Part shown: positions 1-54,925 of the stretch, piece by piece
How the letters are laid out: every line of letters starts with the position of its first letter
Position numbering within the stretch: the first letter of the stretch is position 1
Assembly: GCA_964457875.1 (NCBI GenBank)
Contig: CAYWGM010000003.1
Span: 1 to 54,925, forward strand
Direction: 5' to 3'
Length of the DNA: 54,925 nucleotides
Source: an uncultured Eubacteriales bacterium
GTDB lineage: Bacteria; Bacillota; Clostridia; Acetivibrionales; CAYWGM01
The notes under the pieces: generated by a model
Databases searched by the model: none
Seen by the model: the letters and a program-made list of their open reading frames with translations, nothing else
What the model was told of the DNA's origin: nothing
Position numbers and translations under genes: made by a program

Positions 1-157
1 CTGTATCTATTTTTCTGTTTAAGATGTCATGTCCTTCGGCAACGATCTGTATCTTCCGATTAATGTCCTCGGTAATCACTCCCATATGCCGTTTGACTTC
101 ATCGACCTTGGTATCAAACATATCCTTTATCTTTACAAGCATCTCATCATTATCCAT
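1..157 (-). CDS. hypothetical small protein, N-terminal part only (gene runs off the left edge)
   Basis: ATG at 157-155 with AGGAG 8 nt upstream. Reads MDNDEMLVKIKDMFDTKVDEVKRHMGVITEDINRKIQIVAEGHDILNRKIDT..., with a heptad-like charged/hydrophobic pattern. Absent from the ORF track because the truncated piece is under 60 aa. Confidence 0.35.
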   Translation of the reverse strand, partial: MDNDEMLVKIKDMFDTKVDEVKRHMGVITEDINRKIQIVAEGHDILNRKIDT

Positions 158-241
158 AAACTCTACTCCTGTAAAATTTTGCTAATTATACTATATCACA
201 TGACAAGCAATTTGAGAATATGTATTTTATCTATTCCTGGA

Positions 242-1306
242 TTAATTTACCACTGTATGATCATTGGTTAAGCTCGCTTCAAGCTCAGTTATTATCCCGC
301 TCAAAGCATTCATGGCCTCAATCCTTGATGAGTGTGCACTCCAGCCTGATTTCTGCAGCAACTCTTGTAGTTCATGGTCGAACAGATCAATCCTGTTCTG
401 AATACTTGGGGCATGCCGGGTGAAGATGGTCTGTCTATACCCCTGAGTAACTGTTACGGATACCGATTCTGCCATGAACCAGTCCCCTACTATTGTCAGG
501 CTTTCCTTCGTGTCTTTGCTGACAACTATCTGCACCTTATCATCAGGCATGGATTCCAGGAATTCTATCAAAGACCTGATACGGACTAACTGAGCAGCAG
601 CACTGTGTTTGCCTTTGATCATATAAGGATCGATTATCAGGCGGCATCCGTTCTCCCGAGCATGTTTCTCCAGAGCCAGACGTTCATTGCGCTGGCATCT
701 GCAGTGGTGATCGCTGCGTGTAAAAGGTGCGTACCGTTCTTTCCATACCGGATCGGTGATCACCTTATCCGGAATATGAAAAGAGCTCAAAGCCCCCTTT
801 TGCCGGACACATCCGTACATATCCAACGACGATACCTTCTCAGCGTACCCCGCCATCATCATGGCGCGGTCTTCGGCCAGCTCGGCGCATTGGAACAAGG
901 CATACGATATATCCCGGTACCGGTTTATCAGGTTTTCAAATACTTTCATTGACAGCTGTTCTCTGACCCTGCTCATATCCTCGCTCAATTGTATGGCATG
1001 AAGTGTCTGGATCATTTCTCCCGGCAACGTATCCCTCGTTACAGGCAGTACAGGGATATTAAGAGCCATAGCGTATCCTATCTCCTGATGCACCCAGCCT
1101 CTTTTGCCCGAGGCAGATGTGATTATCGGCATGAAGACATGCGCATGCGCGATAAATGCTTGTATCTGCTCATGAAAGCCCGTCCCGAATGAAAGGTTCT
1201 TGTCCCACATCGGAATCAGCCCGTTTTCTTTGAGTACGGTCACAATCTCGTCGACAAGTTCCCGATCCTTATGCGCATAGCTGATGAATACACGGTATTC
1301 GTCCAT
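242..1306 (-). CDS. TIR domain-containing protein with an uncharacterised ~220 aa C-terminal domain
   Basis: 354 aa ORF. The N-terminus RVFISYAHKD...HVFMPIITSASGKRGWVHQEIGYA matches the bacterial TIR pattern (F-I-S-Y/H start strand; S-x-x-W-x-x-x-E with the conserved Glu). I cannot place residues ~130-354 in any family. The ATG at 1306 is 1 nt downstream of the nrdR stop (TGAtATG). Confidence 0.8.
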   Translation of the reverse strand: MDEYRVFISYAHKDRELVDEIVTVLKENGLIPMWDKNLSFGTGFHEQIQAFIAHAHVFMPIITSASGKRGWVHQEIGYAMALNIPVLPVTRDTLPGEMIQTLHAIQLSEDMSRVREQLSMKVFENLINRYRDISYALFQCAELAEDRAMMMAGYAEKVSSLDMYGCVRQKGALSSFHIPDKVITDPVWKERYAPFTRSDHHCRCQRNERLALEKHARENGCRLIIDPYMIKGKHSAAAQLVRIRSLIEFLESMPDDKVQIVVSKDTKESLTIVGDWFMAESVSVTVTQGYRQTIFTRHAPSIQNRIDLFDHELQELLQKSGWSAHSSRIEAMNALSGIITELEASLTNDHTVVN

Positions 1307-1307
1307 A

Positions 1308-1763
1308 TCATTTTTCCCTGAGAAGTTTGTTCAACTCGTCCATGAATGTATTTATATCTTTAAATTGTCTGTATACTGAAGCAAATCTGACATATGCGAC
1401 CTCGTCGAGGGATTTGAGCCTGGATATCGCCAACTCGCCGATATCCCTTGATGTAACTTCGCGCTGCAGCGTATTCGATAACTGCGCTTCTATATCGTCG
1501 ACGATCTTTTCGAGTTCCGACATCGGCACAGGCCTTTTCTCACAAGCCTTCATCAGGCCGCCAAGCAATTTCTCACGGTCAAAGGGCTCGCGTGACTTGT
1601 CCTTTTTTATGACCATAACAGGAATATTCTCGACCTTTTCATATGTCGTGAACCTCTTCAGACAGTTGGAACACTCCCTGCGCCTTCTGATAGCCGTACC
1701 CTCTTCTGTCGGTCTGGAGTCTATGACCCTGTCGTCTTCGAAACCGCAAAACGGACACTTCAT
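1308..1763 (-). CDS. nrdR: transcriptional repressor NrdR (zinc ribbon + ATP-cone)
   Basis: [39 protein letters not shown] is the canonical NrdR N-terminus. 151 aa. Confidence 0.97.
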
Positions 1764-1825
1764 GATGTTATTTACCTCATTTAAATCCTATCATTCAAGA
1801 CATGATATTTCAAGAATTTGTTTGA

Positions 1826-2086
1826 TCAGTCGAAATACCTTCGGATGAATCTTTCATCGAGTTCCACCAGCACTATATCTTCACCGATTTTCCTGATTTT
1901 CTCCCATGGGATCACCAATTCATTATCTTTCCCTATTAAACCCAGAAGCCTTCCGGATCCCGGAATTACAATGGAATCGATCTTGCCTTCATCAAAATCA
2001 ATTTCTACATCATTTATGAATCCAAGACGACGGCCGTCACCAAGATTGATTACTTCCTTTTGTCTGAGTTCGGAAGCCCGATTCAT
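1826..2086 (-). CDS. ylmC: YlmC/YmxH family sporulation protein (PRC-barrel)
   Basis: 86 aa. SELRQKEVINLGDGRRLGFINDVEIDFDEGKIDSIVIPG is the typical YlmC/YmxH signature. Lies next to sigG, as in other sporeformers. Confidence 0.85.
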   Translation of the reverse strand: MNRASELRQKEVINLGDGRRLGFINDVEIDFDEGKIDSIVIPGSGRLLGLIGKDNELVIPWEKIRKIGEDIVLVELDERFIRRYFD

Positions 2087-2125
2087 ATATGCTTATAAAC
2101 CCTCCGGCGTTCAATATATACCTAT

Positions 2126-2899
2126 TCAGATATATTTGCGCATATGCATCAACGCCGTTTTTTCGAGCCTCGAAACTTGTGCCTGCGAAATGCCTATCTC
2201 ATTGGCGACTTCCATCTGGGTCCTGCCCTCAAAGAACCTGAGGTTTAATATATGTTTCTCGCGTTCGTTCAGTTTCCTCATAGCCTCTTTTAAAGATATC
2301 TCTTCAAGCCAGTTCTCTTCATGATTCTTATCGTCGCTTACCTGGTCCATTACATAGATTGCGTCGCCGCCGTCATGATAAACAGATTCGAATAGGGAGA
2401 TGGGATCCTGTATCGCATCCAGCGCGAAAACCACTTCCTCTTTTGGCAGGTTCAGTTGTTGTGATATCTCCATTATTGTTGGTTCTTTAGAATTTTGTGT
2501 CATCAGTTTCTCTTTTGCCTGAAGGGCCTTGTATGCGATATCCCTGAGTGATCTGCTCACGCGGATGGAATTGTTGTCCCGCAGATATCTCCTGATTTCG
2601 CCTATGATCATGGGAACGGCATAGGTAGAAAACTTGACGTTCTGACTCACATCGAAGTTATCGATGGCTTTAATCAAGCCTATGCAACCTACCTGGAACA
2701 GATCGTCCACATACTCGCCGCGGTTGTTGAACCTCTGAATAACACTTAATACAAGCCTCAGGTTACCATTTATGAATTCTTCCCTTGCAGAAGAATCTCC
2801 TTGGCTCATCCTGTCGAAAAGCACTTTCTTTTGTTCATTGGTCAGAACAGGCAGTTTTGAGGTGTTCACCCCGCAAATCTCTACTTTGTTGGCAAGCAT
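2126..2899 (-). CDS. sigG: RNA polymerase sporulation sigma factor SigG
   Basis: The N-terminus NKVEICGVNTSKLPVLTNEQKKVLF closely parallels B. subtilis SigG. Sigma-70 regions 2-4 are present. Sits directly after sigE. Confidence 0.93.
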   Translation of the reverse strand: MLANKVEICGVNTSKLPVLTNEQKKVLFDRMSQGDSSAREEFINGNLRLVLSVIQRFNNRGEYVDDLFQVGCIGLIKAIDNFDVSQNVKFSTYAVPMIIGEIRRYLRDNNSIRVSRSLRDIAYKALQAKEKLMTQNSKEPTIMEISQQLNLPKEEVVFALDAIQDPISLFESVYHDGGDAIYVMDQVSDDKNHEENWLEEISLKEAMRKLNEREKHILNLRFFEGRTQMEVANEIGISQAQVSRLEKTALMHMRKYI

Positions 2900-2934
2900 G
2901 GCAGAAAACCTCCCGGCGACAATTTGACACTAAT

Positions 2935-2963
2935 CATTATTGCCACGGGATAATTTTTTATAC
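2935..2963 (-). promoter_or_regulatory. candidate forespore (sigma-F/sigma-G type) promoter of sigG
   Basis: Minus strand reads GTATA - 14 nt - GGCAATAATG about 35 nt upstream of the sigG ATG. This resembles the GYATA / GGnnAnAnT forespore promoter pattern. Confidence 0.35.
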
Positions 2964-2982
2964 TGCGGAAAAACATTATTAA

Positions 2983-3714
2983 TCAGGAAAGCCGGCTGAT
3001 TTCCTTCTTCAATCTGCCTATGATCCTCTTCTCGAGGCGTGAAATATATGATTGAGAAATTCCCAGCAGATCAGCTACCTCTTTCTGCGTTCTCTCAACC
3101 CCGGTTTTCAATCCGAACCTGAGCTCCATTATCTTATTTTCGCGAAGAGTTAGTTTTTTCATAGCAGAATTCAGAAGTTCTTTGTCAATTTCATCTTCAA
3201 GGCTCCTATGTATCATATCATTTTCAGTACCGAGGACGTCAGACAGGAGCAATTCGTTCCCATCCCAGTCGATATTCAACGGTTCGTCAATTGATATTTC
3301 GGTCTTGGTCCTGTTGTTTCGCCTCAAATACATCAAGATCTCATTTTCTATGCACCTTGAAGCATATGTGGCAAGCTTGATGTTTCTGGTGGGATTGAAT
3401 GTGTTTATCGCTTTGATCAGGCCTATTGTACCTATAGAAACAAGATCTTCAATACCTACTCCTGTATTCTCGAATTTCCTTGCAATGTACACTACCAGCC
3501 GCAGGTTTCGCTCGATAAGGATCTGCTTTACGCTAAAATCCTGTTTTTTTAGTTCATCGAGCAGGTAATTCTCCTCATCTACGCTAAGCGGCGGAGGAAG
3601 CGCTTCAGTTCCCCCGATATAGAATATTTTTTCAGCTTTTATCAAGCCGATCCTTGAAAGTAATGTCAATACCCTGATGACAAACAATACCTTGATCAGT
3701 TTGAGCCACTCCAT
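2983..3714 (-). CDS. sigE: RNA polymerase sporulation sigma factor SigE (pro-sigma-E)
   Basis: Pro-sequence followed by [23 protein letters not shown], as in B. subtilis pro-sigma-E. Lies downstream of spoIIGA. Confidence 0.93.
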
Positions 3715-3746
3715 GATTAATCCCCTTTCTACTGCCGTATTTTAGA

Positions 3747-4643
3747 TCATACCAGCTCCGAGCCTATCAATGCCATGTAACTGTCGTTCCTTGAGAGTAC
3801 TCTTCTGCAAACGCCTATTATAGCGTTGTCCGCCATATGGTTCGTTTTCTCACCGATCTCAACATAATCAGGTTTAAATCCAATCATCATGCCATTTTCT
3901 CTGCCGATGGAAGAGAATGGTATCAACCTGAACCTGTTCATCCAAATTGATTTGGAAATGACTGAAGATACCGTATCCAAATCCTCTTCCTTCGAATCAT
4001 TGAACACCCTGCGAATTTCTTCGGGCAGAACGTCTTTAAGCGCCCTGTATTCAACTACTATAACAGGAAGATTGCTCAACGGGTCTGTCAAATGATTCCC
4101 CGTATCGACCAGCGCCTGAATGTCTATCTGTTGTTTTTCAAATCGGATCTTCAGGTTCACCAGCATCTTTTCTCTGGATAACCTTTTACCAATTATCTCC
4201 CACAGTGTCCGCAAGATCATAATGGCAAAAGTTATCCCAAGGAATATGCTGCCCAGACTGGAACTGGGTATATGAAATATGCCGTTTTGTATCAGACCTG
4301 AATCAGCTGAACTAAAAAATACGAACGCAAAAGTTGTTCCGGCGAAAACCATGGTAACTGCGTAGAATATTGCCAATATCCTTAAGAATGCTTTAAATCC
4401 GGGTATCCTGAACGATAGCGCGATTATTGCGAACGAAAGCAATACTTTTGCAGGTAAGCTAAAATAAATCCTTATATCGGGGAGAAATACGAGCAAACAC
4501 GCATATACGGCGCCCAACCCTGCGCCTGCCAGGAGCCTTAGACTGGTAGTCTGTTGTCTTACCAGCTTCGAGGTGATAAATAATATCAAATAATTGACAA
4601 CTATGTTTTCAAGCAATAATACATCAATATAGATATCCACCAA
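3747..4643 (-). CDS. spoIIGA: sigma-E processing peptidase SpoIIGA
   Basis: Polytopic N-terminal membrane domain plus a C-terminal aspartic protease motif, LVDTGNHLTDP. GTG start. Position between ftsZ and sigE. Confidence 0.85.
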   Translation of the reverse strand: MVDIYIDVLLLENIVVNYLILFITSKLVRQQTTSLRLLAGAGLGAVYACLLVFLPDIRIYFSLPAKVLLSFAIIALSFRIPGFKAFLRILAIFYAVTMVFAGTTFAFVFFSSADSGLIQNGIFHIPSSSLGSIFLGITFAIMILRTLWEIIGKRLSREKMLVNLKIRFEKQQIDIQALVDTGNHLTDPLSNLPVIVVEYRALKDVLPEEIRRVFNDSKEEDLDTVSSVISKSIWMNRFRLIPFSSIGRENGMMIGFKPDYVEIGEKTNHMADNAIIGVCRRVLSRNDSYMALIGSELV

Positions 4644-4728
4644 TTATACCCCACATGCAGACAATCCCCTGATTTTACTATATTCATATGCTTGTAGACT
4701 TATACCGTTATTCACATGGCTAAATTAA

Positions 4729-4762
4729 ATATTAATGGCAATAGAAAGGATATACTGTCGAA
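4729..4762 (-). promoter_or_regulatory. candidate spoIIG promoter with a Spo0A box overlapping the -35
   Basis: Perfect 0A box TGTCGAA at 4756-4762 (plus strand), read as TTCGACA on the gene strand and containing a -35-like TCGACA. A 21 nt spacer follows, then TAATAT (4734-4729). Confidence 0.35.
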
Positions 4763-4801
4763 ATGATATGTCTGGAATGATTTTTTTAAAGACAAAAAAC
4801 G

Positions 4802-5893
4802 CTATTTAAAACGGTTTTTCCTTAAAAAAGCCGGAACATCAAGCTCATCGAAGTTGACATCAAATGAGGATATCTTTTCTGTCGGCGTTTTCAGAACTGA
4901 TGATTTTTCAGTGCCCTTATCAGCTTTCTTGAATACCGGGCCTTTTTCAAAGCCTGTGGCAATGACGGTTATCATCATCTCATCTTTCATATTCTCATCG
5001 ATAACTGCCCCGACAATTATGTTGGCATCAGGATCGACCGATTTCTGTATGAGTTCGGCAGCAAGATTCACTTCAAAAAGCCCCATATCGGGGCTGCCTG
5101 TAATATTGAGCAAAACCCTGCTGGCCCCTTCGATGGATGTTTCGAGCAATGGACTGGAAACAGCCTGCTTGGCAGCATCTTCAGCCTTACCTTCCCCATT
5201 TGCCCTGCCAATGCCCATATGGGCAATGCCCGTATTCAGCATAACAGTTTTCACATCGGCAAAATCAAGGTTGATAAGACCCGGAACAGCAATTAAATCA
5301 GATATTCCCTGTACTCCTTGCCTTAGGACATCGTCAGCCATTCTGAACGCATCTATAAAAGAAGTTTTTTTATCGGCAACCTGAAGAAGACGGTCGTTAG
5401 GGATCGTCACAAGCGTGTCAACAGTACCTTTGAGGCTTTCAAGGCCTCTTTCGGCATATTGCATCCTTTTTCTGCCTTCAAAAGCAAAGGGCTTTGTGAC
5501 GACTCCCACAGTCAATATGCCCATATCCCTCGCTATCTGGGCAATAATTGGCGTTGCTCCGGTTCCCGTTCCCCCGCCCATACCGGCTGTGATGAAAACC
5601 ATATCCGCGCCTTTTATTGACTGGGAAATCTCTTCCTTGCTTTCATTGGCAGCTTTTTCCCCAACCTCGGGATTTGCTCCGGCACCAAGACCTCTTGTAA
5701 GCTTGTCCCCTATTTGGATCTTTATATTGGCTTTAGACATGAACAAAGCCTGTTTATCAGTGTTGATTGATATAAATTCAACGCCTTTAAGACCTGCGGA
5801 AATCATCCTGTTAACTGCGTTATTCCCGCCGCCTCCGACGCCTATCACTTTTAATTGTGCGAATTGCTCCATATCGATATCAAATTCCAGCAA
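4802..5893 (-). CDS. ftsZ: cell division protein FtsZ
   Basis: [13 protein letters not shown] and [12 protein letters not shown] tubulin signature motifs. TTG start with GAGGAGGAG 6 nt upstream. Confidence 0.98.
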
Positions 5894-5977
5894 GATTACT
5901 CCTCCTCTTTATCGGAAGTATATTATAAATAATATAGTATTGTTCATTAACACGCAAGTTCATAAATAAACAAAATG

Positions 5978-7213
5978 TTAAAAAAAACTCTTTATCAATC
6001 GTTTGAACCCTGATAGAAAACCTTTTCTTTCAGTATCTCTTTTCTTGTTATCCTGAATCCTGCGAAGGTTTACAGCACTGCTCTTATTCAGAGTCGATAT
6101 GTATTTTATAATACCTGCGGCGACTGCATATTCAGGCTTGGAAATTCCAAACTGTTTATATGAAGCCACTCGCGCCGGCATGTTGAAAATACCCGAGGCC
6201 AGCTGCTTGTTACCATCGACATAGGATATGCCTCCTCCGGTAAGGACAAGGCCGGCATCACATTTGATATTCACCTTGCTCTTAAGAAGCTGGTTCCTGC
6301 AAAGCGCGAATATCTCGCATACTCTCGCTTCGATTATTTCAACGACTTCCGAAACCTTGACATTCCGGCTGCTGCTTTCGCCCAGATCGTGCAGAAGCAC
6401 TTCCTGATCATTTTTTATAAGGGAAGTCAATGCCAACTCATATTGCCTTTTAATTTTTTCGGCTTCCAGATAAGGTATTTTCAATCCGATAGAAATATCA
6501 TTCGTGATATGTTCACCGCCTACCGGAATGGAATTATAATATTGCAGTTTTTTATTCTTAAATATGGATATATCAGTTATACTGCCGCCTATATCAATCA
6601 ATACTACGCCTGCCTCCTTTTCGTCGGAAGTCAGCGCAATCTCACCTGATGCGAAAGCCTCGGCGACAATACCGTCGATCTTGATTCCTGTCCGCTCGAA
6701 AGTCTTCAGGATGTTCTGGACTGAAGTAATCTTGGCAGTCACGACGTCTGCTTCAACTTCAAGCACATTGCCGATCATTCCGGCCGGATCGACGATCTCA
6801 TCAAATCCGTCAATGACGTATTGTTTTGGGATTACGTCAATGATGCACCTGTCGTCAGGTACCGGTATTTCCTTGACGGTTTGCAGTATCTTTTCCACAT
6901 CCCTTGAAGTTATTTCTCTTTTTTCACCGGAAATGGCAATAGAAGCCCTGTTATTCACCACTTCGACATGCGATGCGATTATATTGGCAAAGGCCGACAC
7001 TATCTTAACTCCGGCTGCAGTTTCCGCTTCTTCTATGGATTTTTTTAAGGATGCCGAGATGCTTTCGATATCGACAATTATCCCTTTTCTGACGCCACTG
7101 CAAGGAACAAAACCTTTTCCTACTATTTGAAGTTGGCTTATCTTGCCGACCCTTCCTATAAGCGTGCAAACCTTGGAAGTGCCAATATCAATACCAACTA
7201 TAAAATTGTCCAC
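5978..7213 (-). CDS. ftsA: cell division protein FtsA
   Basis: GIDIGTSKV actin-like ATPase N-terminus. 411 aa, immediately upstream of ftsZ. GTG start. Confidence 0.95.
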   Translation of the reverse strand: MDNFIVGIDIGTSKVCTLIGRVGKISQLQIVGKGFVPCSGVRKGIIVDIESISASLKKSIEEAETAAGVKIVSAFANIIASHVEVVNNRASIAISGEKREITSRDVEKILQTVKEIPVPDDRCIIDVIPKQYVIDGFDEIVDPAGMIGNVLEVEADVVTAKITSVQNILKTFERTGIKIDGIVAEAFASGEIALTSDEKEAGVVLIDIGGSITDISIFKNKKLQYYNSIPVGGEHITNDISIGLKIPYLEAEKIKRQYELALTSLIKNDQEVLLHDLGESSSRNVKVSEVVEIIEARVCEIFALCRNQLLKSKVNIKCDAGLVLTGGGISYVDGNKQLASGIFNMPARVASYKQFGISKPEYAVAAGIIKYISTLNKSSAVNLRRIQDNKKRDTERKGFLSGFKRLIKSFF

Positions 7214-7238
7214 ATTAAATAAACCTCAAAAATCAGAC

Positions 7239-7595
7239 TCATTTCTCTAATATATTATCGTTTTTTAAAATTTTATTCAATACATATCTGCGGATTGTGG
7301 CGAAATTGAGGAACAGCCTGTTGCCGAAAGCAAATATTGCAGCAAGGTATATCTGTATGCCAAGCTGGTCACCTATATATGCGAGTATTGCCGCCAGAAG
7401 GGCATTCCCAAAGAAACCTGACAAAAAGATCTTCATATCAAATTTACCTTGGACACTTGCCGCTATACCTCCGAACACCGAGTCCAATGCGGCAAGTATC
7501 GCAACTGCCACATAATTCGAATACTGCGATGGTATGTTGTACGGAATGAATACTCCGATTATTATACCGATGATCAAACCCAGTATGGGCACCAT
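7239..7595 (-). CDS. sbp: small basic protein (DUF1290 / Sbp family membrane protein)
   Basis: 118 aa hydrophobic protein between ftsQ and ftsA, the position of B. subtilis ylxX/sbp. Glycine-rich TM helices. Confidence 0.8.
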   Translation of the reverse strand: MVPILGLIIGIIIGVFIPYNIPSQYSNYVAVAILAALDSVFGGIAASVQGKFDMKIFLSGFFGNALLAAILAYIGDQLGIQIYLAAIFAFGNRLFLNFATIRRYVLNKILKNDNILEK

Positions 7596-7609
7596 TGTTC
7601 CGTCCCCCC

Positions 7610-8479
7610 TTATTTATCAATTTTAAATATGGGATTCTCTCCCGTAGTAAAGTCTATCATACCTTTATCATTTTTGTTTACATGCTTAAAAAAAATCTGC
7701 TTCAGATAATCAATATTATAGACATAGCGTCCCGGTTCTCCGAGATTTACCCTGATCCTCGAATCCAGCAACAATTTACAGCCTGAACGATCCTTCATAT
7801 CAATACTGCTGATGCGGCTCCATAAATCAAGCTTGTCCTTATTATCGCTATTACTTATTACAGCAGCAAGCAAGACGGCATCTGCAAAGCGATCCTGATC
7901 GTCTGTGTTCATTTGGCGGCCGGGTTCGCAATTATTAACTGAAATGCCCTGTAAAACAGGTATTTTAATATCGGCCTGATTCTTTACCGTCCTGAGAACA
8001 TATGATTCCTCATCCACGACCAGAAAGGCTCCCATATAAGGGATCAGAAACAACGGCTTCCTTTCCCCGATACGTATCACAACCCTGTTGGGAGGATGGA
8101 AGCAGACATCTGCAGATTTTATCAAAGGGAACGCGGCAATTATCTTCCGGCCTGCATTGACCATTTTCAGGCCGAATCCATCAGTCGGTAACATACTCGA
8201 TTTTCTGAAACCGTTTGTTCCGATTTCTACTCCTGATGTTTTGACTATTGTTTGCCGATCAAAGCTTTCGTTCCCGATAACATCTATAGACTCTATATTA
8301 AAGTATGGTGAGAAAGTCAGAAATACTAAAAGTGCGATTAGGACAGCAACGGATGAGATTATCCTGATGTATATCCGCACAGTCTTTTTTCTCTTTTTAT
8401 TCCTGATCTTTTTGTAAATCTTTTTCCTCCCTTCTGATGTCAGCACCAAGGATATTGAGCTTTTTTTCAATCTCCTCAT
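7610..8479 (-). CDS. ftsQ: cell division protein FtsQ/DivIB (POTRA domain)
   Basis: Basic cytoplasmic N-terminus, a single TM, then an extracellular POTRA-like region. Correct dcw position. The start is uncertain because an ATG at 8479 gives an 83 nt overlap with murA. Confidence 0.8.
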   Translation of the reverse strand: MRRLKKSSISLVLTSEGRKKIYKKIRNKKRKKTVRIYIRIISSVAVLIALLVFLTFSPYFNIESIDVIGNESFDRQTIVKTSGVEIGTNGFRKSSMLPTDGFGLKMVNAGRKIIAAFPLIKSADVCFHPPNRVVIRIGERKPLFLIPYMGAFLVVDEESYVLRTVKNQADIKIPVLQGISVNNCEPGRQMNTDDQDRFADAVLLAAVISNSDNKDKLDLWSRISSIDMKDRSGCKLLLDSRIRVNLGEPGRYVYNIDYLKQIFFKHVNKNDKGMIDFTTGENPIFKIDK

Positions 8480-9677
8480 AGCCTCTGTCTATATGACTGA
8501 TTTCATTAACCACCGTATCACCTTCGGCGCATGTTCCGGCAAGAACCAACGCAGCGCCTGAACGCAGGTCTTTGGCATTCACACAGGCGCCGGCAAGCGA
8601 TTTAACGCCTTTTATCACAGCCACGCGCCCCTCGAGCGTGATATCCGCATTCATCTTCAAAAGCTCTTCCACATGCCGGTACCTGTTTTCAAACACTGTC
8701 TCGACGACAATACTCGTACCTCGCCCAATGGTGAGCAATGCGACCATTTGCGGCTGCATATCGGTCGGGAAACCGGGATAAGGCAACGTCCTGATGGTAT
8801 CGACCGGTTTTGGCCTACCGTTCATAATAATCCTTACAGTATCATGTCCAATGTCTATATCGCAGCCGGTATCCCTCAATATGGAGATCACTGAATGAAG
8901 ATGACCCGGTATGATGCCATTCAACCTTACATCTCCTTCATTCATCGCCGCGGCGATCATATAAGTCCCGGCGACTATCCTGTCGGGCATTATCCTGTGC
9001 TCCGCAGCGGAAAGCCTTTTTACGCCTTTCACCTGAACCACGCCTGTTCCGGCACCCGATACTTTTACCCCCATACTTACAAGATAATTCTGTAGATCGG
9101 TTATTTCAGGTTCTTTTGCCGCATTTCTAATATAGGTTTCGCCTTCCGCAAACACAGAAGCAAGTATTGCATTTTCTGTCGCTCCTACGCTCGGATAATC
9201 CAAATGGATGTCGCATCCCACCAATTTCTCTATCTCACACGAAATCAAACCTTTATGTATTTCATCAATTCGCGCCCCCAGTTTCTTCAATGCCTTCAAA
9301 TGTAGATCTATAGGCCGGGGACCAATTTCACAGCCGCCGGGATAACTCAGGATGACTTTGCCGCATCTGGCAAGCAGAGGGCCCATGAATACTATCGAAG
9401 ACCTCATTTCGGATGCGATGTCTTCAGGTACGACCCAATTAACCAATGCTGATGAATCTACAGTAATTACATCTTCATCAATTACAACTCTGCAGCCCAG
9501 CCTGCGCAGTATTCTCACCATGGCGTCCACGTCTTTTAGTTTGGGACAGTTTTTTATCACACTGATCCCAGAATTGAGGACTGAAGCTGCAAGAATCGGT
9601 AGTACAGCATTCTTTGAACCTTCTATTTCTATTTCACCCTTAAGCCTGCGACCTCCCTTTATTTCCAATCTGCTCAT
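8397..9677 (-). CDS. murA: UDP-N-acetylglucosamine 1-carboxyvinyltransferase MurA
   Basis: MSRLEIKGGRRLKGEIEIEGSKNAVLPILAAS. Start moved to the ATG at 9677, which has GAGGTG 5 nt upstream. The ORF track extends 12 codons further. Confidence 0.93.
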   Translation of the reverse strand: MSRLEIKGGRRLKGEIEIEGSKNAVLPILAASVLNSGISVIKNCPKLKDVDAMVRILRRLGCRVVIDEDVITVDSSALVNWVVPEDIASEMRSSIVFMGPLLARCGKVILSYPGGCEIGPRPIDLHLKALKKLGARIDEIHKGLISCEIEKLVGCDIHLDYPSVGATENAILASVFAEGETYIRNAAKEPEITDLQNYLVSMGVKVSGAGTGVVQVKGVKRLSAAEHRIMPDRIVAGTYMIAAAMNEGDVRLNGIIPGHLHSVISILRDTGCDIDIGHDTVRIIMNGRPKPVDTIRTLPYPGFPTDMQPQMVALLTIGRGTSIVVETVFENRYRHVEELLKMNADITLEGRVAVIKGVKSLAGACVNAKDLRSGAALVLAGTCAEGDTVVNEISHIDRGYEEIEKKLNILGADIRREEKDLQKDQE

Positions 9678-9734
9678 AGTAACACCTCGCACCAATTCTA
9701 TTGTATGCGGCACGAATAAAAGTGTTACCCGATG

Positions 9735-10844
9735 CTAATTTGAGGGCTTTCCGGCAATTAAGCCTTCAATCAGCGCATATATCTTTTCGGGAGCGTCAAT
9801 CACTCCCAGGTTCTTCGAATTCATAGACATATCGGAAAGTCGCGCACTATCGAAAAAAAGCGACTTGATATTTTTAAAAAGCAAATTCCCGTTCAGGTCT
9901 TTCTCAAGTATTACTTGGGCAGCTCCGTGCTTTTCCAGTATTCTCGCATTGTATTCCTGATGGTTGGCAGTGACATATGGAGAAGGGATCATGATCGAAG
10001 GCAGCCCCAGCGCTGTCAGCTCACTGCATGTAATTGCCCCCGCCCTTGAAACGACCAGGTCAGCGGCCGGATACACAATATCTGCGTTATATATGTAAGG
10101 AATAACATTGACATCAGGATCCGACCAGCCGTCAAGCATTTCTATCACATCATCGTACTGATCCTCGCCCGTCGCAAAAAAGAGTTTGAAATCGCCTCTT
10201 CTATAATATTCACGCAGCATTGTTACAACTGAACGATTGATATTCAGAGCGCCTCTGCTGCCGCCGAAAATAACCACAACCTTGCTCTCTTCCGGTATTC
10301 CCAGTTTTTTTCTTGCAGTTGGCTTATCTGTATCAAGCAGTCCCATTCTCACAGGATTGCCTGTAAGAACTATTTTTTCGTGATTTTTAAAGAGTTTTTG
10401 TGATTCAGGATAGCTGATGGCAATCCTGGTGACGAACCTGCCCAATATCCTGTTTGTTAATCCGGGCAATACATTTTGCTCATGGATGATCGTAGGTATG
10501 CCCATTAAAAAAGCGCACATTATAACGGGGCCGCAAACATAACCGCCTGTACCGATTACTGCGTCGGGCCCGTATTTTTTAAGTTCCCTGTATGCTTTTA
10601 TAAAACCCTTTATATTATCCTTAAGAGTAACAAAAACATCAAGGCTGAGCTTTCTTTTGAATCCGCGCGCATCGATAAGCAGCAGCCGGAATCCCTCTCT
10701 TGGGACCAACCTGGATTCAAGCCCTCTGGATGTGCCTGCAAACACGATTTCACAATCAGGTCGCTTTGCCCTGATGAATTTGGCTATGGAAAGACCGGGA
10801 TTTATGTGTCCTGCCGTACCTCCTCCGGTTATCAGTATTCTCAT
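9735..10844 (-). CDS. murG: undecaprenyldiphospho-muramoylpentapeptide beta-N-acetylglucosaminyltransferase MurG
   Basis: MRILITGGGTAGHINP motif. The ATG at 10844 is preceded by GAGAGGA. The ORF track starts 5 codons earlier. Confidence 0.93.
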   Translation of the reverse strand: MRILITGGGTAGHINPGLSIAKFIRAKRPDCEIVFAGTSRGLESRLVPREGFRLLLIDARGFKRKLSLDVFVTLKDNIKGFIKAYRELKKYGPDAVIGTGGYVCGPVIMCAFLMGIPTIIHEQNVLPGLTNRILGRFVTRIAISYPESQKLFKNHEKIVLTGNPVRMGLLDTDKPTARKKLGIPEESKVVVIFGGSRGALNINRSVVTMLREYYRRGDFKLFFATGEDQYDDVIEMLDGWSDPDVNVIPYIYNADIVYPAADLVVSRAGAITCSELTALGLPSIMIPSPYVTANHQEYNARILEKHGAAQVILEKDLNGNLLFKNIKSLFFDSARLSDMSMNSKNLGVIDAPEKIYALIEGLIAGKPSN

Positions 10845-10845
10845 A

Positions 10846-11955
10846 TCATATCCTCTCATAACTCGATTGTCTGGAGATATTAAGCAATATCCCCGCTTCC
10901 GCGAGGAATAAAATCAATGAAGTGCCTCCATAACTGAAGAATGGCAGCGAAACGCCTGTCGGGGGCATTGAGGATGTGACTACCGCTACATTCATCAAAA
11001 CCTGTACCGATATAAGCGAAGTTATTCCGATTGCCATTAGGCTTCCAAGCAGACTGGAAGAGTTTATACCGACCTTTATACCACGCCATATGAAAATAAG
11101 AAAAAGCGTTAATACGGCAAATACCCCTATGAAGCCAAGTTCCTCGGCCAATACCGAAAAGATAAAGTCATTATGCGGGTACGGCAGGTAAAGGAATTTC
11201 TGCATGCTCCTACCGAGCCCACGGCCAAAAAGCCCGCCTGAACCTATTGCATATAGCGACTGGACAGCCTGATAACCATCGCCTTGTAAATCATTCCATG
11301 GATTGAGAAAAGACAGGACTCTCGCCCTCATATATGGTTCGAATGCAATGATCGCTGCGAGGGCGATAGCCGCAGGTATCCCCGGTATTAAAAAGTGTCT
11401 TGCCTTTGCTCCGGCAACAAGCAAAATGATGATACAGACAGTCAACATTATCAAAGTGCAGCTCATGTGGGGCTCAAGTACCAGCAAAACCGTGAAGACA
11501 GCCATCAGGAACAGATACGGCAGCAAACCCCTGAAGAAGAAACCTATCCGTTCTTTGCGTTTGGTTAGGCTTGACGCGAAGAATATGATTATGGACAACT
11601 TTGCCACCTCAGAAGGCTGAAAGTGGAACGGTCCGAGATAAATCCACCTGTATGCGCCGTTTTCTTCATGCCCTATGCCTGGAATCAACACAACAATCAG
11701 CAAAAAAAGGCTGATTGCCAATAAGGCTGGCGCAAATCTGGCAATGATCTTAAAGTCAGTGTTAATCGCAGCTATCATGACCACTATGCCGAGGGCGGCA
11801 TACAAAAGCTGGCTTTTCAAGATGTAATAGACGTCTTTATAGGTGCTGTAGGCAAACGGCGCACTTGCGCTGAATACCATGATTATTCCCAATGCAGTGA
11901 GAATCAGTACTATGATGAATATCCAAAAATCAAATGGTTTTCTCGATTTAGGCAT
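10846..11955 (-). CDS. ftsW: SEDS family peptidoglycan glycosyltransferase FtsW/SpoVE
   Basis: 10-TM SEDS protein with conserved LPFFSYGGTSL near the C-terminus. Position between mraY and murG. Confidence 0.9.
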   Translation of the reverse strand: MPKSRKPFDFWIFIIVLILTALGIIMVFSASAPFAYSTYKDVYYILKSQLLYAALGIVVMIAAINTDFKIIARFAPALLAISLFLLIVVLIPGIGHEENGAYRWIYLGPFHFQPSEVAKLSIIIFFASSLTKRKERIGFFFRGLLPYLFLMAVFTVLLVLEPHMSCTLIMLTVCIIILLVAGAKARHFLIPGIPAAIALAAIIAFEPYMRARVLSFLNPWNDLQGDGYQAVQSLYAIGSGGLFGRGLGRSMQKFLYLPYPHNDFIFSVLAEELGFIGVFAVLTLFLIFIWRGIKVGINSSSLLGSLMAIGITSLISVQVLMNVAVVTSSMPPTGVSLPFFSYGGTSLILFLAEAGILLNISRQSSYERI

Positions 11956-11989
11956 GAATCAACTCACTCTTTCGCTATGTATTCTATAG

Positions 11990-12973
11990 TTATTTCAAAT
12001 TAACCGTAAAAAATCCAAATATGCAGAAAATTATAGTAATAACGGTAAAAACCATGACCACCTTTCTTTCCGACCAGCCGGACAATTCAAAATGATGGTG
12101 CAGAGGCGCCATTTTGAATACGCGTTTGCCTGTCGTCTTGAAAGATATGACCTGGACAATAACAGAAAGTGTCTCTATAACATATACTATCCCCACTATG
12201 AGTATTATCCACGGTATCCCCATTACTACCGATATTGCAGCGACAGCGCCTCCAAGAGCCAGGGAACCGGTGTCCCCCATTATCACTTTCGCGGGATATG
12301 AATTAAAAATCAAAAATCCAAGACAGCCTCCTGCCAGCAAAGACGAAAAAACCCTTATATATTCCCAATCGCTCTGCATACCGGCCAATATCGCGAAAAA
12401 GACCGTAATGACAAGCGTGACACTCGAAGCAAGTCCATCCAGCCCATCGGTGAGGTTCACGCCATTAGTGGTGGATAAGAACACAAAAACAATGAAGGGA
12501 ATAAATAGTATGACCGGCAATTGAATGTCCTGGGATGGGTTTACAAAAGGAATGGTCATGGAAGTCCCTGCATTTGTGAAAACGGCAATATAAAATGTGA
12601 AGGCTGCTGCGATAACAAGGAGAGCCAGCAGTTTCTGCTTTGGTTTCAGCCCGTCCTTGCTCCTCCTGCTTATTTTTATATAGTCATCGGCAAAACCCAC
12701 AAACCCAAACCCTGCGGTAACCAGCATCAGTGCGATTATTTCAGGATATCGGGCGCTGAAGATGATTGAAAGCACTACGACAGGAACCATAAAAATGAGA
12801 CCGCCAATCGTGGGAACTCCTGTCTTTTTAAGATGAGTGGCCGGCCCGTCGTCACGTATCGTTTGTCTCGCTCTTAACTTTTTTAGGGCAGGTATCAGTG
12901 CAATTCCTGATAATGCCGAAGCAATGAATGCAAATAAAAAAGCCGATATCTGAACCGAAAATGAAAATTTCAA
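11990..12973 (-). CDS. mraY: phospho-N-acetylmuramoyl-pentapeptide-transferase MraY
   Basis: NGVNLTDGLDGLAS and MGDTGSLALGG motifs. The TTG start overlaps the murF stop (AGTTGA). Confidence 0.96.
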   Translation of the reverse strand: MKFSFSVQISAFLFAFIASALSGIALIPALKKLRARQTIRDDGPATHLKKTGVPTIGGLIFMVPVVVLSIIFSARYPEIIALMLVTAGFGFVGFADDYIKISRRSKDGLKPKQKLLALLVIAAAFTFYIAVFTNAGTSMTIPFVNPSQDIQLPVILFIPFIVFVFLSTTNGVNLTDGLDGLASSVTLVITVFFAILAGMQSDWEYIRVFSSLLAGGCLGFLIFNSYPAKVIMGDTGSLALGGAVAAISVVMGIPWIILIVGIVYVIETLSVIVQVISFKTTGKRVFKMAPLHHHFELSGWSERKVVMVFTVITIIFCIFGFFTVNLK

Positions 12974-14376
12974 CTGTCAGTGCCCCCCGTTCTTTTATCC
13001 GACTCAGCAAGAAAAGCTACTACTTCTTCCATTCTGGCGCCTCTTGACCCTTTAACAAGGATTATATCATCATCCTTTATTAAATTAAGCAGAAACGCCG
13101 CAGCCTCTCTCTTGCCATTAAAATGAAACACCTTGTCGGCCGGCATGCCTGATTCGACCGCGCCTTCAGAAATATACCCGGAGTTTCCCCCGGCAGTAAT
13201 CAGGATATCCATCCCCGCGGCGGCAGCTGACTTTCCAACATCTTTATGTGCATCGTAAGCCCATTCTCCCATTTCAAGCATTTCACCTAAAACCGCAATC
13301 TTTCGTGAGCCTCTCATTGCAGAAAGCACATCCATCGCTGCCTTCATAGATTGCGGACTGGCATTGTAAGTATCGTCGATTATCTTAAAGCGCACTTTAT
13401 CAATAATATTTAACCGCATCTTACCAGGCATATATCTGCTGAGGCCCGAAGCAATTTCTTCTGCTGAAAACCCTTCTTCCATTGCGACCGCAACCGCAGC
13501 CAAAGCATTATACACATTATGGAGCCCGGGCTGGTTTATATAAAACTCATCACTGCCCTTGCCGCCGCATTCCACGTCAAAGACCATGCCGCCTTTTTCG
13601 GGTCTTATATTGGCCGCTCTGTATTCAAGCCCTTCTCCCGTTCCAAAGAAAGCCATCTTCCGCCCTTTGGGGCATTTCACGTTTAAAAGCATAGGATCGT
13701 CGCCATTGAGCAATAACAGAGTCGCATCGCCCATACCGTACGTTATTTCAAGTTTGGCTTCCAGTATATTCCGCATTGAACCGAGCTTTTCAATATGGGA
13801 TATCCCTATATTGGTAATAACGGCCACATCAGGTTTGGCGATCTCCGAAAGCCTCTGTATCTCACCTGCGCCGCTCATACCCATTTCTACGACCAATGCA
13901 TCATGTGTATCGTCTATATTTAAAACTGTTAATGGCAGTCCGATCTCGTTATTAAAATTGCCTTCTGATTTCAATACTCTATACCGGCTGGCCAGAATCG
14001 ATGCAATGAAGTCCTTTGTCGTGGTCTTGCCTACGCTTCCGGTCACCGCGGCGACACGCAAACGGTATCTTCTCCTGTGCCAGGCGGCAAGATCGCCCAA
14101 TGCTTTTGTCGTATCACCGACCCTGATTACCGCGCCTGATCCGGATATTGCAGAAAACATCCCGTCATCCGCCCGGGAAACCAGAACGCCTGCTGCGCCG
14201 CTTCCGGCAGCATTGCCGATATAATCGTGGCCGTCGAATCTATCTCCTTTGAGCGCAATAAAAAGATTACCCGGCTTTATTGTCCGAGTATCTGTCGATA
14301 CACCGGAAAATCCGATATCAGGATTGCCGGAGATTAATATGCCGCCGGTTGCCGCACATATATCAGAAACGTTCAT
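12970..14376 (-). CDS. murF: UDP-N-acetylmuramoyl-tripeptide--D-alanyl-D-alanine ligase MurF
   Basis: Mur ligase P-loop AVTGSVGKTTTK. 468 aa. ATGA overlap with murE. Confidence 0.93.
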   Translation of the reverse strand: MNVSDICAATGGILISGNPDIGFSGVSTDTRTIKPGNLFIALKGDRFDGHDYIGNAAGSGAAGVLVSRADDGMFSAISGSGAVIRVGDTTKALGDLAAWHRRRYRLRVAAVTGSVGKTTTKDFIASILASRYRVLKSEGNFNNEIGLPLTVLNIDDTHDALVVEMGMSGAGEIQRLSEIAKPDVAVITNIGISHIEKLGSMRNILEAKLEITYGMGDATLLLLNGDDPMLLNVKCPKGRKMAFFGTGEGLEYRAANIRPEKGGMVFDVECGGKGSDEFYINQPGLHNVYNALAAVAVAMEEGFSAEEIASGLSRYMPGKMRLNIIDKVRFKIIDDTYNASPQSMKAAMDVLSAMRGSRKIAVLGEMLEMGEWAYDAHKDVGKSAAAAGMDILITAGGNSGYISEGAVESGMPADKVFHFNGKREAAAFLLNLIKDDDIILVKGSRGARMEEVVAFLAESDKRTGGTDS

Positions 14377-15839
14377 GCGCCTTTCCCTTTCCGCTCATTC
14401 AATATCTCCCGGGCGACTTCCCTGTCGTCAAAATGAATGGTGCTGTCTTTGAACTGCTGATAAGTCTCATGCCCCTTGCCCGCAATCACTATGGTATCGC
14501 CCGGCATCGCGTTCATTATAGCGAACCTGATCGCCTCTTTCCTGTCGACGATGGCAACATATTTGCCACCTGATTCTTTCACGCCTTCTTCTATCTGCCT
14601 TACAATATCTTCCGGTATCTCGGTCCTTGGATTATCGGAAGTGATAACCGTAAAATCAGATATGGCCCCGGATATCCCTCCCATTATCGGTCGTTTTGCC
14701 TTGTCTCTGTCCCCTCCGCAGCCGAAGACACAAACAAGCCTTTTCATAGTGTTTTCTTTCACTGTCGAAAGTATATTCTGAAGACTATCAGGGGTGTGAG
14801 CATAATCGACAATCACGGTCAGCTCCGGATCTGACTCCACCACTTCCACACGTCCGCTTACACGGATTTCTTTGATGCCCTCACGTATGAAATTCAACGG
14901 CACTCCGCATATACCCGCAGCCCCAGCCGCAGCAAGTGCATTATAGACGCTGAATGTGCCGGGTATACCGGCGGATAGCCTTCCCGCCCACCAGGGCGAG
15001 GCAATGTCAAACTCGACTGATCCGGGCCTCTTGATAATATTATCCGCTTTAATGTCAGCCTTGTATTCTATACCGTATTTCAATACTTGTGGGCATTTTA
15101 TACTTGAAAGCGCCTTGCGTCCAAATTCATTATCGGCATTGACAAGTCCGAAGCGACACTTTTCGAAGAGCTTGAGTTTTGCATTAAAATAATCATCCAT
15201 CGATTTATGTTCCATTGGCCCTATATGATCTCTGGACAGATTCGTAAAAACCCCTGTATGATATTCACAGCCATCCACTCTATGAAGGGCAAGACCCTGT
15301 GAAGACACCTCCATCACAACACTATCCGCGCCTTTTTCCACCATCAGCGCGAGCAGGGACTGCAGATCATATGACTCGGGCGTCGTCCTCTCAGCATATA
15401 ACACATCGCTGCCGATCATATTCTGATTAGTACCGATAAGGCCTACCTTTTCGCCTGCAGCTTCGAGGATGGACTTGATCATGTACGTCACCGTCGTTTT
15501 TCCTTTTGTGCCGGTAATGCCTATCAGCTTTATCTTCCCTGAAGGGTGAGAGAAAAAGGTGTCGGAAATCGCTGCAAGGTTGCTGCGCCCGTCTGCGCTG
15601 ATGATCAGCGTAATATCCCCGGGCAGTTCGACAGGTCTCGCTGCTACTACGGCCGCCGCGCCGTTACGGATCGCGTCTTCGATGAAATCATGCCCGTCCT
15701 GTTTCGTACCCTCTATACATACGAATACCGAACCTTTCCTGACTTTCCTCGAATCATACGCAATATCTTTTATATCGATATCGAGGCAACCTTTTACTTC
15801 CGACGGCGTGAGATTTTCAACCAGTTTCTTCAGGATCAT
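14373..15839 (-). CDS. murE: UDP-N-acetylmuramoyl-L-alanyl-D-glutamate--2,6-diaminopimelate ligase MurE
   Basis: GITGTKGKTT P-loop and the DNPR motif (TSDNPRTE) typical of meso-DAP-adding MurE. I prefer the ATG at 15839 (AAGGTGG upstream). The ORF-track TTG at 15863 has no SD. Confidence 0.92.
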   Translation of the reverse strand: MILKKLVENLTPSEVKGCLDIDIKDIAYDSRKVRKGSVFVCIEGTKQDGHDFIEDAIRNGAAAVVAARPVELPGDITLIISADGRSNLAAISDTFFSHPSGKIKLIGITGTKGKTTVTYMIKSILEAAGEKVGLIGTNQNMIGSDVLYAERTTPESYDLQSLLALMVEKGADSVVMEVSSQGLALHRVDGCEYHTGVFTNLSRDHIGPMEHKSMDDYFNAKLKLFEKCRFGLVNADNEFGRKALSSIKCPQVLKYGIEYKADIKADNIIKRPGSVEFDIASPWWAGRLSAGIPGTFSVYNALAAAGAAGICGVPLNFIREGIKEIRVSGRVEVVESDPELTVIVDYAHTPDSLQNILSTVKENTMKRLVCVFGCGGDRDKAKRPIMGGISGAISDFTVITSDNPRTEIPEDIVRQIEEGVKESGGKYVAIVDRKEAIRFAIMNAMPGDTIVIAGKGHETYQQFKDSTIHFDDREVAREILNERKGKGA

Positions 15840-15879
15840 TTCAACAGATACCACCTTGTGCAATTTAGTAGTGCTTTTT

Positions 15880-18054
15880 CTATTCTACATTATCAAGATA
15901 CTTGAATTCAACTTCGATCACACTGCCTTTACCGACCATCGTGCCGGGCATGATCTCCTGTTTTACCGCCGTACCCATGCCTGTTATCTTAATATTCAAT
16001 CCGCACTTCGAGAATGCGGCTACCGCCTCATCAACAGTCTTGTTGAGAACATCAGGCACTCTGACTTTGAGCTCCTGAGCGGGTTTATATGTATACAGGA
16101 TCACTATGGATTTATCATGCACTTTTGCACCCGGTTTGGGCGTCTGTTCAATAATCATATCGCTATTGGCGTTTCCGGAATTTTCGATTATATATTTAAG
16201 ACCTTTCTCCTTAAGTATTTTGACCGCTTCATCAGTTTTAAGATTTCTGACTTCAGGCACTTCGACAGTGGAAAGCATCATGCGATTATCTTCTTCGGAA
16301 TATTTCCTTTCAACGCCGAGATAAGCAAGCGTCTCCTCAACAAGTTGACCGGCGACAGGCGCTGCGATCACGCCTCCCATATAAGAATCGCCTTTGGGAT
16401 TATCGAGCACGACAATGGCGCATATGGAAGGATTATCGGCAGGAGCAACCGCTACGAATGACGCTATGTAGTGGCCTTGTTCGGTAGTCTGCGACGTTCC
16501 TGTCTTTCCTGCGACACGATATCCTTTGACGTAAGCATTTCTGCCTGTTCCGTTGGCGACAACCCCCTCCAGTATCTGCATCAATGTAGCTGATGTATTT
16601 TGAGAAATCACGTTTCTTATTACCTCGGGTTCAAACCTCTTTACAATATTGCCGTTATTATCGGTCAATTCCTTGACCAATCTGGGTTTCATAAGATTGC
16701 CGCCGTTTGCCACGGCTGTATATGCAGTAACAAGCTGGATGGGCGTAATAGTGAATCTCTGTCCGAATGATGCGGCCGCCATATCGACCTCCGACGGCTT
16801 CGCATGGAATATTCCATTGACTTCGCCCGGAAGACCTATCCCTGTTAAATCATAAAACCCAAACGCACGGACATAACTATAAAACCTTTCAATTCCAAGG
16901 CTCTGTGCGATCCTGACAAAAACCGGATTGCACGAATTGTAAACGCCTTCTTTAAAAGTCTCGGAACCGTGCGGTTTGTAATTCCTCCAGCAATTGAACG
17001 TCCATTTGCCTATTTTCACCGGAAAATCGTTCACCGGTGTTTCAGGATTTACGACATTTTCCTCAAGCCCGGCTGCTGATGTTATCGCTTTGAATGTCGA
17101 CCCTGGTTCATATGTATCGGTAACTGCCTTATTGCGCCAAACCGTCTCCTGGAGCAACTTCACTTCATCATTGGTCGTTCCTTTCCAACTCTTCGGATCC
17201 ACTCCCGGAGGTGCTGCCCACGGTGAGTTCAGATCAAAATCAGGTTTGGAGACCAATGCAAGTATGTCTCCGTTCCTTGGATCCATAACGATTGCAACGG
17301 CGCCGTTCTGGACCTTATAATCGGCTATGGCCCTTTCAAGCGCCTTCTGGGCCAGCCACTGCACTGTTTCATCAATCGTGAGTACGACATTAAGACCATC
17401 CTGGGCCTCAATACGCTTTTCAACAGTAAACGGCACCTCCCTCCCGCTGCCATCTGTCTCACTCAGTATCCTTCCGGGAACGCCTTTGAGATATTGCTCC
17501 ATGCTTACTTCCACGCCATCAAGGCCCTGATTGTCATATCCGGTAAAACCGATGACATGAGCCGCAAGATTTCTTCCCGGGTAATATCTCTTTGTATCCT
17601 CATCCAGATATATACCTTTTATGCCATTGTCGGACACCCATTTTCTTATAGTGTCGCTTACATCCCTCTCGATCCTTTTTTTGATTATCTGATAACTTGA
17701 TTTGGCGGTTATCTTCGAATACACGTCTTCTTTATTAAGATTCAGCATTGCTGCGAGCCCCTCGGCTATCTCCTCCGGTGTTATGCCGGATTTTTCGATA
17801 TCTTTGGGATTGACTGTTACAGTATCAACCGAAGCGCTGACGGCAAGTTCCTTCCCGTTTGTGTCGAATATAGTGCCTCTTTTGGGGCTGATGATCCTGC
17901 CTCGGTTTTGCTGTTCATATGCCATATTTTGCAGCGATTGGCCTTTTACGATTTGAATGTAACCGGTTCTGAGAATCAATGATATGGTAATAATGGAAAA
18001 GATGACGAGTACGGTTAAAAGTCTTTTTTTAACTGAAAGTCCCGGACCAGCCAC
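15880..18054 (-). CDS. class B penicillin-binding protein (FtsI/PBP2B/SpoVD type) with two C-terminal PASTA domains
   Basis: SxxK (GSTFKAIT), SxN (YNSCNP) and KTG (GKTGTSQ) motifs plus two PASTA repeats. GTG at 18054 has GGAGG 6 nt upstream. The ORF-track TTG at 18081 is less likely. Confidence 0.9.
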   Translation of the reverse strand: MAGPGLSVKKRLLTVLVIFSIITISLILRTGYIQIVKGQSLQNMAYEQQNRGRIISPKRGTIFDTNGKELAVSASVDTVTVNPKDIEKSGITPEEIAEGLAAMLNLNKEDVYSKITAKSSYQIIKKRIERDVSDTIRKWVSDNGIKGIYLDEDTKRYYPGRNLAAHVIGFTGYDNQGLDGVEVSMEQYLKGVPGRILSETDGSGREVPFTVEKRIEAQDGLNVVLTIDETVQWLAQKALERAIADYKVQNGAVAIVMDPRNGDILALVSKPDFDLNSPWAAPPGVDPKSWKGTTNDEVKLLQETVWRNKAVTDTYEPGSTFKAITSAAGLEENVVNPETPVNDFPVKIGKWTFNCWRNYKPHGSETFKEGVYNSCNPVFVRIAQSLGIERFYSYVRAFGFYDLTGIGLPGEVNGIFHAKPSEVDMAAASFGQRFTITPIQLVTAYTAVANGGNLMKPRLVKELTDNNGNIVKRFEPEVIRNVISQNTSATLMQILEGVVANGTGRNAYVKGYRVAGKTGTSQTTEQGHYIASFVAVAPADNPSICAIVVLDNPKGDSYMGGVIAAPVAGQLVEETLAYLGVERKYSEEDNRMMLSTVEVPEVRNLKTDEAVKILKEKGLKYIIENSGNANSDMIIEQTPKPGAKVHDKSIVILYTYKPAQELKVRVPDVLNKTVDEAVAAFSKCGLNIKITGMGTAVKQEIMPGTMVGKGSVIEVEFKYLDNVE

Positions 18055-18100
18055 GTTTAGCCTCCATGCCTCCTTACACAAACAAACCTCAAGGAATCAC

Positions 18101-18592
18101 CTATGATATCAGCCCGAAGAACTTCACTATCTTGTCGAACACAACTGCAAAAAAACCATTTCCGCCGGTATTTTTGCTCTTGTATACATCCGATACCGAT
18201 GTCACGTCCTCTTTCGGAACATTTACATATACGATCTGGGCTCTGTCGGGCTTTTGCATCCCCAGCCGTCCTTCGGCAATCTCCCTGATCTTCTCCAGAT
18301 CGGTGGCCTTGCCGATTTCCACTTGCGCATGCATATTTGCAACCCTGATGTTTTCATACGTCTTCTCGAGCTTGATAATACGGTAATTAACATCCGTCAG
18401 CATCGTATATCTGTATATCAAAATAAATGCCAGTATGAAAAATACCACAGTGTACAAAACCAGTCTTGCTTTGGCCTTTTTTTTGATTTTATTGGCCTTC
18501 CGGGCTTTTAGAACGGGATTCGTCTCGTAGACGTCATATTTGAGTTTTTTTGGCGAAGTCCCGTAGATATAGCCGCTATCCGTCTGTTTCAA
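18101..18592 (-). CDS. ftsL: cell division protein FtsL-like (bitopic, coiled-coil)
   Basis: 163 aa. Basic N-terminus, a single TM (LVLYTVVFFILAFILIY), then a coiled-coil-like ectodomain. Position between rsmH and the PBP. TTG start with GAGGTGA upstream. Confidence 0.7.
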   Translation of the reverse strand: MKQTDSGYIYGTSPKKLKYDVYETNPVLKARKANKIKKKAKARLVLYTVVFFILAFILIYRYTMLTDVNYRIIKLEKTYENIRVANMHAQVEIGKATDLEKIREIAEGRLGMQKPDRAQIVYVNVPKEDVTSVSDVYKSKNTGGNGFFAVVFDKIVKFFGLIS

Positions 18593-18846
18593 TACTATTC
18601 ACCTCAACCTGATTTTATACCCTCTGTGGATAACAAATCCGGGAACCGGCTGCAAATAGCAGCTAATCAAGTAAAGTATCAACCGGCCCCGGTGTTATCG
18701 ATGCAAAACCCTCTTCCTTTGTAATTCCAAACCGCTTTTTCTTTTGTTTGTTAAAATCTTTTGTACTTTGAGTAAATCATTTGTACGTTCATAAGTTCTT
18801 TAGTATGGCTTGTTTATAATAATGTTTTCTTATGTATAAATTTATA

Positions 18847-19797
18847 TCAACCATAGGCGATCCTCTCGAACACCCTTAATTTAGCGCTCCTTGACCTTGG
18901 ATTCATGCTGACCTCCTGTTCGGAAGGAATAACGGGTTTTTTGGTAATGATCTTTCCGTCCGATTGCTTATTACATACACATTGCGGTATCCCCGGAGGA
19001 CAGACACATCCTTTCGCGCTTTGTGTAAAAACCGTTTTAACGATTCTGTCTTCAAGCGAATGATATGATATTACACAAATCCTTGCTTTATCTTTCAAAA
19101 GCGATATAGAACACGTAAGGGCCTTTTTTAGTGAATCAAGTTCGCCGTTCACCATGATTCTCAATGCCTGAAATGTTCTTCTTGCCGGATGCGGGCCGTT
19201 TTTCCTGGCTCCGGCAGGTATAGCGTCTTTGATGATGTCACTGAGTTCAACGGTTGATCTGATTCTTCCGTTTTTTCTCCGCTCAGCGATGAATTTTGCT
19301 ATTCTGGACGCCCATCTTTCTTCTCCATATTCGCTGATGATTCTTGATATATCCCTTTCAGCAAAGTCATTAACGATTATTTCAGCAGTAAGGCAACACG
19401 AGGAGTCCATACGCATGTCAAGGGCAGCATCCTTGTTGTAGCTGAAGCCCCTCTCAGCCGAATCAAACTGGTGTGATGAAACGCCAAGGTCGAACAGTAT
19501 CCCGTCGCAGCCGGATAAATCATTTCCGCCGATACCGGCAATGTCTTTATAGTTCATCTTCAACAATCTGACCTCAGCCTGCGTCCCGATACTATCCAAT
19601 CTCTTGCGAGCCTCCTCCAAAGCTTCGGCATCAATATCCATCCCTATCAACCTGCCGTTTTTGTCAAGTTTTTGGATGATTGCCGCCGAATGCCCTCCCC
19701 CTCCTAATGTTGCATCGATATATGTGCCGAATGGCTTTATCTGAAGGTACCCGATGCACTCATCCAATAAAACCGGGTCATGGTATATCATCTTCAA
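18847..19797 (-). CDS. rsmH: 16S rRNA (cytosine1402-N4)-methyltransferase RsmH
   Basis: HDPVLLDE...[10 protein letters not shown] motifs. The start is either TTG at 19797 (overlapping the mraZ stop) or ATG at 19791. Confidence 0.95.
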
Positions 19798-20225
19798 ATA
19801 CCAAGCAAAGCCATCTTCTTTGCCAATATGGAAGCATTCTGGCTATATTCTGCATTACGCATGTCCCATTTGCCTTTATCCCAAATCTCTACCCTGCCGG
19901 AAACACCGACAATACATATATCCTTGTCCAGTGATGCATATTCCTTAAGATTCTGTGCTATCAATACGCGCCCCTGCTTGTCCATTTCACATTCACAAGC
20001 TCCGGCGAAGAAGAACCTCATAAAGGATCTTGCTTCGTCATCGGTAAACGATACTGTCTTCATCTTTTCCACTATACTTTCCCATTCAGCGGCAGGAAAG
20101 GCAAACAAACAAGAATCCAACCCCTTGGTAATAATGAACTTATTACCAAGTTCCTCTCTGAACTTTGCAGGGACAAAAACCCTGCTCTTGCTATCCAGTG
20201 TGTGTTGGTACTCTCCATAAAACAA
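19794..20225 (-). CDS. mraZ: transcriptional regulator MraZ
   Basis: [24 protein letters not shown] is almost identical in pattern to B. subtilis MraZ. TTG start. Confidence 0.95.
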
Positions 20226-20250
20226 ATCAGCATACCTGCCTTTTTACTCT

Positions 20251-20276
20251 AACCACTTTAAACCACTCTAAACCAC
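20251..20276 (-). promoter_or_regulatory. MraZ operator: three direct GTGGTT repeats with 10 bp phasing
   Basis: Plus strand has AACCAC at 20251, 20261 and 20271. The gene strand reads GAGTGGTTTAGAGTGGTTTAAAGTGGTTAGAG. The repeats lie between the predicted -10 and the mraZ start. Confidence 0.55.
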
Positions 20277-20285
20277 TCTTATGTC

Positions 20286-20314
20286 ATTCTAATGCATAAT
20301 CAATGAAAAGACAA
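20286..20314 (-). promoter_or_regulatory. candidate sigma-A promoter of the mraZ/dcw operon
   Basis: Gene strand reads TTGTCT (20314-20309), 17 nt spacer, TAGAAT (20291-20286). The MraZ repeats begin about 10 nt downstream of the -10. Confidence 0.45.
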
Positions 20315-20333
20315 GATATTTTTTTTATTTTTT

Positions 20334-20368
20334 AAAAAAATAATAATAAAATAGGAATTTAGTCCTAT
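20334..20368 (-). terminator. weak candidate intrinsic terminator after rodA
   Basis: Gene strand has ATAGGA-CTAAAT-TCCTAT hairpin followed by TTTATTATTATTTTTTT. The stem is only 6 bp. Confidence 0.3.
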
Positions 20369-20404
20369 GTCAAGAATATAATTATTGGTTGGTAACTTAG
20401 GGTA

Positions 20405-21538
20405 TTAAGGATTGAATATCGCTCGTTTTCTTCTTATGGAAATGCTTAATAAAATACCTATGGCAAAATAATTAGTCATCATCGCGCTCCCGCCCGAACT
20501 GACAAAAGGTAGCGGAAGCCCTGTCACCGGCAATACGCCGATACACATCCCGATATTCTGAATAAAATGGAATCCCAACATGCTTGTGATACCTATTGCG
20601 ACAAATGAACCATAAAAGTCTCTGGAGTTCTTAGCAATGTAGATCCCTCTGAAAAGAATGCAAAAGATCAACACCAGTAATATGACTGCCCCGACAAAAC
20701 CCAATTCCTCGCCTATGGCAGTAAAAATAAAATCCGACTGGATGACGGGCACGCCCGTCTCACTGTGTGTCTGTATCCCTTTATAAAGACCGCTCCCAAG
20801 GATCTTCCCCGAACCTATTGCCATACGCGCCCGATCTAATTGGTAACCGGCTCCGAGCGGATCATTCCCTGGAAATAGGAATTCGGTAATTCTCGACCTC
20901 CGCTCGGTATCGAGGAGAAAAAACCATGCAATCGGTGCGGTTACAGCAACAGCTCCTGTTAAAATAAAAATATAACGGTATTTTATTCCGTAGACATAAA
21001 TCATTACAGCAAATATGAAGACATAAACTACAGCCATGCCGTAATCAGGCTGTAAAACTATAAGAATGACAGGAATGGCGGCATACAGCAACATTTTGAC
21101 TGTATCTTTGATCTTGGGCGATTCTTTCATCCTGTCAAGGAAAACCGGAACTATTAATATAAACGTTATTTTGGCAAATTCAGAAGGCTGGAATGAGCCT
21201 ATTACCGGAAACGGAAGCCAACTGCGGCTCCCCCAGGACGTATCCCCCACCCCTTTCCACAAAACTACTGCCAGCATGATAACACTGAATATGTATATCA
21301 GAATCGAAATGATTTTATAGTTTTTATAATCAAAAAATGAAAGCCCGATCGCCGCGACAAAACCTGTTATAAAACTTATGATCTGCGTACGCATAAGCCT
21401 CGGACCGTCGATCATATTGTTCGTTACACTCCCAAGTATGACCAGACCATAGATTGTCAGCAGGGCTACCGCTGCAATCAGAAAGTAATCAAAATGCTTC
21501 AGATAATTTATTTCTTTTGTTTTTTCAACGTAATACAT
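20405..21538 (-). CDS. rodA: SEDS family protein RodA (FtsW/RodA/SpoVE family)
   Basis: 377 aa polytopic protein with LPLPFVSSGGSAM near the C-terminus. It is a second SEDS paralog, located outside the dcw cluster. Confidence 0.85.
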   Translation of the reverse strand: MYYVEKTKEINYLKHFDYFLIAAVALLTIYGLVILGSVTNNMIDGPRLMRTQIISFITGFVAAIGLSFFDYKNYKIISILIYIFSVIMLAVVLWKGVGDTSWGSRSWLPFPVIGSFQPSEFAKITFILIVPVFLDRMKESPKIKDTVKMLLYAAIPVILIVLQPDYGMAVVYVFIFAVMIYVYGIKYRYIFILTGAVAVTAPIAWFFLLDTERRSRITEFLFPGNDPLGAGYQLDRARMAIGSGKILGSGLYKGIQTHSETGVPVIQSDFIFTAIGEELGFVGAVILLVLIFCILFRGIYIAKNSRDFYGSFVAIGITSMLGFHFIQNIGMCIGVLPVTGLPLPFVSSGGSAMMTNYFAIGILLSISIRRKRAIFNP

Positions 21539-21543
21539 ATTGA

Positions 21544-22488
21544 TTAACCTGATTCTTTTTCATCCTCAGAATGGCGCATTTTCTCTAAAAGGCCGCTATA
21601 TGCGCCTCCCTTGTCATCATCGGCTTCTATCTGCTCAAGGATTTCTTTTTTTGAGGCTCTCGCTCTCCTGACAAAAAATAATATTAAAAACAGCACGGCA
21701 GAAAGCAGGGCTATAACCTGTGATATCCTGAATATCCCAAGCATAAGGCTATCGGTTCGCAAACCCTCTATCCATGCCCTTCCTGCTCCATAAAATATTA
21801 TATAAAGAAAAAGAACCTCGCCTTCAAGTTTCTTTCTTTTCCTGAACCAGATCAGCAATGCAAATACAGCCAGATTCCACAGAGACTCATATAAAAAAGT
21901 CGGATGCACAGGCATCGACGGATCAACTACAATACCCCCGGATGCAAGATTATCGGCGTTAAATTCGAGCTCCTTCCTGATAACATCACCGGACATGCCC
22001 CATGGGAGGCTTGTATTGGTACCGAACGCCTCCTGGTTGACAAAATTGCCCCATCTCCCGATGGATTGCGCAAGAATCAAATACGGCACGCAAAAATCAA
22101 AAAGCTTCAAGACATTTATCTTCCTTTTCTTTGTAAAGAAATAAACAACGACGGACGCCCCGATAACCGCTCCGTAGATTGCAAGGCCGCCATTGCGGGT
22201 ATTGAATACCTCAAGAAGGTTGTTCTTGAAATCGCCCCAACTAAAAACGACATAGAACAGCCTGGCTGCAATTATTGCAGCAGGCGCAGCGAATAATACC
22301 ATATCAAGGATGTTTTCGGGCTCGATCCCAAATTCCCTGCTCTTTCTCAAAGCAAGCAATACGGCAAGCAGAAAACTGAAGGCAAGTATTATTCCATACC
22401 AGTAAACAGGCAGACCGAAAATCACAAAAGCAATCCGATCAATAACTATTTTCAGACCGCCAAGACCAGGAAATTCAACATAACTCAT
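21544..22488 (-). CDS. lgt: prolipoprotein diacylglyceryl transferase Lgt
   Basis: GRWGNFVNQEAFG motif and Lgt TM topology. Carries a charged C-terminal tail. Confidence 0.93.
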   Translation of the reverse strand: MSYVEFPGLGGLKIVIDRIAFVIFGLPVYWYGIILAFSFLLAVLLALRKSREFGIEPENILDMVLFAAPAAIIAARLFYVVFSWGDFKNNLLEVFNTRNGGLAIYGAVIGASVVVYFFTKKRKINVLKLFDFCVPYLILAQSIGRWGNFVNQEAFGTNTSLPWGMSGDVIRKELEFNADNLASGGIVVDPSMPVHPTFLYESLWNLAVFALLIWFRKRKKLEGEVLFLYIIFYGAGRAWIEGLRTDSLMLGIFRISQVIALLSAVLFLILFFVRRARASKKEILEQIEADDDKGGAYSGLLEKMRHSEDEKESG

Positions 22489-22491
22489 ATT

Positions 22492-23775
22492 TTACCCCCC
22501 GATAGGCTTGACCACTGAAAGGGACATCATATCGGCATCGAATAATTCCCTGAAGAGGTCAGACGCATATACAAGGGTTATTTTATCATATACATCGAAA
22601 TTATGAAATAATGAAAAGCCTTTGAAATAACTGGCAATAAAAGCATGTGATATACTGTCAATGGAATTGAATGTGCGCATCATCCTCCCGAACCAAGAGT
22701 CTTTCAATCTGTTGAATGTATCCTGATCCAATCCTGCCGCATTTATCTTATGGATTGCTGCCGAAACCTTCTCTCTAAGCTTTTCGGGATCGGTTGTCTG
22801 GCCTGAAATCGCGGAAAATGCATAGCCTCTGCCTGTTTCGTAATCAAAATCGACAGGGCTTGTGACTACTCCATTTGAATATAAATCATCGTACAATACG
22901 GAACCTCTTCCGATAAGAAGATCAAGAAGAATTTTTGCCGTTACTTCCCTTTTTAACAAATCGAGGCCTGTTTTGCCGTCTTTGAATCCTATATAAAAAA
23001 TCATATCCGATACTGCCATAAAATGCTCATAATACTTCCGGACGGACATGCCGGAGCTTCTGCCCGGAATCCTCCTTACCGCGGTTCTTTTAAGGTTGAC
23101 CGGAATTGTCCTGTCGGTAATATCAAATACCTCTTCCGGGGAAATATCACCGATTGCAATAACAATCATATTGGAGGGATGATAAAATGTATTATGGCAT
23201 TTGTATAGTATATCTTTGTCTATTTTCCCTATGCTTTCAATGCTTCCGCTGATATCACGCGACACAGGATTGCCGGGGTACAAAGACCTCATAAGGTTGA
23301 AAAACGCCGCCCATTCCGGCTCGTCCTGCTTCATGCGAATTTCCTGGCCGATGATATCCCTCTCTTTTTTAATACTATCCTCGGTAAAATATGGATTCTG
23401 AACGAACTGCAGCAGCATCTGGAAACACTTGCCGAAATTCTCCGTGCATGAAAAAAGATATACAGTGCTGGTAAGGCCCGTATAAGCGTTAGGGCTGGCT
23501 CCGAGCGCTGAAAAATCATCCATGACGCTGCCTTCCCTTTGTTCAAATAGCTTATGCTCGAGAAAATGTGCAATGCCGTCCGGAACACTTGTGATTTCGC
23601 TCTCCTCCGGGGCTATGAAATTATTGTCCACAGAACCGAAATCGGTTGCAAAAGCCGCATATTTACGAGAAAAACCTTTTTTAGGGATTACAAATGCCTT
23701 CAAACCGTTATCATATTCATGAAAATGCAGAGTTTCGCCCTGTCTGATATAATCTGCCGTATCGTATTTCATCAC
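22492..23775 (-). CDS. M16 family (insulinase/pitrilysin-like) zinc peptidase, active-site subunit
   Basis: HxxEH zinc motif present (GIAHFLEHKLFE). 427 aa. ATGA overlap with the upstream M16 paralog. Confidence 0.85.
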   Translation of the reverse strand: MMKYDTADYIRQGETLHFHEYDNGLKAFVIPKKGFSRKYAAFATDFGSVDNNFIAPEESEITSVPDGIAHFLEHKLFEQREGSVMDDFSALGASPNAYTGLTSTVYLFSCTENFGKCFQMLLQFVQNPYFTEDSIKKERDIIGQEIRMKQDEPEWAAFFNLMRSLYPGNPVSRDISGSIESIGKIDKDILYKCHNTFYHPSNMIVIAIGDISPEEVFDITDRTIPVNLKRTAVRRIPGRSSGMSVRKYYEHFMAVSDMIFYIGFKDGKTGLDLLKREVTAKILLDLLIGRGSVLYDDLYSNGVVTSPVDFDYETGRGYAFSAISGQTTDPEKLREKVSAAIHKINAAGLDQDTFNRLKDSWFGRMMRTFNSIDSISHAFIASYFKGFSLFHNFDVYDKITLVYASDLFRELFDADMMSLSVVKPIGG

Positions 23776-25082
23776 ATAGCCGCCTCTCCTGCAAGAGTAT
23801 ATATCGTATCAAGCCTGATATTCGATGCAGCCTTCCTGACATCGCAAATTTTCACCGACCTGACCTTCTCCAATGTGGAATCCAGCGTTTCATCCGCACC
23901 GCTTAGCAGCTGCCCCAGGTAGAAATCCGCAAGCTGCATTTGGTTGTCATATAAGGAGCCCATACTTGTTTCAAGGCTGCTGACTGCCTTGTTCAGTTCA
24001 TCATCAGAGACTTTCCCTTCCGATAGTTCATGAAGCTGCTCCAGAATAAGTTCTTTTACCGCTTCACGCGCTTCGTGGCTTATCCCGCTGGCAACGACCA
24101 TCAGACCTTTGAATTTCTCCATTCTCGCAAAAATGTAATATGCCAATCCGGATTCTTCCCTTACGTGCCTGAACAGCTTGGAATGCACCCCGCCTCCGAA
24201 AATGCTGCTGCATACGACCAACGGATGATAAAGACTGTCGGCAGGCGTTATATCAGTCCTGAAACCGAGGCACAGCCTGACCTGCTGAAGATCCATATTC
24301 TCTGTAACAATTTTCGGATCGGCTGTCTCTTTTTTTAAGGGGACATTTGCAGATCGGCTATTCTCCCCCGTCATTAACCTGCCCGTCTTTTTATGCATGT
24401 CCGACACCACTTCGACAATATGATCGGCCTCATATTCAGTAATCCTACCGGTCAGAAAAATAATCATCCTGTTTTGCGCGACAAACTGCCGATAATGTTT
24501 GAACAAACCGCATTTATCAATGACCTTGAAATCGTCGGCGCTTCCATATTCGTAAACGCCAAACGGTTCGCCGGTGCACATGGATTCGAAACATCTCTCC
24601 AGCGAATATTGCAGCTTATCATTTATCCTTGAGTTGATCAGCCTCCCCAGATTGTTCTTTTCCGTCTCGATGTACTCATCAAGGAAACACTCGTCTTTGG
24701 TGACCGGATCGCAGATCATATCCGACAATAGGTTTGCCGCTTCCCCGAATATGCTTCTTTTTGCAGGCAGGAAAGCATCGGCCAGAGTATCGATGTAGAA
24801 ATACACCACATGGTTTTCGCCTTTTTTTGCGACGCCGCAATCAAAAGAACTGCCAAACAGTCCTTCAAGCTTTTTTGATATGGACATGGAATCAGGATGG
24901 CTGTTGCAGCCCCTTCTGAGTACCGCCGGTATCATCGCATTCTTTGCGGCCTTTTCACTTGAAAGGGCATCGATGAAAAAGACCATGACCGAGCAGGTCT
25001 TAAACCTGTCCATCCTCAGGGCGTATATTTCAGTACGACCGAATGATGCCAGCTTAAAAGGGATATTTTCTTCAAACTTCAT
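23772..25082 (-). CDS. M16 family peptidase paralog lacking the HxxEH motif (probable non-catalytic partner)
   Basis: Length and layout match an M16B subunit, but no HxxEH is found. Start chosen at the ATG at 25082 (GAGGTG upstream). The ORF track starts 4 codons earlier. Confidence 0.78.
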   Translation of the reverse strand: MKFEENIPFKLASFGRTEIYALRMDRFKTCSVMVFFIDALSSEKAAKNAMIPAVLRRGCNSHPDSMSISKKLEGLFGSSFDCGVAKKGENHVVYFYIDTLADAFLPAKRSIFGEAANLLSDMICDPVTKDECFLDEYIETEKNNLGRLINSRINDKLQYSLERCFESMCTGEPFGVYEYGSADDFKVIDKCGLFKHYRQFVAQNRMIIFLTGRITEYEADHIVEVVSDMHKKTGRLMTGENSRSANVPLKKETADPKIVTENMDLQQVRLCLGFRTDITPADSLYHPLVVCSSIFGGGVHSKLFRHVREESGLAYYIFARMEKFKGLMVVASGISHEAREAVKELILEQLHELSEGKVSDDELNKAVSSLETSMGSLYDNQMQLADFYLGQLLSGADETLDSTLEKVRSVKICDVRKAASNIRLDTIYTLAGEAAM

Positions 25083-25173
25083 TATGCACCTCATTCATCT
25101 CATAACTTATCCATATCCAGTTTATAATGTATAATATATCAGTAATTATTCCCGCATTTAATGAGGTAAAACT

Positions 25174-25785
25174 ATGAATTATCTGGATGTGGCTGAAAAG
25201 ATATTTTTTTTAATACCTGTGCTGGTTTCCTTCTACATACTCATTACTGTGATTTCCTGCAGGAACAGAATCACTGAAGGATATCTGTTTATCATAACCT
25301 TCATATTGAACCTTCTGCCGTTCTTCATCCCCGCACCCGGAGTTTCCAATGCCTTGACCGTAATTTCGGAATTCATATTGCTTGCGTCTTTCGTTATAAT
25401 CATCCTCATGCGCAACCGGCCGATTTATCCGGGTTATGTGTTCTTTTCGCTGCTCACGGCAGCTGTAATAACTATTTTGCTAAACGTATACATAGAATCT
25501 TTACCGCAATTGTTCGCCCCCGGGGCCCCCTTGTCGTTTATGCCTGCTGTCTGCGCAATCATCAATATGTTCCTGCTAAAAAAAACCAAAGGCAGCAAAA
25601 GTGTCTTATTTTGGGCAATGGCGCTCTTTGCCGGAATGTATGCTATACATACATATATTGGAATTATGTTCATCAAATATCTTTTTATGCTGGCGAAAGC
25701 AGGTGCATATGCACTGTTTGCAGTTTATTTCATGAGCAGAAGCATCTGGTTGCTTGAATCAAAGATTTACAGGCCGGAAAACTGA
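25174..25785 (+). CDS. hypothetical polytopic membrane protein (about 6 TM)
   Basis: The only plus-strand gene. GAGGT lies 7 nt before the ATG. 203 aa, almost entirely hydrophobic helices. No recognisable motif. Confidence 0.65.
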   Translation: MNYLDVAEKIFFLIPVLVSFYILITVISCRNRITEGYLFIITFILNLLPFFIPAPGVSNALTVISEFILLASFVIIILMRNRPIYPGYVFFSLLTAAVITILLNVYIESLPQLFAPGAPLSFMPAVCAIINMFLLKKTKGSKSVLFWAMALFAGMYAIHTYIGIMFIKYLFMLAKAGAYALFAVYFMSRSIWLLESKIYRPEN

Positions 25786-26811
25786 TCAGCATATCCTTGG
25801 CAGCAATCCGGCGGATGGCATATCAAGTATCCTTACACCGCCTACAAAGGTTTTAAGCATCACCCTGCCCTGCGGTTTTTGCGTTATTTCACCGATAATA
25901 GCCGCATCCGAGCCATATTCGGTTTTTTTAAGCATATCCAATATCTGCTGAGCTGCTTGGCTTGATGAGATTATTACCATCCTGCCTTCACATGCCATAT
26001 GAAGAGGCTCAAGCCCCAGGATCTCACAGACAGCCTTCACTTCTTTCCTGACCGGGATAAGATCCTCGTACACAAGTATGCCTGTCCGGCTCTGCTGCGC
26101 CATCTCATTCAGTACGGCTGCCAGACCCCCTCTTGTCGGATCCCTCATGGCATGGATATCATGCCCGCACACCTTGATCAATGCGTTGACCATTGCGTTC
26201 AATGGCGCGCAATCACTATTTATTTCGGACTTCAGCCCGAAATCCTGTCTGGACAGCATAACCGCGCAGCCATGGTCGCCTACCGGGCCGCTTACTATGA
26301 TTTTGTCCCCGGGAATAGCCCCTGAACAGGAAATTTTGATACCGTCAGGCACGATGCCGATGCCGGAGGTATTGACGAATATCCTGTCAGCAGCCCCCTT
26401 CTGAACCACTTTTGTATCACCGGCCACTATTTCAACGCCGCAAGACGATGCGGTATCTGCCGCAGATTGCACTATCTTATCAAGATCATCGATAAGATAC
26501 CCTTCTTCAATAATAACGGCAAAAGTCAGGTAACACGGTTGTGCGCCAATTGCCGCCAAATCGTTGACAGTGCCGCAGACCGACAACTTACCGATATCTC
26601 CGCCTTTAAAGAAAGGCGGGTTGACAACAAAGCTATCGGTTGTAAAAGCAATACGCCGCGAATCTTCTTTCAAACCAATGACTGCCGAATCTTCAAGACT
26701 GTTTAATATCCTGTTTGAAAACCTCCTGATAAAAACATCATTTATCAGATCCCCAGCCTGCATTCCGCCGCCGCCATGTTCAATATTCACCCTTCCGCCC
26801 GGTATGATCAT
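25786..26811 (-). CDS. hypE: [NiFe]-hydrogenase maturation protein HypE
   Basis: PurM-like fold motifs and the diagnostic C-terminal PRIC. I prefer the ATG at 26811 (GAGGA upstream, MIIPGGRVNIEHGGGG). The ORF track is 20 codons longer and overlaps hypD. Confidence 0.92.
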   Translation of the reverse strand: MIIPGGRVNIEHGGGGMQAGDLINDVFIRRFSNRILNSLEDSAVIGLKEDSRRIAFTTDSFVVNPPFFKGGDIGKLSVCGTVNDLAAIGAQPCYLTFAVIIEEGYLIDDLDKIVQSAADTASSCGVEIVAGDTKVVQKGAADRIFVNTSGIGIVPDGIKISCSGAIPGDKIIVSGPVGDHGCAVMLSRQDFGLKSEINSDCAPLNAMVNALIKVCGHDIHAMRDPTRGGLAAVLNEMAQQSRTGILVYEDLIPVRKEVKAVCEILGLEPLHMACEGRMVIISSSQAAQQILDMLKKTEYGSDAAIIGEITQKPQGRVMLKTFVGGVRILDMPSAGLLPRIC

Positions 26812-26837
26812 GATATCCTCCGTCACTGCTTCCGAAT

Positions 26838-27929
26838 TTATTTGCATGTGTATTTGAAATGTGCGGCGCAACTGCCCTCACCGGAGACCATACAAGGTCC
26901 TACGGGTGATTCGGGTGTGCATCCGCGTCCAAACAGGGCGCATTCCTGGGGCATTCTTTTTCCGGTTATAACTTCGCCGCACAGACACCCCTCCGAATCA
27001 GAAACGATTTGTTCACTCAGACCGAAGACCTTCCATGCATCCATATCCGAGTATTCTTTCCTCAATGCCAGCCCTGAACCGGCTACGGATCCGATACCCC
27101 TCCAGTACGCATCACACGGCTCAAATACCGAATCTATGATCTCCAGCGCCCGCAGGTTGCCTTCCCGTTTCACAATTCGCCCATATGCATTAACAGCTAT
27201 GTCTTTTGCTTGTGCAATATTTTTAACAAGTACACTTATCGAATGAAGGATGTCCACAGGCTCAAATCCCGATACAACGCCGGGCACATGGTATTCAGCC
27301 GCAATATGTTCATAGAAACGCGTTCCTATTATCGCGCTCACATGTCCGGGGTAAAGCAAACCGTCAACACAACAACCATCGGAAGATACGATCTTTTCAA
27401 GCACGATAGGGATGGTCTTATTGGCTGAAAGCAGATATATGTTGCTGAGCCCTTTTTCCCGCGCTTTTATGGCAAGCAGGGCGGATGAAGGGGTGGTCGT
27501 CTCAAAACCCACAGACAAAAAAACAATATTCCTGTCCCGGTTGTTTTGCGCCATTTCTATACAATCAAGAGGAGAATAGACGATCCTGATATCGCATCCG
27601 TCAGCTTTAAGCTTTTGGAGCGACGTCCGGCTCCCCGGCACCCTGAACATGTCCCCGAATGTCGCTATGACGGTATTGCTGAGAAGGGCAAGCCTGCATG
27701 CGGCATCGAGATACCCCGACGATGTCACGCATACAGGACAGCCCGGACCTGAAACAAGTTTTATGCTTTCGGGAAGCAGGCTCTTTATGCCATACTTCGC
27801 AATGGACATGGTATGGGTGCCGCATACCTCCATAATCTTAAGAGGTCTGCCCGAATATCCGCAAAGCATATCTGAATATCTTGACGCAATACCCTTGTCA
27901 CGCAAAGCTTCTTGAATTTGCTCGATCAT
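26838..27929 (-). CDS. hypD: [NiFe]-hydrogenase maturation protein HypD
   Basis: CGTH, GPGCPVCVT and GFETT motifs. ATGA overlap with hypC. Confidence 0.95.
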   Translation of the reverse strand: MIEQIQEALRDKGIASRYSDMLCGYSGRPLKIMEVCGTHTMSIAKYGIKSLLPESIKLVSGPGCPVCVTSSGYLDAACRLALLSNTVIATFGDMFRVPGSRTSLQKLKADGCDIRIVYSPLDCIEMAQNNRDRNIVFLSVGFETTTPSSALLAIKAREKGLSNIYLLSANKTIPIVLEKIVSSDGCCVDGLLYPGHVSAIIGTRFYEHIAAEYHVPGVVSGFEPVDILHSISVLVKNIAQAKDIAVNAYGRIVKREGNLRALEIIDSVFEPCDAYWRGIGSVAGSGLALRKEYSDMDAWKVFGLSEQIVSDSEGCLCGEVITGKRMPQECALFGRGCTPESPVGPCMVSGEGSCAAHFKYTCK

Positions 27930-28144
27930 CTTAAGCCCTCTATTTCACGGAACAAACTCAGCATTTCCAATGCCGCTTCCTTGTCAATTTTCTCTATCGC
28001 GCACCCGGCATGGACAATGACGTAATCCCCTATCTCAGGATCGGAGAGAAGATCAAGGGCTATTTCCCGTGTAACACCCATTATCTCGGCAATCCCGGTT
28101 TTACCATTTATTCCGGTGATCAGGGCCGGTACGGCAAGACACAT
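27926..28144 (-). CDS. hypC: [NiFe]-hydrogenase maturation chaperone HypC
   Basis: 72 aa beginning with MCLAVP, which includes the essential Cys2. GGAGG lies upstream. Confidence 0.93.
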   Translation of the reverse strand: MCLAVPALITGINGKTGIAEIMGVTREIALDLLSDPEIGDYVIVHAGCAIEKIDKEAALEMLSLFREIEGLR

Positions 28145-28164
28145 GAATCTGATCCTCCTTTTTA

Positions 28165-30495
28165 CTAATATACTGAACGTTCACACCGGGACAAAGCTAT
28201 CATAGATTGTCCCAGTGATAATCCACCATCATTTGCAGGTACCCTCTGATGAATAAAAATTTCAAAACCGTTTGCTTCCAATTTTCCAATGCATTTATTT
28301 AGCAGCAGGACATTCTGGAACACCCCGCCGCTTAACGCAACTCTGGATAGCCCGGTATCGCGCCTTGCTTCCAGACATCCTGAGAGTACGATCACAGCCA
28401 TGGTTTCGTGAAATCTGGATGAGATAATACTCTTGCGCCTGCCTGACAGGATATCCTCCGTGATGCTTTTTATTATACAGGTTGTATCTATGACGAACAA
28501 ACCGTTGTCTTTCAAGATATCAAACGGGTAGCTTTCAAAATCGCCATCTGCCGCGGCATACTCAAGTTCGGCGGCAGCTTGTCCTTCATACCCCGAGACA
28601 AGCCTGATCCCAAGCATTGCCGAGACCGCATCAAAAAGCCTGCCGGCGCTGGATGTCAAAGGGCAATTCATATCTGACCTCAGCATATTTCTGACATATC
28701 CGATTTTGGCCATATCAATCCCATTTAGTATGCCGGAGCAAAGCACATCATTTTCCATGACAGATTGCATATGGCTTACCGCCATCCTCCAAGGTTCCCT
28801 GATTGCCGCAGTTCCTCCTGGCATTTTTACAAAGGACAGGCGTCCGGCATGCTTCATTACCCCATATCCGCCTGTGAAAAATTCCCCGCCCCAGATGTTC
28901 CCGTCACTTCCCAGGCCTGTACCGTCGAACGCTACTCCTATCAGATCGCAATTAATATCGTTATCAGCCATGCATGAAGCGATGTGCGCTTCATGGTGCC
29001 AAACCGGGAAAATTATACTTCCTTCCCGTGAAGAACGCGACAGTGCATATCGGGTCGAAAGGTAATCCGGATGCATATCATGGGCAATGATGTCAGGCTT
29101 CACATGAAGCATGCCAAGAAAGTAATCTATCCCGGTCTCATAGGATGACAGGGTTTCGGCGTTCTCCAAATCGCCTATGTGGTGGCTAAGGTAAAACTCA
29201 TTTTCTTTATTAATGCAAAAGGTATTCTTCAAATGCGCCCCGCAGGAAAGTATGACGGGTGTTTTTTTATTATGGTACCCAACGGAACTGACGGTGACAG
29301 GCACCGGGGCATACCCTCTTGAACGCCTTATGATATATTCCTTATCCCTTATTATTCGCGTAACAGAATCGTCAGTCCTGATGTGGATCTCCCTGTCATG
29401 GGTGAGGAAATAGTCGGTAATACTTTTTAATCCGTTAATTGCTTCGTTATCGTCATAATAGATCGGTTCGTCTGATATATTGCCGCTTGTTACTACCAGC
29501 GTACCAAGCGAAGGTTGAAGCAGGAATATCAGCTCGTGTACCGGGGTATACGGCAGCATCAGCCCCAGATACGGATTTGCGAATGCAATAGCCTCCGGAA
29601 GACTGCATTTCTGCCTTTTCTTAAGCAGTACTATCGGCTTTTTGACCGATTCAAGCAGGGCCTTTTCTGTTTGATTAATATAGCAGTGAGATATCGCCGT
29701 CCGGATATCCCTGACCATAATGGCGAAAGGTTTATAATCCCTGGATTTTCTTGAGCGCAGCCTCTCGACTGCTTCACGATCCCTTGCGTTCACAACGAGG
29801 TGATAACCGCCCAATCCTTTGACGGCAACTATAAAGCCGTCACGGATGTATATTGAAGCCGCAAGAAGAGGATCTTCACATTCAATCGCTTCGCCACGCC
29901 GGTCGGTGATGCGGATGGATGGACCACATTGCGGACATGATATCGGCTGGGCATGATAACGCCTATCGGAAGGATCGGCGTATTCTTTGCCGCATTCGTC
30001 ACACATGGTGAACCCGGCCATCGTCGTGTTTTGCCTGTCATAAGGTATTTTTCTGGTGATGGTAAAACGCGGTCCGCAATTGGTACAGTTAATGAAAGGA
30101 TAAAAATAACGCCTGTTATTGGGATCTTTCAGCTCTCTCAGACAATCCGGGCATATTGAGGCATCCGGTGAAACATAGATTTCCCCGGGATCGTCGGCAT
30201 CTATACCCTGAATTATCTCGAAGCCATGAAATCCGAATACGGGAAGTTCTTCGACATCGATATCCTTTATTAGCGAAAGCGCAGGAGCCGATTTTGTGAT
30301 AAGCTCGATAAAACGCAAAAGATCCTCATCCCTGCCCTCTCCCTCTACAAGGACAAATCCACCAATATTACTGACCCAGCCGTCTATATCGCATGAGGCT
30401 GCAAGCGCATGTAAAAAAGGTCGGAACCCCACTCCCTGGACAATGCCTTTGATTTTTATCCTGTATCTCTTTTTTACATTGGCAGCGTCAGTCAT
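28165..30495 (-). CDS. hypF: carbamoyltransferase HypF
   Basis: Acylphosphatase motif VQGVGFRPF, two CxxC...CxxC zinc-finger pairs, and YrdC-like and Kae1-like regions. I prefer the ATG at 30495, which matches the E. coli HypF N-terminal spacing and overlaps ribF by 8 nt. The alternative ATG at 30528 overlaps by 41 nt. Confidence 0.92.
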   Translation of the reverse strand: MTDAANVKKRYRIKIKGIVQGVGFRPFLHALAASCDIDGWVSNIGGFVLVEGEGRDEDLLRFIELITKSAPALSLIKDIDVEELPVFGFHGFEIIQGIDADDPGEIYVSPDASICPDCLRELKDPNNRRYFYPFINCTNCGPRFTITRKIPYDRQNTTMAGFTMCDECGKEYADPSDRRYHAQPISCPQCGPSIRITDRRGEAIECEDPLLAASIYIRDGFIVAVKGLGGYHLVVNARDREAVERLRSRKSRDYKPFAIMVRDIRTAISHCYINQTEKALLESVKKPIVLLKKRQKCSLPEAIAFANPYLGLMLPYTPVHELIFLLQPSLGTLVVTSGNISDEPIYYDDNEAINGLKSITDYFLTHDREIHIRTDDSVTRIIRDKEYIIRRSRGYAPVPVTVSSVGYHNKKTPVILSCGAHLKNTFCINKENEFYLSHHIGDLENAETLSSYETGIDYFLGMLHVKPDIIAHDMHPDYLSTRYALSRSSREGSIIFPVWHHEAHIASCMADNDINCDLIGVAFDGTGLGSDGNIWGGEFFTGGYGVMKHAGRLSFVKMPGGTAAIREPWRMAVSHMQSVMENDVLCSGILNGIDMAKIGYVRNMLRSDMNCPLTSSAGRLFDAVSAMLGIRLVSGYEGQAAAELEYAAADGDFESYPFDILKDNGLFVIDTTCIIKSITEDILSGRRKSIISSRFHETMAVIVLSGCLEARRDTGLSRVALSGGVFQNVLLLNKCIGKLEANGFEIFIHQRVPANDGGLSLGQSMIALSRCERSVY

Positions 30496-31417
30496 ATTTG
30501 CTGAAATAACTTCTGGCCTCTTCAACATCTTTTTTTATCTGCATACAAAGTTTTTGTGCCGAATCAAACTTGATATCGCCCCTTAATCTGCGGACGAAAT
30601 ACACCTCGATCTGCCTGCCGTAGATATTTTCGCTAAAATCCAGTATGTGTGTTTCAATTGAAGTCGTCATAGAGTTGTATGTGGGGTTGGCTCCGATATT
30701 GGTGACACTTTCGCGCAGTTTGCCCTCCACCAGCGTCTTCGTTATGTATGCGCCCTCCATAGGTATGAGAATACTGCTTTCCGGCCTGATATTCGCAGTA
30801 GGAAAGCCCAGCTTCATACCGTTCTTCAGTCCTTCGACGACCGTGCCCTGTATCGAATAGTATCTTCCCAGCATACAGCTAACCTTTTGAGTTTCACCTT
30901 TTTTGATATGATCCCTTATAAGCGTACTGCTTACCGTATCGTCCCCGATTTTAACAGGAGGTATTATGACTACCTCAAAACCAAGCTTTTTGCCGTATTC
31001 CGCAAGCATATCCACATCGCCCCTGCCCTTGTATCCGAATTTATAATCAAAACCGGCTACGGCAAGTTTAAGCCCGAACCTCCTGAAAAGCACTTCCTCC
31101 ATGAACTGTTCAGGCTCAATATGTGAAAACTGCTCATCGAACTTGTCAATAAACAGATAATCGAGCTGCGTATCTCCAAGCAGTTCCATCTTTTTTTCTA
31201 TTGTTGACAACAGCGGAGCAGACAGTTGCTTTCTTATGATATTTTCCGGATGCCTGGCAAATGTATATACCATTGAGGATAAACCATGCAACCCACATTC
31301 TGCGATCAAAGTACTTATCAATACCCTGTGCCCGGCGTGCAGACCGTCGAAATTACCGAGTCCTATGCCTAACGGTCTTTGTTCATTTATACATCCCCGA
31401 TTGTGAACTACTTTCAT
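30488..31417 (-). CDS. ribF: bifunctional riboflavin kinase / FMN adenylyltransferase RibF
   Basis: GNFDGLHAGH motif and a C-terminal riboflavin kinase domain. The ATG at 31417 follows GAGG. The ORF-track GTG at 31423 sits inside the SD. Confidence 0.93.
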   Translation of the reverse strand: MKVVHNRGCINEQRPLGIGLGNFDGLHAGHRVLISTLIAECGLHGLSSMVYTFARHPENIIRKQLSAPLLSTIEKKMELLGDTQLDYLFIDKFDEQFSHIEPEQFMEEVLFRRFGLKLAVAGFDYKFGYKGRGDVDMLAEYGKKLGFEVVIIPPVKIGDDTVSSTLIRDHIKKGETQKVSCMLGRYYSIQGTVVEGLKNGMKLGFPTANIRPESSILIPMEGAYITKTLVEGKLRESVTNIGANPTYNSMTTSIETHILDFSENIYGRQIEVYFVRRLRGDIKFDSAQKLCMQIKKDVEEARSYFSKYD

Positions 31418-31424
31418 TGCCACC

Positions 31425-32330
31425 TCATTGAAAGATTTTATGCATCTTCAACCCCAAGCTGCCGTTTTTGTCGCATGATTCCGCCGTTCCAAAAAAATCA
31501 TCATTCATATCATATATTTTATAAAACTTCTTATCAAGCTGCCCGTACTCCCGGATACTGCCGCAATCCACCTTCATTCCATTCCTCAGCGTATTCAGCC
31601 TTGCATTATCCAGCCTTACCGCCGGAAAATCGAGGACGGAATCCACCGGCTTGATAATATCTTTTATCCTTCCTCCCTTAAAGCTACTATCAATTTCATC
31701 GAAGGTCAGTGATTCATTTATGTCGAATCGGCCTGAAGCAGTCCTCACAAGAAAGGAAAGATGTGCGCCGCATCCCAGCCGCTCTCCGAATTCATGACAC
31801 AGACTCCTTATGTAAGTTCCCTTTGAGCATTTCACATCGATCAGCAGCCTGCCTCTCCGGAAATCAACCAACGTGATTTCATAGATAAAAACCCTTCTCG
31901 GCGGCCTGTCGACCTCCACTCCTTTTCTTGCAAGCTCATACAGCCTCTTTCCCTCCACCTTCACAGCCGAATACATCGGAGGGGTTTGCATAAGCTCGCC
32001 TTTTAATGAAAAAAGCACATCAGCCATATCTTCAACGCTGTATCGTGCATCATTTTGCGCAATTATCCTGCCAGTGGAATCATACGTGTCCGTAACGATT
32101 CCAGGCGTAATCTCCGCTCTGTATTTCTTATCCGAACCGGTAAGGTACTCGACAGCCTTCGTCGCTCTACCTGTACATACAGGCAAAACTCCGGCCGCGA
32201 AAGGATCAAGCGTCCCCGTATGGCCTGCAGGTGGTGAACCGGTACCCAGTATGCGTCTGATTGCGGATACTACATCAAAAGAAGTCATACCGGGGGGTTT
32301 AAGCACGTTAAGCACACCACTCAGGCTCAT
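31425..32330 (-). CDS. truB: tRNA pseudouridine(55) synthase TruB
   Basis: LKPPGMTSFDVV and GHTGTLDP (catalytic Asp) motifs. Confidence 0.95.
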   Translation of the reverse strand: MSLSGVLNVLKPPGMTSFDVVSAIRRILGTGSPPAGHTGTLDPFAAGVLPVCTGRATKAVEYLTGSDKKYRAEITPGIVTDTYDSTGRIIAQNDARYSVEDMADVLFSLKGELMQTPPMYSAVKVEGKRLYELARKGVEVDRPPRRVFIYEITLVDFRRGRLLIDVKCSKGTYIRSLCHEFGERLGCGAHLSFLVRTASGRFDINESLTFDEIDSSFKGGRIKDIIKPVDSVLDFPAVRLDNARLNTLRNGMKVDCGSIREYGQLDKKFYKIYDMNDDFFGTAESCDKNGSLGLKMHKIFQ

Positions 32331-32333
32331 AGC

Positions 32334-33320
32334 TCAAATTCTCCCTGATATCAGATGTTCTCCGGCTATGGCAATCAATCGCCTCTTCACATCGGTCATC
32401 ATTCCTTCGGCAGTATATCCGGCAGCCCTTTTATGACCGCCCCCCGAGAAAACGCTGGCAATACCCGAAACATCCACATAAGACTTCGACCGCAAATTAA
32501 TTTTTATCCGTACGCCTTCCATTTGTTTCAACAGAGCTGAAATCTCGACCCCAATGATATTCCTCCCTATATTAACCAGACCTTCACAATCTTCATCATT
32601 TGCCCCTGTCGCTTTGATCATATCTTCGTTCACGGTCATGATCGCAAGCTTTCCGTCATGATGAAATTCAAGCGTTTCTATCACCTTGCCCGTCAACAGG
32701 ACTTTTGTGAGGGAAACGGCATCAAATACCCTGTAAGAAATATCCGCAGCATCGATCCCATATCCCATCAATTCTGCCGCCGCCAGATGTGTTTCCGGAG
32801 TCGTATTTTCAAATCTGAAACCTCCCGTATCGGTTACAATCGCCGTATAAAGGCACTCAGCAATGGCCTTGTCAATATCTGCCCCGAACCGCTTAATAAT
32901 CTGAAAAATAATTTCACCTGTAGCCGAATATTCCGGCGATACTGCGTTAATATCAGCAAATGACGTATTTGTGCCGTGATGATCTATATTTACCTTCATT
33001 TTCTGGTTGCAGAATAATTCCATACGCTTCCCAAGTCTGCCCAATTCTGCGACATCAATTGCAATTGCAATATCAAATGCTTTTTCACATTCGCCGGGAT
33101 TGTCACATATGAGCTCCATACCCGAAAGGAATGAACAGGTATCGGGAACAGGTTCTTCAATGCAGATACAGACATATTTCGATGTATTTATTTTCTTAAT
33201 TGCCATTCCGAGCGCCAGCGCAGATCCTATGGTATCCCCGTCCATAAAGATATGCGGCAGGATCAGGACGCTTTGGGCTTTTTTAATTTTTTCACAAATC
33301 AGATCTTTATGTTTTATCAT
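32334..33320 (-). CDS. nrnA: DHH/DHHA1 family phosphoesterase (NrnA-like oligoribonuclease/pAp phosphatase)
   Basis: DHH motif (NIDHHGTN) and DHHA1 GGGH motif (FSGGGHKRAAG). Conserved position between rbfA and truB. Confidence 0.85.
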   Translation of the reverse strand: MIKHKDLICEKIKKAQSVLILPHIFMDGDTIGSALALGMAIKKINTSKYVCICIEEPVPDTCSFLSGMELICDNPGECEKAFDIAIAIDVAELGRLGKRMELFCNQKMKVNIDHHGTNTSFADINAVSPEYSATGEIIFQIIKRFGADIDKAIAECLYTAIVTDTGGFRFENTTPETHLAAAELMGYGIDAADISYRVFDAVSLTKVLLTGKVIETLEFHHDGKLAIMTVNEDMIKATGANDEDCEGLVNIGRNIIGVEISALLKQMEGVRIKINLRSKSYVDVSGIASVFSGGGHKRAAGYTAEGMMTDVKRRLIAIAGEHLISGRI

Positions 33321-33657
33321 GCATGGTCTTATTTATCAATTTTGATATATATACTCCATGTTCGATGGATTTGTCGATCTCAAACTGCAACTCAGGGATA
33401 TATCGAAGTTTAACAGCCTGACCCACGGCCCGCCTGATGAATCCGGCGGCGCTCCTCAACGCTTCGATAGCGTCCAGACGTTCTTTATCGCCCCCGAATA
33501 CGCTTATGGACACCTTCGCATACCTCAAGTCACGTGTGACATTAACTGAAATAATACTGATCACTTCAGGAAGCCGGGGGTCTTTCATTTCTTCCCGTAT
33601 TATCCTGCTGATTTCCTTTTTTATTTCTCCCGATATCCGGTCTGTCCTGTTCACCAA
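33307..33657 (-). CDS. rbfA: 30S ribosome-binding factor RbfA
   Basis: VNRTDRISGEIKKEISRIIREEMKDPR matches the RbfA N-terminus. The ORF-track GTG at 33669 lies inside GGAGGTG, so I place the start at TTG 33657 or GTG 33654. Confidence 0.9.
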   Translation of the reverse strand: MVNRTDRISGEIKKEISRIIREEMKDPRLPEVISIISVNVTRDLRYAKVSISVFGGDKERLDAIEALRSAAGFIRRAVGQAVKLRYIPELQFEIDKSIEHGVYISKLINKTMHDKT

Positions 33658-33682
33658 TATATTTTCCACCTCCGGAAACCAG

Positions 33683-36600
33683 TCATTGCTGGGCTACTTC
33701 CTCCATTACATATGATTCTACAATATCCCCTTCTTTAATATCATTATACTTTTCAATTGATAATCCGCATTCAAATCCCTGAAGGACTTCTTTGGCGTCA
33801 TCCTTGAAGCGTTTCAGTGACGCAAGCTTTCCTTCGAAGACGACTATCCCGTTTCTGACTAACCTGATATCAGAATTTCTGGTAATCTTTCCATCCACTA
33901 CCTGACAGCCCCCAATGACGCCTATGCCTGATATCTTATATATATGCCGCACTTCGGTATGCCCTGTCACCACTTCCTTGAAAGACGGTTCCAGCATGCC
34001 TTTCATCGCATCCTGTATATCATGGATAGCATCATATATTATCCTGTAAAAACGCAGATCCACCTTGGCATTCTCCGCCAACTCCGCGACATTCAAGGCA
34101 GGCCTTACATTAAACCCGATGATGATCGCATTTGAAACCTCCGCCAGTCTGACATCGGATTCGGTGACGGCCCCAACCCCGCCATGGATTATTTTAACAC
34201 GTACTTCATCGTTGCTGAGCTTCTCAAGAGACTGGGCGATTGCTTCAACCGATCCCTGGACATCGGCTTTTATGATAATATTCAGGTCTTTAACCTTGCC
34301 TTCTTTTATCTGGTCGAATAGCGCATCAAGTGATACCCTTGGGGCAGTCTTCAGGTGCTCTTCCCTCTGCTTTGTTTTTCTCTTTTCAGCTAATTGCTTC
34401 GCTACTCTCTCGTCGGTGATAGCATAGAATATCTCTCCGGCTTCAGGAACCTCAGGCAATCCGATGATCTCAACCGGTACGGAAGGGCCGGCGCTCCTGA
34501 CAGATGCACCCTTGTCGCTGACCATTGCCCTTATCCTTCCGACTGTAGTGCCGGTGACAATAGAATCGCCGATATTCAAAGTACCTCTCTGCACAAGTAC
34601 GGTGGCGATAGGACCGCGGTTCTTATCGAGTTTTGCTTCTATTACAGTCCCTTTGGCCTGTCTGTGAGGATTAGCCTTAAGCTCCATAACGTCTGCCGTA
34701 AGCAGAACCATTTCGAGCAGCCGGTCGATATTGATCCTGTTTTTTGCTGAAACAGGTTCGAATATCACGTCGCCGCCCCATTCTTCCGGCACAAGCCCGT
34801 ATTCGGTAAGTTGTCTTTTTACTTTCTCGGCATCGGCCTCAGGTTTGTCAATCTTATTCAATGCGACGATAATAGATACGTTTGCGGCCTTGGCATGATT
34901 TATTGCCTCTACGGTCTGAGGCATCACTCCATCCTCGGCAGCTACGACGAGTATGGCGATATCAGTGACCTGGGCGCCTCTTGCCCTCATGGCAGTGAAT
35001 GCTTCATGTCCGGGAGTATCGAGAAAGGTGATATTCCTGTTGTTGATATTCACCATGTATGCGCCGATATGCTGCGTAATCCCTCCTGCTTCATCATCTA
35101 TTACATTTGTCTTTCTGATTGCGTCAAGTAATGATGTCTTGCCATGATCGACATGACCCATAACTACGACTATCGGAGGTCTGCTGACCAATTTTTCAGG
35201 ATCGTCTTCTGAATCGTCAAAGAGGATGTCCTCCTCTGTTACAACTACCTGCTTCTGGGTCTTTACACCAAACTCTTCAGCGATTAAAGTCGCCGTGTCA
35301 AAATCGACTTCCTGATTGAGGTTGGCTATAATCCCCAAGCCCATAAGCTTCTTTATTACCTCTGTCGAAGTCTTCTTCAAAGCCTCTGAAAGATCTTTGA
35401 CGGTAAGCGTCTCAGGTATCGTAATGTTGGTCAATACCGCTCTTGCAGGGATATGTTTCTGCTCGAATCTGGCCTTGAAATCCTTTTTCCCCTTAGTTGA
35501 CTTTTTGCTTTTTCTTACATCATTATCAAATAATTCATCCAGCACAAAGTCATCGGATAAAACTTCAGTTAATTGCTTTTTTTCTGCAATCAGATTCTGA
35601 GGCTTTATCTTTTTAGCTTTGGGCTGCACTTGACTTTTAACTATTTCCTTACGCTGTTCTTTCCTTGCAAATTCGATAGTCTGATCCTTATCACTGAAGC
35701 TCTTTCGGGTTTCATTGCGTTCAGCAGACACACCGGTCTTTGCAGTCAGCGGGAAATCATGTCTGGGACGATCCTGGGGTTTTGATGCCCGTACAGGGCC
35801 GGCAGCTTTGTTTTCAGGTCTGTTGTTGACCCGATCCCGATACTCCGGTCTGTCCGTCCTTTGCACCTTCCGTTCAGTTCCGAATCTGGCTTGGTCATTC
35901 GGCCTTACAGGTCTTGAATCCGGTCTGGTATCAGGCCTTGTACCTGGCCTTGAATACGGCCTTGTATCCGGCCTTGTACCTGGCCTCGAATCTGGCCTTG
36001 TGCCTGGCCTTGAATCTTGCCTTACAACCGGCCTTGTATCCGGTTTGGCTTGATGTCCTGCATCAGGCTTGAACTGTGGTTTCATATCAAGCATCGTCTC
36101 AGGTTTTATAAAAGGAACCTTTTCAGCTTCGTTTACCGCAGGTTTTACATGATCCTGCAGTTCCTGAAGCTTGATATCCGCCGGTTCTTCTTTTGGAGGC
36201 AATTGTTCGGCTTGTGGCTCAATTTTGGGAGGCAGAGGCTTATCAGCTACGGATACCTTCTGCGGCTGCTGCATCCTGATTGATTCCTGGCCTTTGAATG
36301 GTCTGTGTTCTTTTTTGTATTCAAGGCTGGTATCTCTCGTAAAACCTGCCCTTAGTCCAGTATTGGCATCGGCGATTCTTACCATATCCTGCCTGCGTTG
36401 CCCTCCTCCATATTGACTGCCGCTTTTATTTGAGGGTGCAGGGCTATAATAATCATCTCTTGTATCGATTACAACCTTTGTCTTTCTAATTATCCTCGGG
36501 GCATTCTTCATATCCCTGCGGATATCCTTTACCGGTTCGCCAGCCTGCTCAGGCTTCGGCTGCTGCATGGGCTTCGGTTGCACAGCAGTCGCGGCAGCAG

Positions 36601-36796
36601 GTTTCTCGGCCTCCGGCTTGTCAACTTCCTCATGTTTTATTACTCCGATATGACTAAACAAAGCCTCGAGTTCATGATCTTCCAGAAAACTCATATGATT
36701 CTTCACATTGATATTTATCTCAGCCAGCTTTTCCATCAGCCTTTTGCTGTTGGTGTTCAGTTCCTTGGCCAGTTCATATATCCTTGTTTTCTGCAT
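33683..36796 (-). CDS. infB: translation initiation factor IF-2
   Basis: [14 protein letters not shown]-terminus and G-domain [12 protein letters not shown] / DTPGHEAF / NKID. 1037 aa with a long low-complexity N-terminal region. Confidence 0.98.
35903..36046 (-). repeat. in-frame tandem (T/S)RP(D/G) repeat inside the infB N-terminal region
   Basis: The protein reads [49 protein letters not shown]. The DNA shows a degenerate ~12/24 nt periodicity (ggccttgtaYctggccttgaatNc...). Confidence 0.7.
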
Positions 36797-36799
36797 CAG

Positions 36800-37084
36800 C
36801 TACACCCCCATTTCAGAATGGAGACCTTCCAATTGATCCCGCAATTCTTTATAAACATCTTCAGCAACCTGGCATTCAAACGCTCTGTCAATTTTTCTTC
36901 CCTTCCTGACTTTATCAAAACATTGTATGTTCCTGCAAATATATGCGCCTCTCCCAGGCCTCTTGCCTGTATGATCCAGGAGAACTGCCCCATCTTTATC
37001 CTTTACTATCCGCATAAGTTCTTTTTTTGGTTTCATTTCCCTGCACCCCAGGCACATTCTGGCAGGAACCTTTTTTTGTTTCAC
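36800..37084 (-). CDS. ylxR: YlxR/RnpM family RNA-binding protein (DUF448)
   Basis: RMCLGCREMKPKKELMRIV motif. Lies between nusA and infB. I prefer the GTG at 37084, which follows GGAGGT. The ORF-track GTG at 37102 has no SD. Confidence 0.85.
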   Translation of the reverse strand: MKQKKVPARMCLGCREMKPKKELMRIVKDKDGAVLLDHTGKRPGRGAYICRNIQCFDKVRKGRKIDRAFECQVAEDVYKELRDQLEGLHSEMGV

Positions 37085-37104
37085 TATGACCTCCGAAAAC
37101 ACCT

Positions 37105-38211
37105 TTATTCATCTTGTGCTTCGTCGTCTGTTTCAGACTGCGCCTCATTATAATTGAGCAATTGCTCCTCTATAATACTCCTGAACTGCGACTCGCTTTT
37201 AATATCAATTTTCCATCCGGTAAGCTTCGCGGCAAGCCTCGCATTCTGCCCTTCCTTACCGATAGCCAGCGACAATTGGTAATCCGGCACTATCACCCTG
37301 GCAGTCTTTGATTCTTCGTCAGTATCGACGCGAATGACCTTCGCGGGGCTGAGACTGCTTGATATGAACTCTTCGGCGCTTCCGCTCCATTTAATGATAT
37401 CGATTTTCTCACCCTTCAATTCATCGACTATCGCCTGTACCCGCGTTCCCTTCTGACCGACACAAGCTCCTATAGGATCCACATTTCCGTCTCTTGACGA
37501 TACTGCTATCTTCGTTCTTGATCCCGGCTCCCTTGAAATGCTTTTTATATCCACTATGCCTTCGTGGATTTCCGGTACTTCGAGCTCAAAGAGCCTCCTT
37601 ACCAGACCGGGGTGTGTGCGCGATACAATAATCTGAGGGCCTTTGGGTGTTTTTCTCACCTCAATGATATATGTCTTTAGTCTTTCGTTGAAATGGTAAA
37701 CCTCCCCCGGCGCCTGTTCGACAGGAGGAAGCACTGCCTCGGTCCTTCCAAGGTCAATAATGATATTCCTGCGCTCCATTCTCTGGACTATACCGGTTAC
37801 AATGTCATCTTCTTTATTGTAATATTCATCGAAGATGATCCCCCGCTCGGCTTCCCTTATCCTTTGAACAACAACCTGTTTTGCCGTCTGAGCGGCAATA
37901 CGCCCGAATTTTCTTGGGGTTACCTCAATCTCCGCAATATCTTCCTCTTCATAATTTTCATTTATTTTCTTTGCGTCATCAACCGATATATCAACAAGCA
38001 GATTCTCTGGGGCAGATGTAACCCTCTTGAGCGCAAACACCCTGACGTCGCCGTTTTGCCTGTCAATAGCGATCTTCACGTTCTGAACAGGACCAAAGTT
38101 TCTTTTATAAGCCGAAAGTAAAGCAGCTTCGATCGTCTGCATCAATATTTCTTTATTTACCCCTTTTTCCCGCTCGAGTTGGTCAAGCGCATGTATCAGC
38201 TCAACGCTCAT
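37105..38211 (-). CDS. nusA: transcription termination/antitermination factor NusA
   Basis: [19 protein letters not shown]-terminus with S1 and KH regions. The ATG at 38211 is preceded by GGAGGAGG. The ORF track is 6 codons longer. Confidence 0.96.
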
Positions 38212-38692
38212 TTTTATAACCTCCTCCAAAACACAACCTGATTACCCTCTTCGTTACAGCAACATCGCACTCCTTGAAGGTCAATCTTCCATGTTCTCCA
38301 TTATCTATAACAATACAATCATTAATCAAACCAACAAGAGTCCCTTCATATGTCTTTTTGCCGTTCAATGCTTTGTAAAGCCTTACTTCAACCGGCTCTC
38401 CGCAATATCTTCTAAAATCGGCGTCCTTTTTCAGCGGGCGCTCTCCTGGCGAAGAAACCTCGAGGTAGTACCTCTTATCGATAACTTCAAGGTCTTCCAT
38501 CCTCCTGTCAAGTTCCTCACTTACTCTCTGGCAATCATCTATAGTGATGCCTCCGGTTTTATCGATATACACCCTTAAAAACCAGTCGCGGCCTTCCTTT
38601 ACATACTCCACATCAACCAGGTCGATCCCGTTCATCACAGTTATAGGCAATACAATATCAGTTACTGTTTGTTCAATATCCTGCCTGTTCAT
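38201..38692 (-). CDS. rimP: ribosome maturation factor RimP
   Basis: The start at ATG 38692 has GGGAG 8 nt upstream. 163 aa, a typical RimP length and position. The 207 aa ORF-track version reads through the promoter and leader. Confidence 0.9.
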   Translation of the reverse strand: MNRQDIEQTVTDIVLPITVMNGIDLVDVEYVKEGRDWFLRVYIDKTGGITIDDCQRVSEELDRRMEDLEVIDKRYYLEVSSPGERPLKKDADFRRYCGEPVEVRLYKALNGKKTYEGTLVGLINDCIVIDNGEHGRLTFKECDVAVTKRVIRLCFGGGYKNER

Positions 38693-38734
38693 CAATAATA
38701 CTCCCGACAGTCCGTAAAATCGTTTATAATATGG

Positions 38735-38759
38735 AAAGAGTGGGTTCTGCCCACTCTTT
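38735..38759 (-). terminator. hairpin in the rimP-nusA leader (ispG terminator and/or leader attenuator)
   Basis: 10 bp perfect stem, AAAGAGTGGG / CCCACTCTTT, with a 5 nt loop. On the gene strand it is followed by a short U-run (CTCTTTCCATATTAT). It lies downstream of the predicted promoter. Confidence 0.4.
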
Positions 38760-38795
38760 TCCGTAAAGGTTCTTATTTGCTTAAGCCCAAAAGCT

Positions 38796-38824
38796 ATTAT
38801 AGCATCAAAACATATTATTATCAA
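38796..38824 (-). promoter_or_regulatory. candidate sigma-A promoter of the rimP-nusA-infB operon
   Basis: Gene strand reads TTGATA (38824-38819), 17 nt spacer, TGcTATAAT (extended -10, TATAAT at 38801-38796). It overlaps the last codons of ispG. Confidence 0.5.
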
Positions 38825-39890
38825 TATCCTGAGCTAAACTTTTGACCTCTTCAACAAGCCTTCTTACAATGCATTCGGGCTCGACCCTGCCGACTATCGC
38901 GCCTTTTTTGAATAATAACGCGAATCCATCTCCTCCCGCAATACCCGTATCAGCTTCTGAAGCTTCACCCGGTCCGTTAACGGCGCAGCCCATTATTGCA
39001 ACTTTAATTCTTGAAGTGATCCTGATATTTTTCAGCGCATCTTCAACTTGAGATGCTATACCTGCAATATCTATCCGGCACCTTCCGCAGCCCGGACAGC
39101 TTATCAATTCCACACCTGACCTGTCGATATCCAGCGCCCGCAGGATCTCGCACCCTGCTGACACCTCGCCGACCGGATCCCCGGTCAATGAAACGCGTAT
39201 GGTATCGCCGATACCGTCGGCAAGAAGCGTACCTATTCCTATGCAGGATTTTATAGTGCCTCTGTATTTTGTTCCCGCCTCAGTAACACCGAGATGCAGC
39301 GGAAGATCAGTCCTGACCGCAAGCAGCCTGTATGCAGCTATCGTTGTACGCACGCTTGGTGATTTTACCGAAAGCACAATATCTTCAAACCCGAATCCTC
39401 GGAAGACATCGGCTTTTCCCAATACGCTCTCAACCATTGCTTCTGCAGTAGGTCCGCCATATTTTAGATGTAATTGTTTTTCGAGTGATCCCGAATTGAC
39501 CCCGATCCTTATGGGTATGCCCATACTTCCCGCTTCAGCGGCAATATCTCTAAGCTTGTCCGAATCGGCGATATTACCTGGGTTGATCCTTATTTTATCC
39601 GCCCCGGCCCGTATGGATTTTAAAGCCAGTCTGTAATCGAAATGGATGTCAGCCACAACCGGTATACGTACGGATTTTTTAATAGCAGATAAAGCATCAG
39701 CCGCTTCGGCATCAGGGACCGCTATCCTGACCAGATCACACCCGGCGTCTTCAAGCCGTCGGATCTGATCGACCGTCGCCGCGATATCCCTTGTATCTGT
39801 CTTTGTCATCGATTGGACGGTAACAGGCGCATTTCCGCCGATCCTGACCCCACCGACCCTGACTTCTGCAGCAACTCTGCGCTTCATCAT
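38805..39890 (-). CDS. ispG: 4-hydroxy-3-methylbut-2-en-1-yl diphosphate synthase IspG
   Basis: VQSMT...IRINPGN...ISCPGCGRC motifs. 361 aa. Confidence 0.95.
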   Translation of the reverse strand: MMKRRVAAEVRVGGVRIGGNAPVTVQSMTKTDTRDIAATVDQIRRLEDAGCDLVRIAVPDAEAADALSAIKKSVRIPVVADIHFDYRLALKSIRAGADKIRINPGNIADSDKLRDIAAEAGSMGIPIRIGVNSGSLEKQLHLKYGGPTAEAMVESVLGKADVFRGFGFEDIVLSVKSPSVRTTIAAYRLLAVRTDLPLHLGVTEAGTKYRGTIKSCIGIGTLLADGIGDTIRVSLTGDPVGEVSAGCEILRALDIDRSGVELISCPGCGRCRIDIAGIASQVEDALKNIRITSRIKVAIMGCAVNGPGEASEADTGIAGGDGFALLFKKGAIVGRVEPECIVRRLVEEVKSLAQDIDNNMF

Positions 39891-39894
39891 ATTT

Positions 39895-41187
39895 TCAGCC
39901 GCCGACCACCCTTACAATATCATTGTATAATGTAAAAACAGCAAGCGCTATCAACAGTACGAATCCGACCATGGTGATAAAAGCCTCACGCTCCGGAGTA
40001 ATGGGTTTCTTCCTCACGGCTTCTACGAGGGCAATGACTATCTTGCTTCCGTCCAACGCAGGGAAGGGTATGAGGTTAGTCGCGCCCAAAGCCGTACTTA
40101 TAAATGCGGTGATACTCATCAGGTTGAGTATTACCATTCCAAATGTGGGACTCTGCTGAACAACGCTGCTCATGGTGCTGACAATGCCAACAGGACCCAT
40201 CATCTGACTGACCGAGACCTTGCCCGTGATTAGCCATACCAGCGTATACGCCACGCTTCTGACAGTCGACCAGGTAAATCCGACGGAATATCGGAAGATA
40301 TCGAAAAGATTGCCTCGCTCATGCGCAAAATCAAAACCGGCATAGTACTGCTCAGAAGTCTTCTCCAATTTAGGGGTGACAGTAAAGCCAAAAGTCTCAC
40401 CATTTCTTGAAACGACTACATTAACTGGTTTATCGCCATTCGTAGCCATAAAATCATCGATATTCTTTTTGCTAGATATTTCGGTCTCATTAAGCCTGAT
40501 AATCCTGTCATCGCCCAGAAGCCCCGCAGTCTCCGCCGGAGTGCCATGAAACACTTCCCCGATGACATTCGATTGGCTCCCCTCGGGTTCTTTTACAGCA
40601 AAACCGAACAGATATCTTGTCTGCTCGGGGATATGTCTCGGGTCGATCGACAAACTCATGATCTCGCCATCCCTGTACACTTCAATACCTGCGTGCCTCC
40701 CTTTACCGACATACATGAACTGAATGAGGTCCATGGGCTGGTATATCTTCTTGCCGTCATATTTTGTTACGACATCGCCTGATTTTAATCCCGCTTCGAA
40801 TGCGGGCGATTCGGAGGCAACAATGTTTATCCTTGTCGTATTGTACCCTGATATGGAAAAGACCACCAAAAGAACTAACAACGCAAATAAAAGATTTGCC
40901 ATAGGTCCTGCGAGCGCGACAACGGCTCTGACCCAGGGAGGCTTCCTGTTGTACGACATTTCGCTCACAGCCGCTTCATCCTCGCCCTCCATCTTGACAT
41001 ATGCAAGGATCGGGAAAAGCCGGAGCGAATAAACAGTGCCGCCCCGCTCAAAACCGAATAATTTCGGGCCGACAAACATTGAAAACTCGTTCACTTTGAT
41101 ATGCGAGAGCTTTGCGGCAATAAAATGACCGAGTTCATGTACTATGATTATCACATTAAAAGCCAAAAACGCAAGGATAATATTCAT
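39895..41187 (-). CDS. rseP: RIP metalloprotease RseP/RasP (M50 site-2 protease with PDZ)
   Basis: HELGHF zinc motif in TM1 and a PDZ-like middle region. ATGA overlap with dxr. Confidence 0.9.
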   Translation of the reverse strand: MNIILAFLAFNVIIIVHELGHFIAAKLSHIKVNEFSMFVGPKLFGFERGGTVYSLRLFPILAYVKMEGEDEAAVSEMSYNRKPPWVRAVVALAGPMANLLFALLVLLVVFSISGYNTTRINIVASESPAFEAGLKSGDVVTKYDGKKIYQPMDLIQFMYVGKGRHAGIEVYRDGEIMSLSIDPRHIPEQTRYLFGFAVKEPEGSQSNVIGEVFHGTPAETAGLLGDDRIIRLNETEISSKKNIDDFMATNGDKPVNVVVSRNGETFGFTVTPKLEKTSEQYYAGFDFAHERGNLFDIFRYSVGFTWSTVRSVAYTLVWLITGKVSVSQMMGPVGIVSTMSSVVQQSPTFGMVILNLMSITAFISTALGATNLIPFPALDGSKIVIALVEAVRKKPITPEREAFITMVGFVLLIALAVFTLYNDIVRVVGG

Positions 41188-42377
41188 CTTAACCTCCGAG
41201 GGGCATTAATCCGTTCAATTACCATGACAGCCTCTTGGCGCGAACGTTCATCGGCTGCAACTATTTCATTTATTCCAGTTATTCCGGTTATTCCGGGATT
41301 ATTATCTGCAGAATGCAAATCCATTACTCTTTTAATAACCTCAGGTATATCGTGGAAGTTCAATCGGCCTTCAAGAAAGAACCTGACTGCTATCTCATTC
41401 GCCGCATTCATGACGGCAGGCATTATACCGCCAGCCTCAAGCGCATCATAGGCAATCCTGATACACGGAAAAGCCTTGTGGTCAGGTTGGTGAAAAGTCA
41501 GACCGCCGCATCCCGTCAGGTCAAGTGTGCAGGAAACAGGCCCCCTGCAGCGTTCCGGCCATGTCAGGGCATATTGTATCGGAAGCCGCATATCCGGAAC
41601 TGCCATTTGGGCAATGACCGAACCATCCACATATTCAACCATCGAATGTATGATGGATTGGGGGTGGATCAGTACTCTGATATCTTTGCACGGGATGTCG
41701 AACAACCACCTGCTTTCTATTACCTCCAGACCTTTGTTCATTAGTGTGGCTGAGTCGACTGTGATTTTTCTGCCCATTTTCCAAACAGGGTGTTTTAAAA
41801 CCTGCTCCTTTGTGATATTGCGGAGCGATTCACTGCCAAAACCCCTGAATGGCCCTCCGGAAGCAGTCAATATTATTCCTGCCACATCTCTTTTTCTATT
41901 GCCGCACAGGCATTGGAAAATGGCGGATTGTTCGCTGTCGACCGGAATAAGCTTGCTTTTGCCGCGTTTTATCTCTGCGGCAAGCAATGGTCCGGCAGCT
42001 ACTATAGCTTCCTTATTTGCCATTGCTATCCTTTTGCCCGATGCCGCAGCCCTCAGTAACGGTTCGAGCGCCGCCAGTCCGACCACCGCCATCACTACGG
42101 TGTCCGCGCTCTTTGATGAAGCAATCTGCCCCAATCCATCCGCCCCACAGAGGATTTCTGTTTTGGGCATTTCGGGCAGCTTTCCGAGTTCCTGTGCCAG
42201 CGAGCCGTTCCCGACACAAACTGCTTCGGGCCTGAACTCTCTGATCTGAGCGGCGAGTGTGCCGATATTTTCGTTGGCTGTCAATCCAGCCACCCTGATG
42301 CCAAGTTCCTTTGCCACTCCAAGAGTCTGGATCCCTATTGAACCTGTCGATCCGAGCACTGCAATACTTTTTACCAT
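41184..42377 (-). CDS. dxr: 1-deoxy-D-xylulose-5-phosphate reductoisomerase Dxr
   Basis: VLGSTGSIG NADPH-binding N-terminus. 397 aa. Confidence 0.96.
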   Translation of the reverse strand: MVKSIAVLGSTGSIGIQTLGVAKELGIRVAGLTANENIGTLAAQIREFRPEAVCVGNGSLAQELGKLPEMPKTEILCGADGLGQIASSKSADTVVMAVVGLAALEPLLRAAASGKRIAMANKEAIVAAGPLLAAEIKRGKSKLIPVDSEQSAIFQCLCGNRKRDVAGIILTASGGPFRGFGSESLRNITKEQVLKHPVWKMGRKITVDSATLMNKGLEVIESRWLFDIPCKDIRVLIHPQSIIHSMVEYVDGSVIAQMAVPDMRLPIQYALTWPERCRGPVSCTLDLTGCGGLTFHQPDHKAFPCIRIAYDALEAGGIMPAVMNAANEIAVRFFLEGRLNFHDIPEVIKRVMDLHSADNNPGITGITGINEIVAADERSRQEAVMVIERINAPRRLR

Positions 42378-43189
42378 AATGTCAATACACCTAAATATAA
42401 ATATATAATCGGAGCAGTAAAAATAATACTGTCGAAACGATCCATTATCCCGCCATGCCCGGGCAGGATGCCGCCATAATCCTTCACGCCGGCATATCTT
42501 TTCACCGCTGATGCGGCAAGGTCGCCCAACTGGGAAATGATTCCCGTCATTATCCCAATAACCAAAAAGTGTATCTGCGGTGAAATGACCAAATAGCCAT
42601 ACACTGTTACTAATACCGCCGATGCCGCAAAACCGGCGATTGAACCTTCCACTGTCTTCTTGGGGCTAACTTCCGGGATCAGTTTGCGCTTCCCGAACTT
42701 CCTGCCGGTAAAATACGCAAATGTATCGGCAGACCATGCTCCGATGAAAACCAGCCAGATGGAATAGATGCCTCCGGGCATATTGCGGATGAGAACCAAA
42801 AAAGACAACGTGAACGGTATGAACAAAATGCTGCCCAGCGTCAATGCCGCATCTATGAATTTGAACCTGCTCCTGTTGAAAGTCACAAGCAATAAAAGAA
42901 CAAATATCTGTATGAATAAGATAAACAGCAGGCAAAGGAAAACTCCTGCGTTCACGCCGAATAACGGATCAAAGCCAAAAAAACCCGCAAGCGCGACAGG
43001 TATGCAATTCACCAGACTCACCGGTAATGAAGGCGAATAACCGGCTTTTTTTAATGATACGTTGAATTCGATAAGCGCAGCTGCCGATAACAGCGCAACT
43101 GCTATTGAAAATACTGCTCCGCCTGCATAAGTCACAGCAAACAGCGCTGCAAGCCCGATTACCGCAGTTAAAATCCTCGTCCCGAGCAA
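42371..43189 (-). CDS. cdsA: phosphatidate cytidylyltransferase CdsA
   Basis: Polytopic protein with the C-terminal CDS signature (KRYAGVKDYGGILPGHGGIMDRFDS). TTG start after GGAGGTG. Confidence 0.9.
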   Translation of the reverse strand: MLGTRILTAVIGLAALFAVTYAGGAVFSIAVALLSAAALIEFNVSLKKAGYSPSLPVSLVNCIPVALAGFFGFDPLFGVNAGVFLCLLFILFIQIFVLLLLVTFNRSRFKFIDAALTLGSILFIPFTLSFLVLIRNMPGGIYSIWLVFIGAWSADTFAYFTGRKFGKRKLIPEVSPKKTVEGSIAGFAASAVLVTVYGYLVISPQIHFLVIGIMTGIISQLGDLAASAVKRYAGVKDYGGILPGHGGIMDRFDSIIFTAPIIYLYLGVLTLW

Positions 43190-43915
43190 TCAAACACCTC
43201 CAAAACGCCTTTTCCTGGCGGCAAATTCGGTAAGTGAATCAATAAGGTCTTCCTTCCTAAAGTCAGGCCACAGGGTGTCGGTGAATACCAGTTCAGTATA
43301 TGCCATTTGCCACAGCAGGAAATTGCTGATACGTTTTTCGGCTCCTGTCCTTATCAAAAGGTCAGGTTCGGGTATGCCGGCAGTATACAGGTATTTGCCG
43401 AACAGCTCTTCATTGAGCGCATCCGGCGCGACAGCGCCCGATTTAACATCGTATGCTGCACGCTTTACGGCACTAATTATCTCATCCCGCGCACCGTAAT
43501 TAATTGCAAAAATGAGAGTCAAACCATTATTGGCGCTGGTATATTGTTCCGCATGCACTATCTGTTGCTGCAAATATTCAGATAAACCGGATCTGTTGCC
43601 GATGATCCTGATCCTCACATCACTGCCTTTAATTTCCTTTTCGATATTTGCCAGAAATTTGCTTAACATCTCCATAAGAAAATCGATTTCATTTGCAGGC
43701 CTTTTCCAATTCTCGGTCGAAAACGTATAAATCGTAAGATACCTGATACCTATTGAGGAACAGTTCTTTACAAGTTCCCTGATCCTGTCCCCGCCTTTGC
43801 TATGGCCCATACTTCTGGGTAATTTGCGTCCCGATGCCCATCGCCCGTTACCGTCGGGTATTATTGCGACATGCACAGGTAATGCAGTCGATTTGTCTTT
43901 GATCAGCCGCCTCAT
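43190..43915 (-). CDS. uppS: isoprenyl transferase (undecaprenyl diphosphate synthase) UppS
   Basis: HVAIIPDGNGRWA motif. The ATG at 43915 is preceded by GGAGGA and shares its A with the stop of the upstream 78 aa ORF (TGATG). The ORF track is 9 codons longer. Confidence 0.93.
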   Translation of the reverse strand: MRRLIKDKSTALPVHVAIIPDGNGRWASGRKLPRSMGHSKGGDRIRELVKNCSSIGIRYLTIYTFSTENWKRPANEIDFLMEMLSKFLANIEKEIKGSDVRIRIIGNRSGLSEYLQQQIVHAEQYTSANNGLTLIFAINYGARDEIISAVKRAAYDVKSGAVAPDALNEELFGKYLYTAGIPEPDLLIRTGAEKRISNFLLWQMAYTELVFTDTLWPDFRKEDLIDSLTEFAARKRRFGGV

Positions 43916-44151
43916 CAATCCTCCGGAACAGCACGGATACAAGCATCAGGCTGCGGTACGGCAACAATAAGTTTGAGCCTGCCATCCTGAAGCCTGTCGA
44001 CCCTCAGCACCCTGCAATCATCATGTATATCAGCTTTTAAAGCCCGTGGCGGAGAAGTCATTTCAACTTCATAAGCAAAATAACCGAGAGCTTTTAATTC
44101 TTCTCCGGCGTCTTTCAGCTTAAAACCGATTATCCTGTCAATAATAATCAA
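43915..44151 (-). CDS. hypothetical 78 aa protein between frr and uppS
   Basis: The open frame fills the whole frr-uppS gap. The pattern GFKLKDAGEELKALGY...RVLRVDRLQDGRLKLIVA loosely resembles a PASTA-like alpha/beta unit. The TTG start overlaps the frr stop (TTGA), but the SD spacing is only 1 nt. Confidence 0.45.
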   Translation of the reverse strand: MIIIDRIIGFKLKDAGEELKALGYFAYEVEMTSPPRALKADIHDDCRVLRVDRLQDGRLKLIVAVPQPDACIRAVPED

Positions 44152-44705
44152 ACCTCCAGGATTTCCTTGTCTTTTGTCTCAATTATCCTGTCAATATCTG
44201 ATATATATTTGTCAGTGAGACTCTGTACGTCTTTTTCCATATCTTTCAGATCATCTTCGGTAATTTCGGATTTCTTTTTTAAATTTTTAAATTCTTCGAT
44301 AGCATCGCGACGTATGGTTCTGATAGCAACTTTGGCTTCTTCGCCATGTTTTTTCACGATCCTGGTCAGCTCAAGCCTGCGTTCTTCGGTCAACGAGGGG
44401 AATACCAGCCTGATGACCTTCCCGTCATTTATCGGATTGATACCGATATCCGATTTTTGTATTGCCTTTTCAATTTCCTTGAGCATTTTAGCATCCCAGG
44501 GCTGTATAACTATTGTCCTGGCCTCGGGCACCATAACGTTGGAAATCTGGTTGACAGGAGTCGGGACACTGTAGTAATCAACAATAATTTTGTCAAGAAG
44601 CGCGGGATTCGCCCGTCCCGCTCTGAGGCCTGAGAGATCCTCTTTCAGCGTCGCAAGCGTTTTCTTCATTTTTTCTTCGATCGCCTTGTACTCTTCTTTT
44701 TGCAT
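44148..44705 (-). CDS. frr: ribosome recycling factor Frr
   Basis: 185 aa. LSGLRAGRANPALLD and typical RRF motifs. Confidence 0.97.
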   Translation of the reverse strand: MQKEEYKAIEEKMKKTLATLKEDLSGLRAGRANPALLDKIIVDYYSVPTPVNQISNVMVPEARTIVIQPWDAKMLKEIEKAIQKSDIGINPINDGKVIRLVFPSLTEERRLELTRIVKKHGEEAKVAIRTIRRDAIEEFKNLKKKSEITEDDLKDMEKDVQSLTDKYISDIDRIIETKDKEILEV

Positions 44706-44741
44706 ACTTATCCCTCCTACAACAGAAATAATAAAATATAT

Positions 44742-45461
44742 TCAGCTTATCGAAGTACCAAGATCTTCGCCGTAAATCGCCCTGACCATGTTATCGGGAT
44801 CATCGAGCGCAAATACGATAATAGGAATGTTATTATCCATGCATAGTGATATGGCTGTAGAATCCATAATGCCCAGTCTCTTGTTGAGCACATCGATATA
44901 TGAAAGCCTATCGAATTTTTTGGCTGAAGGGTTGATTTTCGGGTCGCTGTCGTAGGCTCCGTCAACTTTTTTAGCCATCAGGATGACCTCCGCGTCAATC
45001 TCGGCAGCCCTTAACGCGGCAGCTGTATCGGTAGAAAAGAACGGGTTTCCGGTACCGCACGCAAAAATTACTATCCTCTGTTTTTCAAGGTGTCGCATAG
45101 CCCTTCGTTTAATATATAATTCGGCGATCTGCCTCATCTCAATCGCAGTCTGCACCCGTGTCGGGACATTCCTTGATTCCAGCGCGTCCTGAAGCGCAAG
45201 CGAATTAATGACAGTCGCAAGCATCCCCATATGGTCCGAAGTGGATCTGTCCATACCCTTGCCGCTTCTGCCCCGCCAGAAATTGCCCCCGCCGACAACC
45301 ACAGCAATTTCCACGCCTAATCTGTACACCTGGCAGATACTATCGGAAATCGTACTCAACGTGTCTGCATCGATGCCGAATTTTTTTTCGCCTGCAAGCG
45401 CCTCGCCGCTGATCTTCAATACTATCCTTTTGAACTTGGGCTTTCTACCCTCCGAAGGCAT
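44742..45461 (-). CDS. pyrH: UMP kinase PyrH
   Basis: [12 protein letters not shown] and [10 protein letters not shown] motifs. Confidence 0.97.
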
Positions 45462-45481
45462 ATATTACCCCTCCCTGATAT

Positions 45482-45516
45482 AAAACAGGGGAACACTTTT
45501 TATGTTCCCCTGTTTT
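45482..45516 (-). terminator. intrinsic terminator/attenuator hairpin between tsf and pyrH
   Basis: 14 bp perfect stem, AAAACAGGGGAACA / TGTTCCCCTGTTTT, with a 7 nt loop. It begins 2 nt after the tsf stop and ends in TTTT followed by ATAT on the gene strand. Confidence 0.7.
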
Positions 45517-45517
45517 A

Positions 45518-46171
45518 TCAATTGCCCAACTGTTTTGCAACTTCCTCGGCGAAGTTGTCTTCGCGCTTTTTGAGGCCTTCGCCTCTTTCATACCTTACAA
45601 ATCTTCTTATGTTGATATTTTCGCCGATAGTGGAGATATTCTCCGTCAACAACTGATTTATCGTCTTATCAGGATCCTTTATCCATGGCTGTTCAAGCAG
45701 GCAATTATCTTTGAAAAACTTTTCCAGCCTGCCTTCGACTATCTTTTCAGCGATCTTCTCCGGTTTGCCTTCGTTAATGGCCTGTACCCGCAGAATTTCC
45801 TTCTCCTTGTCCAGCACCGCGGCCGGAACATCTTCCCGCCTGATATATTCAGGTTTTGCTGCGGCTATCTGCATTGCTATATCTTTTACAAAAGCTCTGA
45901 ACCCGCTGTTTTTGGCAGCAAAATCGGTTTCGATATTGACCTCGACCAGAACGCCGATCCTTCCGTCCCCATGAAGATAAGAATCAATGATGCCTTCAGC
46001 AGCTATCCTGCCGGCCTTTTTGGCTGCCGAAGCCAATCCTTTTTCTCTCAGATATTCTACGGCTTTTTCCATATCGCCGTCTTTTTCGGTAAGCGCTTTT
46101 TTGCAATCCATCATTCCTGCGCCTGTTCTCTCGCGAAGCTGTTTAATCAACTCACTGGATATATTCATCAA
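45518..46171 (-). CDS. tsf: translation elongation factor Ts (short form)
   Basis: [19 protein letters not shown]-like N-terminus. 217 aa. ATGA overlap with rpsB. Confidence 0.96.
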
Positions 46172-47043
46172 GCACCCTCCACCACTTTTTCCTCAGATTC
46201 TTCGTCCGGTACGATCTGCTTTTGTTCAGTTATATCAAAAGACTCTACCATATCCATATCCTCAATATCTTCAGATTCCGTCCCGCTTTGACCCTCCGCC
46301 GCATCTCCCGCGGTTTCCGCTGCTGCCGCTGCTACCGCGGCTGCCGCATCCGTCATCTGCTCGCCCTGCCTTGCCTCAATGACAGCATCTGCAATCTTTG
46401 ACGCAATCAGCTTGACTGCCCTTATCGCATCATCATTTCCGGGTATCACATAATCCACTTCATCCGGATCGCAATTGGTATCTACTATTGCGACGACAGG
46501 GATGTGCAATTTCCTTGCTTCCAGAACAGCAATATGTTCTTTGCGGGGATCCACGACAAAAATCGCCCCTGGAGGCTTGGGCATATTCTTTATTCCTCCG
46601 AGATATTTCTCCAGTCTTTCTTTTTCAGCTTTGAGCTTGATAACCTCTTTTTTGGGAAGGACATCGAAAACATTGTTCTGCTCCATATCATTAAGCTGAT
46701 TCAACCTGTCTATGCGCTTGCGGATGGTCTTAAAATTGGTCAGCATCCCTCCGAGCCATCTGGTGTTCACAAAAAATTGCTCACACCTTTCAGCCTCTTC
46801 TTTTATCGAATCCTGCGCCTGTTTTTTTGTGCCGATGAAGAGTATGTCCTGACCGTTCATCACGGTTTCCCTCACAAACAGATACGCTTCCTCGATTTTC
46901 TTGACTGTTTTTTGCAAGTCGACAATATATATCCCGTTTCTTTCAGTAAAGATATATTCTGCCATTTTTGGGTTCCATCTTCTTGTCTGATGACCGAAAT
47001 GAACCCCTGCTTCAAGTAATTGTTTCATGGAAATTACCGACAT
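46168..47043 (-). CDS. rpsB: 30S ribosomal protein S2 (with a ~60 aa Ala/acidic C-terminal extension)
   Basis: [15 protein letters not shown] signature. 291 aa. Confidence 0.97.
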
Positions 47044-47156
47044 GATCCGCCTCCTTTAGTTTTAATTCCGCCACGGTCTTCATCCATGCAGACCACCCGC
47101 TTCCTTAAGGATGCATGGGAACCTGTCTGCAGTCTTCCCGTGTGAGTAATTTACCG
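47044..47156 (-). promoter_or_regulatory. structured 5' leader of rpsB (candidate r-protein autoregulatory element)
   Basis: About 110 nt lie between the predicted -10 and the rpsB ATG. Competing stems are visible on the gene strand: CACGG/CCGTG, GGGAA/TTCCC, GCAGAC/GTCTGC, CCATGCA/TGCATGG and GGTCT/AGACC. Confidence 0.35.
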
Positions 47157-47162
47157 CATAGT

Positions 47163-47191
47163 AGTATAGCATACGTATCGTGATTTGACAA
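47163..47191 (-). promoter_or_regulatory. candidate sigma-A promoter of rpsB-tsf
   Basis: Gene strand reads TTGTCA (47191-47186), 17 nt spacer, TATACT (47168-47163). It starts 3 nt after the sigK stop. Confidence 0.5.
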
Positions 47192-47193
47192 TC

Positions 47194-47865
47194 TTAAAAT
47201 TCCCGCATCAGCTTTTTGATTGCCTTTTTTTCAATTCTGGAGACATAAGACCTGGAAATACCGAGAAGCTTGCCGATTTCCCGCTGAGTAAGGTTCACGC
47301 CGTCGCATAATCCATATCTCATTTCCAATACAGTCTTTTCACGCTTTCTTAAAACATTTCTCATATTATTGTAAAGCTGTTTGACCTGCATCCTTAAATC
47401 GACTTCATCGATTACTGAATCCCCATCGTTATACATTATATCAAGCAATACGATGTCGTTGCCTTCCAGATCGGTTCCTATCGGCTCATGAAGCGACACC
47501 TCGCTTTTTATCTTTTTCGCTGCTCTCAGGTGCATCAGAATCTCGTTATCTATGCAACGTGCCGCATAGGTCGCAAGGCGCGTACCCTTCTGATTATCAA
47601 ACGTCGATATTGCTTTTATCAGCCCGATAGTGCCGATAGAAATCAGATCATCGCTTTCTTCCGTACTTGAAGAATACTTTTTCACTATATGCGCGACAAG
47701 CCTCAAATTCCTTTCGATAAGCACATTGCGCGCATCATCATCGCCGTGTCTGAACATCTCAAGGTATTTCACCTCTTGTTCACTGTTGAGCGGCTGGGGA
47801 AAAGAACTCGGGTTGGCAATGTACCCCGAGAAATTGCTCTGAGCGAATTTGAAAAATGAAAACAA
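47194..47865 (-). CDS. sigK: RNA polymerase sporulation sigma factor SigK (pro-sigma-K), uninterrupted
   Basis: [44 protein letters not shown] and LATYAARCIDNEILMHLR closely parallel B. subtilis SigK. TTG start with GGAGG 10 nt upstream. Confidence 0.92.
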   Translation of the reverse strand: MFSFFKFAQSNFSGYIANPSSFPQPLNSEQEVKYLEMFRHGDDDARNVLIERNLRLVAHIVKKYSSSTEESDDLISIGTIGLIKAISTFDNQKGTRLATYAARCIDNEILMHLRAAKKIKSEVSLHEPIGTDLEGNDIVLLDIMYNDGDSVIDEVDLRMQVKQLYNNMRNVLRKREKTVLEMRYGLCDGVNLTQREIGKLLGISRSYVSRIEKKAIKKLMREF

Positions 47866-47900
47866 GAAAAGAAGGCCTCCGAAAAATGGTCACCTTAAAA

Positions 47901-47907
47901 GTATATG
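47901..47907 (-). promoter_or_regulatory. possible mother-cell (sigma-E/sigma-K type) -10 element upstream of sigK
   Basis: Gene strand has CATATAC about 35 nt upstream of the sigK start, resembling the CATA-type -10. I found no convincing -35. Confidence 0.2.
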
Positions 47908-47936
47908 TACTGTTGATTATCTGCGTGCATGTACTT

Positions 47937-49670
47937 TCATAAACCTTTTTTCATTATTTCGGAAGCGATATCATTAAAAACAGGGGCCGCTGCGGTTCTT
48001 CCATTTCTTCCGTTTTCAATAAAAACCGCAATGGAATACTTTGGATCCTTTGCAGGGAAATATCCCGCAAACCACGCGTGCACGACCATTTTCCCATCCT
48101 TATACTGACCTGTTTCCGCGCTGCCTGTTTTTCCGCACGCGCCGCCATACTGTGCGATATCATAACCGGCTCCGGTCCCGTCGGTCATAACTCCTCTCAT
48201 AAGCCCGCCGATAAAGCGTGCCGTAGATGACGGAATAATCCTCTTCCACGAATTGACCCTTATATTCCTTATTTTCTTACCATTCTGATCCACAATAGAA
48301 TCTATGATATTGACCCTGTTATTTATACCTCCGTTGGCGATAGTCGCCGCGATATTCGCGACCTGTACCGGAGTTGCCATTATCGTTCCCTGACCTATTG
48401 ACATATTTGCGATATCACCATTTGAATAATAAGCGTCCGCAGGCGGAAGCAGCCCGGGAGATTCCTCCAGGTTCTGTGACCTTATACCCGTTTCCATGCC
48501 AAGGCCGAAATCAGCCGCCATTTTCACAAGCGTACGAAAGCCGGTTTGCATCGAAGCATTTATGAAATACGGGTTACAGGATACTGCGAATGCCTTTTCA
48601 AGATCGATATGCCCATGGCCGCCGGTCTGATGCGACGAGCATTTAAAGATATTGGATCCGACCTTTATGGATCCACTGCACACATAGTCGTCCAGGTTCA
48701 TTTTTTCTGAATCAGAACCGCCTGATATTGCCGCTTCCGCCATTGCGGCGACATCTATTATCTTAAATACCGATCCAAGGTTGTATGATGCTACCGCCCG
48801 GTTAAAAAGCTCCATTCCCGCGCTTCCGAAATATTGGGAAACCTTGTTCTGGTCGAAATCCGGCTTGCTCGCAATAGCCGCGATGCTGCCGTCAAGAACG
48901 TTCTCAACCACAACGGCGCCGGCCACATTATGCCTCGCCATCACTTCTTCAACGATTTCCTGTATTTGAACATCAATAGTGGTCTTCACGTTATAAGGCT
49001 GTGGCTGGCCGGCATGATCATGAGGCATGCCTTCATGAAGGGTCAGGATACTGTAGCCCAATCCCGTAAGCGGCGTTTTCCTCGCGTCGGCATATGACAC
49101 GGCCGCCAGCGCCATACCTGAAGTAAGCTCTTCATTATAGCTTTTTTCAATGCCGCTGGCTCCGGAATCATCACTATCATTTAAATAGCCGGTAAGATGC
49201 CTGGCAAGCGAGCTACCGTCATATCTGCCGGTTATGTGAATGATGGATACTCCTTTATCCATGACATTATCCGGATTGATACGCTTGAATCCTTCAGCGT
49301 CCTCCAGACCTACCCCGAATACCGGCGGACTTTTCGAGCTGCTGACCGATGCCGCGACATCAACATAATCAAGTTTAAGCATATTGCAGATCTCGATTAA
49401 CAGATCCGATTGGACGGCGTTTGCACCGGTCTTTACAAGCCATGGCTGTATTACTGCGAACGCCTTTTGTCCTGCTGAAGTCAATGAAATGCCATTTTTA
49501 TCAAGAATAGATCCTCTTGGACGCTCAATGACGGTATAAAGTATCCTTTGGGCCGTCGCGGCCTTCGAAAGGCCTTCGCCCGAAAATAACTGCAAACCCG
49601 AGAACCTTATTAGCGCTAATATAAAAAATAGCAGGATCGCATATCTGATTATATTGATTCTCTTCTTCAC
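47937..49670 (-). CDS. class B penicillin-binding protein (PBP2/SpoVD-like transpeptidase, no PASTA)
   Basis: N-terminal TM, SxxK (GSVFKI), SxN (VSCNP) and KTG (GKTGSAE) motifs. GTG start. Confidence 0.88.
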   Translation of the reverse strand: MKKRINIIRYAILLFFILALIRFSGLQLFSGEGLSKAATAQRILYTVIERPRGSILDKNGISLTSAGQKAFAVIQPWLVKTGANAVQSDLLIEICNMLKLDYVDVAASVSSSKSPPVFGVGLEDAEGFKRINPDNVMDKGVSIIHITGRYDGSSLARHLTGYLNDSDDSGASGIEKSYNEELTSGMALAAVSYADARKTPLTGLGYSILTLHEGMPHDHAGQPQPYNVKTTIDVQIQEIVEEVMARHNVAGAVVVENVLDGSIAAIASKPDFDQNKVSQYFGSAGMELFNRAVASYNLGSVFKIIDVAAMAEAAISGGSDSEKMNLDDYVCSGSIKVGSNIFKCSSHQTGGHGHIDLEKAFAVSCNPYFINASMQTGFRTLVKMAADFGLGMETGIRSQNLEESPGLLPPADAYYSNGDIANMSIGQGTIMATPVQVANIAATIANGGINNRVNIIDSIVDQNGKKIRNIRVNSWKRIIPSSTARFIGGLMRGVMTDGTGAGYDIAQYGGACGKTGSAETGQYKDGKMVVHAWFAGYFPAKDPKYSIAVFIENGRNGRTAAAPVFNDIASEIMKKGL

Positions 49671-49709
49671 ATATAAATCTTTTGCCTTTTCTTAGGTGTT
49701 TATACGGGA

Positions 49710-50936
49710 TTATGCAGAAGGGCGGCGTAAAATCGAATATTCAGGCACAGGCCTGTCAATTCCGAGTTTAATTTTCATCCGAGGGTGAGGAGCGCTCTCG
49801 ATCAACGCGCCGCCCTCATCGGTCATTTTGCTGATTTTCTGGTGAAAAAACGGCCCTTTAGGAGGTACGACCTCAACATCATCTCCGGTAATTAATTTGT
49901 TACGCTGTTCAACCGTGGCAATACCTGTTCCATTGTCATAATCAAGAACAATACCGATGAAATCATAATCCCTGATATACGACGATGATTCATACGACTG
50001 ACATTCCGGGCCGGTTCCGCCAAAATAAAATCCTGTGGCATACTCCCTGTGGCTTGCTTTTGAAACTTCATCAAACCATTTTTCTTCGAACCGCCAGGCG
50101 TCAGGAGAAGAATAATATGAATCGATGGCTTCCCTGTATGCTTTCGTAACGGTTGCTACGTAGTATGAACTCTTCATCCTTCCTTCGATCTTCAGACCCG
50201 TTATTCCCGTTTCCGCCAACTCGCTGATATGACGGATCATGCACAGATCTTTGGAGTTCAATATAAAAGAGCCGCTCTCATCTTCCAGAACAGGAAAATA
50301 CTCGCCCGGGCGCGTTTCTTCAACCAAATGGTACTTCCATCTGCAGGGATGTGAGCAAAGCCCCGAGTTCGAATCCCTTCCTGCAAGATAACTGCTCAGA
50401 AGGCACCTGCCGGAATAAGAGATGCACATCGAACCATGAATAAAGGCCTCCAACTCAAGATCTTGAGGGGTGTTCCTCCTGATTTCCGATATTTCTGCAA
50501 GTGAGAGTTCCCGGGCAAGGATAATTCTTTTTACGCCTGCCTCATACCAGAATTGTGCGCTCATCCAGTTTGTCGTATTTGCCTGTGTGCTCAAATGTAT
50601 TGCCATATCAGGCATGAGCCGCCTGACAAGGATAAGAGCCGCTGGATCTGATAATATGACCGCATCTATCCCGGTGTCGGCGATAGTCCTGATGTATTGC
50701 TCCACAGCGTCAACATCCCTGTTATGCAGGATCGAATTCAAAGCAAGATATACCTTGCAGCCCTTTAAATGGGCAAACCTTATGCCGTCTTCCATATCCG
50801 GCAGGTTGAAATTGCCGGCGTATGCCCTGAGACTGAACTCCTCTCCGCCAAGATATACGGCATCGGCGCCATACATGACCGCCATTTTTAATTTTTCAAG
50901 ATTTCCTGCCGGGGACAATAATTCGGCTTTTGTCAT
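49710..50936 (-). CDS. peptidase U32 family protein (YrrO/TrhP-like)
   Basis: MTKAELLSPAGNLEKLKMAVMYGADAVYLGG is the typical U32 N-terminus. Lies next to the YrrM-like methyltransferase and mltG, as in B. subtilis yrrL-yrrM-yrrN-yrrO. Confidence 0.9.
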   Translation of the reverse strand: MTKAELLSPAGNLEKLKMAVMYGADAVYLGGEEFSLRAYAGNFNLPDMEDGIRFAHLKGCKVYLALNSILHNRDVDAVEQYIRTIADTGIDAVILSDPAALILVRRLMPDMAIHLSTQANTTNWMSAQFWYEAGVKRIILARELSLAEISEIRRNTPQDLELEAFIHGSMCISYSGRCLLSSYLAGRDSNSGLCSHPCRWKYHLVEETRPGEYFPVLEDESGSFILNSKDLCMIRHISELAETGITGLKIEGRMKSSYYVATVTKAYREAIDSYYSSPDAWRFEEKWFDEVSKASHREYATGFYFGGTGPECQSYESSSYIRDYDFIGIVLDYDNGTGIATVEQRNKLITGDDVEVVPPKGPFFHQKISKMTDEGGALIESAPHPRMKIKLGIDRPVPEYSILRRPSA

Positions 50937-50954
50937 GTCATCCTTTTCCCTTTA

Positions 50955-51542
50955 TCACATCTTCAGGCTCAGCGCTATTCCGTCTCCCATCGGAATGACC
51001 ACAGTCTCCAACGAAGGATCATCATTTAATCTATCAAGATATTCTCTCAATCTGCATACTATGGTCCGGCTTTTTCTCGGCACGGATCCGCCGCTTCCTT
51101 GCGTCATCCCCCTGAAAAGCACATTATCAGAGATAAGCATACCGCCCTGCCTCAAAAGACGGAGGCATTCAGGAAGAAATTCCGGATACTGCCCCTTCGA
51201 GGCATCGAGAAATATCATATCGTATTCTTTTTCCAGACACATCAAAACTTCCAGGGCGTCCCCTTCAATAATATTTATCTTTTCGGCAACGCCTGCCGCT
51301 TTTATGTTATGCATAGCGGCAACAACGGATGCACTATCCTTTTCAATCGTATCGATCCGCCCGCCGGCGGTTATGATCTGTGCCATGGTTATTGCAGAAT
51401 AGCCTATCGCAGTCCCGATTTCCAGGACTCTTGACGGTTTGATAAGATATGTCGTGATTTTTAGCAATTTTATAAGATCAGGTGACGCAATCGGTATATG
51501 ATGCCGATATGCGTACTCTTCCATTGTATCGAAAACATTCAT
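50955..51542 (-). CDS. trmR: class I SAM-dependent O-methyltransferase (YrrM/TrmR-like)
   Basis: SAM-binding motif VLEIGTAIGYS. 195 aa. ATGA overlap with mltG. Synteny with B. subtilis yrrM. Confidence 0.75.
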   Translation of the reverse strand: MNVFDTMEEYAYRHHIPIASPDLIKLLKITTYLIKPSRVLEIGTAIGYSAITMAQIITAGGRIDTIEKDSASVVAAMHNIKAAGVAEKINIIEGDALEVLMCLEKEYDMIFLDASKGQYPEFLPECLRLLRQGGMLISDNVLFRGMTQGSGGSVPRKSRTIVCRLREYLDRLNDDPSLETVVIPMGDGIALSLKM

Positions 51543-52732
51543 TCGCTCTGCGCGGCTCTGTTCTTTTCAGCCTTTTTTATGGCTGCCAGATGCTCATTGT
51601 ATGTCTTTGAAAAATAATGGCCTCCCGTACCGTCATCTTTTGCAACAAAGTAATAGTACCCATGTTCTTCAGGGTAAAGAGCCGCGTCTATCGATGCCCT
51701 TCCAGGCGAGCATATCGGCCCCGGAGGCAGACCGGGGTACATATAAGTATTGTAAGGATCATCTATCTTCTCGTCGTCAAGAGTAATAAACTCTTTAATG
51801 ACACCCGTCCTATTGAACAGGATGTACTGAAGCGTTGCGCACGACTGAAGCCTGTTAAGAGGCGCCTTGCTCTTCAGCCGGTTATGGAACACGCCCGAAA
51901 CCACAGGCCTTTCCTCATCCACCCGAGCTTCCTTTTCGATCAGAGATGCAAGTATGAGAACCTGATCCATGTTCTTGAATTTCAATTGCTTCGCGCGTTC
52001 ATAGTATTCAGGTACGATGACAGAATTAAACTGATCGAGCATCTTCTGAATTATCTTCTTCTCACCGCCCTTGATATCAAAGGTGTATGTGTCCGGGAAG
52101 AGATACCCCTCCAGCCTGTGGGGCCTTTGAGGGATATCCTTCATGAACTTGTAATCAAAACTCTCATTTTCCGCTATCTGATCGAATTTTTCCTTGTTTA
52201 TCAATTTGCTATTAGAGAGGATCTCAATTATTTCCTTGTAATTTTTACCTTCAGGGATCATCACATTTATGGTGGGATTATCAAGCGGTTTGCTGGCCAG
52301 TATTTTCATAAGCCTTTCATATCCGCTCAGGCTGTTGTAATCAATGCCTTTTTCCAAAAGATGGATTCCGGACAAATACGTGCCGTCATAACCGATGAAC
52401 ATCGATAAAGCCCTGAAAAGATTTGGGTATTTAATTATGCCGTTTTTAACCATGATATCGATGATTTGCTGCGTTGAAGAACCCATAGGGATCTCAAGCT
52501 GAATGGCGTTTCCCGGGTCGACTTCTATGTCGGCTTTATTAATATCTGTCACTGAACTGTTCAATGCGTACACATACGAAAGGTAACCGCTTACCAGTGT
52601 CATGCCGAGTATGAACATAACGGCGATCAGCCAGAATATCCTCGGGCGACTGTTTTTTCTTTTCTTTTTTCCACCCGGTCTCTTCATATCGATACTTTCA
52701 TAAGCGTTCATCCTGCGCATCTCGCTTATCAC
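51539..52732 (-). CDS. mltG: endolytic murein transglycosylase MltG (YceG-like)
   Basis: N-terminal TM, then a YceG domain (LEGYLFPDTY, ASLIEKEA motifs). GTG start with AGGAG 6 nt upstream. Confidence 0.92.
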   Translation of the reverse strand: MISEMRRMNAYESIDMKRPGGKKKRKNSRPRIFWLIAVMFILGMTLVSGYLSYVYALNSSVTDINKADIEVDPGNAIQLEIPMGSSTQQIIDIMVKNGIIKYPNLFRALSMFIGYDGTYLSGIHLLEKGIDYNSLSGYERLMKILASKPLDNPTINVMIPEGKNYKEIIEILSNSKLINKEKFDQIAENESFDYKFMKDIPQRPHRLEGYLFPDTYTFDIKGGEKKIIQKMLDQFNSVIVPEYYERAKQLKFKNMDQVLILASLIEKEARVDEERPVVSGVFHNRLKSKAPLNRLQSCATLQYILFNRTGVIKEFITLDDEKIDDPYNTYMYPGLPPGPICSPGRASIDAALYPEEHGYYYFVAKDDGTGGHYFSKTYNEHLAAIKKAEKNRAAQSE

Positions 52733-52786
52733 GGCACACTCCTGTGTTATAATCCATTTGTTTACGTAACCCCATTATAACCCATA

Positions 52787-54289
52787 TCAGTATGTGTGCG
52801 CAATCTCAGCCGCTATTGAATCGTAATCCTTCAATACTTCGAGGAATCTCTGCACAATGAAAAAGTCAAACTGGGTGCCCGCACCATTTATGAGCTGCTT
52901 TTTGGCCTGTGAGATATCAAGTTTCGATCTGTAAAGCCGGTCGGACATCATTGCGTCGAATGCATCTGCCACCGCGATTATCCGAGCCATAAAGGGTATA
53001 TCCTCGCCTTTCAGCTTTTCAGGATAGCCTTCCCCGTCGATCCTTTCATGATGGCTTTTCACCAGCGGCACAATATCTTTGAACATCGAAACCGCAGAAA
53101 GTATGTGGGCTCCTTTGAGCGGATGCTTTTTTATCTCATCGAACTCATCTTTATTGAGCTTGTCGGATTTCAACAGGATATCATCTGTTGTCCCTATCTT
53201 GCCCACATCATGGAATATTCCGCTTATCCTCAGCTTTTCGATTTCATCTTCATTGAGCCCCAATGCCCTCCCGATCCTTGTCGCATAATATGCCACCCTA
53301 TCTGAATGTCCGCGCGTATATACATCCTTGGCATCAACAGCAAGCCTGAGTGCCTCGATGGTATCCATATACCGGATCCTCAATTGGTCATACGTCCTGT
53401 TGAGTTCCTCATTCTTTATGTTCACCATTGAGTGCAGAAACGCATTGTTGATGGAAGAGGCCGCCTGACTGGCATAAATCTCAAGAAGCTTTATCCCTTC
53501 ATCAATATTCGTACCTTCGACATAAATGATACCGATAGCCTGCAGATACTCATTGACAAATGGCAGAATTATACCTTCGGAGAGTTTGACAAACTGCTTT
53601 GACAAGCGGGCCTGACCTATGCTCTCCATCATTTCGGGACTCAGCATCTCCATAAAATCATCGATTTCCCTCTTGTATTTCCCTATGCCCCTGAATATGC
53701 TTCTCCGCTCGATCGTGCTCAACCCTGTTATATCGTCGACAAGGATGAATGCATCGTCGCTGTCGACAAGCGGCATTATCTCGGTCAATATGTCCTCAAG
53801 AATGTTGCCTATAGGCTGAAGCTGATAGATCCTGGGGACAGCCTGCAGTATCTTGTTCAATCCGTCCCTGAATTTCTTGATGGTGCGCATCTGTGATATC
53901 GACTTGATGCCGGATTCGACAAGGAGCAGCAGCTGGTCGAACCTGTCGCCTTTTTCGCAGTACCCTTGTATGTCCAGCTCCCTTATTGTTTCAAGCGGCG
54001 GAGCCAGATCCTTATGTCCTGTCAGAAGCAGGATATATAAATCCGTATTGAACTTCCTTATTTCCTCTACGACCTTATCGCCATGTATCGGGCTCATGAG
54101 AAAGTCCAATATGAGCAGGTCGAAATGTCCGTCTCTGATTGTTTGGATGGCCTCCAACGGGTCCGACAGCCCTGTAAAATTATACCCGCTTTTTCTCAAT
54201 ACCACTGAAAGCGTATCGATGATCCCCTGTTCATCATCAATTACAATAATATTGTACTCTGTCTTAGCTTCATTAGCTTTTCTTCTCAA
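52787..54289 (-). CDS. response regulator with REC, a middle sensory-like region, and an HD-GYP phosphohydrolase domain
   Basis: REC domain (IIVIDDE...LLILDFLM...LLLTGH). HD-GYP domain (HSDRVAYY, FHDVGKIG, HHERIDGEGYP). TTG start after GGGGGGTG. Confidence 0.88.
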   Translation of the reverse strand: MRRKANEAKTEYNIIVIDDEQGIIDTLSVVLRKSGYNFTGLSDPLEAIQTIRDGHFDLLILDFLMSPIHGDKVVEEIRKFNTDLYILLLTGHKDLAPPLETIRELDIQGYCEKGDRFDQLLLLVESGIKSISQMRTIKKFRDGLNKILQAVPRIYQLQPIGNILEDILTEIMPLVDSDDAFILVDDITGLSTIERRSIFRGIGKYKREIDDFMEMLSPEMMESIGQARLSKQFVKLSEGIILPFVNEYLQAIGIIYVEGTNIDEGIKLLEIYASQAASSINNAFLHSMVNIKNEELNRTYDQLRIRYMDTIEALRLAVDAKDVYTRGHSDRVAYYATRIGRALGLNEDEIEKLRISGIFHDVGKIGTTDDILLKSDKLNKDEFDEIKKHPLKGAHILSAVSMFKDIVPLVKSHHERIDGEGYPEKLKGEDIPFMARIIAVADAFDAMMSDRLYRSKLDISQAKKQLINGAGTQFDFFIVQRFLEVLKDYDSIAAEIAHTY

Positions 54290-54307
54290 AAATCAGCACC
54301 CCCCTGA

Positions 54308-54925
54308 TCAGCTTAATTGCTTCAAATCTGCTACTTCTGCTTCTTCCGAATCATCTGCATCTTTTACTTCGTCAGTAACCGCTGTATTGTCTGCGTCTTC
54401 CAGTTCCTCATCCTTTTCTGATTGCTCAGCCCCCCCTGAAATTACAGTCTCTTCAATCTCATTCGCAATAGCCGGCAAAGAGATGTAGAATGTCGTTCCT
54501 GCTCCCAGCGTGGATTCAAACCACATGTCTCCGCCAAACCGGCCCTTTATTGTAGAATATGACATGTACAATCCCAGACCTGTGCCGTTCTTGCCTTTTG
54601 TCGTTACCATCTCATGAAATATCCTATGCTGGACCGCAGGATCGATCCCTTTTGCATAATCACTTATGGAAAATAATATATTACCTTCTTCATTTTTAAC
54701 AATGCCAAAATCTATTTTGCCGCTCTTTTCACGGTATGCCTGTATCGCATTTATGATGATATTATCGAATATCTGCACGAGGCTGTTCAACTCTCCTTTT
54801 ATAACAGTCGCCATGTCTATGTTGAAGTTTGTTTCAAGGATACAGTGATATTTCTTCAACTCATGTTTCATAAGGATATTTATCCGTTTGATCAGTTCGT
54901 CGACGGTGAAATCCTCGGATGTGGA
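54308..54925 (-). CDS. sensor histidine kinase, C-terminal part only (gene runs off the right edge), with an acidic tail
   Basis: HATPase_c N-box (IIINAIQAY) and G-boxes (DYAKGID, GTGLGLYMS). The frame stays open to the window end. The last ~45 aa are rich in Asp and Glu. Confidence 0.8.
   Translation of the reverse strand, partial: STSEDFTVDELIKRINILMKHELKKYHCILETNFNIDMATVIKGELNSLVQIFDNIIINAIQAYREKSGKIDFGIVKNEEGNILFSISDYAKGIDPAVQHRIFHEMVTTKGKNGTGLGLYMSYSTIKGRFGGDMWFESTLGAGTTFYISLPAIANEIEETVISGGAEQSEKDEELEDADNTAVTDEVKDADDSEEAEVADLKQLS

What the first reader, a model, noticed from the sequence alone, without database searches (positions are those of the whole stretch)
242..1306. TIR-domain protein with an unrecognisable C-terminal domain, translationally abutted to nrdR
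Seen in sequence: a 354 aa ORF whose first ~130 aa carry bacterial TIR hallmarks (RVFISYAHKD at the N-terminus; SASGKRGWVHQEIGYA with the W-x-x-x-E glutamate position). The remaining ~220 aa (YALFQCAELAEDR ... TIVGDWFMAESVSVTVTQGYRQTIFTRHAPSIQNRIDLFDHELQELL) match nothing I can name. Its ATG is 1 nt after the nrdR stop (TGAtATG) with no promoter or terminator between them, so it is almost certainly co-transcribed with nrdR at the tail of the dcw-spoIIG-sigG-ylmC-nrdR string. Established knowledge: bacterial TIR domains are NAD-cleaving or signal-generating modules in antiphage systems such as Thoeris ThsB, TIR-STING, TIR-APAZ/pAgo and CBASS effectors. These usually sit in accessory islands with a partner gene. 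Inference: this is either a single-gene TIR effector with a new sensor domain, or half of a system continuing beyond the left edge. Wiring it to the nucleotide-pool-sensing repressor NrdR is unusual. It is the only accessory-looking gene in an otherwise housekeeping window.
Basis: partly seen in the sequence, partly recalled or inferred. Interest (0 to 1): 0.7.

Follow-up and report, generated by a model that had tools for sequence, protein, structure and literature searches.

The report
Orphan TIR enzyme with PLD-like domain
The gene after nrdR encodes an immune-type TIR enzyme fused to a degenerate phospholipase-D-like domain; the protein family is widespread but uncatalogued, it usually sits beside proteins with ryanodine-receptor (RyR) domains, and its link to nrdR is unique to this genome.

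Summary
A 354-aa ORF (242-1306, minus strand) starts 1 nt after the nrdR stop. It has a clear TIR domain (Pfam TIR_2, E 2.3e-18) whose invariant Glu75 aligns with the catalytic Glu of bacterial TIR NADases.

The "unrecognisable" C-terminal domain (CTD) now has a fold. A confident model (pLDDT 92.8) matches PLD-superfamily domains (NucT, Nuc, TrmBL2), but the HxK..D catalytic motif is absent. The CTD occurs almost only behind a TIR domain: 584 hits among 1.84 billion representatives.

The family is patchy across more than 15 bacterial and archaeal phyla, all in MAGs. It is never next to nrdR (0 of 84 loci), and 80 nrdR loci of relatives lack it. The nrdR link is therefore probably an incidental insertion.

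No partner lies past the left edge; the next gene encodes a small coiled-coil protein.

New finding: in 23 of 76 family loci a co-directional neighbour within 500 bp carries C-terminal tandem RyR domains (0 in controls). These domains keep the residues that phage RyR proteins use to bind 2'/3'cADPR.

Best reading: this is an orphan member of a Thoeris-like family that cleaves NAD+. It is a new variant of a known kind.

The parts
242..1306 (-). Complete gene for the 354-aa TIR + PLD-like protein (stop codon 242-244)
   Evidence: ORF list. There are 901 full-length homologues whose N-termini align at MxxYRVFISYSH. The window protein keeps every residue that is conserved at 80% or more in 88 divergent representatives.
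923..1306 (-). TIR domain, residues 1-128
   Evidence: Pfam TIR_2 E 2.3e-18. The AF2 model shows a flavodoxin-like fold. Foldseek matches SARM1, TIR-STING, SPARTA TIR-APAZ, BtTir and BtpA.
1082..1084 (-). Codon of Glu75 (GAG), the putative catalytic glutamate in WVHQE
   Evidence: Invariant in the family. HMMER aligns it with the Glu of the W..xE motif of BtTir, Cat1, BtpA and AbTIR.
245..922 (-). C-terminal domain (CTD), residues 129-354: PLD-superfamily fold without the HKD motif
   Evidence: AF2 model of the CTD alone has pLDDT 92.8 and pTM 0.89. Foldseek against the PDB finds NucT 6ehi (E 2.6e-4), TrmBL2 5bpd, Nuc 1byr and Zucchini. Foldseek against BFVD finds a phage NucT-like nuclease and a poxvirus PLD-family lipase. 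No Lys is conserved at 80% or more in the CTD.
1307..1319 (-). Junction with nrdR: 1-nt spacer (1307), nrdR stop codon (1308-1310), AGGGA SD-like element (1315-1319) inside the nrdR 3' end
   Evidence: Read directly from the sequence. No terminator-like site on the minus strand.
1308..1763 (-). nrdR (zinc ribbon + ATP-cone), the upstream neighbour. It is not a conserved partner of the TIR family.
   Evidence: TIGR00244 E 4.5e-65. Pfam ATP-cone and Zn_ribbon_NrdR. No NrdR in 91 family loci.
1785..1813 (-). Promoter-like site (TTGAAA-17-TAGGAT, with TG extension) upstream of nrdR. It could drive an nrdR-TIR transcript.
   Evidence: Consensus scan only. The number of sites in the region is no higher than in shuffled sequence.
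1..157 (-). 5' end (52 codons) of the next gene downstream, cut by the contig end. It encodes a small coiled-coil protein and is not a recognisable defence partner.
   Evidence: Translation. The single homologue, P0275 (89 aa, 71% identity), lies in a TrkA/Usp context. No match among neighbours of family members.

Best explanation
The gene encodes an orphan member of a widespread, uncatalogued two-domain family, here called TIR-PLDl. It belongs to prokaryotic conflict or anti-phage systems that act on NAD+.

Shown:
- The N-terminal domain is a TIR with the catalytic-type Glu.
- The CTD has a PLD-superfamily fold but lacks the HxK..D catalytic motif.
- The CTD is found almost only fused behind a TIR.
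- The family is scattered across many bacterial and archaeal phyla in defence-island-like neighbourhoods.
- In about a third of loci it is operonic with proteins that end in tandem RyR (R12) domains.

Inferred:
- The PLD-like domain is a regulatory module. It would sense an infection cue or drive oligomerisation, and so switch on the TIR.
- The TIR would then cleave NAD+ into ADPR or cADPR-type products.
- Where RyR-domain proteins are encoded alongside, they would receive that product through their intact C-terminal RyR repeat, as ThsA receives the ThsB signal in Thoeris.
- Their N-terminal modules (AAA/STAND ATPase, kinase, RelA/SpoT, TrkA_N) would execute the response.

In this window the gene has no such partner. 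It sits 1 nt after nrdR at the 3' end of the ftsAZ-spoIIG-sigG-ylmC-nrdR string and is probably read through from nrdR. That arrangement is unique to this genome and most likely results from where a mobile gene landed.
For: TIR domain:
- Pfam TIR_2 scores 67.3 bits.
- The fold matches SARM1, TIR-STING and SPARTA.
- Glu75 is invariant and aligns with the catalytic-motif Glu of BtTir, AbTIR, Cat1 and BtpA.

CTD:
- The PLD fold is found in two structure libraries.
- No HKD motif is present and no Lys is conserved. R147, R168, E208, R209, H215, R242 and H298 are conserved at 90% or more.
- Only 584 proteins among 1.84 billion representatives match the CTD profile. In most of the 150 best hits listed the CTD lies at about residues 130-350; seven of nine atypical-length hits checked by Pfam begin with a TIR and two short ones (223 and 226 aa) have no Pfam hit.

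Distribution:
- 95 relatives were found in 185,579 species genomes. The 80 best loci listed span more than 15 phyla, including Bathyarchaeia, Methanoregulaceae and Methanobacteriaceae.
- Neighbourhoods hold other TIR proteins, HEPN, DUF4062-STAND, WYL, PemK and transposases.

RyR link:
- RyR proteins lie within 500 bp in 23 of 76 unique loci, and within 10 kb in 33 of 76. Most are co-directional.
- No RyR hit occurs in 514 kb of control loci.
- RyR is the top Pfam family among the 86 immediate co-directional neighbours: 18, against 6 for the next.
- The closest relatives of the window protein (L012, L013, L014, L016; 59-64% identity) all have an adjacent RyR protein.
- The second RyR repeat keeps H (46/48), W (40/48), H (24/48) and D (43/48) at the spacing of the ligand-contacting H75/W78/H100/D117 of phage RyDEP.
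- Phage RyR proteins bind or cleave 2'/3'cADPR (PMC13232231; 10.64898/2026.06.04.730250).
- One partner combines RelA/SpoT, a SLOG domain (LSDAT) and RyR.
- Three of three independent AAA-RyR loci also carry TIR or DUF4062 proteins of other families.

nrdR link is incidental.
Against: - No biochemical data exist for any family member.
- The window copy has no RyR protein. None is on the 55-kb contig and the rest of the genome was not available.
- 13 of 68 family loci are solo. This fits a self-contained NAD+-depleting effector as well as a signal synthase.
- The RyR repeats also keep the H/D dyad that makes RyDEP a glycosidase. The partners could therefore degrade the product rather than sense it.
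- PADLOC ThsB models match only weakly and only over the TIR region.
- The role of the CTD as sensor or oligomeriser rests on analogy with TIR-STING, TIR-SAVED and Cat1, not on a test.
- Composition gives no sign of recent transfer (GC3 z 1.8, codon-usage z -0.43).
Confidence: 0.55

Rival explanations
1. It is a self-contained single-gene abortive-infection effector. The PLD-like domain senses a phage component, the TIR domains then assemble and deplete NAD+, and no signal or partner is involved. The RyR neighbours would belong to separate systems in the same islands.
For: The window copy and 13 of 68 loci have no co-directional neighbour within 300 bp. In L008/L015 the gene sits alone between metabolic genes on the opposite strand. 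The TIR is closest in fold to the NAD+-depleting TIRs of SARM1, TIR-STING and SPARTA. The tight, nearly exclusive TIR-CTD fusion suggests a self-sufficient unit.
Against: RyR proteins lie within 500 bp in 23 of 76 loci, often with gaps of 12 bp or less or with overlaps. That is closer than island co-residence predicts. The RyR repeats keep the cADPR-contacting residues. Neighbours also include NUDIX, TrkA_N and SLOG domains, all linked to NAD/ADPR chemistry.
Confidence: 0.3
2. The CTD is an active PLD-type nuclease or phosphodiesterase and is the real effector. The TIR would serve as an assembly or regulatory domain.
For: The best structural matches include true nucleases: NucT, Nuc, Zucchini and a phage NucT-like nuclease. 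Two His (H215, H298) and several Arg are conserved at 90% or more in the CTD.
Against: The defining HxK(x)4D motif is absent. The structurally equivalent strand reads E-S-L-T-I-V-G-D, and no Lys is conserved at 80% or more in the CTD. Non-catalytic PLD-like domains (TrmBL2, TrmB, MITD1) match about as well as the nucleases. No PLDc Pfam hit appears even at E 10. The TIR catalytic Glu is invariant, which argues that the TIR is an active enzyme.
Confidence: 0.07
3. It is a housekeeping nucleotide-metabolism enzyme functionally tied to NrdR, for example a DNPH1-like or nucleoside-2-deoxyribosyltransferase-like N-glycosidase acting on (d)NMP pools.
For: The gene starts 1 nt after nrdR. TIR and the DNPH1 / deoxyribosyltransferase families share a fold, and Foldseek lists DNPH1, MilB and BcmB. 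There is a weak Pfam hit to Nuc_deoxyrib_tr (E 0.011).
Against: TIR_2 scores 67 bits, while Nuc_deoxyrib_tr scores 16 bits and falls below its cut-off. None of 84 family loci has nrdR nearby, and none of 80 nrdR loci from relatives has the gene. Only 95 relatives were found among 185,579 species genomes. Neighbourhoods are defence-like. The window has no NrdR box.
Confidence: 0.03
4. It is a non-functional remnant: an orphan left behind after loss of its partner and drifting toward decay.
For: There is no partner in the window, although its closest relatives have one. A decaying copy exists elsewhere: in L074 the gene is split into three ORF fragments.
Against: The ORF is intact and full-length. 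The protein keeps all residues conserved at 80% or more in the family. It has a plausible SD-like element and translational coupling to nrdR.
Confidence: 0.05

Closest known systems
Thoeris ThsB (TIR signal synthases) with ThsA-type effectors
   Same: Both are stand-alone bacterial TIR proteins with the catalytic Glu. The family is often operonic with a protein whose C-terminal domain (RyR) belongs to a fold shown to bind 2'/3'cADPR. This parallels the SLOG or Macro sensor domains of Thoeris effectors.
   Different: The TIR carries a fixed PLD-like CTD. The putative receiver domain is RyR, which does not appear in the text or four held supplements of the Thoeris survey that annotated 29 putative system types (10.64898/2025.12.03.692087). 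PADLOC ThsB models match only weakly. The window copy has no effector gene.
TIR fused to a ligand-sensing domain: TIR-STING, TIR-SAVED (Cap), Cat1 (CARF-TIR), SPARTA TIR-APAZ
   Same: Each has a TIR NADase joined to a second domain that controls assembly. TIR-STING and SPARTA are among the top Foldseek hits for the TIR part, and Cat1 is the second-best PDB sequence match.
   Different: The CTD here is not STING, SAVED, CARF or APAZ. It has a PLD fold. The domain order also differs from Cat1.
SARM1 / AbTIR / BtTir TIR NADases
   Same: They share the fold (rmsd about 3-4 A, 20-22% identity to SARM1 TIR) and the W-x-x-x-E catalytic motif. WVHQE here resembles WVHKE around SARM1 E642; that SARM1 sequence is from memory and was not tested.
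   Different: There are no ARM/SAM domains. The regulatory domain is different and the products are unknown.
PLD-superfamily single-HKD nucleases (Nuc, NucT, Zucchini) and non-catalytic PLD-like domains (TrmB/TrmBL2 C-domain, MITD1)
   Same: Same fold: Foldseek probability 1.00, with TM-score up to 0.60 when normalised to the target.
   Different: There is no HxK(x)4D(x)6GSxN motif and no sequence-level similarity. The domain has its own set of conserved Arg, His and Glu residues. It resembles the degenerate branch (TrmBL2, MITD1) as much as the enzymes.
Phage RyR-domain proteins RyDEP and RyR Tad (comparison for the partner proteins, not for the window gene)
   Same: The partners' C-terminal RyR repeat keeps H..W-x21-H-x16-D. 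This is the spacing of RyDEP H75/W78/H100/D117 and of RyR Tad H129/W132/H154/D171.
   Different: The partners are cellular and large (600-1000 aa). They carry tandem repeats, one intact and one degenerate, fused to ATPase, kinase, RelA-SpoT or TrkA_N modules. They are encoded next to the TIR rather than in phage anti-defence loci.

Membership tests
TIR domain (Pfam PF13676 TIR_2) | Profile match above the gathering score | tested here: met
   67.3 bits against a cut-off of 28, E 2.3e-18, residues 6-110.
TIR domain (enzymatic NADase type) | Flavodoxin-like fold with a conserved catalytic Glu after the W of the alpha-C region | tested here: met
   AF2 model plus Foldseek hits to SARM1, BtTir and BtpA. 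E75 is invariant and aligns with the Glu of AbTIR, BtTir and Cat1.
TIR domain (enzymatic NADase type) | NAD+ cleavage activity | not testable with these tools
   Needs a biochemical assay.
Thoeris (ThsB + effector) | Adjacent effector gene with a domain that senses the signal | tested here: not met
   In the window the neighbours are nrdR and a small coiled-coil gene. In the wider family, 23 of 76 loci have an adjacent RyR-domain protein, which could play that role.
Thoeris (ThsB + effector) | Match to ThsB models | tested here: inconclusive
   PADLOC ThsB hits have E 2e-5 to 0.05 and cover only part of the TIR. Pfam ThsB_TIR scores 17.2 bits, below its cut-off of 21.2. NCBIfam ThcB4 scores 22 bits against a cut-off of 220.
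PLD superfamily | PLD alpha/beta fold | tested here: met
   Foldseek with the CTD model finds NucT, Nuc, TrmBL2, Zucchini, PPK1 and Streptomyces PLD, plus a phage NucT-like nuclease and a poxvirus PLD lipase.
PLD superfamily | HxK(x)4D(x)6G(S/G)xN catalytic motif | tested here: not met
   No such motif occurs in the sequence or the family consensus. No Lys is conserved at 80% or more in the CTD. No PLDc Pfam hit at E up to 10.
TIR-STING / TIR-SAVED / TIR-APAZ | C-terminal STING, SAVED or APAZ domain | tested here: not met
   The CTD-only fold search returns none of these. The full-length hits to them have TM-scores of 0.28-0.32 relative to the query, consistent with a match limited to the TIR domain.
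NrdR regulon / conserved nrdR operon partner | Conserved synteny with nrdR, or an NrdR box upstream | tested here: not met
   0 of 84 family loci have nrdR within 10 kb. 0 of 80 nrdR loci from relatives have the gene. No NrdR box in the window.
Nucleoside 2-deoxyribosyltransferase / DNPH1-like N-glycosidases | Profile match above the gathering score | tested here: not met
   PF05014 scores 16.3 bits against a cut-off of 28.8. The similarity is at fold level only.

The most novel reading that the evidence does not exclude
TIR-PLDl proteins and their RyR-domain neighbours form a previously undescribed class of Thoeris-like immune signalling. The TIR would make a cADPR-type nucleotide. The receptor would be a cellular tandem RyR (R12) domain fused to ATPase, kinase, RelA-SpoT or TrkA_N output modules. 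If so, the RyR repeat would be an ancient cellular receptor for TIR-derived ADPR signals, and phages would have borrowed it as a sponge or glycosidase. The window gene would be an orphan signal synthase of this class, expressed from the nrdR transcript.
Probability: 0.35. Interest if true: 0.8.

Novelty: new variant of a known kind. Interest (0 to 1): 0.58.

Why it matters
TIR enzymes are central to immunity in bacteria, plants and animals, and each new partner domain has revealed a new trigger or signal. This family joins a TIR to a degenerate PLD-fold domain. It is absent from the defence and annotation libraries tested: PADLOC 2.0 and NCBIfam 20 give only weak matches confined to the TIR domain.

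Its operonic link to cellular RyR-domain proteins fits two 2026 preprints showing that phage RyR domains bind or cleave 2'/3'cADPR. If the link is functional, it gives a cellular setting in which an RyR repeat receives a TIR product. That bears on the old question of whether cADPR-type molecules act directly on the ryanodine-receptor R12 domain. It would also add a set of effector architectures to Thoeris-like immunity.

For this particular genome the result is more modest. The gene is an orphan defence-type gene at the tail of a housekeeping operon, and the NrdR connection is probably incidental.

Tried and rejected
- Sequence searches with the CTD alone found nothing. This covered Pfam at E up to 10 on 23 members and a PDB profile search.
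- The full-length fold search was dominated by the TIR domain. I therefore modelled the CTD separately.
- I looked for a partner beyond the left contig edge. The 52-aa fragment has one homologue, a small coiled-coil protein in a non-defence context, and no match among family neighbours.
- Exact look-ups of window proteins show that each is a singleton cluster at 90% identity and carries no source name. No closely related genome was available.
- I tested whether the nrdR pairing is conserved and rejected it.
- I tested for NrdR boxes and found none.
- Compositional signs of horizontal transfer are not significant.
- The family is not on sequenced plasmids, phages or IMG/VR viral contigs.
- The RyR partners are not in PADLOC or NCBIfam as defence proteins. 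Only a kinase domain and a RelA/SpoT domain gave hits.
- No paper in the library describes TIR-PLD fusions or cellular RyR-TIR systems.
- I could not map the conserved CTD residues in 3D, because model coordinates are not exposed.
Full report
**1. The observation**

The window holds a 354-aa ORF at 242..1306 on the minus strand. nrdR lies directly upstream at 1308..1763 and matches TIGR00244 at E 4.5e-65, with Pfam Zn_ribbon_NrdR and ATP-cone domains. One base (1307) separates the nrdR TGA from the ATG. An AGGGA element sits 8 nt before the ATG, inside the end of nrdR.

A consensus scan finds no terminator-like site on the minus strand between the two genes. It finds a promoter-like site upstream of nrdR at 1813-1785, but the number of such sites in the region is no higher than in shuffled sequence. 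Upstream genes are ylmC/ymxH, sigG, sigE, spoIIGA, ftsZ and ftsA.

Residues 6-110 match Pfam TIR_2 with 67.3 bits against a cut-off of 28.

**2. The TIR domain**

An AlphaFold2 model built on 31 homologues (pLDDT 82.6) gives a flavodoxin-like N-terminal domain. Foldseek matches it to SARM1, TIR-STING, SPARTA TIR-APAZ, BtTir and BtpA.

Glu75 in WVHQE is invariant, both in 31 close homologues and in 88 representatives that are only 33-52% identical to the window protein. HMMER aligns it with the Glu of the W..xE motif in BtTir, Cat1, BtpA and AbTIR. The domain therefore has the features of an enzymatically active TIR. The activity itself was not tested.

**3. The C-terminal domain (CTD)**

By sequence the CTD matches nothing. 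None of 23 members gives a Pfam hit, even at E 10, and a profile search of PDB sequences finds nothing.

Modelled on its own with 50 sequences, it folds with high confidence (pLDDT 92.8, pTM 0.89). Foldseek against the PDB returns PLD-superfamily domains:
- NucT 6ehi (E 2.6e-4)
- TrmBL2 C-domain 5bpd (E 9e-4)
- Nuc 1byr (E 1.6e-3, TM-score 0.60 normalised to the target)
- Zucchini, PPK1, MITD1, TrmB and Streptomyces PLD

The viral library independently gives a phage NucT-like nuclease and a poxvirus PLD-family lipase.

The defining HxK(x)4D motif is absent. The strand that should carry it reads (E)S(L)TIVGD, and no lysine is conserved at 80% or more anywhere in the CTD. The residues conserved at 90% or more are R147, R168, W188, E208, R209, H215, R242, T293 and H298. 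The CTD is thus a degenerate, or at least non-canonical, PLD-fold domain. Non-catalytic PLD-like domains (TrmBL2, MITD1) match it as well as the nucleases do.

**4. The family**

There are 901 clusters of full-length homologues at 90% identity, typically 340-390 aa and 50-66% identical to the window protein. They come from Acidobacteriota, Syntrophomonadaceae, Actinobacteria, Pirellulales and Methanoregula, among others.

A CTD-only profile scored against 1.84 billion representative proteins finds only 584 hits. In most of the 150 best hits listed, the CTD sits at about residues 130-350. Among nine hits of atypical length checked by Pfam, seven begin with a TIR domain and two short ones (223 and 226 aa) have no Pfam hit. 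Rare variants add a second TIR, a protein kinase or a HAD hydrolase. The two domains form a tight evolutionary unit.

In one genome per species (185,579 genomes), 95 relatives were found. The 80 best loci listed are all from MAGs and span more than 15 phyla, including three archaeal lineages. None was found on 72,556 plasmids, 50,697 phage genomes or IMG/VR viral contigs. PADLOC 2.0 and NCBIfam 20 give only weak, TIR-limited hits. The family is not catalogued in these libraries.

**5. The nrdR link**

None of the 91 family loci examined (84 with a full-length member) encodes NrdR within 10 kb. Conversely, 80 metagenomic loci whose NrdR is 62-75% identical to the window's contain no member of the family. 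The gene after nrdR in those loci varies in size and strand. The window holds no NrdR box.

The window proteins are singletons at 90% identity, so no close relative could be compared. The composition of the gene is not an outlier (GC3 z 1.8, codon-usage z -0.43).

The abutment is real, and co-transcription is likely. It is particular to this genome, however, and most simply reflects insertion of a mobile gene at a variable operon end.

**6. Is there a partner past the left edge?**

The next gene starts at 157 and runs off the contig after 52 codons. Its only homologue in 5.8 billion proteins is an 89-aa coiled-coil protein encoded after TrkA and Usp genes. It resembles no neighbour of any family member. 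The window copy is therefore an orphan.

**7. The family's neighbours**

Context look-ups showed defence-island features: other TIR proteins, HEPN, DUF4062-STAND proteins, WYL regulators, PemK and transposases. Clustering all ORFs of the loci revealed a supercluster of large proteins next to the family gene. Their shared element is a C-terminal pair of RyR domains (PF02026).

With an HMM built from these domains:
- RyR proteins occur within 10 kb in 33 of 76 unique loci.
- They occur within 500 bp in 23 of 76 loci, mostly on the same strand and often with gaps of a few bases.
- There are no hits in 514 kb of control loci and none in the window.

Among the 86 immediate co-directional neighbours, RyR is the commonest Pfam family (18). 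Next come DUF4062 (6), AAA_16 (6), TrkA_N (5), TIR_2 (4) and NUDIX (3).

Partner architectures include:
- an N-terminal region with no Pfam match, then an AAA/STAND-like ATPase and RyR x2 (about 900 aa)
- TrkA_N followed by RyR x2
- RelA/SpoT, TPR, a SLOG domain (LSDAT) and RyR
- a Ser/Thr kinase, TPR, TPR-S and RyR

The four closest relatives of the window protein in genomes (L012, L013, L014, L016) all have an adjacent RyR protein. The AAA-RyR family is itself large (at least 1,195 clusters). In three of three independent loci it sits beside TIR or DUF4062 proteins of other families. The RyR-to-TIR/NADase link is therefore general, and TIR-PLDl is one of several TIR partners.

**8. Why RyR matters**

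Two 2026 preprints show that phage RyR-domain proteins bind 2'cADPR, 3'cADPR and cADPR at nanomolar affinity. One of them, RyDEP, cleaves the ribose-ribose bond. The ligand contacts are H75, W78, H100 and D117 in RyDEP, and H129, W132, H154 and D171 in RyR Tad (PMC13232231; 10.64898/2026.06.04.730250).

The cellular partners keep this pattern in their second repeat:
- H in 46 of 48
- W in 40 of 48
- H in 24 of 48
- D in 43 of 48

Twelve of the 48 distinct RyR proteins show the identical H..W-x21-H-x16-D spacing. The first repeat is degenerate, with W replaced by Y and D replaced by N in 36 of 39.

Neither preprint discusses cellular RyR-domain proteins as partners of TIR enzymes; this was checked by term search for the first and only from RyR-related passages for the second. 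The Thoeris survey that annotated 29 putative system types does not mention RyR or PF02026 in its text or in the four supplements held.

**9. Mechanism**

Shown: a TIR with the catalytic-type Glu; a PLD-fold CTD without HKD; an exclusive fusion of the two; a patchy distribution in defence-like neighbourhoods; and a strong operonic link to RyR-domain proteins that keep cADPR-contacting residues.

Inferred:
- The CTD senses a cue or mediates oligomerisation that activates the TIR, by analogy with TIR-STING, TIR-SAVED, Cat1 and SPARTA.
- The TIR converts NAD+ into an ADPR or cADPR-type product.
- RyR-domain proteins receive that product and act through their N-terminal modules, as ThsA does in Thoeris.

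The main rival is a self-contained NAD+-depleting effector. That fits the 13 of 68 solo loci and the window copy. The RyR proteins could also be product-degrading regulators, because they keep the H/D dyad of the RyDEP glycosidase. An active PLD nuclease, a housekeeping NrdR-linked enzyme and a decaying remnant are each disfavoured by specific tests.

**10. Verdict**

The gene is an orphan member of an uncatalogued TIR-PLD-like family. The nrdR wiring is probably incidental.

The most interesting outcome lies outside the window: a recurrent genomic pairing of this TIR family with cellular RyR-domain proteins. I rate the finding a new variant of a known kind (TIR-based immunity), with interest 0.58.

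Noticed in passing
Loci L004, L009, L012-L014, L016, L018, L031-L033, L036, L037, L042-L044, L048, L051, L054, L056, L062, L077, L078, L080 (genes within 500 bp of the family gene): Large cellular proteins ending in tandem RyR (PF02026) repeats sit next to the TIR-PLDl gene, mostly on the same strand. The second repeat keeps the cADPR-contacting H/W/H/D residues of phage RyDEP, and the first repeat is degenerate. Control loci have none.
   Followed up: yes
L173/L174 (Chloroflexi), L175, L176: The roughly 900-aa AAA-RyR family has at least 1,195 clusters at 45-65% identity across phyla, including archaea. In 3 of 3 independent loci it lies beside TIR or DUF4062 (NIR NADase) proteins of other families. 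The RyR-NADase pairing is therefore broader than the TIR-PLDl family.
   Followed up: partly
L018:3268-5757: A single 829-aa protein combines a RelA/SpoT nucleotide pyrophosphokinase domain, TPR repeats, a prokaryotic LSDAT SLOG domain and RyR repeats, directly downstream of a TIR-PLDl gene. It thus has two putative ADPR-derivative sensor domains in one protein.
   Followed up: no
window 1-157 (minus strand): The gene cut by the contig end encodes a small coiled-coil protein. Its only homologue in 5.8 billion proteins is an 89-aa protein encoded after TrkA and Usp genes. A promoter-like site lies at 218-190 (minus strand).
   Followed up: partly
L074:9971-11128: In a Methanoregulaceae MAG the family gene is split into three ORF fragments. 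This is either a frameshifted or decaying copy, or an assembly error.
   Followed up: no
L071 and L078 (same contig CAVPON010000011.1, Methanobacteriaceae); L026 and L050 (same Desulfobacterales MAG): Some genomes carry two copies of the family. The two Methanobacteriaceae copies are about 24 kb apart.
   Followed up: no
window 1-54925: No NrdR-box-like palindrome (ACACWATATWTWGTGT, up to 3 mismatches) occurs anywhere on the contig, including upstream of nrdR.
   Followed up: yes
P0129, P0220, P0133: Rare family variants add a C-terminal Ser/Thr kinase (1,013 aa), a HAD hydrolase (647 aa) or a second N-terminal TIR (516 aa) to the TIR-PLDl core.
   Followed up: partly
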